Below are positions 1 to 64,000 of a stretch of DNA of 64,000 nt, piece by piece. Each line of letters begins with the position of its first letter. The first letter of the stretch is position 1. Source of the stretch: Octopus vulgaris (Eukaryota); the NCBI GenBank assembly GCA_951406725.2, contig OX597822.1, positions 83,514,001-83,578,000 of the forward strand, given 5' to 3'. Below the pieces are notes generated by a model. That model had not been told where the DNA came from. It ran no database searches and saw nothing but the letters and a program-made list of their open reading frames with translations. The translations under genes were made by a program, and so were the position numbers.

Positions 1-170
1 CTCTCTATCTACTTATTTATCTGTTCTGTTCATTTGCATATCCATTCAGCTACTTATATACATATATATATATATATAAAACAAACGATCACTCTGAAAG
101 TGACCGTGCTTCACTAGTAAGCTACCAGGTGTAAACCATTCGTTTTATTATCCATTATATATATATATGT

Positions 171-205
<35 letters not shown>

Positions 206-316
206 GAGAGAGAGAGAACGTTAGGTGTGGTGGTATGGTGTACAGATATTGTATATTGAGAAAAATGGTCACCAGGGAAAAAAAATTTTTATTCATTATT
301 ATTAGTGTACATATAA

Positions 317-390
<74 letters not shown>

Positions 391-834
391 ATATATATAT
401 ATATATATATATATTGGTATGGAAATGGACAAGGGAGACAATCAATTTCTGAAGGTTATTTCGCAAAGAGTGACCGCCCTTCTCCACGTAACCCACGAAC
501 GGGTGTTTTCTGTCCATAGGGGGACCATTCCTCACTATTTGAACAATTTTAAGAGTCTAAAACCATCCCTGGAACATATAAGTAATGTATGTTCCTGGTT
601 TAGAGAAAAATCAGCTGAAAAATACGGCTGTTATAATCTTTTACACATACACACACACACACACAGAAGAGAGAGAGAGAAAGGGAGAGGGAAACAGACG
701 GAGACAGAGAGAGAAAGAGACACAAAAACATGCGTGTATATTTTTGCGTGTCAGTGTGAATACAACGGTAGGAAATAGAACCATTCATGACTTTTTAGAG
801 CGATGTTGTGAGTGTAAAACAAAATGCTTTGCCG

Positions 835-960
835 TTCCGAACCTGTCCATTCTGAATCCAAATGTGACATTCAGGGCCGATAAAATAAAGTACCAGTCAG
901 ATCGTGGGAGCAATTGCAGAGACTATACACTCCCTACAAAATGATTGGCGCTAAACCAAC
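835..960 (+). mobile_element. Diverged 3' part of family-B SINE
   Basis: gccgataaaataaagtaccagtcag...gactatacactccctacaaaatgattggcg resembles the body and tail of the intact copy at 51398-51614. Confidence 0.55.
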
Positions 961-1367
961 ATATGAGTAAATATCAATCACATAACAGATAATTGGAGCT
1001 TTCTACAATATAACTTTACATACGAAATACATCTGAAATAAATATAACTCCGAAAGAAACGACGGCCAAATTAAAGACTGCATCGTAATGCAATAAGTAG
1101 AAAGGACACGAGAGGAGTGATTCTATAGTCATTATTTATCTGGAAGCTTTTACGTATGAATATATGAGAAAATGTATGAAAAATTAGAAACCTATAGACA
1201 TCACTTATGCTGTAAAAGGAAATCATTTCATTGGTTTCGGTTATTATTTAAATGGAAAATCAGACAGTTCCTATTACCGCAGTCAGTCATAACTTATACA
1301 ACAATCTACCTATAAAGATTAATCATTGTTTCTTTACTCTATATTTTATTCAGTATATTTTCTGCAG

Positions 1368-1478
1368 AATATTATAGGTGAATATATCGGGACTAAATAT
1401 TATATTTTGTGTCAGTATTCGGCGTAAAGTAAGATACTGTAATAAAAATACTATTAGTCCCGAATCACTTTTAATATC
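1368..1478. repeat. Imperfect ~110-bp hairpin (fold-back relic)
   Basis: tcgggactaa / ttagtcccga arms, inner cagtat / atactg, outer aatatta.aggtga / tcacttttaatat. Confidence 0.55.
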
Positions 1479-1532
1479 AAATATTACGCAACTAAGTGGG
1501 TGGAAGCACGTGGGATGAACACGACTTATGGA

Positions 1533-1619
<87 letters not shown>

Positions 1620-2667
1620 AAGAAATAGATAGATAGACAGATAGATGGATAAATAATTGTATGGCTATGCACCTTAACAAATTTGCTTTCCATTCTTCGT
1701 CAGTTTTTCATCTCTCTCTCCTCCCCTCTCTCTTTCTCTCTCTCTCTCTCTTTCTCTATCCGAATAAATATACACGTGGACAAAAGGAGGTCTGTAATAA
1801 AATACTTTGTGGAGATTGTTATTGACAGCGCCGAGAAATTCTCTCCTGCCTTGCAAGTTAGCCAAACGCGAGATTGGTTATTTAGTATATATAATAAATA
1901 CGTACAACGCGACGTTTAAGCATTTTGTGAAATAATATAAAAGAAGGATTATTCATCTGTAAGTGCGATAGGAAACAGAAAAATGAAAACAACTGGCTTC
2001 GGAAACCGATTTATGGCTGTCCTAGACACGACAATAATATTTCTGATAATACTGAAGTGCCTCTGGATCTTATAACCCATCAAAGAAGCAAAGCTGGATT
2101 TATATAAGAACAAAGACTGGAATTTTCCTGGGTAGCCCTGATATTGGGACTTGTCATGAGGGTGGTAGGCCGTCTATACCGAGAGGCCACTTTCAAGTGA
2201 TCATGCACGAAATGAACCACCCTCAATGTACAAACTTTTGCCACTTAAAAAATACATCGGCTGTTCTTTTTTATAATAAATATAATTATTTCACCACTTT
2301 AGTAAAAGCATTTTTCCATGTCTGAAAGTAAAATGGGACCTTGTTCAAAACCAGCTAAGTTCTTTTGGGAATAGGAAAACGACGAAGAAAAGAATGAGAT
2401 AAGTCACTGAAAAGGTTGCGATTCATGATGAAAGAACTGACAAAAAACAATGAACTGTTTAACCAAACAGTTAAACAAACGATAGATTTGTTAGCTGGAC
2501 AGACATTTAACCAATTAATTTGCAATAAAGGAGTAGAATTGTACCAGTGCATGTGTTATTAATATTGACATGATGATGGTCGAAACACAGCGGAAAAAAA
2601 AAATCTAACAAAAATGAAAACCAAAAGCACTTCCGAAAATACCTAGTTCCCATGTTCTAATAATAAA

Positions 2668-2735
<68 letters not shown>

Positions 2736-2741
<6 letters not shown>

Positions 2742-3189
2742 AAGGGCTTAGTAAAATAAATTACTTTGCCACATACTGAACTCATTAGAAATAGTAGCTA
2801 AAAAAACTTTTTTAAAACTATTTCTAATACTTAAAGAAAATCTCTCTCATATAGTGTTTGCTCAATTCAACTCACGAAAGTATGGGGGTAAAGACATTAA
2901 AAAATCAAATGCAAAGGTTATTTGAGAACGTACGTTTCAAAATTAGTCAACTCGACATTTCTATCATCAGCTCAGAACTCCTTGGTTTGGATTTGAAAAC
3001 ACTGAAAGTGGGAGCATACCCTTTCGGCTTCTTATCGCTTCTGAAGATCTGCTCGAAACTAACAGTGCCAGCAAACCCAAAATATGCAAGCGAAGAATTT
3101 CTGCTCTCCCCTTTCCACCAGCGTGGGTTAAAATCAGTAAACACTATGCTTTTTCGGTAAAATCCGAAGCATTAAATAGAGAGTTGTTG

Positions 3190-3194
<5 letters not shown>
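2736..3194 (-). mobile_element. (TA)n-flanked non-coding Penelope-LTR/retrozyme-like unit carrying a hammerhead
   Basis: ~460 bp between two (TA)n tracts; minus-strand 3' end ...AAGCCCTTTATTT; hammerhead at 2923-2974. Confidence 0.65.
2923..2974 (-). ncRNA. Minimal type-I hammerhead ribozyme motif, intact core
   Basis: minus: UGAG CUGAUGA U AGAAAUGUCGAGUUGACUAAUUUU GAAA CGUACG UU/ CUCA; stem I UGAG:CUCA, hairpin stem II, palindromic ACGUACGU stem III. Confidence 0.8.
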
Positions 3195-3244
<50 letters not shown>

Positions 3245-3533
3245 TAGTGGATGCGGTCGGAGTATCGCGGTTTCGATTCCCAGACCGGGAGTTGTGTGTG
3301 TTTATTGAGCGAAAACACCTGAAGCTCCACGATCCTCCGGCAGGGGCTAGTGGCGACTCCTGTGGTACTCTTTCGCCCCAACTTTCTCTCACTCTTTCTT
3401 CCTGTTTTTTTTTAGTAACGTTGTGATGGATTGGCGTCCCGTCCAGTAGGGGGGGGGGATACATATGCCATAGAAACCGGGAAACCGGGGCCATAAGCCT
3501 GACTAGGCTTGAAAAGGGTGCATAAATAAAAAA
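3245..3533 (+). mobile_element. tRNA-derived SINE family C, 5'-truncated, alternative 3' tail
   Basis: B box ggtttcgattccc and body gtttattgagcgaaaacacct..gctcc shared with 29926-30281; tail gatggattggcgtcccgtccag...aataaaaaaa. Confidence 0.8.
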
Positions 3534-3578
3534 ATATATATATATATATATACGTATATATAAAAGGCAAATTAATAA

Positions 3579-3683
3579 ACAAGGGTGCAAATGTGTATCA
3601 GCATTGCTAGAAATAAGCGCTAAAACGACGTGTGGCTACTTTTTACTCTCATTTCTAGCAATGCCGGTACTAATTTGTACCCT

Positions 3684-3686
<3 letters not shown>
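3579..3686. repeat. Small fold-back element next to (TA)n
   Basis: outer arms acaagggtgcaaat / atttgtacccttgt (13/14); inner perfect 14-bp arms gcattgctagaaat (3601-3614) / atttctagcaatgc (3651-3664). Confidence 0.8.
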
Positions 3687-3729
<43 letters not shown>

Positions 3730-3731
<2 letters not shown>

Positions 3732-4185
3732 AGGCAGAATTTTGTCCGTAAAATATACGTATAGTTTCCGAGGGAAAAATGTTTGATAACATCAAATGCA
3801 TCCATCATCCTGATTAAAATAGGGTAAAATATTTAATTACAATTCATCAGTCAGAACATTATAACTATCGCACACCTAGTAACACTATTAATTGTTGAAT
3901 CAACAACTATCATCATACCATATCGCACTCCTAGTAATACTATTAATTGTTGAATCAACAACTATTATCATACCATATCATATCTGATATGATATGGTAT
4001 GATAATAGTTGTTGATTCAACAATTAATAGTATTACTAGGAGTGCGATAGTTATAATGTTCTGACTGATGAATTGTAATTAAATATTTTACCCTATTTCA
4101 ATCAGGATGATGAATGCATTTGATGTTATCAAACATTTTTCCCTCGGAAACTATACCTATATTTTACGGACAAAATTCTGCCTCA
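3730..4185. repeat. Near-perfect 456-bp palindrome (200-bp arms, 1-nt spacer, 55-bp tandem duplication in left arm)
   Basis: tgaggcagaattttgtcc... mirrored by ...ggacaaaattctgcctca; centre atatc-t-gatat at 3985; duplicated unit 3866-3920 / 3921-3975. Confidence 0.95.
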
Positions 4186-5394
4186 GAATATGTAAATAAT
4201 GTACATAATTCTGACTACATTAAATGAAATTTTTTGTAAATTATACTAAAATACATCTAATCTCGGGGAAGTCTAGAAATTTCTCACAGATTATGGAGTC
4301 TTCCTAATCAGTTTGGGTAACTGGATTTAAGGAAGGAAAGAATATTTAATTCTGCCCTTGAAAGTTTTGTAATAAAATGAATGCATATTTATAGTCACGA
4401 GTAATAAATGAAAAATTAAAAACTTCAGTCTGATAGGCTGGAAGGAATCAGTAATATCGTTACAGAGTGAGAGCCTGGAGTATCAAATATTACTATATAG
4501 AAAGAATAACCATGTCACAGGCAGATTTTTTTTTAAATGCTACACAACTCCATGTATTGCAGCAATTGTTTCTTCTGTAATTTATATAACCTCCTAGGGG
4601 AATTAGAAGCTACAATATTATTATTTTAACACTTTTAAAGAATTTCTCAATAAGCTGGCTTCCAGCGCCCCATGGCGAATTTTAACTGTAACCTTGAACA
4701 AAAATAGGGCATATTTAAAAGTGTCATTGATATCACATTATTGATACAATTGCTGCTGGGTTAAAGTAAGTTTCTTTAAACTTTAATTTCAAGGAGACTT
4801 AAAGAGCTCTACGACCAGAAAAGTCTGTGCAAATGTAGTAAAAAAGAAAATTATAAGAAGAAATAGAAACAAGAACATTAAGATTAGTAAAGTGAGAGAT
4901 GTGTCGTAGGAACGACGACACCTTGAAACAATCGAGATTTTCTCTCATTACAGCAAAGTAATATACCTACGCTTTTGAATATATTTTGCCATTGACATAT
5001 CTGAATTCCGGTAGAGTGATTTCCGTTCGTATACACCCTAGCTTTCTAATATTTAACCGCAGATTTTATGACAAATATAACTTGTCTGATTGGAGAAGAT
5101 TACTTTACCGATCAAATTATTGCATCACGATAGAAAGTTCCGTAGTTACGGCACGACATATCGAGATTCAATGAGAATTTATTAACATCAAAGTCACCGT
5201 AATTGATAGCGATATAGCGATATATATAATTGTGAACCAACGAGATGGGCCGATACGTTATCGTTTGATCGAGAACACTTAACGGTAAAAGATCTCTAAA
5301 ACCAAACCCTACACTTTTATCTCAACAAAATAAATATTTAAATGATGAGCCATTTATACTCTACACATGAAAATATTTCACAGTTAAACTTTTG

Positions 5395-5758
5395 CTTAAG
5401 TGAAGCTCGCTTTGCAACCGAGTAGTTTCGAGTTCAGTCCCGCTGCGAGGCACCTTGAGCAAGTATGTTCTAGTATAGCGCCGGGGAAACTAACAGAACG
5501 ATGTCTTGTGCGTGAATTTGGTAGGTGGTAACTGTCTATGTGGAAGCCTGCCGAGTGTGTGTGTGTGTGTGTCTTTCTGTTTGTGTTTGTACTCCCACTG
5601 TTTGACAAACGGTGTTGGTTTAAGACCGCACACCATAGCGGTTCAGTAAAAAGAAAAAACCCCGATAAAATTGATTTTAAATATAAAAACGTAAGCACTA
5701 GGTGTAATTTGTTTGATTAAAAACGACTCAATATCTCATGTCTGAAACAAATAAAATA
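5395..5758 (+). mobile_element. Diverged family-A SINE with internal (GT)n
   Basis: gagttcagtcccgctgcgaggcaccttgagcaag ... tttgacaaacggtgttgg ... gcggttcagtaaaaag ... ctgaaacaaataaaa, colinear with 59059-59491. Confidence 0.75.
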
Positions 5759-6180
5759 TAATATAATTAATGCTGGTAGGCATTTCTCCATACAAAAATC
5801 GATGAAAATATTAATACTGATCATTAAGTTTGTTTAATTGTAAGAATACCGACAACATCATCAGATATTGAGAAACACTTGGAGAACTCGCTATTTTCGA
5901 GTGGTTGAAACTCTGCTTCTGATTAAAAGACAGTCAAGTACTCGATTAAAATCTTACGTTACAGTATAAACACGGTGTATTTAAATACACCTCTTAAATA
6001 CAGAACTGTAAACACAGTGTGTATGCAAGTCCTATTTTCTTTTTAGACTTGAAAAGTGTGTCTTTAGATTGGTTTCCGGTAAATCGATAGAGTAAAGAAG
6101 TGTATTAATGGTATATATTAAATCTCTGTTAGACTATGCGATAGTAAAATGAAAACTGTCAGAATGAGAACTCTGATATT

Positions 6181-6536
6181 CTTTTCTATAAGAACCGAAA
6201 CCTTGGGGGAAGGGGCCAGTCGATTAGATCAACCTCGAGAGGATAAAAGACAAAGTCGACCTCGGTGGAATTTGAACTCAGAATGTAACGACAGCGAAAT
6301 ACCTATTTCTTTACTACCCACAAGGGACTAAACACAGAAGGGACAAACAAGGTCAGACAAACGGATTAAGTCGATTATATCTACCCCAGTGCGTAACTGG
6401 TAATTAATTTATCGACCCCGAAAGGATGAAAGGTAAAGTTTACCTCGGTGGAATTTGAACTCAGAACGTAACGGCAGACGAAATACCGCTAAGCATTTCG
6501 CCCGGCGTGCTATAGATTCTGCCAACTCGTCGCCTT
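6181..6536 (-). mobile_element. Family-B dimeric SINE with target-site duplication
   Basis: two B boxes (gagttcaaattcc on minus), same junction as 47573-47957; flanked by direct repeat aactctgatatt (6169-6180, 6543-6554). Confidence 0.9.
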
Positions 6537-6908
6537 TGAGGAAACTCTGATATTAAAGCTGTTCTGACAAGTAGTGCAAACGGGTGAGCCTCTATAGAAT
6601 CGCTTGACCTGGTAAAAATAACAACGTTTCTCTCAAATCAACTCTCTTAGATAATTCATGGGACACTCACGGTCGAAATACCTTATATTACGGATATACT
6701 GAAATAGAAGTGACAAAGACTTAAACAGCAGCGTGAACAACTGTCTTTGTATCTACATTAAAGTCTGGAGATGTAGATGGGATCATTTACGTAATACACT
6801 TTCATATTTTCGAATTTATTCCATTTCCATTAAGTTAAACGTGATGTATTGAACACACCCTATCTCTCAGTCACTCTATTTATTGTAGTCAATATCGGAA
6901 ATATTGAA

Positions 6909-7051
6909 TATGATGGCATAAAAGACGCGCGGATGTATTAGACGTACCCCAATTTCAACTGCATAAATTCAGGAAAAAAATGTCTTTACTGCATTAAACT
7001 TTAAGGGTCCTGGGTATAGGACCCGTCAGGATGCGTCTTATATACCATCGT
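6909..7051. mobile_element. Possible small pogo-type MITE relic
   Basis: imperfect inverted ends atgatggcataaaagacgc / gcgtcttatataccatcgt. Confidence 0.4.
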
Positions 7052-7842
7052 TAGAGAGACGTAAAATGTGTCCAGACTAATGCAATTTAGTTTGATTGCA
7101 ATAGCAATCATTGTTGAAAACGGATATCATCGCTCAGGTTTAAACTCTAAAACTGTTGTAAGCTAAGGCCTGAAATGATTTTTCAACCAAAACTAATTTA
7201 AGCGCATGCTCTGTAGTATATCATCTAATTTTCAAATGGTCGTGTGCATTTGGCTATATTGTAAGTATGGATGGAATGGAAATTATGACCTTTGTACTGT
7301 TATTAAAGAACGCTTAAAGACTGTGAGAAATATAACTTCACAAGGGTTTTGAAACGGTGTGCATCATGGTTATTCCGAAAGACGGTTGAGACAGTTGGAA
7401 GTGAAGAAAGAATAGCATCAAGTTAATACAAAGACCTAGTTTTCAGGGAGGTGACATTCCATGTCAATCGCTCCACTTTTTCTAATATTTAATAAAGCCA
7501 GCTTGCATATTACATACAATACACAAGAAGAGAAATAAGAGATGATATCTCATCATCGATATATATCGAAATATTTATGTCCATTTCTCTAAATTATATC
7601 ATCAATCAAGAAGGAAATAACACTGAAATATAATCGAATACTACCTATAATATAGTTTTCTGTTTATTTGCGTCCAAAATGTGAGCAATCATTTGTCATT
7701 TGATAAATAGATATCGTAAATAAGGTTCTATAAACTGATGAAAACTAAATGGAACAATAAGTTATACGATCTTTGATAGTTCTTTAAGGTATCAATATAT
7801 ATGAAATCATTTTTTTCAAATACTTTCCTATTTGCTATATGC

Positions 7843-7844
<2 letters not shown>

Positions 7845-7938
<94 letters not shown>

Positions 7939-8092
7939 CTGTGTGTGCGTGTGTGAGTATGTATATTTGTATGTATTTTTGTGTTATTATTTAGTGTGGC
8001 AAGATGATATATATACACACACACACACATACACACACACACACACACACACATACATATATACTTATATATACTTATATACACATACATAT

Positions 8093-8156
<64 letters not shown>

Positions 8157-8157
8157 A

Positions 8158-8200
<43 letters not shown>
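7845..8200. repeat. Compound (TA)n/(TG)n/(CA)n microsatellite
   Basis: direct reading; representative of dozens of (TA)n, (CA)n, (GA)n, (GATA)n, (TACA)n and (TAA)n tracts in the window. Confidence 0.95.
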
Positions 8201-8202
<2 letters not shown>

Positions 8203-8238
8203 CATCTAGCCACACTAAATAATAACACAAAAATATGC
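7973..8238. repeat. Inverted duplication of ~40-bp unique arms around mirror-image microsatellites
   Basis: tatttttgtgttattatttagtgtggcaagatgatatat vs atatatcatctagccacactaaataataacacaaaaata; interior runs (CA)n-(TA)n-(TG)n. Confidence 0.85.
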
Positions 8239-8571
8239 ACAACACTCCACAGAAGTTCGAATAAATCAAACTAAAATTAATAAACCATTCTACGACATTA
8301 ATTTAAAAGGAATATCTCTGGGTTTCAATGTCTGTTGTTCTATTCTGTTTGAAATATACTCACTCAAAGCATACATGTATGCACACACACACGCACGCAC
8401 GCACGCACGCACACAAACACACACACACACACAGGTATCTATACCTATCTGTGTCTTCTCAAATATATATAGTTGTTATTATTTATCTTCAGTTATAATA
8501 AAAACAGCTTTATATAAATTGTATGGATCATTCTATACTTTTGTAGAGTGCAAATTTTTTATTCTGAAACC

Positions 8572-8661
8572 AGAATATTATTGATAGTGACTTTGAAGTT
8601 TTGATCAGTTAAGATTTCGTCGAAATGCCTTGCCCGAAACTTCGAAGTCAATAATATTCTT
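8572..8661. repeat. Short fold-back next to (TA)n
   Basis: agaatattattga[tagtga]ctttgaagttt vs aaacttcgaagtcaataatattct. Confidence 0.65.
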
Positions 8662-8681
8662 GTTTAAGAATTATACATATA

Positions 8682-8787
<106 letters not shown>

Positions 8788-8888
8788 AACAAAAAGAGAA
8801 TAGAGGGCATTAAAACGTTCGGACAGATAAACGTCATAAAGGCGGACAACAGAAACAAGAATTAGAAGGACAGGCACTGAAAAAAAAT

Positions 8889-9020
8889 ATCGACCCCAAT
8901 GCGTAACTGCTACGAAGGGATGAAAGACAAAGTCGACCTCGGCGGAATTTGAAATCAGAACATAACGGCAGACCGCTTAGCATTTCGCCCTGCGTGCTAA
9001 CGTTTCTGCCAGTTCGCTCC
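8889..9020 (-). mobile_element. Internally deleted family-B SINE
   Basis: aaagtcgacctcggcggaatttgaaatcagaac ... gcatttcgccctgcgtgctaacgtttctgccagttcgc. Confidence 0.85.
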
Positions 9021-9309
9021 ATTACCCGGAAAAGAATATAATCGTATATATTTGTTTATCTTTAAATGAATTTTTTTCTTTCTTTTTCGTTTTTTCTTTT
9101 CTTTTTTTTTAGTTTGAAATTCTTAATCCTAAACAGAATATAATGTTGCTACAAAGAGAAATGAAGACGGACATGAAGATAAATCAATAAATATTTAAAT
9201 AAATACATAAACCAATGATCAACTTAAAAAGACATATAAATCTGACGCCATCACAATGTCGAATAAATAACAAATTCAAAGGTTTGAATAATTCACATCT
9301 ATACATAAA

Positions 9310-9762
<453 letters not shown>

Positions 9763-10107
9763 TTCTCTGTGTGTTGAAGTGTGAAATGGTATAACTGGAG
9801 AATTCAGAATCGGGTCAAGGAGAATGAAATCGGAATTTAATTGAAAATTAAATCCATTCTAAGCCTTGTATTAGCAATGTCCGTCTTGAGGGCTACAGTG
9901 CAGTCTGTTAATGTGCAAATACGATTAGTAGCAGCAAAACAAAATGGGATATCATTTCGCTTGGCCTTCTGGTTGGTATCGAGTGTCAGCATTAGTGCTG
10001 CAATCAGTAACATGACATTTCAGCATCGACTTAAAAGTAGATCTTTCAATCAAACACCAGTCCCAGACATTATGAATTATACACACATATGTACACATAT
10101 GTATGCG

Positions 10108-10192
<85 letters not shown>

Positions 10193-10649
10193 TTATATAC
10201 AAACACATATATACACATATACATAACATACATACATATATACATATACATACACATACACACACATTTATATATGCATATATATATGTCTATACATATA
10301 TATATATATGCATATTTATATGTATATATATATATATATGCATATTTATATGTATATATATATATACACATATATATATTCACACACACACACGAACGAG
10401 TGGACAAAGGAAATAGGGGCACTCAACCAATTTATTGGAAGTTACACGTAGGGATCAAAACAGTTTTGATCCATATATATATATGTATACACACACACAC
10501 ACAGACACATATATATATATATATATATATGTACATATATATAGACATAGATAGATTGATAGATATACATGTACATTCGCGTACATATATATACATACAC
10601 ATACAGACACAGATGCACACACACGTACATACGCACACACACACACAGC

Positions 10650-11064
10650 TTGAGAGGACCCGTCAAGCCAAGTGAAAACGTAGTTGTGGCTGCTGGTATC
10701 ACGTAACTGACACCCGTGCCAGTGTCACGTAAAAGGCACCCTTTGAGCATTGCGTCTTACAGACGGAAAGTGGCTGATCTTGTTTCAAGTGTTGAGCCTC
10801 ACGGAGGCAAAGGTCGAGACCTTTGGTATTAGGTTGTGCTTGAGAAGAAGACTCATCAAGCCAAATATAATCGCAGTCGTAGTAGATGCCGGTGTCACGG
10901 AAATGGAACCCGTGCCGGAGGCACGTAAAAGCACCAATTACACTTTCGGAGTGGTTGGCGTTAGGAAGGGCATCCAGTCGTAGAAACCATGTCTAATCAG
11001 ACTGGAGTCGGGTGCAGCCTTCATGTTGGCTCCAACCGATGCTAACATGGACAACCAACGTAAA

Positions 11065-11096
<32 letters not shown>
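10650..11096 (+). mobile_element. SINE family D 3' part with internally duplicated module and (ATG)n tail
   Basis: two copies of caagccaa...gtcacg...cccgtgcc...cacgtaaaa(g)gcacc, then ggagtggttggcgttaggaagggcatccag, a motif I recall from RTE-related SINEs, ending in (tga)n. Confidence 0.7.
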
Positions 11097-11539
11097 ATAC
11101 ATATTTCTACACACAAGGTAACTTTTTATTAAAAAGTCGTCGAAGTGGGTGAATTTCTAACTTCATGCTGGAGAAGTCATCGGGATTGAATGCTGTTTGC
11201 AAGGAGTTTGGTGGCGTTCTTGAAAGATGTCAATCGCAAATGACAGCAGAACGGGAATGATTTTAACAGCTCTAGATTCGTAAACATGCTAAATGCAGAC
11301 GTATCAGACTGGTACTTATCATCGATACCCTGGCAGGTGTATACAGGGGAACCTGCACGTCACGTGATACATCTTGGAAAATTTGGTTGAAGAACCTGGC
11401 GTGAGTGGCCAAGTATCTGAACCGTTCACTTCCATGCAATCCGTGCAAGGCCACCTTGCTCCTTCTGCATGTGATGTGTTCGAGACATTACTAATGAAGC
11501 AGTTCTATATTTAAGAGAAGAGAAATTAAGTACATTATT

Positions 11540-11666
11540 TACATTATTTACATTTGACGGATATTTGTCCTCTAACACACCTGATGAAGGCTGGAGGGTA
11601 TATCAGCCGAAATGTTGAATTAATAAACAAGATGAGGACAAATATCCGTCAAATGTAAATAATGTA
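11540..11666. mobile_element. Inverted Penelope-like terminus: perfect 33-bp inverted repeats enclosing a decayed hammerhead
   Basis: tacattatttacatttgacggatatttgtcctc (11540-11572) / gaggacaaatatccgtcaaatgtaaataatgta (11634-11666). Confidence 0.75.
11575..11617 (+). ncRNA. Hammerhead motif, core and stem II intact, stem I broken
   Basis: ACACAC CUGAUGA A GGCUG GAGGGUAUAU CAGCC GAAA UG UU G; the 3' arm of stem I does not pair. Confidence 0.55.
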
Positions 11667-12887
11667 TTACTGATGAAGTTATAGTTTTCGAAGTGAATCT
11701 CGTGAAAATTAGGATGAGAAGTAACTGTGACAGAGTAGGCAGACGACATAACCGTTAAAATGTCAGACATCAAACATATCAAGGTGAACAGTATTCTGTG
11801 AGCGGATACAAAGCGGTAACAAGAGCGCACATTTATCAGGACAGAGGGTGGTTATGCAGCTCGGCACCTAGAGACGGAGGTCTATGTGATCCGACAGCAT
11901 TGTGGGGAGCAAGAACGACGGACCGGTTATATTACTCTTGGTAGACTCCAGGTGTATAAGAACTAGGGAAGAATTCAGCCAGCCACTTCAAGACAAAGGG
12001 GTTGGCAACCTGAGCAAGGAAATATTGGGGTCGCCTCCATTAACGTGATTGGCGTCCAGATCAAACCTGGTTGAGCTGACGAAAGTATCATTGTCTTAAC
12101 TATACAAGATATTTGCCGTTTCCAGGAAGCGTAAGAACATATCAAATGTGTCTTTTTCTAAAACAGTAAAATGTGACTAACTGCTATATTTAGCAGGCCA
12201 AGTGGCCAAATAGAGACTCTCACGTTGACTACTTTACCAGATATACGGCTGAATGTATATTCTCAGTCAAACACTGACTAAAAAAAATAGAGCTAGTGCT
12301 GTTAGTTGCTGAGCAGCTGTCATTGTTATTGTTATTCTTTTCAATCTAGCGTTAAAGAACAACTACAAAACGAACACAAAGCCCCATGAGCTAACACAAA
12401 AGCCAGAATATTCTATGGCAATACACATCCTCCTCTCTGAAATTAGCAGCCAAATGTCATTCATAACAGCACTCCATTTACTTGATATATTCCACAATGT
12501 AGTTCTTGATACTTTGTGTAAGAATCGAAAAACCGAATGATCTAGGTTCGGAATACTTTCATCCACATCTCTGTCAGATCGAAGATTTCCTGTGTCCGCA
12601 ACCACAACGAAATAACCAAAGCGTGTTTTGAAGAAGAGTTGTACGTATGTCAATTTAAATTAGTCTAAGAGAAATTGTAGCTGTTGATTGAAAGACCCAG
12701 CAAATGATAAACTATGAAACCAATCATGACATTAATTCGATGAATAAACAGTTTTATCGGCTGCCAAATCGTAAGACGAACTGTTTTGGTTAAACGCCCA
12801 TAATACACATCGAAAATGTAATTTACACGGCGAATTTTTCACACAAATAACTCTTAATTGAAATATGGCTCCAAAACAAGGTACACA

Positions 12888-12969
<82 letters not shown>

Positions 12970-13192
12970 GCTCTATCTCTTTGTATTCATATGTGTGTGT
13001 GTTTGTGTGTTGTGTATGTATATGTATATGTGTACATATATACAGAGTGACGCAACTTATCTATTGCCTTTAGCATCTAGTTTAAGTACTTTACCTCATG
13101 TATATGCGTATATATACCATATGTATATATGTATGATTGTATTCTAAGTACGTTTTTCAGAATACATTCTTACGAACATTTTACACACGTAT

Positions 13193-13255
<63 letters not shown>

Positions 13256-14209
13256 TTGAGAAAGTATAATACCAGATTGCTGCCAGAGGAAGTCATAGAC
13301 CTTGCATTGATCCTACGATAGTTAACAAATAATTGTCATCGTATTTTAGAACTGACATGCCGTGAGACTGAAGGGAGTGACAATGGCTGTAATGAAAGAT
13401 GCGCTTTTGAGATAACAATTGGCGATTTCCACACATCTTATTGTATGATTTAACAACCACAACCAATCTCTCTCACTATTCAATGTGCTTCGTATGTTTT
13501 TTCTTTTCTTGGCTATCTTTATTAGGATTCTCTCATTTATAGCTAAGTCTGTAAAACCTCGGTCTCAATACACTGCAGTATTCAGTTATCAGGTTTTCTT
13601 ATTATGTTCAGAATGATGTGTATTAGAAACTTATGGAAACATTTACGCCATCTAGGTTTTAATTAAATACCGCCCAATTAAAGTGCACATGGATCTCTAT
13701 TGACCCTCGCACGTGCGCGTGTGCTCGTGCACGTACTTCGGTTTACGAGCGTGAGTATTTATTCTATGGGAAATTTACGATTGGAAACCTATATTGCAAT
13801 TCCCAACGAAAAAAAAACAACAACAACAAAAGGCTGAATAAAAGTAATCACACAGTAATATGAGAAGAGATGGAATGATAAGATAAAAAAGCCAAAAAAG
13901 CAAAACAAAAAGGAAAAAAGAAAAATCTAGCCGTAACGTATTAATTTGAAGGCGATCACACCTGATATCAGATTTTCTCAAACACACATACACACTTGCA
14001 CGCAAGAACACACACAAATACACAAGGAATCTATATTCACGAACAAATATATGCGTGTGCGTGTGTGTAAGAAATTACAATGAGAAGGGAATATGAAATT
14101 ATGCCTTGAACTTTATTACTTCCCATGCTGTAAGATGCAATGCGCTCATAGTTGAGCGCTTGTGCGTCATCTTATAGCATCATTGGTCCTTCAAAAATAA
14201 GATTCAATA

Positions 14210-14485
14210 GATAGATAAATATGTATGTATGAATGTATATATGTATGTATGAATGTATGTATGTATGTATGAATGTATGTATGTATGAATACATGTATGT
14301 ATGCATGCATGTATGTATGTATGTATGTATGAATGTATGTATGTATGTATGAATGTATGTATGTATGAATGTATGTATGTATGTATGTATGAATGCATGT
14401 ATGTATGCATGCATGTATGTATGTATGTATGTACGTATGTATGTATGTATGTATGTATGTATGTATGTATGTATGCATGTATGTG
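14210..14485. repeat. (ATGT)n tetranucleotide array with GAAT/GCAT variants
   Basis: direct reading; a similar array lies at 51929-52268. Confidence 0.95.
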
Positions 14486-14769
14486 TAGATAAAGCACAAA
14501 TTTATTCCAGCTTACTACACGTGTTTCCGATAAGCTTAGATAATAATAATTCGCTAACGCAATAACCATAACCGCATTTATTAATGGATTGAATAAAGTA
14601 GTTAATGGACTCGCTCTCCTTGTCTCCTTCGGCCCTAAACCACATTGGGTGCAAGCAAGGATGGCTGACCTATGTAGTAGGTCACTTTTTTAAAGCATTA
14701 CTTTGATCGCTATTGTTCAGCTGGAGAGATGGGGTCCATATTATAATAAGCATAACAACTCTTCTTCTC

Positions 14770-15226
14770 AGCGTTTTGGTAGGGTCATTACGCCAGTGAT
14801 CGCACATGCACAGGTTCAATTCCACTTATTGTTAGTCAGCTGATTAAATATCCAAGCGACTAACCAATGGATCCTTTCTTTAATGTGTTGGTTAAACAAT
14901 CAATCGTTTTTTTTTTGTTAGTCAAAATCTTTTCATCGTTTTCTTTTCAATAAGTTGCCCTCTCTCTTCAAAGTTTGATCTGAGTCTGTCCGAGAATTAG
15001 TTTTAGGGCTTTGCGTCTGTGTGTTGTATGTGTGTAGATGCGTATGACATACTCAGGGGTAGACCTTGATGAGAGGGAAAGAAAGAAGTAGACAATCGAT
15101 TGATTGTTTAAACTGAACATTAAACAAACGATTAGTTGGTTGGATATTTAACCAATTGACTAATAATAAAGCAGTGATATTGAAACAGAGCGTGTGTTAT
15201 TATTAATAATGACGCCCCCAAAACAC
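14770..15226. mobile_element. Old MITE-like element with ~140-bp imperfect inverted arms
   Basis: ttattgttagtcagctgattaaatatccaagcgactaa vs ttagttggttggatatttaaccaattgactaataataa; taaacaatcaatcg vs cgattgattgttta; ends gttttggtagggtcatta / taatgacgcccccaaaac. Confidence 0.7.
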
Positions 15227-15877
15227 AACATGACTTGTTTCAACATATGAATTCACATCAAGCATCTTGCAAACCAAGTACAAAAGCAAAAAATGATTTT
15301 CTTGTGAAACCAAGACATGCTTGGAATTCGATATCTTACTATTTAGTTGAGAGTTGTGGCAAAATAAATGATCGACACACAGGAATTACTACTAATTATT
15401 GGATTATCAGAGGGAAGAAGGGTATTATTTAGGTCCCATTAATAACACCTAACTTTAGCAAATAGAAAGGAGGCTGGACTATGCCTAGCAGAGGGCACAA
15501 TATATTGTTATTCGTAAGGAAGACACTCTGCTTCAAATTACTTGTTAAAATAAGCTTAAAATGATTTCAGAATAAATACATTATAGTAACTGAAGGATAA
15601 TCACATTATAGCATTTAAAATGATGCGTGGAATAATTAAAACAATACAAAATGGTTAAGAGAAAGTTAAATGAAAGTTAAAAAGACATTTTGTTTTTTAA
15701 ATAGATTATAAAACAGAGATCAAAGTGTCTGCTAGGTATCACAGGTTATTCAATTACACTAGGCACACTAAAACACCGGAAGAAGAAAGGGTAGATGAAA
15801 GTCATGTTATCAAGTTATGTCTAATCTATTTGCAATGGAAGGATTTAAATCTTATTAAACATATGAACAAATACAGG

Positions 15878-16310
15878 ACAGATATTTAATAATCTGCAAA
15901 TGGGAAATTCTGGGACGGCTAGTACCTGATTTTGGCATCGAGTGGTATAGAAATGTCCGAAATGGACGCCATTGCATTGTACCAAATGTACCGTTCAGCT
16001 CATCTCCAGTCAGGACCAGGTACTCCTTAGGATTCAAAGCTTAACAAATCTTCAAAGGCCTGCCAAAAATTTAAGAAACCCACACAGCGTGCTCGTATAT
16101 ATCTCCAAAAGGGAAATGGTCATTCTCTTATCCACGATACCGCCACGAGGCACAGATGAGAGCAGCAGTGTCAAACTCCCTCATACACGCAAAAGAGCAA
16201 ACAACCAAGGGGAAAAAAAACACGTGGTGCGGTGATACAACATCCCACCACCGCGGGGAAATCAGCCAAACAAGAATGATGTACAAAAGTACAAAATGGC
16301 TGGAATTAAT
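15878..16310 (+). mobile_element. CR1/L2-group LINE 3' fragment (decayed ORF2 C-terminus)
   Basis: RYLIICKWEILGRLVPDFGIEWYRNVRNGRHCIVP...RTRYSLGFKA*QIFKGLPK/NLRNPHSV...SNSLIH; resembles the post-RT region of CR1-group LINEs, with stops and frameshifts. Confidence 0.65.
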
Positions 16311-16631
16311 AAAAGAATAACTTAATAAAATGTGTATTTCTTAACATTTCTTTGTTTTTCTCCATTCAATAAATGAGATTTTGTGGGTTTTTTTCTCATA
16401 TTCTATAACACCAACCAATCTACATTTTCAAACTGGACTGCTAACAGGTGTGCTAATGTAGGCAGTAAGTGGATTTCTAAATCAGTCACAGGTCAAGTTG
16501 CATTGCCAGGTTCGTTTTTATTCACGTCTTCAAAGGGAGCTTACAAAGTATTCACGCGAATCTTTAATTCTTTTTCACTTTACACACACTCACACACACA
16601 CGCATGCACACGCACACACGCACACAAACAT

Positions 16632-17642
16632 AGGTTGTATGAGGGATGAAGAGAATAGCCTGGCTTGGTATGTCAAGGGGAGTAAAGAAGAAATGATTGA
16701 AGCAGTGAAAATGCAGGAAACCTTAAAAATCAACGAAGCCGTAGATCCAGTACAATTTAAGAAAGACCAGACAGAGCAGATTAAGCAGGTTTGGCAGGAC
16801 AAGAAAATGCACAGTCAGTTCTTGAAGAATAAAGATGAGATTGATTTAAATAGAATCTGAAAATGGCCGTAGAAAAGAGACTTAAAAAGGCCCACTGAAG
16901 CATTAGTGTGCAGCTCTCAAGAACAAGCTCTCAGAACAAACTTCTCCAAAAGCATTGACTTGCCACAGTGTAGGATGTACTCTGAGAAGGGAGGAAGTAT
17001 AAGCCATATTGTTAGAGAGTGTTGTAAGATCACGCAACGTGAGTATAAAAGGAGACACGACAATGTGGCCAGATATGTTCACTGGCTGTTGTGTGGTAAA
17101 GCAAACCTCGAGAGAGAGCCGAACAATGGTATGAACACAAGCCAGAGGGAGTAATGGAAAACGAACATTACAAAATACTCTGGGATTTTAACCTGCAGTG
17201 CAACCAAGTCATAGAGGCGAGACGATCAGATATCGTGCTCATGCATAAAGATGAAAAAGAATTACAGATAATAGATGTTGCAATACCAGGTAATTCAAGG
17301 GTGAAATGTAAGGAAACAGAAAAGATTGAGAAACACCAGCCATTGCGAACGAGATAGGAAAGTTATGGGGCATGTGGAAAGTAATCGTGATACCGGTGGT
17401 AACTGGAGCATTGGGAGCAGTTTCCACAGGCTTTGAAAAGCATATTAAGAATATTGGAGCTGCTACCAGGCTCGAGGTGATCCAGAAGACAGCGTTGTTG
17501 GTTGCAGCACGCATTCTAAGAAGAGTATTGTCCTTTGGGTTACAGGAGAAGCACTACTTGAAACCTTTGGTGATTTGTTATTGCCTGCTTTCAAGTAAAG
17601 AATAACCGGTAATTAAGAACTATCTGAGAGTCTTTCACAGTA

Positions 17643-17686
<44 letters not shown>
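16632..17686 (+). mobile_element. R4/Dong-type non-LTR retrotransposon 3' fragment (CCHC knuckle + restriction-like endonuclease) with (TAA)n tail
   Basis: QEQALRTN..CRM..SHIVREC..YKRRHDNVARYVHW, KILWDF..IEARRSDIV..IIDVAIP..EKIEK, VIPVVTGALG..IQKTALL..RILRRVL; frameshifts; (taa)n 17641-17686. Confidence 0.92.
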
Positions 17687-17687
<1 letters not shown>

Positions 17688-17845
17688 GGTACATTGATGT
17701 AAATGGTAGCACACTCATGGCGAAAACACAGATGTGTAAGTTCGGGTTCTACGCATACCGAAAACCCACTTTTTCCGTCAAGGGCTTATATGCTCCAATA
17801 TTAAACTATTTTCAAAAGCATCACAGAAAACACGCATAATAGCTT

Positions 17846-17909
<64 letters not shown>

Positions 17910-18298
17910 GTGTGTACGCGTATGTTTTAGATCTGTGCGTGTGTTCTATACTCATTGGAAACAAATGAGGCCTTCGAGACTGATGAACAAAACAATTGTG
18001 CATGCATAGCACAATTGAATAATTAAGAGTTTAAAATATAAATGAAGGCATCAATGATCGAAACAAAAAGAACAAATATCAAAAAAATTTGAAACGGAAA
18101 GTAAAAGCGTGAGAGAAAAATTAAGCAAGAAGCAACGTATTTATTTATATAAATGACAATGTTCTTGCTTCGTGTTGTCCCACGGGGATCATGTCACACA
18201 TAACTATTATGTCTGTCATGACACACATCCCGATGAGTTCAATGAGAACATATCAACATATGTCTGAGTATGTGTGTATAGATGAGCATATGTATATA

Positions 18299-18391
<93 letters not shown>

Positions 18392-18400
18392 AAATTTATA

Positions 18401-18457
<57 letters not shown>

Positions 18458-18936
18458 TATGCATGTGCACATATGTAAGATCATATAAATTTGTTTATAT
18501 AAATGTGTAGTATATATCTATTTATATAAAGCATGACATTCATTCTTTTATATATATATATATCTTAGAAATATTAAATTTCTAAATGTCTCAAAGAGAC
18601 ATGAGCGGTGGTGGAGTGATAGAGTGGTTGTATACTATCAATATAACGTGACCAGTGAATAGATTTCACTGTAAAGATATATATTTGTGAAGGCTAGACA
18701 GGCACCTCAGTCAGCAGATCTCACTATCCTGGGCTGATGACGGGTTAACGACTATATATATATATATATATATATATTATAAATAGATGAGTGTATTTTT
18801 ACCTTGTTAACAATTAACACGGAAAAATAAATAAATAGTTACCAGGGCAGCAAAAATCTCACAAGTAAAGGTGTTGTAACTCCTTTTTTATAAAGGTAGA
18901 AACTTCGTGTTTACGTTGAATATTTTGAATTTATTC

Positions 18937-19036
<100 letters not shown>

Positions 19037-19209
19037 TGTGAGTGTTAGAGGTTGTGAAACCAACCAACTAAGGGATAGTGCCTATCCAATATACTGCTGA
19101 TAGTGTACCCAATTATTCATACCCAAGTGCTGGTTGTTGCGTGGTAATCTCGCAACTGAGTGTCATATATGGGCGAGGGTAAAAAGTGGTTTACTCTTAA
19201 TTCATACGG

Positions 19210-19546
19210 ACGGCAAATAAGAAAATAGAGAAGATACAAAACGACAAACATCACCCGGAAGATATTTCAGTGTGTCTATTTATTCCAAAGCATTAGAAAG
19301 TATTAGAAGAAAACATACACATGTTGTAACTATGTGTTACGCCCACATGTATTTATATTACAGACAAGAGCAAAAGGTCACAAGATCAGTTCGGTTGCTC
19401 TTCTCTGTAATATTAATACATGTGTGTGTAACACATAGTTACTACATGTGTATGATTTCTTCTAATACTTTGGAAAAAATGGACACACTGGAATGTCTAC
19501 CGGATGATGTCTTCATTTTGTATCCTCCCCATTTTCTATTCGCCGT
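19210..19546. repeat. Imperfect ~340-bp palindrome (fold-back) abutting (TA)n
   Basis: aaagtattagaagaaaacatacacatgttgtaactatgtgttac vs gtaacacatagttactacatgtgtatgatttcttctaatacttt; cagtgtgtc / gacacactg; ends acggc / gccgt. Confidence 0.9.
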
Positions 19547-19559
19547 ATATATATATAAG

Positions 19560-19615
<56 letters not shown>

Positions 19616-19739
19616 AGTATATATATGTGAGCAGAGCAAGCCTAAAGGACTGCTCTGCGGGGGACAGCTAGGATTATAAGATTGGTATTTGGGTGTTGAA
19701 TGTTTTCCAAGAGAATTAACAGCCAATTATCAAAACTCA

Positions 19740-20078
19740 TAAGGTACAGAAAGAGTCCCCGTGAGACCTCTGACTCAATAATAATGATAATAATAAAAGA
19801 ATGCTTCATTATAGATGTAACTGTATCTGCGAACAAGAATATAGACGTCAAAGGAACGGTAAATATAAGAAAACATCAGGATGTGGGCAGAGAAAAGCGA
19901 ATACAGTAACGGGTTTCTATAAATGTAATCCCAATTTTTATAGGTTCCTTAGTGAATAACACAAATAGACATCACGGTTTTCGTATTGAGATTGGTGTAA
20001 GTGCGAGAGTTGCATTAATTCATAAATATCTTGCATTGGGCAGAGAAGGATTGTAAAAAAAGGTCTTCAATATCTAAG
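19740..20078 (+). mobile_element. Highly decayed R4/Dong-type endonuclease C-terminus
   Basis: KECFIIDVTVSANKNIDVK..RKHQDV..NVIPIFIGSL...RIVKKVFNI*, colinear with 17154-17530. Confidence 0.65.
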
Positions 20079-20087
20079 GATACTTGT

Positions 20088-20580
20088 TGGCAATCGGGCA
20101 AGTCCGGCTGACGATACTTCCACGCCTTTAGAATTTATCTCGAATCGGTAATGTTACTTAGTAGCACTGCCAGGCGAAAGATTTCTGGAAAATATCCATA
20201 AGCCCCGGTCAGAAAGTCCTCCAGAATAGTCCAGCCAATTGATTCTCGTCGAGGTTCAGGGTCTCCCTGAGAACGTCGTCGCACTTGTCCGACACTAAAT
20301 ATCTATTCAACACCACAGCGGAATTTCCACTGAACGCATTGCCCGACTGACAGAGGGCTGCGAGTACCTGGCAACACTTTAGGTCCCAGGCGCACTACCT
20401 CGCTTTACGCTTGTTCCAGGCCTGCAGCTCAGTCAAAGAGACAAGTTATAGAAGAGCGAGTGTGACAGACGGCAACCAACACATGCTCACCGTCGAGGAA
20501 GCGCTGGAGATGTCCCAGCCTCAGCGCATGTCTGCGCTTCAGTTGCCGCAGAATGCTCAATCTTCCATTCAACGAGTATT
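20088..20580 (-). mobile_element. L1/Tx1-like LINE ORF2 C-terminal fragment
   Basis: minus: LNGRLSILRQLKRRHALRLGHLQRFLDGEHV ... DIFQKSFAWQCY*VTLPIRDKF*RRGSIVSRTCP (zf-RVT-like W....LP.R..L...G.....CP). Confidence 0.7.
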
Positions 20581-21511
20581 GAAAGCAACTGTAACAAGTC
20601 CTCAGGTGCATTACATGATGTCAGAAAAGGGTAAGATATGGAAAAGAAACGACAAATAAGCTATGTAATGAGAAAGCAACGAAAACCAAAAAATATATGT
20701 TCAGTACACAGGCGAATTTCGAGAAGCATGGAATCGTTGAAGGATTTTTATATCCTGACAGCTGGAAACAGCCACGGGTACTCTGTTCCTTGCTTCAACA
20801 ATTCGGAAATAGCATTTTCAGAAGTTATGCATGATGCGCTCTTTGTTTTAAAACAGTTTATAAGTACATCCTAGTTGGAAGAGTTACCGAATTCAAAAAT
20901 AAATCAATAAAAGAAAGCGGTCAAAATTTTCCTTTGAAAGATGGTAGGTAATAATTGTGGACCTCAACCATTTAATCATTCAGCTGCTAAACGTTAGTGT
21001 TTCAATACCTGCGTTCAAGATGGGGTGACTAGTAGTTTGGTGAGTTGAAAATAAACTAGAATCTATTTAAAACAGTTAAATACAATTTTCGCCATATGCA
21101 TCAAATTATATATAAACATGTATCTTCGGCAAATGATGTGTGTGACCCATGTTAGCTTCATCAGGCATATATCTAACCAGAAATAAGCTTTAATAACCTC
21201 CTATAATGAAGGAATAGAGAGAAGAGGCCGAATGCTTGTTTTAGTTATAATCAGATAAGAGAAGCTATGTATATCTATATTTACATCCGTGTCTCCCTTG
21301 CTCTGCCTGTGCGTTTGCATTAACGTTTGTCTTTATGTGAAGTTTTATATAAAAACAATTTAATATTAAAATGGATGATTACTCAATCTCTTTTGGTTGA
21401 GTATCTATTTATTCAACCAAACAATTCTTCGAAATCACGGCCAAGTTTTTACTTGTAAAAATAAAAACTTATAAAGTGAGAACACAAATATATATATCTA
21501 TATATATATAC

Positions 21512-21588
<77 letters not shown>

Positions 21589-22497
21589 GTGTGTGTGTGT
21601 ATGTATGTATGTATACATGTATAGAGACATGCATATATGTTTGTGTACATATGAATACGTAACCACTATATACAAGTATTTATGTCTAATATATGTAGAT
21701 GTTAAAAATTCTGTATATATATAAAATTCTGTATATATATATACATATATATGTGTGTTTTTGTGAGTGTGTGAGAGAGAGAGAGAGAGGGAGGGAGGTC
21801 GAGGGGGAGAGAGCGAGATAGAGGTAGAGAGAGTGTGTGTGTGCTTGTGGTTACTTACGTGCATCTTGTAGTCCGTAGGACAAAGACAGTGAAACGCAAT
21901 TACAAATTATACGACGTATTAGCATATCTTAATAGTTATGCAGACTTGTGAACTTCACATATGCTACACCAACAGATACCTCATATATAAACCCTGTTGG
22001 AGATCAGACACACATCATAATCCTTTAAGGAAATAATTAGAATCTCAAATACTCCTATCGCATATTATATCCGATGCGTATATATATATATATATGGATG
22101 TTCTTCATTGAAATTTTTCTTTCAGAATTCCTCCTACTGGCAGGAAGACAATTGTCTTTTATTCGAATTTATACAGCAGCGCTTTCGTTTTCGCATATGC
22201 ACATATTCAATACCGTCATGCATTCTTGCATCTATGGATATGCATTTAAATAGTATATATTATGCACACATTTACGTTTATTTATTAGTGTCCATGTTCG
22301 CGATGATTAATATATGTATGCTTTCCCGAAAGATTTTCATCCAGTGGATTTCTCTAATTTAGAAGCAGAATAAAGCTAATTCATTGGAATATAGACCACG
22401 TCGTTATTTACATATAAATGAATTCATGAATACATCATCGATGTATGCAACCATATGCATGTACAGATGTGAGAAGAAATATACACCTTTCTGCCCA

Positions 22498-22619
<122 letters not shown>

Positions 22620-23898
22620 CCATCCATCCAACCATCCAATCATCCATCCATCCATCCATCCATGTATCTATCTATTTACCTCTCTCTTATCTATCTTTCA
22701 TTCTTTATGTCTCTCTCTCTCTTTCTCTCGCTCTATCCATTGATCTGTATAATATCCATAGAGATATAAATGATTAAACATAGTTTTACATACGTATACA
22801 CTCAAATGTTCCCGCATTCATTATATGCATGCTCGTATGTGTCTATGTACGGACAGATTCACGCATGAGTGTAAGCGTTTATGCATCTATGCATTTAAAT
22901 GCAAAGGTTTATAAATGTTCCCATACATGAGTGTCTGTAAATATGTGTATATGTGTGCTTGTGTGTGCGTGTGTGTTTATGTGTGCGTGTGTGTTCGTGC
23001 TTGCGTGTGTGTGCGTGTGTGTGTGTGTTTGTGTGTGTGTGTATACATGTTTGCAGTTATGGCATTGCATATGGCTGTCAGTTTGTGCTTCTCTGCTTCG
23101 CTATATATAGATATGGCGTCTTGGTATACATATGTTAGTGAATGCAAAACAAACACGCACATACACACACACACACTTACACACACGCATTCTCAAACAC
23201 TTCCACACTCCCACACATTCACATTCATTCGCACTCACCCATTTACACATACTCGCACACTCCCAAGCATACACTCGTACACCTCTACTTATAAATTCAT
23301 TCCATCGCCCGCATCTATTTCCATGTTAGTCATGTTCGCGATGTATAAAGCCACACAGCAATCCTACTGTTTCCATACTGCACAGACAGAGCCCTACATG
23401 GACTTTTAGACTAAAATAAAGTTCGCTGATAAAGTTTAGTAACATAAATAAATCGTTTATTTCCATTCATTGTCTCCAGATACAAGATCAATTGCCATCT
23501 GTATCATTTTTTTTTTTACTAACATTTCATTTAGCTGATGTTTATAATTTTCTCCAGATTCTTATTTTCTTACAGACTTCCAGGACGATTTATTATCAAT
23601 ATTCTCAGTTCATTAAGATAGTTTGCTGCAAGGTTTGTTTGCCAAATTGCCGCCGAAACTTAGGCTTCTGTAAGAGCTCCCAAAGTTTTCCGCGAGTAAT
23701 ATTCAGAAAAATACTAATTATAGGAAAAACGCATTTTTTAATGTAATTTTTCTGTTTCTTTCTATAATCGTATTTTTTTTAAATACACACAGCTATTTCC
23801 CTAAAACGCGGATATTTTGGCATGTGAAAGGAGTAAGATGACTCTACAGGAAAGAACAATTTCTTCCCAGGGGTAAGTTTTTCTAAATAAAGTAATTG

Positions 23899-24128
23899 TA
23901 CGTCATGTCGAGGTTTACCTATCGCGTTTCACCAATTGCGGTTCACCTATCGCGGTTTATTTTTTAAGCTTACGTCGCTTCCTCCGTGGTGTTGTATTGC
24001 ATTTATAATAAAATAAATATATACAAGTTATAAAAATAATTCTAAAAAATATACAGTACAGTACTGTTTCTACTTCGCGGATTTTCACCTATCGCAGGAG
24101 TTTTGGAACGATAGTCGAGATTGCTGTA
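23899..24128 (+). mobile_element. pogo/Tigger-like MITE relic
   Basis: repeated ttcacctatcgcg motif and end cgagattgctg-TA; related to 40345-40575. Confidence 0.6.
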
Positions 24129-24492
24129 ATGTCTTATTTAAGACGAAATTTCTTAAACTTTCGTGGTATCAAATGAATTCAATACGGCCAGGCTTCTCAG
24201 CGATAAATTTATTTAATCTCTAATGAAATCAAATATCATGAAAGAATGTAAACAAAATATAGTAGATTAATAAAGAAATAACAGTGTTTTTTATGGAGTT
24301 TCGTGAGATGGGTAATGTATTTCAAAGGTTGTTCAAGTATAAAGTGATTGAGGTACGCTCTTCGGAGGTACGTTTTATTAGACATATGGCTGACTCACAT
24401 ATATTATCTTGTATCTGTATGCATAGTTTCATATGACACATTAATGATTAGCGCGCACACACACACAAACACACACATACAAACATACATAC

Positions 24493-24540
<48 letters not shown>

Positions 24541-24545
<5 letters not shown>

Positions 24546-24900
24546 AATAATAAAGGGTAAAATTAATTAATTAATTAATAATTAATAATTTTAATAGTTC
24601 GGTATGTTAAAATAACCTTTATCGGTAACCTTATACAACAATTCTATAATTATAAGCATAATTATAATTAGATTTCAGCAAGTTGCTTCACCACATACCG
24701 AAATTTAGAAATAGCAGTTAAATAATATTACTCTACCATATGATATCTCCCACACAGCAATGCTCTTAATTTACGTAGGTAAAGAGAAAAAATAACGAAT
24801 CCACCCGGCTTTGATCAACCACATACGCGTTTCTGGATTAAAGAGATGTTAAATTTTAATTTTTACTCACTTATTTCCTTCTTCAGTGTAGCATTTCAAT
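24541..24900 (-). mobile_element. Penelope-LTR/retrozyme-like unit ending at (TA)n (5' boundary uncertain)
   Basis: minus 3' end ...TTTTACCCTTTATTATT; shares ccacata.(t/c)gaa...tagaaatag.ag.taaa with 2736-2810; hammerhead at 24819-24891. Confidence 0.6.
24819..24891 (-). ncRNA. Minimal type-I hammerhead motif
   Basis: minus: CUACA CUGAAGA A GGA...UCC A GAAA CGCG UA/ UGUGG; stem I CUACA:UGUGG, palindromic ACGCGU. Confidence 0.75.
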
Positions 24901-25764
24901 TGTAAATTTGAGAGTACTAATAATTGAATACGTATTTGTATACATATGTATACATTTGCTTTTATTTTTCTCTAATGTGAATATATTATTCTGTAAGGTA
25001 AGGATTTGGCTTCTGTATAATTAAGTATTTACGATGGGCCCATTGGCATACATCAAATTATATAACGCAATAATCTATTGGGAAATCCATAATATACATA
25101 CATGTTATACTTTAGGATGCAGACAGCACTTCGTCTAGATTCTGTCTCTTTTCGTTAGTTGAAAAAAAACCAGGCGTTTATTTTTATGTATTTTACATTA
25201 AATGTTGATATATATTCGCAGAAGAGCATAAGTCGAAAACATACTTTCCGGATAATCTGTCAAATTGTCTGCCATAATCCACAACAAACTCATTCTCAGT
25301 AAATTAATCCATGATCTAAATAATCAAGATGATACTGATAGCGATGATAACAGAAAAATGAGTTGTTTTTTTTTTTGTTTTTTCTCGCTGCCATGACACT
25401 CTCAAACTCTCAACACTTTACGCCTATAAGCGAATCATTGCTGCGCATATGCTTCACCCATGATTATCATCCCATGAAGGAAATTAAACTACTGAACCTC
25501 TAGCATTAGCATTTTACATTCTCTCTTGCCGGGCCAACTAACCAGTTTCCTATTTGACCGCTGCTGTTATTTTACCTTCGTATTCTAAATCACTGTTACC
25601 TGATTTTCCTCACGATTTCTTCTAAATTCTCCAATTACTTGTTCCAATCTGCTTGAATAATATCCAACACCTCCATTTTTTGGCAGTTTTCCAAATGCAT
25701 ATCATAAATTGTTTACCTTGATTATCTGTTTCTTTAGCAAGTTTTCCGAAAATGTGACAAAGAT

Positions 25765-25878
25765 ATTATTCTCTAATTTTGGCACAATCCCAGCAAGCTC
25801 AAACGAGGGGATATGTCGCTTAAATCGACCCCAGTGCCCGACTGGTACTTATTTTATCGATCCCGAGAGAATGAAAGA
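25765..25878 (-). mobile_element. Diverged family-B SINE 3' half
   Basis: atcgaccccagtgcccgactggtacttattttatcgatcccgagagaatgaaag. Confidence 0.75.
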
Positions 25879-26724
25879 GTAGTTTCCATGCTTCATGATA
25901 ATCTGAAGAATCTTCCGTGGTACGGTTTCTGCATTTTCAAATTCAATAAACAATACAGATGTCATTTAGATTTTACTGTCGTTTGAATTTGATACATATT
26001 GAACCAATAATTATCTCCTAGTTATAAATATTTCTTAATTACCTGCATGCTAGGCTTGCTGCTGCTTGTGTTTTTTCCATTTTGTTAAAATGGTTCCCTG
26101 GTACATCGCGTTGCGTTTCCATGGTTGACCTGAGAGGAAACACATCTTCCATCTTTCACTAATTTTACCTGTTCAATATGTCACCTTGTTAATAACAATC
26201 AAGTCATCTTAACAGAACTGCTTGTTTTCTCCAAATATTTCACAATGGCCTAAATCATAAATGTCACTAACCTTTCCTACTCCTGACGTTTGCCAAATTG
26301 CAATCTCTTTAAAAGTCGCTTTTCAGAACTAAAGCTATCGATCTGTACGTAAGATTTGAAATTTCAGAGAGAGAGAGAGAAAGAGAAGGAAATATAAAGA
26401 TATAGGGGAATGTATATCGGTGATGGAGAGAAAGAGCATGGTCTTTTCTAATAAATCTGCATCAAAGTTACAGGTACAGGATGTATTATTGGCATCCTTG
26501 TCTTATGTCTCACATTGATCCATTCCCAGACTCGGTTTTCGTGACGATTAATTCCTAATCCATTTAAACCTGTCTACACATATTACCTTAATGTTGATAA
26601 ATGTTGTTGTTATGGCTTCTCTTTTGCAAGGTGATCGAATATAATCCAATACGGAAGTGTCTTCGTCGATATCGACGGTGAGTATTCAGCCGTTCGAATT
26701 AGATTTTCGAATAGCTAGATTTTA

Positions 26725-26925
26725 GGCTCCAGAACATGCGATTGTGGTTTCGATTCCCACCGGGCGATACATTGTGTTCTTGAGCAAAGCACTTCATTTC
26801 ACGTTGTTCCAGTCCACACAGCAAACAGAAGTACATAATTCTAGGACAGATGCAGAGCGATGACCCATTCAAGGGGGAACATATATATATTAGAAAATCT
26901 CTGATTGGGCTCACGAGCCGATGGA
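26725..26925 (+). mobile_element. Old family-C-related SINE
   Basis: B box ggtttcgattccc, then ttgtgttcttgagcaaagcacttcatttcacgttgttccagtccac, cgatgacccattcaaggggg. Confidence 0.65.
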
Positions 26926-26954
26926 ACAAGCAGGACATTTGACACTTTTGATGT

Positions 26955-26990
<36 letters not shown>

Positions 26991-27079
26991 GTGTGTGTAT
27001 AATATATAAATATATGCATATATGCATACATATTGTTATATTATCATATGATCGAATGCCACACATCCATTTCCAAGTA

Positions 27080-27127
<48 letters not shown>

Positions 27128-27230
27128 TCCTCCAAAAGGAAGAAAAATCACAAGAAGTAAAAAACAACAACGCAAGGACGAGGCACACATGCAAAGTATT
27201 AACAGTCACTCAGAGAAGGAAAGAAAGGTA

Positions 27231-27265
27231 GTTTTACCTTTCGAGCAAAGCTCTTCTTCGGAAAC
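27231..27265 (-). ncRNA. Decayed ultra-short hammerhead motif in a (TA)n/(CA)n-flanked unit (27122-27327)
   Basis: minus: GUUU CCGAAGA A GAGC UUU GCUC GAAA GG UA/ AAAC; stems I and II perfect, core U4C change. Confidence 0.55.
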
Positions 27266-27352
27266 AGGAGACAGAGGAAAGTTCAAGAAAAAAGGAAGAC
27301 GGAAGAAAAAAAAATCGCTAACGATCCACACACACACACACACACACACACA

Positions 27353-27443
<91 letters not shown>

Positions 27444-27621
27444 TTACAGGGATGGTCATATTCAGCGAGATTGAAAGTCACCGAAGAGGTCACAAGCTAT
27501 GTGACAAAAGTTTTAGGAAAAAGGACACTAAAATATAAATAAATATAAAGTTGAAGACCAAGTTTATAGCGCGTGTGGTTAATTGACGAAAATGGGACCA
27601 TCCCCAAATATAGCAATATAT

Positions 27622-27676
<55 letters not shown>

Positions 27677-27680
<4 letters not shown>

Positions 27681-27834
27681 ACGCTGTTTTCAGTTTTCGC
27701 CTTCCCAACGCACTTCCATGCCTTTGGTCGAGCCTGGGATATGGTATTAAACACTTGTCCAAGTTATCATGGACAGAGACTAAACCCGAAACCAAGTGGT
27801 TGGGATGCAAATTTCTAATCACACAGCCACGCCT
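27677..27834 (-). mobile_element. Family-A SINE 5' half, diverged
   Basis: gactaaacccgaaaccaagtggttggg...cacacagccacgcct, broken at the internal (TA)n. Confidence 0.75.
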
Positions 27835-28434
27835 ACATACCTATTTGGCAGTTCACCAGTGAACAATTCCCAAGTACGCAAAGAACACACCACACACACA
27901 CTCATTCAATATTACACACAGAAGAGAATGGGTTCACTTTATCATTCTCATCTAGAAATAATAAAATAGAATGACAATCGAATCCTGGTGTTAATGAAAT
28001 GAAAACAGCTGAGACCTAATCCCAGAGTCAGAAATAAATATTTGTGCATGGTCTTTTAAGCAACTCAACTGAAGTACATGAAATTCCAATCGGGAAAGTT
28101 AGGAAGTTTATATTACTGCGGGTAATTGTGTAATGAAACAGCAATAAGAAGAAAAACCGTGGTACAATAACGACTTAAGCATCGAAATTATAACAGCAAC
28201 ATCGACGTTTCTTACAACAAATACAAGCAGCAATATGACACATTTCAACAACAGCTTGCGTTGCTATGATGAGGAATTACGATGCATTAATATCTAAACG
28301 ATGCCGCGCTTCGTTTAGATGTTAGAGCATCGTAATTTTAAGATTACTATTATTCAGATAACAGATCTCAGTATGCGATGCTGTAAAGATGATTATATAT
28401 GTATATATATGTGAAGAATATATATATATTTGTG

Positions 28435-28474
<40 letters not shown>

Positions 28475-28592
28475 CCTACGTGAGTGTATATATATATATA
28501 TACATATGTGTGTGTGTGTGCGTGTATATAGAGAGACAGAGACAGACATATAGATAGATAGATAGATAGATTAATAGATAGATAGTCTGATG

Positions 28593-28703
<111 letters not shown>

Positions 28704-29925
28704 GGATGGATATACAGAGAGAAATAAAGAGATATATACTTATGTGTATACATATATATACATATATACATGTATGTATATATGTATGTATAATTGTGCA
28801 CACACAAGTGTTGCAATCCATAATATATGACAAAGAAACGCCTGGGAAGAAATGGGACATGATGAGACATCAAATCGAAATATAAAAAAAATTAACAATT
28901 GCATCCACGTAAATAAATCTTAAATGCTACGCATTTTGATTGAAATTTAGCTTCCATTTTATCATTCGCCGTTTTGTGAAGGATTTCCAATTAACGAATA
29001 TGTAGTCACGAATACAATTAACTCTCCAGCGATTTATACCCGATATTGGTATTATGGTGTTATGTAAAACCTTAAATAAAATATGCCCCAACATTACGTG
29101 TGTATGTATATATATATGTATGCATGTTCATATAGACACAGACACACAGACACACACGCACACACGTGCATGTATATATAAATATGCACGATTACATTTA
29201 TGTATGCATTTACATTTTCATGCTATATATATATACACACACATATATATAGTTATACACGAATGCATATATATATATGCTCGGAAAATATAAATACGCG
29301 TATGTGTATGTGCGTGTCTGTCTGTGTTAGAGAGTGTGTGCTCATTTAAATATATTGTCTCAGATGTATGTATATCGCACAGTCTCTCTCACTCGCATTC
29401 ATACTGAAAGAAGCAGGCATTCTGAGAGCGAATGACTGATTCGTTTGTTTGTTTGTTTGTTTTTTTTTTGTTTTTTTTTGCTCTGAAATGCAATTAAGCG
29501 CCAAAGAATTCTATGCTGTGAGGTACAATGGAATAACAGGATTTATACCCGAGATAAAAGGAGGATGGTCACGTAGACGAATATGGTCGTTTAGAAGACA
29601 GTGTCTGGTACGGCACTGCAGTAATGGGTTTCATTCTACAGTAACATACACAGCTACGACTTTGATGTTAACAACGTGTACAATTGTATATTGGACGAAT
29701 GTTTAATTGAGGCGACGTGACGAATCGAATCATTGAGTGGAGCAATAATTTTTTCCCGCTGAAAACAATAGAACTAATCATGTGTTGATCAATCTATATA
29801 ATTAGGTAAAGTGATATGACAGCGTCAATTTGTATTTATCTGAGAGAGTGAAAAAGATAGACGTTGATTGGTGGCTTCAATATAACTACATTGTTCCATA
29901 CATGCTTATCTACATCTCTACATGT

Positions 29926-30281
29926 GGAGGCGCAATGGCCCAGTGATTAGAGCAGCGGACTCGCGATCATAAGATCGCGGTTTGGTTTCCCAGACCGGGC
30001 GTTGTGAATGTTTATTGAGCGAAAACACCTAAATGCCCAAGAGGCTCCGGCAAAGTGTCGATCCCTGCTGTACTCTTTCACCACAACCTTCTCTCACTCT
30101 TTCTTCCTGTTTCTGCTGTAACTGTATTTCAAATGGGCCGGCCTTGACACACTCTGTGTCACGCTGAATCTCCCCGAGAACTACGTTAAGGGTGCACCTG
30201 TCTGTGGAGTACTCAGCCAGTTGCACGTTAATATCACGAGCAGGTTTTTACGTTGATCGGATCAACTGGAACCCTCGTCGT
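29926..30281 (+). mobile_element. tRNA-derived SINE family C, near full length
   Basis: head ggaggcgcaatggcccagtgattagagcagcggactcgcg (A box), B box ggtttggtttccc; body shared with 3245-3410. Confidence 0.85.
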
Positions 30282-30284
30282 TCA

Positions 30285-30420
30285 CCGGGGTCGGCTTTGC
30301 CTATCATCCTTTCGGGATCGATAAATTAAGTACCGGTTGAGCACTAGTGTCGATGTGATCGACTAGTCTCCAACACCTTAAATTTCAGGCATCGTGGCTA
30401 AAGTAGAAATGATTATTATT
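30285..30420 (+). mobile_element. Family-B SINE 3' half fused to the family-C copy, (ATT)n tail
   Basis: ggtcggctttgcctatcatcctttcgggatcgataaattaagtacc...aatttcaggcatcgtggctaaagtagaaatgattattatt. Confidence 0.8.
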
Positions 30421-31005
30421 GTTATTATTGTTGTTGTTGTATTTATAGTTGTTTAACTCCTGGTCAGTCCTGAACGAGAAACAGTATGATCGAAAGCTTT
30501 TTCATTGGCTCGGATGGCGGGGTGGGGGGTGAGCAATTCTAGGCTACCTGGGCTGCTTTTTATAGCACGTCGAGTGAAGGCTTTCGGTTGCCACGAAAAA
30601 ATTAGCCATTATTGCAAACAGCTATGTGAAAGCAGTGATAGTATATTTTATGATGGCCGTAGTAGTAGTAATAATAATAGTAGCAGCAGCAGCAAAAGCA
30701 GCATACAAGTGGCGGTGATAGTAGTAGTAGCAGTGGTCGTAGCAGCAGCAATTGTAATAGTAGTGGATGTGGTGGTGGTGGTGGTGGGCTAGTAATAGTA
30801 GATAAAATGCCAGTGATGGAAATTTTAAATTCCAGCGCAGCCCCGACCTAGTAGAAGGATAATCAAAGGCTTTCCAACCATGCCCATCTATAAATAGTGG
30901 CTCAATACTACGCTACACAGACTTATTTGTTTCCTATTCACACACGTCGGCTGACTGCGTAAAAATATTCATGTTTACTCGTTCATGATAATTATGATGG
31001 TAATA

Positions 31006-31043
<38 letters not shown>

Positions 31044-31777
31044 ACCGACGACAACAACGATGACGACGATGATGGAATTTTGTGGAAGATGATATCGGAA
31101 CATTTGTCATATCAGAGTAATAACAGTGCTGAGAGAGCTATGGCGATATTGTTGGCTTACATTGTTGTAACATGTGTCTATTTGTAGAGATGCCATCTAA
31201 ATACTTTGATCTGCAATAAGCACGCTCTCGTTGAGTTGAGTTCAGGAGCCGTTATCAAGAGCTGAGACTTATTAAAACGAAATGCTTTAGAACTTAAGAA
31301 CTTTGATTTGCTAAGAACGTAATTCCTATTTCTGGTTCCTGCGGTAACCATTGCCGGAAGGGAATTTGTGATAGATAAATGCTACATGATGTATCGGAAA
31401 TGGCGAATATTGGAATACTTATCAAACAAATGAAACACAAAATAGACCACCACACACACACACACATATATACACACACAGACACACACACACAAACACA
31501 CACACTCACACACATATTTACGGAAAGGTTATTTTAGCATTTGAAGATATGTAAAGCAATGGAAAAATGGAATTTCAAAAGATATCCAACGAAGATTGAA
31601 CTGGATATTTAAAATAGAAATGATTGAAACAGAAAAAAGAAACACCAACAAATTGGAAATAAAGAGACGGAAAGTAACTGAAGGAACAAAATACAATTTC
31701 ACGATATTTAAGACGGGAAATGGATTCAATCAAAATTTCCATAAATTTATGTTTCGAATTACAATGGATGTACACTA

Positions 31778-32014
<237 letters not shown>

Positions 32015-32399
32015 CTAAATCAACAATTTAAAAAAAATTCTCTGTGTTTACTTCCTCGTGTTCCGTTCTGTTGAAGAGCGTAGGTTCGTCAACGTAAATG
32101 ACTTTTTCATTTTCCCGAGCGTCAAACTAATACACCTTCTTGTTGTTCATACACCTGTCATCGTCTATTATATCTCTGTAAATTTCAACTACATACATAC
32201 ATACATACAAACATCGTAGCTGAAACCCTCGTTACACGATAAAAGTCATTGCCAAAAAAACTTATTGAAATGATTCATTATTGATGCCATGTGATGCCCT
32301 TATATGACTTTTAAACCCAGCCAAAGTTTTACACATTTTATTATATACAGCGCAAATGTGCTGGCTGGCAGGAGAAACAGGTGCCGCCGTATACACTTT

Positions 32400-32870
32400 C
32401 TTAACTTTTCAGATCTTCAGCTGAGAGAGACACCCTTCCACATTTTACACATGTTCTGTTGTGAATTGTAATAGCTACATCACTCTTTATCATGAGTCGA
32501 TTCCTGTGAGATTTTTGATGACTGACCAGGACTTCACGACTCAACCACCTCCTCTCGCAATCCACACACACAAAAAGTAACACTCCCTCACTCTCCACAG
32601 GTTCCCTTCTTCTAATTTCACTCGCATTTCTCTCATACTTCACTCTCTCTTCCTCAAACCCCAAACAACCACTATGCACTGACTTCCTCCATCCATCACG
32701 GTCTTGTGCCTCCCTCTCTCAATCACCAGCAGCAATTCCTGTCTGTATTAGAGCATTTTTAACGCCATCCTTAAACCTAAGTTTAGGTTTATGCGCTGGT
32801 CTCCTGCCATCTTCCAGCTCACCATAAAATAGCTGCTTGGGTAGTTTCTTATCACTCATCCGTAACACAT
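32400..32870 (-). mobile_element. RTE-clade LINE 3' fragment
   Basis: minus: VLRMSDKKLPKQLFYGELEDGRRPAHKPKLRFKDGVK...DRDGWRKSVHSG...CVDCERRWLSREVLVSHQKSH (RTE C-terminus plus C2H2-like finger). Confidence 0.9.
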
Positions 32871-32871
32871 G

Positions 32872-33525
32872 TTTTTCGTTATTTTTCATTAGTCCTGCCC
32901 GTTTACATTCTTGGCGTGTTGAATTCTTTAGTGGTGGATTCCCTTTGCGGATCTATTTCTAGCGTTAGAGTGACCACATGTGGTCTCTCTCTTATTACTT
33001 GTATTAATAATTTTTTCTGTATCACAGTTTTTTTACGCTAGGCCACTTGGTGTTTTAAATTGATGTTATTAATTAATATTCAATTTTTTTCACCCTTATT
33101 GTGATTTTAATTATGAATTAATATGTTCTCAAACTGGCAGTAAATTATTGGGGTAGTATTTACATCCGGTATTTTCAACGCGCCAGGAATGAGGATATTT
33201 GAACGTAACTACAAATATAATCGACTGTGCCGTTCGCCGTTGCTCGGCTTCGTATGGATTTTGGCGTTCGGTTCAGCAAATTATATTTTTGATATACTCT
33301 ACTGAGGATTCGAAAATGATTATGTAAGTAAAATTACACAATCTATTAACGATGAAACAATTGTATAGAGTTAATATATTTTTTCGTTATTTTTCATTTG
33401 TCCTGCCCGCTTACATTCTTGGCGTGTTGAATTAATGCTTGAGAACAATTCTTTAGTGGTGGATTCCCTTTGCGGATCTATTTCTAGCGTTAGAGTGACC
33501 ACATGTGGTCTCTCTCTTATTACTT

Positions 33526-33527
<2 letters not shown>
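32872..33527 (+). mobile_element. Partial tandem (1.3-mer) hammerhead-containing non-coding retroelement
   Basis: direct repeat 32872-33001 / 33380-33526 (offset 508 bp, 17-bp indel); hammerhead at 33296-33371; ends at (TA)n. Confidence 0.8.
33296..33371 (+). ncRNA. Minimal type-I hammerhead motif, intact core
   Basis: ACUCUA CUGAGGA UUCG...CGAU GAAA CAAUUG UA/ UAGAGU; perfect 6-bp stem I, palindromic ACAAUUGU, inner GAUU:AAUC and UGUAA:UUACA. Confidence 0.82.
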
Positions 33528-33570
<43 letters not shown>

Positions 33571-33574
<4 letters not shown>

Positions 33575-33782
33575 CTTTTTATACTCTTTTACTTGTTTCA
33601 GTCATTTGGCTGCGGCCATACTGGAGCACCGCCTTTAGTCGAGCAAATCGACCCCGGGACTTATTCTTTGTAAGCCCAGTACTTATTCTATCGGTCTCTT
33701 TTGCCAAACCGCTAAGTGACGGGGACGTAAACACACCAGCATCGGTTGTCAAGCAATGCTAGGGGAACAAAGACAGACACAA

Positions 33783-33857
<75 letters not shown>

Positions 33858-34023
33858 TACGACAGGTTTCTTTCAGTTTCCATCGACCAAATCCACTAAC
33901 AAGGCATTAGTCGGTCCGGGGCTATAGCAGAAGACAATTGCCAAAGATGCCACGCAATGGGGACTGAACCCGGAACCATGTGGTTGGTTAGCAAGCTACT
34001 TACCACACAGCCACTCCTGCGCC
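33571..34023 (-). mobile_element. Family-A tRNA-derived SINE, full length, internal (TA)n
   Basis: minus head ggcgcaggagtggctgtgtggtaag (A box), gggttcagtccc (B box); tail ctgaaacaagtaaaagag. Confidence 0.95.
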
Positions 34024-35092
34024 TATATATATAACTTTCTTTATCATTTAATTCTTTTTTTAACTCAGGATTTGTGGGAACGCCTGTTGTCTTGCCTCCG
34101 TGCGAGCTTGATATATGCAGCCTATCATACGATGCTACCTGCTTTTTCAACTAATATTTTCCTGATGATTCTGTCGGTGTTATAATTAACATAATTTATA
34201 ATAATTACTATATTTTATTTGGAAATAACATATTAGCGTTTAAAAGAGGAAGTTGTTTCAGAAAATACATTAAGCGAGATCAGCGTACTGTATTATTTAC
34301 ATAATTGTGAGAATGATAGTCGTATAACTTTGTCGTCTAATAATTTAGAAGGAAATATTAATTGCAATGTTCCAGTTGTATTCTTTTAGCAGTATGTCTT
34401 CCCACACGCTTTAGGTCTGTAATAGAAGATATTACATCTACACCTATGTTGCTCATAAATTCTAGCACAATATTATGCTATGGGGATTTCTTTCTTACAA
34501 GAAGCTGGAGTATATTTAAGAAAGGTAATGTGTTGTTTCTATTAACTAAGGAAGTCACTTCATGAAGAAAGAGGGGGAGAAAGAGAGAGAAAGAAATATA
34601 TTTAAAGGAGGGAAGAGTTAGTGGCGAAATAAGGAACGCTATACAGAATCACAGGAACGTTCAGCTCCTTATAATGAACAGTGAATTGAAGTGGGTTTTT
34701 TGTTAAAGCGAATGCTTTAAGGAAGGACGGTTTTGGGAATTGGTAAGGAGGTGACAGAGAAAAATGTATTTTGTTTTAACAAAAAATGTTTTCAAATGAA
34801 TTTTAGTTAATATGTTTTAATGCTTGCATCTTAGTGCAAGAAACTATCACCTTCTTCTAAATGAAAAGTGAATATTTATTTTATTCCATTAATTTTACAA
34901 AATATCGGCAATGAAAGAAAACATTTGATCATGAAAAAGAAACGAGATATATGTAAAAAAAAAAATAAAATACCAGTTACACATGGAGATGAGTCATAGA
35001 AGAGAGGAAAGAACAGATGAGGTCAACAAGTATATACAACAGATGAATGAAAGGGGAATTATTACTGCATTTAACCACAACTGTACATTTGT

Positions 35093-35237
35093 ATTCTTTA
35101 CTACTTGAGGCACAAGGCCCGAAATTTTGGTGGGAGAGAACCAGTCGATTAGATCGACTCCAGTACACAACTGGTACTTAATTTATCGACCCTGAAATGA
35201 TGAAAGGCAAAGGCGACCTCGGCGGAATTTGAACCCA
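35093..35237 (-). mobile_element. Family-B SINE, 5'-truncated
   Basis: ggcacaaggcccgaaatttt...actggtacttaatttatcgacc...gacctcggcggaatttgaac. Confidence 0.85.
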
Positions 35238-35519
35238 GCACAACCGTACATTAGTAATAGTGCAGTGTGTTATTGATGTTGCTTACTCAAGCCAGATCTT
35301 GAAGAGTGGAGGTATGTCATTGATGAGATCGCGAATAGCGATGAAAGGAGTTTGACAAATAAACAACTGATTGATTAAGTAGCACATTAAGGAACCGTCT
35401 ATTTATAAGATGGAGAGATCTCTAAAGTTATATAGTACCAGTTTGTGTGTGCGCTTATTATTTTAAATGTAATGACCCTCCCAAGGCACATGTTATTGGT
35501 GTTTATCGCGACTTAAACA

Positions 35520-36400
35520 GCTTTCATCGAGGTTGTTCTGCATTACCAGCTGCTCATTCGGGGTTCTTAGACATTTGCAGCAAAGGCTTTGTACTTATTT
35601 ATATGAGTAGTTTATCTTTTTAGCAAGATGGGTTTCTGTCGTTTCTGGCGTTAGATGTCTTGCCAACAACTTGCACATGCAAGTGCTACCAGTTAAAAGC
35701 TCCGTATATCGGAAGCTAGCAAGTGTATGGAGTCATCAGGAGAGAATGCGCACCGTTTCGGGGCCTACCTCTCGACGGCATCAATGCGCACCGGCCCCCT
35801 CACTGATATGAGGCCCCGCTTGCTAGATCAGCTGGTTATGAAGAACTCAATATACTTCTAGCCATCGCTCATCGTCTCTTTTTAACCAAATCCAGTGGCT
35901 AGCCTTCTCCACTGTAGATTGGTAGTGTTGACTTTACGATGAGTTAGGCCTAACGATAACAACAGTCGTCTCACGCTGTGTCCAAATAAATCTTTTCCTA
36001 TATCGTATATTGAGCTTGATAATTTTCCCAGTTTCTCCACTGTAGAGCCTGTCATTTTATAAAGAGCCCGACAAACCTTGTTTTCAAACTCTTTATATTT
36101 CACTTCCTCATTAGCAGCAGGCCACAAAACCCTCGGTTTCCTCTAAGTATTATCCGATGTACCAGTTTCATGACTTGTAGTTTCATCACGTGAAGAGTTC
36201 TCTGCTGTAGCATTTATCGATCCGCTGTGGTTTGAGTCCGGGGATGATTTGCCACGTGTTTTACGATCTGACGATCCACACTGCTCTGTTCTCTTCTCAC
36301 AAGTCTTTCCCTGATGTATCTTTAAGCCTCTCTCAGTTGCAAAGGTTCTATAGCACAGCTTGCATCTAATGCTTCATATTTTCGTTTGGCCGGCCATGTA
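35520..36400 (-). mobile_element. Hero/NeSL-like (RLE-type) non-LTR retrotransposon N-terminal fragment, decayed
   Basis: minus: CKLCYRTFATERGLKIHQGKTC (zinc finger), KPRVLWPAANEEVKYKEFENKV...GSTVEKLGKLSSSIYDIGKDLFG; heavily mutated downstream. Confidence 0.65.
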
Positions 36401-37324
36401 CAACTGGTGTTGTGCCATTTATTTGTTAGTGCTTCAGTGTTCTGAGTGATTAGTAGTATGTATTTTAGTGTTGGATAGTGATTAGATAGAGTATGTATTG
36501 TATGGGTTGTGTTACGCTATTGGGTACTCATTGTGCAGAACATGAAACGATGTTTGATGGTATCGAGTATCGATAACAGAAGAATGTGTGTTGTATTATT
36601 TTGTGTGACTGCGTTGAAAATTGTGGGTTGTGTTAAATCTTTACCCAGCGACTCCGTGGAGCATGTGTTGCGTGTGTAATTATTAGGTAATGATTATATC
36701 GAGAAAGTATTGTGTGTAGAAGCTGTACTATTGTGTGTAGAGTTGTCTTGTTATTGGACAAACAGTGCTTTGAGTAATGTAATGGCTGTGACGTGAAGAG
36801 CTAATGTACTTCTGGAATTGATTTTGAGGGTTATGAGCTTTCTCATGATTTTCATTAATATTTTAATATTATCGATATTGTTTTCACTTTCATGATTCGG
36901 ATTATCCATTTATCAATATTAAGCTTAATAGCAATGCTTTTAGTCAGAGTACAAATATTTTAGTTGCAGATTAAAAGATAATTATGCCGGCAGAGCCTGT
37001 TTTGATCTCATTGATAGTCTAGATAAGGATGTCCTGAGGATTATGACATGGGCGTTGTCATATTCTACGTTCCGTACATGTTGGTACTAAATGTCTGTTT
37101 TCTTGTGGACATCTAAGGATATTGTCTTTCTCATTCTGATCTGAGAAATTCGTGCTTCGCATTTACCAGTGTTATAAGAATGTATTGGTTTATGTCTATC
37201 ACTGTTTGAGTTGCCAAATAGTGGTTTTATCTCTAATTCATATTTTATATATTTGTACTGTGAAATTTGATTTAATACTAAATGTAATTTTTCCCTGTAA
37301 GTTTGGAGCTATGCTCCCTAATAT

Positions 37325-37439
<115 letters not shown>

Positions 37440-37486
37440 GTTTATAGGTACACATATGCATAGATACATGAAGAAATATAACATTT

Positions 37487-38247
<761 letters not shown>

Positions 38248-38863
38248 TATGTGTATACACGTTATGGAAACGGAAGACATCAGCCGGCATCAGCAAATAA
38301 TTTGTTTGCTAAAATCACTAAACAAGATCGGCCAATGTGGTTGACATTTAGAGACCTCCATGACTAAATTTGATTGAGGAAGCACAGTGCTGTCAGAACA
38401 ACGTTGTCGCAAATTCCCTCCATATTACTGAATAGGAAATGTCAAAACATCCTCTGAGGACGGGAGAAGTTATTGACTGAAGGCTTTATGCATCAGCCAA
38501 TATGAAAATACATACACACACATGCAAACGTACCTATAAACAAGCACACACGAGCACATTTTTAAATGTGTGTGTATACTTACAAATAGCACATGTGTAT
38601 ATGTAATTATGTATATATGTGTGTGTGTGTGCATGTGCGTGTAAATATACATACATATTCATATGTGTGTGTGTGTCTGTGTGTGTGAGTTACATACCGA
38701 GAAATTTCTCAATAAGTTATATGTCTGTAGAATCATTTATAGGAAAGAGTTGGTCCAAAAATTGGTGAAAATAACATACACACAGCTATATGCATATACA
38801 TACACACAAACACACACATCCATATATAGATATATAATTGCATACACACACATATATATATAC

Positions 38864-38925
<62 letters not shown>

Positions 38926-38944
38926 ATACACATATATATGTATA

Positions 38945-39188
38945 CATATCGTATTCTCTACTGATGAGGGAAAAATCCGTGGGATTAATACCGAAATTGA
39001 TTCAATATAGAGATAACGAATTAAAAAAAATTCTGTTAGCTTGCCTTCCTCAATTTTAGCTCGACGTGTATGTATATTGTAATGAGGTGAATGTATATTG
39101 TAATGAGGTGATTGGCGTTTTAAAGACTATTATCAGCATGTTGGCATAGAAATCTTTTTTCGTTTGCCCCTGTTTACAATTGTTCATA
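38945..39188 (+). mobile_element. (TA)n-flanked hammerhead-bearing unit, ~245 bp
   Basis: 3' end ggcatagaaatcttttttcgtttgcccctgttta resembles the minus-strand end of 46913-47390; 21-bp internal tandem. Confidence 0.7.
38955..39013 (+). ncRNA. Type-I hammerhead motif, fully canonical core
   Basis: UCUCUA CUGAUGA GG GAAA AAUCC GUG GGAUU AAUA CC GAAA UUGAUUCAA UA/ UAGAGA; G10.1:C11.1, 6-bp stem I, predicted cut after 39007. Confidence 0.85.
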
Positions 39189-39190
39189 TG

Positions 39191-39271
<81 letters not shown>

Positions 39272-39779
39272 TTGCGTATTCATTCTTAATAGATTCCGAC
39301 AGATTTGAACATGATTATGCTGATCACAGTTCTTTTTAGATACAAGGGAACAACTTCTAGATGACGAATGTATGTTCTCAGCACAAATTCGTTGTAAAGA
39401 CGTTGGTCCCCTTCGAATCCGTCGGAAAGTGTTAAGGAAATAATAATCGCTTTGATTCCCTTTGTTTAATGTGCATGTGACAATTTATATACAGAGACCG
39501 ATACAGATGTGCACGGTTACGTTTAATATATACAAATACATTTATATATATACTTGTATATTTTGAATAGTATTGCGTGTTTGCTGTATTGAAAATCTTT
39601 GGGTCTCATCTGTTGACTATGTGTGTTTGTGTGTGGTGGATGTATGATCTATGTAATAATCTCATAACTTGCATTTAAAAGCTTCTATACCATTATTGGC
39701 TACCACGTAACACCCTAAAATAGGATAATATCCGAGGTTTGATAAATATGTGGGACTCCGCTATTATATAGGATTAATA

Positions 39780-40248
39780 CAGGGTGTTCAGAAAGTTTCT
39801 CCGCACTAAGTATTTTATTGCAAAATATATATTTGTATTACGGAGATGTACTTGCATAGCAAATGACCTGATCTGAGATTGTGTGCCGGAACGAAAACAA
39901 TTGCAGCGTGGAAGGTGTTTATAAGTCATTTAAAAACACACAGAAACCGTTAGATTCACTTCAACATTTAAATTTAATTTTGCCAAAATATTTTCGTCGC
40001 TTTGAGACCACGACCTGTTCACTGACAAAATTCTGTGCTGCATCTTATAAAATAGTATAAGACTACAAAATAATATAGTAGACTTTACAAGACTTAAAAA
40101 AAAACTTATAAATATAAAAGAGAAAAAGTCTGGCGGTGTTAAATCAGGTCATCTTGGTGGCCAAATTCCCTTCGAAATAATCCGTTCACCGAAAAACTCT
40201 TGAAGTAGCGCCATATTGGGAATGCGGAGAGACTTTTTCAACACCCTG
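39780..40248 (-). mobile_element. Internally deleted Tc1/mariner element with TIRs and TA duplication
   Basis: TA-cagggtgttcagaaagtttctccgca ... tgcggagagactttttcaacaccctg-TA; minus remnant WPPR*PDLTPPDFF (~40122-40165), cf. Tc1-like WPPRSPDLTP.DF. Confidence 0.88.
39976..40032 (-). ncRNA. Minimal hammerhead motif with compensatory G3:C8 core
   Basis: minus: AAUUUUGUCA GUGAACA G GUCGU GGUCUCAAA GCGAC GAAA AUAU UU/ UGGCAAAAUU; 10-bp stem I, 5-bp stem II, palindromic AAUAUU. Confidence 0.78.
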
Positions 40249-40344
40249 TATAAGAATAATATAACACGAAGTTGGAAAATAGCAGGCTTTCATAGCAAAT
40301 CATAACAATGATTTCTGCTTTAAGTTGCTGAGAATACATTTATA

Positions 40345-40575
40345 CAGAAATCCCTCGACTACTGCGGCTATGTTCCAAAACCTCACACAGAAATAAATAA
40401 AATAGAAAAAATATAAACAGTTATCGACCGCACAAACTCGGATATATTGAGGGATCTGTGATGTAAATTTACATATATTAGGCAGAAAATTCCGCGATGT
40501 GTTGAGTGCGTGATAGGTGAACCGTGATGTACTGAGTGCGCGATATGTGAACCGCGATATGGCGAGGGATAACTG
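40345..40575 (-). mobile_element. pogo/Tigger-like MITE
   Basis: TA-cagaaatccctcg ... cgagggataactg-TA; subterminal tandem gtgaaccg(c/t)gat repeats. Confidence 0.75.
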
Positions 40576-41699
40576 TATATCATTATATAAAATCATACTT
40601 TAGAATAGTTATATAAATAAATATGATTCAGCGACATGGAAAAGAATAGAAATAATTGCTATATGTCGACTGGAATTACTTAAGGGCGTGATTCGTAATA
40701 ATGGGTTAGCATTATTATTGTTTGGAAGCCTGTCAAAATGATGGACGTTCATATATGTAGCGCATAGAGCAGAAATAGAACCATTTATATATGTCATTTA
40801 TAATTACATAAACGGAGTTGGGGCTACTAATAACGGGTTAACGTCGTTGCTTGAATGATTGTCAAACTTATAATAATTTGCGTATGTCAATTATAATCCT
40901 GTACTAATTGCAATGTTGTGGGAGGCCCAATATTAAATAATGGTAATATGACGTTTGCTGGAACGACATGCAAAAGGTTTTGTCTCCAGAATCTATGAAA
41001 AAACATGAAATTTTCAGAAAATTGGTTAAATTTATTCTCTTAAAGCAGAATTTTTAATATGCTCACCAATGCTTATAACAAGTCAGCATACTCGATGAGG
41101 TCGATAGAGAAATCATTGCAATATCTTGGAAGCCGATTAAAATAATATAATAGTTATAATAGGTACAAGATGACGACAATAATCAGAGGAGATCATACAG
41201 AATTCACTATCATATATTATTATAGAAAATATATATCTAAAAGTGGGGAAAGATATACAGAGCACATACAAACATGGGAAATTTAGCAGTTTAATATTAA
41301 AAAATGTAATGTCAGCAACTTAACGTTGGTGTCCGATGCAGAAACAAATGTTGGGAATTGGGAATTCTTTTGTATTCCGTCTCAGTGATGTCAGAGAACT
41401 GCCATTATCTTCATTTTCTGTGAGCCCGTGTTGTGTTGTCTTGTCAGCTGTAAAGACTCCTGTATACGTGTGTGCGCGTTTGTTCTGTTTGACGTGTCGA
41501 AGTGGAAGAGGAATCTCATGGGTGTACGTGTGTTTGCGTGTCTATGTTCTGTTTTTATGTATTTATGAGTTTGGAGGTAGCTAATGGGTGTACGTATGTT
41601 GCAATATTTCGATATTTTGGTGGTTAAAAAAGAAGTCACATGGACTATTTTCACTAATACGGCATTTTCGACGTTGATGTCGTCTTCTTGGAAATTTTT

Positions 41700-42330
41700 C
41701 AACAATAGCAAGCATTCTGCACCGTAGTTGGATAGAGACGAAGTGTCAAAAACACAATCTAAAAAAGAATATTCCCCAAAAAAGAAAAAAAACTAATTGT
41801 GTCTGTTTGGTGGTTCAGTACTGGTGTCATCCACTACAACTTCATGAAACCTGGTAAGTTAAATACAGCGGATGTATACATCAGCCAATTGGATGAAATG
41901 ATGAGTGAACTTGCAATTAAAAACCCAAGATTAGTCAATAGAGAGAGGCCAATTCTCTTGCAAGACAATGCTTGACCACATATTGCACAAAAAAAGCTAC
42001 TCAAGTCACAGAAACTGAACTTGGAAGTATTCTGTTATCCACCATATTCACCAAACCTTGTCCCAACTGACTACCACGTTTTCCAGACATAAAACAACTT
42101 TTTGAAGAAAAACTTCAAATCTGAAGGAGAAGCAAAAACATCCTTTCGTGATTTCATCACGTCTTCTTCTCGAATTATTCGCTGCCGGCATAAATAAGCT
42201 ACCGATTTAATGAAAAAATTGTGTTGATAATTTAGGTGCATACTTTGATTAACTGCATTGCCTTTTGTTGAGATGGAGTAAAATAAACTTTCAGTTCAAA
42301 ATCGGATATTTCATTCTTAATGACCTGATA
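41700..42330 (+). pseudogene. Mariner (DD34D) transposase C-terminal half with right TIR, decayed
   Basis: KLIVSVWWFSTGVIHYNFMKPG..TADVYISQLDEM..RPILLQDNA*PH..YPPYSPNLVPTDYHVF..GINKLP..CVDNLGAYFD*; ends atttcattcttaatgacctga-TA. Confidence 0.92.
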
Positions 42331-42336
42331 TATATC

Positions 42337-42430
<94 letters not shown>

Positions 42431-42565
42431 GTGTGTGTACACGTAAACATATACACACACACACACGCATACACGCACATATATACATGAATCAGAAAAG
42501 GAAGAAAATAGAAAACAATTGACGTACAGATGTTATTTATTCAAAGAAATTCGAATTCATATAGA

Positions 42566-42684
42566 GAAATTTCTGCCTACAGCTGTTTCTACACCCAATC
42601 AATTAGATTACTGAAATAGAATACTTTAATTCAAATTCCCATATTTGAAACCAGTGAATTGGGTAGTTCTTCAGGGAGAATTTC
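42566..42684 (-). ncRNA. Hammerhead motif with long (~80-nt) stem II
   Basis: minus: GAAAUUCUCC CUGAAGA AC UACCCAAU...AUUGGGUGUA GAAA CAGCUG UA/ GGCAGAAAUUUC; palindromic ACAGCUGU; unit 42488-42915 lies between microsatellites. Confidence 0.72.
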
Positions 42685-42924
42685 CAAAAGAAATCACATT
42701 TTGACGTGTAGGCTAACTTTAGTTCCTTGACTTGAGATGGGAGTGATGAACTCCCTTGCTTATACTATACGGACACAAACTGTGTCGATAGTCAGCTGGA
42801 AAATTTTTTCCTGGGGCTAAACAACCAGTAACATCGTCCTTGTATAGGATTGCTACATTCTGGTGGCGAATAAACTTTACTATTCGGTACTGTTACTGCT
42901 CAGAGATTTAAAACGAGCTCTCTA

Positions 42925-43033
<109 letters not shown>

Positions 43034-43035
43034 TA

Positions 43036-43070
<35 letters not shown>

Positions 43071-43071
<1 letters not shown>

Positions 43072-43625
43072 ATTGGTAAGAGAAGAGAGGAGGATATTTT
43101 CGATTTTCTCCACGTGGCGAGTTAGGTAAGGGTAATGCAAAAATATTTATATATGAAATAAAAGCAGGAAAACTCACAGAGTTTACATAGTTTTAATGTA
43201 TTTTCTAATATATTTCCTAAGTGAAACTCTTCTGTGTTAGTCGACAGGTTTCGCGTTCGCTGATCATGTCATTGAAATTATTGTAATTTCGTTTTGTATT
43301 AAGAGTTTAGTCCATTTTGTTGAATGGAAGTTTGTGAATGAATCTACAAGTAGACTAACCTAAGAGGAGGTAATTGGTGAGCGTTATTATTCAGGAGAGG
43401 GGAGGTAATTGCTAATTTTTGAGGGCAGGGGATAAATAAATAAACAAAAAGTCAAAGGCTAAAGTAGTGAGATGAAATATGTGCAGTGATGGGTATGTGT
43501 TTATAAATAAAACATATGCTGAGACCAAAGTTGGATATCTGTTCAATTTTGGCGTTTTCTGTATATTTCGATAAATAAATTTTCTTTTATGTCTCGGGCG
43601 AGTCATTCTTTTTTAATGTTTCTTT
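43071..43625 (-). mobile_element. Probable Penelope-like element 3' end (ORF tail plus pLTR)
   Basis: minus: TLKKNDS/PRHKRKFIY resembles the LN..NE....CRH..KF end of PLE GIY-YIG ORFs; decayed hammerhead-like AUGAUCA GCG AA CGC GAAA CCUG UC at 43243-43267. Confidence 0.45.
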
Positions 43626-43896
43626 GCACTGGTGAATGGGGAAAACTGTGAAGTATTGTAGGATATTACCTACACATCTCTCTATGTGTTCACTCAAATC
43701 TACCTGTATTGCGCAAACCGGATCTGTTACTTATGTAGTGCGGTTCTCCCACTAAGTGCCATTTTCCTAATTTTATTTTATATTCTTTTATTCTTTTACT
43801 TAATTCAGTCATTTGACTGCAGCCATGCTGGAGCATCACTTTTATACATATATCTATATATACTTACATACATTTATATATATATATATGTATTTA

Positions 43897-43938
<42 letters not shown>

Positions 43939-43978
43939 GGAAATGAAGAAAATGCATACTTTTTGCGCATTTGTTATG

Positions 43979-44016
<38 letters not shown>

Positions 44017-44020
44017 CATA

Positions 44021-44100
<80 letters not shown>

Positions 44101-44158
44101 CATACATATATACATATATATGTGTGTGTATATATGTGTATATATATATATATGTATA

Positions 44159-44190
<32 letters not shown>

Positions 44191-44257
44191 CATACATACA
44201 TACATATATGTGTATATATATATATATATACATATGTATATGTAGAGAGAGAGAGAG

Positions 44258-44288
<31 letters not shown>

Positions 44289-44682
44289 AACATATAGATT
44301 AATAGCAATGACATCACAGCATCATGTATATTTGAATGTGATTCTGAAAATAAAAATTGTACACAGTACAATAAAAAGAACAAAAATCTAGATGAAATTA
44401 AGTCTGTTTAAATGGCTCAGTCTCACGTAGTCAGTTGTTAATTAAATTTCAATTAATTCCATCAGTTTTCTTAACTCTTTCTTCCTTTTCTATCTATAGA
44501 TGAATCATTTACTTTATTGAACCCGATCTATAAACCCGATCATAATCCCTATCTATAATCTTTTCTCTCTTTCTCACGCCATATATCAAGTGACATATTA
44601 AAAACCTTTCCATCCATCTTCAAAAGGCTGTCTGTCAATCCATCCGTCGATCCATCTCACCGTCCACACATTCGCCTGTCTG

Positions 44683-44758
<76 letters not shown>

Positions 44759-45917
44759 GCTAGCTAGCTAGCTAGCTAGCTAGCTACCTACCTACCTACC
44801 TACCTACCTACATACCTACCTACCTACCTACCTACCTACTTACTTACCTACATATCTATCTTTCTATTTATCTCACATCAACTCTCTAACTGGCTAGTCA
44901 TTAAAGCTTAAATCAGCAAGGAACCTATCGTCCATCAAAATTTCGCGGTAACATGCCTACGTCTCATTTTCTTATATAAATTTCTACATAGCTATAAACC
45001 AAATAAAGCTGCAACGAATGAATACTCATTATATATGCGTGTTTCTATATGAATAGGTGTGCGTATGTAAACACACCCACACACACAAGCACACACGTTA
45101 ATAACATGTGTATCAGTCGAATGCTGCAGTTATGTAATCGACCTACCCCTTCTGCCTAAAATTTCAGGCCTTGTGTCCATAGCAGAAAGAGATGTCGTAC
45201 ATATTCTTGCACAGGATTCAATGCACGTGTGCAGTTTCTTCCAACAAGTCCCTTGACTGATTTATTTGCCATCAAATGATTTACAAATTGACAAAGCAAA
45301 AGCTATTAATGGCGATGTCAACCAAAAGGCGTTGAGAAGCGTTTCTCAATTAGTAACGTTTTGTATCTATGCCGTGTTAGCAGCTCTGTAACCTACCATG
45401 CTGTACATTTTTTCTCTTTCTTGAACTCTCATAGCTAAAAGAACTGTTACATTGTTTCCATGACATATAAGTAAACGAAACCGCAATATCACCCTGAAGT
45501 GGAATACGGTTCGTCGCAGGGCAATGACTGTTACAAGCAGCAGATAGTAGATACACTCACACACACAGATACACACATACATATGTATACATCAATCTCT
45601 CTCTCTCTCTCTCCCTCTTTATATATATATATATATAGTATTTTCCAAAACAATAGACAGACAGGCGAACGTGTGGACGGTGATTTTGGTTAATAGAATA
45701 ACTATACGAATGAATCCTTTGAATTTAACTAAATTCTATATTTTCATGCAGCTGAAGATTGCTCTACATTTTAAAACTGATAAAATAATTAAAAAACAGA
45801 CAAAAGAAAAAGACCAACGTAAGAGTGTGCACCAGCAATTTATTAATTTAACACACAGTGAAGAGCATAGCTGAGAGTAAAAATGAAACACAAGGAAAAA
45901 TCGCCTCGTGTGTGTGA

Positions 45918-45982
<65 letters not shown>

Positions 45983-46271
45983 TGTGTGTGTAAGGAAGTC
46001 TCCTATCGTTATGAGAGATTGCTGAGGCTTCTACAATTTCTTGCTGAACAAACACACGGATGCTTTGTATATAGGAAGGAAATGTTTGTGTTGAGACAAG
46101 TTCGCTCGTGCCATCGACATTGCGTCAGATGTCAAAATGGTCGCGGAGTAACGTGGAACGAAGTGTTTTGATTATGGACATCACTCATTATCTACTCTGG
46201 CAATCGAAACCACGATCTCGCGATCATGAGTGCAACACCATAAACACAAGTTCATACATTATATATATATA

Positions 46272-46374
46272 TTCGGGTTCAGTCCAACTGCGTGACACCT
46301 TCTTCTATTATAGCCTCGGGCCGACCAAAGCCTTGTGAGTGGATTTGGTGGACGGAAACTGAAAGAAGCCCGTC

Positions 46375-46451
<77 letters not shown>

Positions 46452-46647
46452 TGTGTGCGTTTGCTTGACAACCGATGCTGGTGTGTTTATGTCCCCGTCA
46501 CTTAGCGGTTCGGCAAAAGAGACCGATAGAATAAGTACTGGGCTTACAAAAGAATAAGTCCCGGGGTGGAGCTGCTCGACTAAAGGCGGTGCTCCAGCAT
46601 GGCTGCAGTCAAATGACTGAAACAAGTAAAAGAGTAAAAGAGAGAGA
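46272..46647 (+). mobile_element. Family-A SINE, 5'-truncated, internal (TA)n
   Basis: cgggttcagtcc...tagcctcgggccgaccaaagccttgtgagtgg...gcagtcaaatgactgaaacaagtaaaagag. Confidence 0.92.
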
Positions 46648-46866
46648 TATTGTCTGTGTTTGTCATTTTGTCTGGGTTTGTCCTCCCCTAGCTGGTTAAC
46701 GATGCACAACTGCATCTGATGAAATTGCGAGCCGGGGAGCGAACCCCTACCATTTCATCACGACAGGACCAGTAGACCAGTTCTCGTTCCGGGCTATTTC
46801 TGCTACTCCTCAGTACTGGACACCTCGTCTGCAAGAGGTGATAGCAGCTCGCTTCTTCACGTTATA

Positions 46867-46912
<46 letters not shown>

Positions 46913-46916
<4 letters not shown>

Positions 46917-47390
46917 CTTATAAATAAGGGCAAACGGAAAGAATTCTGATGCCAAATATGCCGAAATTAGGCACCCTGTCCATAACCATATAATTTTTCA
47001 CAATACACACGCTAATCAAAAAAAGGTCGACAGTAATCTCTAAATAATTCCATTATGACCATATCGGACCAATTTCAGGGTTAGTTCGTAAGAACCCTCC
47101 CTTCGTCAGTGATAAATGTGGCAAAGAAATAAATAAGATACTTTCTCATACCCATGGAAGAAGCAAACACTAAGTCATGAGCACAACTAAGTACCACAAA
47201 TATATCCAAAATAGGAATTCTCCAGCCCATTTGAGACACGTGCGATTTGAACTGAGGCTCTCACAGAGTGAGAGAGTCCGGAAGTGAACACTATTAAATT
47301 TATATTTAATGTAGGATAAAATTTTTTCGAAAAAAATATTTTATCAATGGCCAGCATATTAAAAACTACCTTGAAAGGTTAAATTTATAA
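46913..47390 (-). mobile_element. (TA)n-flanked hammerhead-bearing unit, ~480 bp
   Basis: between two (TA)n tracts; minus 3' end ggcatcagaattctttccgtttgcccttattta. Confidence 0.7.
47062..47114 (-). ncRNA. Minimal hammerhead motif
   Basis: minus: UAUCA CUGACGA AGGG AGG GUUC UUAC GAAC UAA CCCU GAAA UUGG UC/ CGAUA; one mismatch at the base of stem I. Confidence 0.72.
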
Positions 47391-47404
47391 ACAACTTATA
47401 AATA

Positions 47405-47491
<87 letters not shown>

Positions 47492-47510
47492 TTGTGTGAG
47501 TATATATATG

Positions 47511-47569
<59 letters not shown>

Positions 47570-47572
47570 CAA

Positions 47573-47957
47573 AAGGCGGAGAGCTGGCAGAATCGTTGGC
47601 ACGCCGGGCGAAATGCTTAGTGGTATTTCGTTGACCGTTACGTTCTGAGTTCAAATTCCCCCGAGGCCTTTCATCCTTCCGGGGTCGATAAATAAAGTAC
47701 CAGTTACGCACTGGGGACGATATAATCGACTTAATCCGTTTGTCTGTCCTCTCTGTGTTTCGCCCCTTGTGGGTAGTAAAGAAATAGGTATTTCGTCTGT
47801 CTTTACGTTCTGAGTTCAAATTCTGCCGAGGTCGACTTTGCCTTCCATCCTTTCGGGGTCGATAAATTAAGTACCAGTTGCGTACCGGGGTCGATCTAAT
47901 CGACTGCCCCCCCCCCTCTCCAAAATTTCGGGTCTTGTGCTTAGAGTAGAAAAGAAT
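47573..47957 (+). mobile_element. Family-B dimeric tRNA-derived SINE
   Basis: head aaggcggagagctggcagaatcg (A box), B box gagttcaaattcc twice; junction tgtgggtagtaaagaaata|ggtatttcg. Confidence 0.92.
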
Positions 47958-48511
47958 ATATATAAATCAAGCGAACAAACAGTCGCTGATTTTGCAACAA
48001 GCAAAACTGCTACTTATAAAACCTAATTGGTTGTACTGACAAGTAATATTCGTAGCCACTTTAACAAGTCTGTCCGTTCGAACGGTGATTTTTTAACCCT
48101 AAGAGGACATCTGCTCTAGCTGATTAACGATTCACAGTTGAATCGTTACACAACGGGCGAGTTGCGTGCATCACATCAATCATACTAAACTAATTGCATA
48201 TGTGTGCCTGTTTGTGTGAGTGTATATGTGTATCTGACTCCGCCTCTGTCTTAAATTTATGTACCGTGTTAAAGTATGACAAGTGCACTTAGAAATCGTT
48301 TTAGAGTCATATTAATGAGCAAAGAATCACAGAGTAGGGTCACGCCTTACTGGCTTTCTTCTCATTTGTTAATCGATCTCTACATTCAAATGTTGACAAC
48401 TAATAAGTGTTTCCGACAATCTATACCATCATTGTAAGCGTTTTCTTTTACTCTCTCTTTCTTCCGTTTTATCATTTCACACGCAATATTTAGCAATCTA
48501 TATAACTACCC

Positions 48512-48585
<74 letters not shown>

Positions 48586-48607
48586 ATATATATATATATA
48601 TATATAT

Positions 48608-48641
<34 letters not shown>

Positions 48642-48722
48642 CGATAGATAGATAGATAGATAGATAGATATATAATCTGTATGTATGAACGTATACATAT
48701 ATATATGTATATATGTATGTAC

Positions 48723-48774
<52 letters not shown>

Positions 48775-48825
48775 GTCTATATCTATCTACTTTCCTAGCT
48801 AGTTACATGTATTCATATAGATCTG

Positions 48826-48895
<70 letters not shown>

Positions 48896-49361
48896 ATGTG
48901 TATGGGTGTGCTTGTGTGTATGTTTATATAAAAGGAAGAATTTTCTTTTTGTTTTTGTAATGCGTTTAACATTTAGAAAGTAAAATAAAATGGATTGGGA
49001 TAATTGGTTTCATAAAAGACAGTTACTGAAGATAATTTAACATGGTTTGTGTGGCTAATGAAATCACGTAGATTCAATTGAAGGAATCTGTTCACAAGTA
49101 ATGTAACTTATGCTTCTTCCTAGATTTTGCCGAAGAAGGATAATTACAGTTGATTAAACACATTTTTCAAATAATGTTAAAACTGTTATTTTTGTTCTGT
49201 AGTTATTGACTAATGGTCAATGGTGCTCTTGGTGCGACTATTTCGTCTTGGTTTCACATAGGGCACCGAGGAGTACAATGTCTTCTACATGTTTCCCTTA
49301 ATAAACAGTATGGTGTGATCCAAAGAAATCTGGACTGCTGCTTCAAGCCGGGGGATGATCT

Positions 49362-49424
49362 TGTGACTCGTTTCCAATGTCTACTTGCTGGATATCTTTG
49401 ACTCAGTAGATATATCATCAGACA
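49362..49424 (-). ncRNA. Older, partly decayed hammerhead motif
   Basis: minus: UGU CUGAUGA UAUA UCUACU...AGUAGA CAUUG GAAA CGAG UC/ ACA; short stem I, base of stem II mismatched. Confidence 0.5.
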
Positions 49425-50529
49425 CTTAAAATACTTACCTCGCATATTTTATGCTTATTTAAACCGAATCATTGCAGCCTCCTTTTCATATTAAAAGACA
49501 ATAGGACGTGAGTTTGGAAAGATTTAGCTGCTATTCCTTGAATGAAAAATCACTCTTCTTGGTTTGATAGGAATACGTATATTTGTCTAGGTAGGGATAA
49601 GAATTTTAACGTTCCTGACGGATACTTATTTTTCGAGAGAAACAGAAATGTTATCCCGTAACACTGAAAAAATACTTTGTTGTTGGTTAAGCATAATCCA
49701 GCTCAGATTAGCTGACCTAAGGTAAAAGCCTTACTAGTTTTGCCATCATAACTTTCTTGAAGATACAATGCCCATATTCGATCGTTGTTATTTTCACAAG
49801 TGCAGTTTTCTCAGAATGTAATATGTGGTTTGAGAGTAATTTAGACGCCATTTCTAGCAAATACTTTGAGCATGTGCTGGTTTCATAGCTGATTCATAAA
49901 TTAATAATGTTGAAAATAATAAAACCTCATAATGGGGATAAGAATTCAAGATACCTGAAGAAGTAACGAAATAATCTTTATTCAAATAAAAATTAACCGG
50001 TTCGACAAGTGTGCTTGCTTCATCCTCTCACCTTCGGCACATCAACACATGACTGAAACTAATCCGGTTGATGCTTTCATTTCAATCCATGAAAATATTA
50101 TGCATAAAAATGTTTATCAACTATGTGCAGTGTTGGCTAAAATCTGTACTTATGCTCTGTACTACGGACTGGTGTATTCATTATATCTGAAGGGAAAAGT
50201 AACAAACTTTTATGAAGCAATGTATTTAAGGTATGCAAGCACAATCAAAGACACTTGCTTATTGAACTCGGTTTTTCGATTAGTTAGCACTTTTCATAAA
50301 ATCACGTTGTGCCTATTTCCTCTCTTATTTATTTATTTGTTTATTTATTGGCAACGCAATGTTGTTTTTGCTGTTCTGCATCAGCCGAGACTGAGGTAAA
50401 TCATAATTGAAGACGCCCCAACAATGACCCTCCTGTCGTTTTCTCTGACCTCTGGTACAAGAAAACACTCAATTAAGCTAATAGTTATTATTAGAAGTTA
50501 TATCTGTTTTGAACCCTAAGACTCATCGA

Positions 50530-50740
50530 GCGTTTCTTCGGTTTCCATGGCGTTTAACTGACCACGTTCCCACAATTTCCCACGATCAGGACGACTGTCT
50601 AACGCATGGTTACTCATTGACAGCTGAGTGAACTGCAGCAAGATGGAAGTGTTTTGTTAAAACCCACACTGCACGTCTGGCACTGAAAACCACGATTTTT
50701 CATTCATGAGCTAGCACCCCGGCCACCATTCCACGTGTAT
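50530..50740 (-). mobile_element. Old family-C-related SINE relic
   Basis: cggtttccatggcg, ggacgactgtctaacgc, cagctgagtgaactgcagcaa, aaaaccacgat: reverse complement of motifs at 3430-3480 and 26740-26820. Confidence 0.5.
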
Positions 50741-51397
50741 TCACTTATTGTATAAATAGCCATTAGTTATTCTAACGTGTTCAGGTGGAATTTGAACTGT
50801 CAAGAGGTTCATTTCTCGACACATTCTCTGAAGGTTTCACCTCTTCGTTGCCGTTGTGAAAGTAAGAGAATGGAAACAATGAGTTCAAAGCTGAAACTCG
50901 CGTACAACTGCACTGTAATTTGATAAACGTCGACCGATTATGTATTTTATATGTGATTAACTGGAACCAGTAATTACACTACTGCTATTATTCTCAAATG
51001 AATGACTAAAGAAGGGAAATGTCTAGTTATTATTTGGCCTATTTATTATTACTATTATGTGGATTTGGTACGTAGTGGCACCACGGTCTTGTACTATGAT
51101 TACAATTGACTGATTCAGTCAAAAGTTTTTGAATTTTTCAAATCCGAATCTTAAGTCATTTCCTTTTACTCCACCTCACACAAATACATGACCGCACACT
51201 CACATATATACATATAAATGCTTGCACGCACACACACACTTGAATGGATATGAATACGCATACATACATGCACACATATAAATGCATACGCGCGCGCGCA
51301 TATATGTAAAGACGATTAAGGTTATATTAAATACCAAACATGATATTTCTTCTAAGATTATATTTTCAAGACAAAAGTAAAAAAAATAACTGGTAAT

Positions 51398-51614
51398 CTT
51401 CTTTTCTACTCTAGGCACAAGGCCCGAAATTTTGGGGGAGGGGGTCTGTCGATAAGATCGACCCCAGAACGCAACTGGTACTTATTTTATCGACCACGAA
51501 AGGATGAAAGGCAAAGTCGAACTCGGCGGAATTTGAACTCAGAACGTAAAGACAGACGAAATACCGCATAACATTTCGCCCGATGTGCTAACGTTTCTGC
51601 TAGCTCGCCGCCTT
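51398..51614 (-). mobile_element. Family-B monomeric SINE, full length, 14-bp TSD
   Basis: flanked by aaataactggtaat (51384-51397, 51615-51628); intact A/B boxes. Confidence 0.95.
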
Positions 51615-52239
51615 AAATAACTGGTAATATTGAAGTGATCAACTTCAGATAAGGAGATAAGTTTTGCTCAAGAATCAAGAATTATCCGGAGTGGACATTC
51701 TATTAACAAAAACACAGCCTCACCAATTAAAAGATCATTGTCGCATATTGCCCCTCGCTGAGAATTATGTCCTGGGGTCCGTATCAACTCAACCAGCGAC
51801 GCGTATATTTAACGAGCGGGTGAACTGATCGTACAACTGAACAACTTTATGAATGTCGTATAAAGTGACCAACTTTCCACGGTATTAATACTGTGATCTC
51901 TCATATATGTGGGTGGGGGGAGTCTGTCTATGTATGTATGAATGTATGTATTATGTATGTATGTATGTATGTATGTATGTATGTATGTATTAATGTATGT
52001 ATGTATGTATGTATGTATGTATGTATGTATGTATGTATTAATGCATGTATGTATGTATGTATGTAAGTATGTATGTATGTATGTATGAATGTATGTATGT
52101 ATGTATGTATGAAATTATGTATGTATGTATGTATGAATGTCTGTCTGTCTGTATGTATGAATGTATGTATGTATGTATGTATGTATGTATGTACGTATGA
52201 ATGTCTGTCTGTATGTATGAATGTATGTATGTATGTATG

Positions 52240-52273
<34 letters not shown>

Positions 52274-52342
52274 TTATCTATCTGTCTCTCCATCTATCTA
52301 TCTGTATCTCCATCTATCTATCTGTCTGTCCATCTATCTATC

Positions 52343-52429
<87 letters not shown>

Positions 52430-53040
52430 AATCTATCTACCTACCTACCCACCTACCTACATCAAATTTTAACAACGGATGAGAGAGGGAGAACCATCAG
52501 ACAAAGAGAATAGTAACATGTATGCACATACAAGTATGGATGTGGCTACGTTTCAATATACCTATCAATTTATCTTTCACATTGTCGCCTTCTTTCCTTC
52601 CTTCCTTTTCCTTTCTTTCTTTCTTTCTTTCTATTTCTTCATCTGTCTATCTAGCTTTCTACATATCTGTCCATCTTTCGACTAATACATATATACATAC
52701 ATTCACTCGCATTCATACATTTTGCCATTCTTTCTGTTCCCCTCTCTCCCCTCCCTCTTTCCGTTGTGAAACTATAATGTAAATCAGCGAAAATGTAATT
52801 GATAATATTTACTCAGCGTTTCGCGTAGTCTTAATTTAGTGTCTAAACATTAGCTTAGTCCATAAATCTACTTGTATATCTAATGTAATTGAATTAAGTG
52901 AACAGATGAATTCGGTCTTTTAATCTCTTCCACATTTGTAATTGTTCGATATAACTTCTAGAATGAGATTGGTCATGTCTCAACCGGTTAGAAATGTCAG
53001 CAAAAATCTCCTCAAATCACATTCTACATTCTTATTCGTT

Positions 53041-53257
53041 TATTCTTTTATTCTTTTACTTGTTTCAGTCATTTGACTGAGGCCATGCTGGAGCATCGCC
53101 TTTTGTCGAACAAACCGACCCAGGACTTATTCTTTGTAAGCCTAGTACTTCTTCTATCGGACGCTTTCGCCGAACCGATAAGTTACGGGGATGTAAACAC
53201 ACCAACATCGGTTGTCAAACGATGTTGGGGAGACAAATATAGACACACAAACACACA

Positions 53258-53336
<79 letters not shown>

Positions 53337-53499
53337 GACGGGCTTCTTTCAGTTTCCGTCTACGAAATGCACTAACAAGGCTTTGGTAAAGTCCAATGGT
53401 ATAGTAGAAAACACTTGACCAAGGTGCCACGCAGTGGGACTGAACCCGGAACCAAGTGGTTGGGCAGTGAGCTACTTACCTCACAGCCATTCCTCCGCC
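53041..53499 (-). mobile_element. Family-A SINE, full length, internal (CA)n(TA)n
   Basis: colinear with 59059-59491. Confidence 0.93.
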
Positions 53500-53543
53500 T
53501 AGATAAAGAAAACTTTTAAAAGCCATGTGTATATAAAATAATC

Positions 53544-53744
53544 CTTTCTACTGGAACCACAAGGCCTCAGATTTGGGGGAAGGGTCTAAGACGATTACAT
53601 CGACCCCAGTGTGTAATTGGTACTTCTTTAATCGACCCCGAAAGGATCGACCCCGGCGGAATTTGAACTCAGTATGTAGCAACGGGCCAAATACCGCCAA
53701 GCATTTCGCACGGCGTGCTAACTATTGTGCCAGCTCGCCGCCTT
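53544..53744 (-). mobile_element. Family-B monomeric SINE with ~19-bp imperfect TSD
   Basis: atgtgtatataaaataatc / atatgtatagaaaataatc flank the copy. Confidence 0.88.
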
Positions 53745-54475
53745 TATATGTATAGAAAATAATCGACGGTGGAGTGAAGGTGTTGTTTCGGATACTTCAG
53801 TCCCGGGTGTTGATGATAAAATCGATAATAGGTAACCGAATGTCGTTGCTTTTCTTCTAGCTGCCCTCAAACCACGCTGGTTTGGCTGCTCTAATTACTC
53901 CCCAACGACGTTGCATCCCCATATTTTGCACCTATTCTCCCATCTGTACTTAGTTTTTTCCTATGTGACTTTTATGACAAATGGGTTGCAACTGGATTTT
54001 TTGTATGCCCCCAACACAATCAAATATATTTGGCACTTTCGACTTTTTCGAAATGGTACAAATCAGAGCTGTGTTTTTGGCTGATAACCAGATGTATGTT
54101 TACCTATTCTGACGTTGTTGCCAGCTACCCTTGCGCTTACCACATGCTCGTATTCTTTTGAAAATGTGACTCAAATCCCAGCATTAGAATCAATATCAAT
54201 GTGTTTCACGGCTTTCTTCATTCGTCTGCGATAACTACAGAGCCATTCAGCTATTCACACCACTCCCCATTGTCCCCTTGTATTCTCGTCGGTCTTAAAG
54301 TCCCATCACATACCACCGTATGTCCAGTCACACATAAATCTGTGCTACATGTCGGCCATCGCTACGGAACTCCCCTGCGCAGCTTTGAAAAATACATTAA
54401 ATACTTTAAATAAGGAGACAGTAAAATTGTAACAGGCATCATCCCAACTTATATCTTGGAGCTTATCTATGTATG

Positions 54476-54558
<83 letters not shown>

Positions 54559-54743
54559 TAGAATAATAAGGTTGTCAGAATGTTGGATGATTATATATAT
54601 ATTTTTTAATATTAATTTACATCTTATTTACATTTTTCCCGATAAATCCGATAACGGAATAAAGCACTAAAAATGTAAAGATGTAAATGAATGTAAATGA
54701 TATATATATAATCATTGAGCATTCTCACTACTTTATTATTCTA
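54559..54743. repeat. Imperfect 185-bp fold-back between TA tracts
   Basis: tagaataataaggttgtcagaatgttggatgattatatatat vs atatatataatcattgagcattctcactactttattattcta; inner tttacattttt / aaaaatgtaaa. Confidence 0.85.
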
Positions 54744-54769
54744 AATATAAATATATGTAAATCGCTTCA

Positions 54770-54850
<81 letters not shown>

Positions 54851-55692
54851 CGCGTGTACACAATGTCAAATGTCTAAAATAACATTTAAATATTAAGGCT
54901 GGACCTTTGAATATTAATAATGCAATATTTTTTAATCAACTAATACAGGGCAATATCTTCCCTGTCAAGAAACGGGATTGTTCATAACGATTAAAGCAAT
55001 GAAGTTTTCAAAATACTTCCTGACACTGGCATGTGGTAAAGTCACTTGTATTGGGATTGTTGTATGTTAACGTTAGTTATAAAAACTACATTTTACGATT
55101 TATTTTTTTGACTTCAAGTTAAATTCCTACTGCCATAGATTTAGTCTTTGGAGGATTTGGTATTCAAGAAGGATGAGATTAATAGATTAGCAAACTGTCA
55201 TGCGAAATTAATCTGGAACAAGAGTAATTTCTATTTTGAATGCAATTTGTGAAGATTTGTAAGCGTTTTCTGTTACCATATCAAAATAAACGAATGAAAG
55301 GAAATGGAATATCCGTTTTATTATTAATTAAATGCGTTTGGCATAACGAAAATACTGAAAGTAACAGCAATTTCATTTTCAACAATGAATTTTGTTTTCT
55401 TAAACGTAAAATTTCTCATTGTGCTAAAAAGATATTAACAACCTTATGATTAAATCAGAAACAGATATTTTGTTAGGATTGTCCATAATGTAAATATGTT
55501 ATAATGAATCTATATGAAAAAGATTCTACGCTTTCCATTAATAGTTGTAGCTTTGGATTTAAGAATTTCAACGTTGAACGTTATAAGCAAGACAGTATTT
55601 CCTTATTTCGCTTATATGGGCTTCTCTCGCTTATTTTTACTGTTGAAATTTACCTCTCTCCCTCTCTCCCTCTCTCCCTTCCTTCTTCGACT

Positions 55693-56187
<495 letters not shown>

Positions 56188-56210
56188 TATTATTATTATT
56201 ATTATTATTT

Positions 56211-56775
56211 TAGTTTGGCTCAGGTTCGGTTATATTACTGGTAGGAATTATATAGATAATGGGTTACTGGCTTTCATCTTAGGTATCCACAAGTTTTCAG
56301 CAGTCTTTCAAGTTCATAGGACCCTCCTGATAATCCTTGCTGTCCGTAAGAGACAAACTTTCTGTAGGAGCTCTACCGAGCATTCTATTTCAATCTCCTT
56401 CAGCCATTTGTCTATATCTTGACTTACTGTTCCCAACACACCAAGTATTATAGTCATAACCTTTACTGTTCACATGCTTCAAATTCTTTCTTTTTCAAAC
56501 TTTAAGGGATTGTTTTATATTTTTGCTTCTCTTCCTCTTTCTTTACAATCCTGGAATCAAACGGGCGTGATTGGTCGATACGAAAACAACTTCGCATTTC
56601 CTTATCTATAAGTGTTATGTCTGGTCTATTATTTTCTAACTTCTTGTCCATTTGAATAAGAAAGTCCCACAAAATCTTACATTTCTCTGACTCCAGTACT
56701 CTTTCAACTCGATGATTGTACCATGTGTTTCCAGGTTCAAATCCCCATTTCTGGCAAAGTCACCAGTGTATAAAT
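56211..56775 (-). mobile_element. Second R4/Dong-type subfamily, endonuclease 3' fragment
   Basis: minus: RVLESEKCKILWDFLIQMDKKLENNRPDITLIDK...IILGVLGTVSQDIDKWLKEI..LLQKVCLLRTARIIRRVL*. Confidence 0.9.
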
Positions 56776-56779
56776 TTTA

Positions 56780-57398
56780 CTACCTTATAAAGGTAGCTTT
56801 TGCAAATTTTTCGAGGCCAAATTGCATCCAGTTGTCATCACTGAATTGTTTAACAATTTCTAGTAAGTCCTGTATTAGTCGGTCATTTTTTTGCAAAGCG
56901 CTTTAAATCATACGTGTAAAGAGATGATTTATATTTTTATCAAACATTTTATAGCCACACTGTACATCATTGGGCAATTTCGAGAGAGGTATTAAGGCTA
57001 CACAAAAGAGGAGTGGTGATAGAGAGCCACCCTGGAAAATGCTACATGAAATTCTTACATCTCCAGCATTGAGAGATTCATTGTCACTGTTCAAAGTCAG
57101 TGTGGTTTTCCATGATTTCATACTTACACACAAGAAGTTTCGCTGAGTAGGTGCTGTTTTATACATTTCTAGACATTTCTTAAACCAGCAATGTGGTGGA
57201 CTACGCAGACTATCGATAAGTTTTTGTATAGTTTGTGACAATCTTTCAAGTTCATATTATTAATGAGTAGCTGATCCAGGCATTTCTTTATCCAGCTATG
57301 TGGTAGGCTATCAAAAGCCTTTTTATAGTCTATCCAGGCTATTGATAAGTTTTTGTGTCGTTTGTAACAATCTTCTAAGATCATCTTATTGGTGAGTA
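56780..57398 (-). mobile_element. R4/Dong-type reverse transcriptase fragment with internal duplication
   Basis: minus: KNLSIAWIDYKKAFDSLPHSWI, IFQGGSLSPLLFCVAL, NINHLF (YxDD frameshifted), FGLEK; bounded by (TAA)n at 57400-57440. Confidence 0.9.
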
Positions 57399-57443
<45 letters not shown>

Positions 57444-58270
57444 TTCAATTATGGTATTTACGTCTCGCTTTCCAGATTCGAGTATCTACCGAGTCATACA
57501 ACAACAAAATGTGTTTATTTAACGCAATTACATATACTTTTATTTGTTTGTATTTATTTTCCTGTTTGGAGAAAAATATATATTTACGAAGTAAATATTT
57601 AAATTTTCATTGGTAAACAAGAGCCGATCTTTCAAAAGGACCCTCTTAGACTTTCGAACCAGACTGATCAAATATGTTTTCACTGACATTATACAGAAGA
57701 CAATTCATAAAAGGTCAAAACAATCTTAATACACTCAACTTGAAAGGAAACAACAGTGACATCTACTTCATTGAAACTGTTTCTAGGCACTCGTTTCATC
57801 ACATAATACACACACGTACACACACATATACACCACACACACACACGGAAATATTTTGCCGTGAGGGAATATTTGTGGAAATTGAACTGGTTTCACAAGC
57901 ATGGCTGCAGGCGAGCAATTGTCGAATAACAAATCATATCCAGAGAAGACGGCAAAGCGTGGCAGTGTTTATACATTCCTGTCTAAGGATTTAAACCAAA
58001 CGAAGTGTTATACACCTATTTCACAAAAAGGGATTACGTCTGCCGTTAAGAGAGGAGTGGCGAAAGGGAAGACCTAGTTGGTGTATGAGGTTTTATTCAG
58101 TCCATCTATCGAGTTAAAGCCCTCAGAATTGTCGGCAAAAATGTATGTTGGTGCACCACACAACAACCTAGAGGCCATGTGATCGTAACTCCTTTTGTAG
58201 TGCTTTTGGGTACATTATTATTATAATTATAATTATTATTATTATTATTATTAATATTATTATTGTTATT

Positions 58271-58340
<70 letters not shown>

Positions 58341-58361
<21 letters not shown>

Positions 58362-58655
58362 TATGTTTGACTTTTGCTTTACATTCGTACGCGTTGCCTC
58401 CAAGTCTCACCCAGTTACCTCAAGAGACAACAGGTTGGAAGTCCATGTTGTTGTTACGCCTAGTGTGCCATATATTTGGTTTTGTATTTGGTGTTGTACT
58501 AGTGAATGTCTATAAAAAAAACAAAAAAAAATAATTTTTTTTATAACTTGAGATTACATAGAAAGTATTTTGCGTAGGATATGAGCAGTTCCCATGAGCA
58601 CTATCTTTTGAATTTCTGCCATTTTTGGGTTTCCTGGTATCTGAGTTAGGTAGCA
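58341..58655 (-). mobile_element. Third R4/Dong-type subfamily, extreme 3' end plus ~210-bp UTR, (TAA)n tail
   Basis: CYLTQIPGNPKMAEIQKIVLMGTAHILRKILSM*, near-identical to 63860-63964. Confidence 0.88.
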
Positions 58656-59058
58656 ACTACTACTACTACTACTACTACTACTACCATCATCATGATCATC
58701 ATCATCATCATCATGGTGACAGCAAGGAACTGATTGAATCATTAGCACAATATCTTGTGCCCAAGTTTCTGTGCAAGTCCAACACATAATTCGGTAGGAC
58801 GTGAAATCTTGAATTGTACGGATGCTGCTGTCTGCTAATTTTCCCGAAGGAGGACTGAGTATGACAAACACGACTTAAGTGAACGGATGTGCATACAGTA
58901 TGGACTTTGAAGCTGTGGAACGCAGCTGAGAGAGAGAGAGAGAGAGAGAGGAAAAGAGAATGTTGCCGTTGAGAGTAGCATTATTCCTGGTTCCTTGACA
59001 TTCCCTGATTAGTATCGCATGCGTGTCTTTATATTCCAAAATTTTGTGTCTATATATA

Positions 59059-59224
59059 GGCGCAGGAGTGGCTGTGTGGTAAGTAGCTTGTTTACCAACC
59101 ACATGGTTCCGGGTTCAGTCCCACTGCGTGGCACCTTGGGCAAGTGTCTTCTGCCATAGCCTCGGGCCGACCTAAGCCTTCTAAGTAGATTTGGCAGATG
59201 GAAACTGAAAGAAGCCTGTCATAC

Positions 59225-59271
<47 letters not shown>

Positions 59272-59491
59272 TGTCTGTGTTTGTGTGTCTCTGTTTGTCC
59301 CCCTAGCATTGTTTGACAACCGATGCTGGTGTGTTTACGTCCCCGTTCAATAGCGGTTCGGCAAAAGAGACCGATAGAATAAGTACTGGACTTACAAAAG
59401 AATAAGTCCCGGGGTCGAGTTGCTCGATTAAAGGCGGTGCTCCAGCATGGCCGCAGTCAAATGACTGAAACAAGTAAGAGTAAAAAGAGAG
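59059..59491 (+). mobile_element. Family-A tRNA-derived SINE, full length (reference copy)
   Basis: A box tggctgtgtgg, B box gggttcagtccc, internal (TA)n, tail gactgaaacaagtaagagtaaaaagag. Confidence 0.95.
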
Positions 59492-59944
59492 TATATTTGT
59501 GTTGGGACTTAAAACTCATATTTTCCAAACCCGATACAAGTAACAGTTGGTTACTCTTTCCTGTAATACTTCTCCCCCCACTCATCCACCCACTGTGCTT
59601 GTAGCAATAACAAATAAATTATTTTTCTTAGCACTTTTGCTGCTTTCTGTTATTGGTGTCTAACCTGAATAACCTATGTAACTCAACTGAATTGCGGATA
59701 GAAAACATTATCACACTTCCAGGCTCTCAGATAATATTTTCCATTAATTTTTCGGAAAAAAGGTCAAGATACCATGCGAAACAGTTTATTAGAGTAATAA
59801 GTACACACACAAACATGCGCGCACACACACAGAAAGACAAACACACACGCATACATACATACACATAAACACAAACATTTAGATATATGTTATACATTAT
59901 ATATATTATAGCATATATATATGTGTGTGTGTATATATACATAT

Positions 59945-60358
59945 ACTCTTTCTCTTTACTCATTTACTTGTTTCAGTCATTTGACTGCGGCCATGCTGGA
60001 GCACCGCCTTTAGTCGAACAAATCGACCCCGGGACTTATCCTTTGTAATCCCAGTACTTATTCTATCGGTCTCTTTAGCCGAACCGCTAATTGACTGGGA
60101 CGTAAACACACCAGCATCGGTTGTCAAGCGATGTTAGGGGGACAAACACAGACACACAAAAACACACACACATACATATATATATACATATATACGACAG
60201 GCTTCTTTTAGTTTCCGTCTACCAAATCCACTCACAAGGCATTGGTCGGCCCGGGGGCTATAGCAGAAGACACTTGCCCTAGATACCACGCAGTGGGACT
60301 GAACCCGGAACCATATGGTTGGTTAGAAAGCTACTTACCACACAGCCACTCCTGCGCC
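59945..60358 (-). mobile_element. Family-A SINE, full length
   Basis: reverse complement of 59059-59491; the two copies face each other ~450 bp apart. Confidence 0.95.
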
Positions 60359-60406
60359 TATTCACGCACACACACATACACACACATACATACACATACA
60401 CACACG

Positions 60407-60473
<67 letters not shown>

Positions 60474-60487
60474 GTTAATGTTTGGCG

Positions 60488-60561
60488 TAACCGCTGATGA
60501 GAACTTCGCCTTGTAAATTAATTTATTTGCTAATTACAGTTCGAAATCTAAGCTCCGGCTA
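60488..60561 (+). ncRNA. Hammerhead motif in a (TA)n-flanked ~245-bp unit (60473-60718)
   Basis: UAACCG CUGAUGA GAACU...AGUUC GAAA UCUAAGC UC/ CGGCUA; canonical G10.1:C11.1; stem III one change from AGCU.AGCU. Confidence 0.75.
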
Positions 60562-61166
60562 TAAAACATGGTAATTTTTATTTTTTTATTTTTCATTCCT
60601 TTGAAATTGCTCTTAACTGTGATTTTGATTTTTTGACTGTTCCTTCTAGCATGTAGGGTGACCTGTTAAGGCTCACCTCTTTTTGTGTTTAAATGTACAC
60701 TTATTTTCATATGAAAAAATATATATATATATGAATATATGTATGTATGCACGTACATACATAGAAATATGTGCAAACATAAGTTCTTATCCAATGTACG
60801 TGGCTGATCCAACCTCAGGATTGTTCCAGGAATGATGTTTGGATAAAGAACACAAGTGTTTAAATATTTACAACGGCTGTTTCAGCAGCATTATTTGCTG
60901 ACGACTTCTTCGATTACGTCATGCAAAAAATTTGCGCACAACACGTGAATACAAAATTACAATCACATAGAAAATTCGAATTGACCTGCTTGGTAACTGC
61001 TTAGCACGACATATATATCTGTGTGTGTATGTGAGTATGTGTGGCGTCTGTGTGTATGTGTGCGAGTGGGATGAGTGCGCTAGTGTGTATATTATAAATA
61101 TAAAAAACGCAAGCTGAAAAACCATATTCACACAAACACACACAAACACACACAGACGCACATACG

Positions 61167-61226
<60 letters not shown>

Positions 61227-61377
61227 GAAAAAAGAATTGTCACTTACAGTTTGATAGTAAAGTATTTCTCTCGCTTTCTATTGGATATCCTTTTCGCTTA
61301 ATATCTACAAAACATAAACAGGGATAAAACAATGTCAGATGAATAATAAAGGAAGTAGTTTTTGTAACGAGAGCCAC

Positions 61378-61418
<41 letters not shown>

Positions 61419-62405
61419 TATTATTATTATTGATATTATCCTTATATACACTCTACAATGTATATTAAACGTTTTTATAAGTCAACAGTTCTACTGTGTT
61501 AGCAGTGCTATCACATCACTTGTTAAAATTATCTCTGCAGATTTCCAATAGAAATAATGGCCACCTCTGATTTTCTTACAACCTTTCGTATTTTCGTATC
61601 CGAGACGCTTAATGTAAACCACAACGAGATCGAAGATAAAAAAAAATGGGTAATGGGCGTATATACCATTCTACAAACTCTTTGCTTAAGCAGCCACTAA
61701 ATACAGTGCTGTAACGTGACCTGAAGCTGGTATGTAAATATTAATGACTTGTAGGAACAGCGAGTTTGGCTATTTGTATCGGTTTTCTTTGGTTCTGAGA
61801 TATTTCTGGAGACTTATGGTAGATGTTTTTATTGTAGTTGTCTAGCTTATAGTGCTTTTGAAGAATATATATATTCTAACACCGGGTTGTTCGCATCGCT
61901 ATAACTAAATGGAATATTGACATAAAACACACACACGCACACGCTTGCACACATGGACACGCATACACACACACACAAACACACACATATAAAATATGAA
62001 TGCAGTGTATTTTAGTTGAAGTTTTGCTACTACGTTTCCATAGCATTGCTTTTACATAATTGTATTGTACATAACACATTAATGAAGAAATGTTATGGAA
62101 ACATGAGTCGCATAATTCAACAAAATCCACGCTATTCATAATCTTTTATTATTTTTGTACCGCATTAAATGTGCATTGTGTTGCTACACCCATCAGATTT
62201 GCGAAGTGCTTAATATCATTTAACTACATAATATTGCCTGGTTTGTTCTGTTGATTGGATGATACATTGGAAATATGACTGTTATTCCTCCAGAGTACCG
62301 TGTTAGACAAATACACAGTGCAGTGCTACTGAGTTATTTGCCACGATCATTGAGATACCCGTTACTTTACACTCACTCACTCATACACACACAGACACAC
62401 ACATA

Positions 62406-62440
<35 letters not shown>

Positions 62441-63079
62441 TCATACATATATATATATATATGTATGTCGATGTACAATAGTATACTAAAGCTTTATGTA
62501 CATCTGCTGACTCATTTTCAATTCTTGAGAGGAAAAAGACGTTTTGTAAATATGTGATAATCCATCTGTGTTAGAAAATGATAATATAAAACTACAATGA
62601 AACTTCAGTGTCCAGATAAACCACTGGATAGAACATAAGAACCCTCACATAATTTTTCCTTTGCTAAAATGGCAATTATTGACTAATAGTCGATTTAGGA
62701 ATACCGAATTACTATTATTACGCTTTGTAGAAGCGAGTTAGAATCATATCCGTTAAAGAATACATCAATGGTCGACTTTGAAACCGATTCAACGGCGATG
62801 ATGCATAACCATGTATGATTAGGCCACTAATCAAAGCCTCTATTCTTGCAAATCTGCTCTTAAGGTGTCCCTAAATCCCTGTGTAGTTCGTTTACATAAT
62901 CCATTAATTCATCACTCGTTATACGAAAAACTGTGATGAATCAAACTAACACATAAACAACCAATACATAAGTAAATAAAACAACTTATATAACACAAGG
63001 AAATGACAAAATCGCAAACTTTGTTTTTAGTTGTTTAAAAGTCATGTATTAAAGTTCTAGAATGAATATTTATTAACCT

Positions 63080-63340
63080 CTTGAAATTTACTAAACTCAC
63101 ACGTAAGTGGTTTAGTATGGAGAAAAGCTTATTTCCCAGACAAAAGAAATGGCAATCAAGTCAAATCTACAGATCCATAGTCTGACTATTGACTTCTTAA
63201 AAATAAAAAAAAACTCAATACAATTTCAGAGTATGAATATCCACGGGTATAAGATAACTCATCAGAACGGAAAGAAAAAGGAAAGGCGTCTGACCATAGA
63301 TTCGACTGACAACCAGAAAACGTTTGATACTATTTGGAGA
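63080..63340 (+). mobile_element. Very decayed R4/Dong-type RT fragment
   Basis: KITHQNGKKKERRLTIDSTDNQKTFDTI aligns loosely to KMILEDCYKRHKNLSIAWIDYKKAFDSL. Confidence 0.4.
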
Positions 63341-63738
63341 CTTTCTATGCAAGGACCTTGGTATTTAAAAGAAAAATACACGTGGAGATGTAAAAGAAAA
63401 AAGAAAACTCGATCTCCCGCAACATACAAACATGCCTAACAAGAAGACAATAACGAATGACAATTGCAGCCACTGAAAATTCATCTCATATAGAATTGCT
63501 TGATTACAGGTGTAAAGGTGGAATTAAAACTCGCAGCTCGGTTATGCATTGTAAACATACAACAGAAATTAATGTTTCGAAACGGTAATGGAAAAGATGA
63601 CGATGATGGTTTCTTTAATAATTTTAATAATAATTTTAATAACAACAACAACAACAGCAGCAGCAACAGTAACAACAACAACAACAACAACAATAATAAT
63701 AATAATAATGATGAGGGTGAGGGTGATGATAATAATAA

Positions 63739-64000
63739 GACCTACCAAAAACTGAGCAAGTATAAAGATCTTGAAATAGAAATTAGCAAAATGTGGAACC
63801 TGAAGACTAAAACAATACCTATTGTCATAGGTGCCCTAGGAATAATAGAAAAAGGGGATGATTGCTACCTAGCTCAGATACTAGGATACCCCAGAAATGC
63901 AGAAATTCAAAAGATAGTGCTCATGGGAACTGCCCATATCCTACGTAAAATACTGTCTATGTAATCTCAAATTTTGAAACAAACTCATAATTCTCTTATG
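63739..64000 (+). mobile_element. R4/Dong-type 3' fragment after an (AAT)n/(AAC)n tract, runs off the window
   Basis: YQKLSKYKDLEIEISKMWNLKTKTIPIVIGALGII..EIQKIVLMGTAHILRKILSM*. Confidence 0.9.

Follow-up and report, generated by a model that had tools for sequence, protein, structure and literature searches.

What kind of element leaves a short non-coding insertion that repeats part of its own sequence and carries a hammerhead ribozyme motif? Such an insertion lies in a 64,000-nt stretch of the Octopus vulgaris genome (contig OX597822.1), hereafter the window. The original prediction, made from the sequence of the window, described it as cDNA of a ribozyme-processed RNA, copied more than once round a circle or from a tandem template. 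We analysed the insertion together with its relatives in the genome. It is probably a copy, truncated at the 5' end, of a non-coding hammerhead family with a 525-nt unit (family A). This family is likely a non-autonomous Penelope-like element (PLE), that is, an animal non-LTR retrozyme, for which a PLE would lend the reverse transcriptase-endonuclease and (TA)n would be the target. The family is dispersed, its copies have two fixed 3' ends and form back-to-back arms with one of these ends each, and the fold is conserved by covariation.

Anatomy of the insertion

The features of the locus are listed in Table 1. Positions in the unit are numbered from q1 (window position 33003) to q525 (33527), and the predicted cut falls after q363.

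Table 1. Features of the insertion and its flanks (window coordinates)
Feature	Coordinates	Strand	Remarks
Family A insertion	32872..33527	+	single 5'-truncated arm, q378-525 plus q1-525, about 1.28 units
Partial upstream unit (q378-525)	32872..33002	+	private 17-nt deletion, two substitutions
Full 525-nt unit	33003..33527	+	3' limit is the fixed end E1
Type I hammerhead motif	33296..33371	+	predicted cut after 33365 (GUA)
'Tail', from E1 to the second fixed 3' end E2 (q105-113)	33003..33115	+	internal in the window copy
Predicted stem CTAGCG 32959-32964 / CGCTAG 33036-33041	32959..33041	+	spans the E1 junction; covaries in four families
(TA)n target microsatellite, (TA)21.5	33528..33570	.	directly 3' of the insertion
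5' flank, decayed coding fragment, outside the element	32350..32871	-	weak zinc-finger Pfam match, E 0.00067, below cut-off
3' flank, two abundant short repeats, outside the element	33571..34030	.	matched at 98 and 103 of 345 loci

The window copy is 96% identical to the family A consensus, the deletion counted. Its direct repeats occupy 32872-33002 and 33380-33527, and the second indeed begins 15 nt past the predicted cut (33380 vs 33365), as had been noticed originally. However, the start offset of 508 nt, originally given for the repeat, is not the period. The 17-nt deletion in the first repeat, flanked by two AATT words, occurs in the window copy only, and other copies retain the full 147-148 nt of the repeat; beyond the deletion the offset is 525, the true period. 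Two further original observations hold. The insertion adjoins (TA)n at its 3' end, and it has no long ORF: there are no stop-free frames of at least 100 aa within the window element, and on the family A consensus, treated as a circle, ATG ORFs reach 43 aa at most. The fixed end E1 would be the first start of reverse transcription.

At its 5' end the element meets the decayed fragment of the minus strand 5' to 5', and on that side both a TA tract and a target duplication are absent. We take this fragment to resemble the C-terminus of an RTE-type LINE. The two short repeats of the 3' flank are presumably SINE-like.

The hammerhead fold

As read from the sequence, stem I is formed by 33296-33301 and 33366-33371, and the core strands CUGAGGA and GAAA occupy 33302-33308 and 33354-33357. 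At the base of helix II, 33309 and 33353 form a U.U pair. Helix III consists of two pairs and has the palindromic loop AAUU. The motif had been called an intact hammerhead with a cut after 33365. This stands for the core, given the covariation over four families described below, but not as an unqualified statement, helix II being weak. In an Rfam search the region produced four weak matches, none of them to a hammerhead, and the matches listed for the whole window (150 of 201) were microsatellite noise. Covariation across the four families nevertheless supports the fold. When the ribozyme region is folded freely, the active form is not recovered (-9.0 vs -11.8 kcal/mol), a result that is uninformative.

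Among 99 family A arms, the core is intact in 84. The 11 core positions have a substitution level of 1.5%, approximately the post-insertion level, as compared to 3.9% in loop II. Position N7 varies freely (G in 40 arms, A in 32, C in 25, T in 2), and the U.U pair at the base of helix II is retained in 98.

Three sister families, B (501 nt), C (533 nt) and D (493 nt), were found, and pairwise identity among families A-D is 56-66%. In an alignment of 11 copies from the four families, 95.3% of cells are paired, a level reached in 0 of 500 shuffles, while structures slid along the alignment pair in at most 46%; these values count as support and not as a probability, since the sequences share ancestry and themselves supplied the structure. 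Both sides have changed in 13 of the 20 named pairs. This applies to all six pairs of stem I and to three of the six pairs in the stem over E1 (helix 4), where all scored cells are paired. The pair at the base of helix II is the canonical G-C in families B and C and U.U in families A and D. Thus the predicted hammerhead fold is conserved by compensatory changes in families A-D.

All four families also contain sequences resembling splice signals, GTAAGT in loop II (33324-33329 in the window) and YAG in the tail (33011-33027). An intron between them was considered and rejected: spliced copies of families A, C and D are absent in 396 loci.

Copies of family A and their 3' ends

The genome searched (2.8 Gb, 227 contigs) is rich in microsatellites. 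The search with family A produced 2122 first-look candidates, possibly including relatives, and 40 of them were scored. Three exact family A motifs had 110, 123 and 68 matches genome-wide (100, 100 and 68 of them listed) and their reversed controls had none; family A is not a chance similarity, because the first two motifs match 110 and 123 times against zero for the controls. Arms were mapped on a tandem reference, pieces with less than 82% identity being left out. This yielded 250 arms, later extended to 298 arms at about 177 sites, with a median identity to the consensus of 95%.

The 3' ends of the 250 arms are concentrated at two places: 116 are at E1 (q525) and 100 at E2, which lies at q105-113 of the following unit and was scored as q100-125. 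The remaining 34 are at other positions. E1 and E2 are approximately 110 nt apart, and neither coincides with the predicted cut; they lie 162 and about 275 nt past it, which argues that copying starts internally, as in PLEs. TA-rich sequence directly follows 157 of the 216 E1 and E2 ends. Inverted (5'-to-5') pairs comprise 174 of the 250 arms; the window copy is a single arm. Of 104 such pairs, 72 combine E1 with E2, three have E1 on both sides, none has E2 on both sides, and 29 have an irregular end. Family A insertions share with Penelope-like ones two fixed 3' ends with a one-sided tail, an inverted 5'-truncated arm, and a (TA)n target. At the level of sequence, the two ends, their pairing and the (TA)n flank are the 'tail' signature of Penelope.

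These features suggest the following scheme. Firstly, a borrowed PLE enzyme would bind the structured E1-E2 region and nick both strands of a TA tract. Secondly, DNA synthesis would start at E1 on one side and at E2 on the other. Finally, synthesis would continue past the site of the ribozyme and enter the preceding unit, stopping at scattered places. The window copy would then be one E1 arm of 1.28 units.

The original prediction of a non-autonomous hammerhead retroelement copied beyond one unit is supported by the genome. Head-to-tail multimers, which it expected genome-wide, reach 2.18 units in family A and 12.8 in the sister families, and an ORF between the repeats, proposed as the mark of an ordinary PLE deletion derivative, was found in none of the family A copies examined. 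Among the 298 arms, 48 reach one unit and only the longest exceeds two. The window copy has one hammerhead; elsewhere in family A, six arms extend across two cut sites. The repeats of family A are partial tandems with variable 5' ends and not LTRs.

One rearranged family A insertion lacking a part of the hammerhead (L196:990-2890) exists as three tandem copies with a period of 594 nt. This triplication is probably a later DNA duplication.

The predicted cut and the 5' ends

The original prediction also tied the 5' end of the insertion to the ribozyme cut, and named a pile-up of 5' ends at the cleavage site as a check. Sample 1 consisted of 91 family A arms holding q446-470 (93 minus two local duplicates), 66 of them at risk. 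In 14 of the latter the 5' end falls within q359-383, a rate ratio of 2.2 (p 0.008 compared with a uniform rate), and 52 run through the cut. However, the end rate is uneven elsewhere as well: a different 22-nt interval has a higher score, and among 396 positions the cut ranks tenth for the size of its step. In an independent sample from an older subfamily of family A, three of 32 arms have such an end (rate ratio 0.76, p 0.75) and 29 run through. Ten other long arms reach the second cut, and four of them stop at q362-381, at most 20 nt past it (p about 0.013 for a comparison chosen after the fact); all four stops are at non-inverted junctions. The 5' ends of three of the 31 listed family C arms and two of the 32 listed family D arms are within approximately 20 nt of the cut; family B, with too few arms, was excluded from this test. 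None of 30 loci picked by a motif right after the cut began at the cut.

Hence neither the pile-up nor a role of the cut in setting the 5' end is established: most arms cross the cut, and the excess past it did not recur in the independent sample. This, together with the low counts in families C and D, makes the cut a minor source of 5' ends at most. The stop of the window copy 15 nt past the cut may reflect the end of a cleaved RNA, stalling on the fold at the ribozyme, or chance.

The same stops bear on the nature of the template. The same element and enzyme could have produced family A from linear tandem transcripts that had either escaped cleavage or been cleaved at the upstream ribozyme alone, without a circle. 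We regard this as a realistic possibility, although not the one we would choose. It agrees with the rarity of family A arms longer than 1.3 units, with the excess of ends past the cut in sample 1 and at the second cut, and with the use of mainly unprocessed RNA by a PLE in vitro (PMC11167929). On the other hand, the independent sample and the higher-scoring interval in sample 1 argue against it, as do the six arms that pass two cut sites, the rare variants common to both tandem repeats of one arm, and the 3- to 13-mers of the sister families.

Sister families and the template

In family A, divergence is 3.7% between repeats within an arm, 3.2% between paired arms and 7.8% between random loci. 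Each insertion thus comes from one template, the divergence within insertions being below that of random loci, and some rare variants occur in both tandem repeats of one arm within one insertion. A doubly cut monomer cannot have served here, since the majority of arms extend across the cut and six of them do so twice. The balance tips slightly towards a cut-and-ligated circle as the template of family A; otherwise it would be a tandem transcript left uncut. As the arms are short, a short linear tandem transcript explains them equally well.

Families C and D were reached via the loose ends of contigs from sequencing runs that may be RNA. Family C (L307-L321) has a canonical GUC hammerhead and 569 exact motif matches, and is very young. 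In family D (L322-L326) the core is CCGAAGA (U4C) and helix II begins with U.U; multi-unit arms are formed nonetheless. Arms reach 12.76 units in family C and 5.62 in family D, in arrays selected for length; both families have the same two 3' ends and a scattered 5' phase, and tandem complete hammerheads are widespread in them. The first 100 motif matches comprise 38 arms in family C vs 93 in family A.

In many arrays of families C and D, every unit has variants peculiar to that array. For example, L311 has two such variants in five of five units, and L310 has two that occur in both of its arms. Variants in every unit require a one-unit bottleneck followed by repeated copying, and a circle provides both. 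Long C and D arms with array-specific variants are as predicted for rolling-circle copying, and a cut-and-ligated circle is likelier in these families than in family A, as far as sequence can tell. However, some variants occupy non-adjacent units (four of ten in L307, two of five in L322), a pattern not given by a single monomer circle.

Such variants could also be expected of multimers that formed only once the element was inserted, through duplication in tandem or gene conversion at the DNA level, the old family A arrays having since collapsed; the local triplication in family A is probably one example of such an event. We consider this origin improbable for the multimers as a whole: the longest arrays are the youngest ones (97-100% identity to the consensus), both arms of a pair can be multimeric, and the 5' ends of family A thin out with distance instead of being spread evenly over one unit.

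Returning to copying from RNA, a tentative reading of all four families is that they preserve in the genome the traces of Penelope reverse transcriptase at work on circular ribozyme RNAs, which it would copy from two fixed sites simultaneously. The covarying structure over E1 would be the handle for the enzyme. Family A, in which the ribozyme is weak and the arms are short, would represent partly linear templates, and family C, with its canonical ribozyme and up to 13 units, full rolling-circle copying. If so, the proposed circular origin of PLE tandems becomes testable with defined RNAs.

In contigs from the runs that may be RNA, family A is represented by short pieces at a depth close to that of neighbouring repeats and with no spliced joint; such contigs are blind to ends and circles. 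Family C-type pieces have by far the greatest depth in two such runs, which is a lead only.

Candidate coding partners

Coding PLEs ending in (TA)n are abundant in the genome, and a search for GIY-YIG produced 148 matches among the 150 scored of 6136 first-look candidates. A young coding PLE (L094, L091-L106) has a 781-aa frame with reverse transcriptase and GIY-YIG, preceded by a stop-free frame of up to 479 aa; it forms partial tandems and has (TA)n ends. A relaxed hammerhead scan of L094 found none. A second coding PLE family (L107:5500-5700, L064:2370-2560) has a terminal repeat with a small hammerhead, in which the base of helix II is U.U and position 4 is C or U, and two 3' ends approximately 30 nt apart. 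No homology to families A-D was observed at 70 GIY-YIG loci (of the 6136 candidates) except for co-located copies of the families themselves, and the young 781-aa PLE was rejected as a homologous partner for this reason. The PLE partner would thus be known by type alone.

A Gypsy-type LTR retrotransposon with near-identical LTRs (L110:2520-8040) is inserted in stem I of a family A hammerhead. The ORF between the two family A pieces at this locus, considered as a coding partner, belongs to this inserted element.

The unit could be the terminal repeat of a coding PLE, with the copies being truncated insertions or an ordinary deletion derivative and the ribozyme merely a passenger. Every end feature is indeed PLE-like, and animal retrozymes are related to PLE terminal repeats (10.64898/2026.07.22.740005). 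However, the units are joined head to tail without an ORF; the frame with reverse transcriptase and GIY-YIG expected between the repeats of an autonomous PLE is absent in the family A copies examined, and the sole ORF seen between two pieces is that of the LTR element. Moreover, the hammerhead core is conserved over 35-45% divergence. We consider this origin of the unit improbable and retain the non-autonomous element that would borrow its enzyme.

Relation to known elements

Judged by its testable features, family A is a representative of a known kind, the animal non-LTR retrozymes: it has a short non-coding unit joined head to tail and a predicted type I hammerhead in each unit. Animal non-LTR retrozymes have been proposed to be mobilized by PLEs (PMC7229834, PMC4209133), and retrozymes have been argued to derive from PLEs (10.64898/2026.07.22.740005); following the latter source, 'retrozyme' and 'PLE derivative' are compatible labels, not alternatives.

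The closest parallels are with axolotl Rtz_353/HHR_Amex2 (Cervera and de la Pena 2020, PMC7229834), which shares with family A non-coding tandem units of low GC content with one type I hammerhead each, a two-pair helix III with a tetraloop, and U.U at the base of helix II. The U.U variant HHR_Amex2 self-cleaves weakly as a monomer (22% in an hour) and better as a dimer, and its repeats form circles (PMC7229834). Like other animal non-LTR retrozymes, family A is predicted to give a highly paired circle (z -7.4 vs 30 shuffles). It differs from these retrozymes in the unit length (525 vs about 170-400 nt) and the long stem-loop II; in addition, most of its arms fall short of two units, a long target duplication was not seen, and the circle is a predicted one.

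The vertebrate retrozymes described by Li, Clavereau and Pollet (10.64898/2026.07.22.740005) are likewise tandem hammerhead units co-occurring with coding PLEs, and their lengths of 51-972 bp span the 525-nt unit. The link to PLEs is of a different nature: in vertebrates it consists of co-occurrence and terminal-repeat homology, whereas in family A it consists of the anatomy of insertions, no homologous PLE having been found at the 70 loci examined. These authors call a retrozyme 'active' if it has two complete tandem hammerheads, and report no cleavage in vitro for eight of nine Xenopus retrozyme dimers, which weighs against our main reading.

Endonuclease-bearing PLEs (Frangieh et al. 2024, PMC11167929; Craig et al. 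2021, PMC8557442; Cervera 2014, PMC4209133) resemble family A in having two internal starts downstream of the hammerhead, a one-sided tail, an inverted truncated arm, partial tandems, and AT or (TA)n targets. The inverted truncated arm and the tail at one end only are considered PLE hallmarks (PMC8557442). In vitro, a purified PLE protein cleaved AT-rich DNA on both strands and initiated at two sites inside the RNA, one on either side of the tail; ribozyme cleavage proved unnecessary (PMC11167929). Unlike these elements, family A has no ORF, and its tail is approximately 110 nt (about 100-130) as compared to the typical 30-40 nt (PMC8557442).

For the longer-than-unit copies that PLEs and animal retrozymes make, a circular template has been proposed (PMC4209133, PMC7229834), while the one in vitro study could dispense with ribozyme cleavage (PMC11167929). 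Families A-D bear on this as naturally matched substrates, in which start sites are predicted and arm length differs; the single window copy alone adds little. Literature searches listed no paper on cephalopod retrozymes, although supplements may include such families.

Other short repeats with hammerheads were observed at L064:420-900 and L329:1740-2630 (both on the minus strand), L342:1730-1860 and 4955-5190, L331, and L344. Two of them have tandem units of approximately 440 and 495 nt, and many more families exist.
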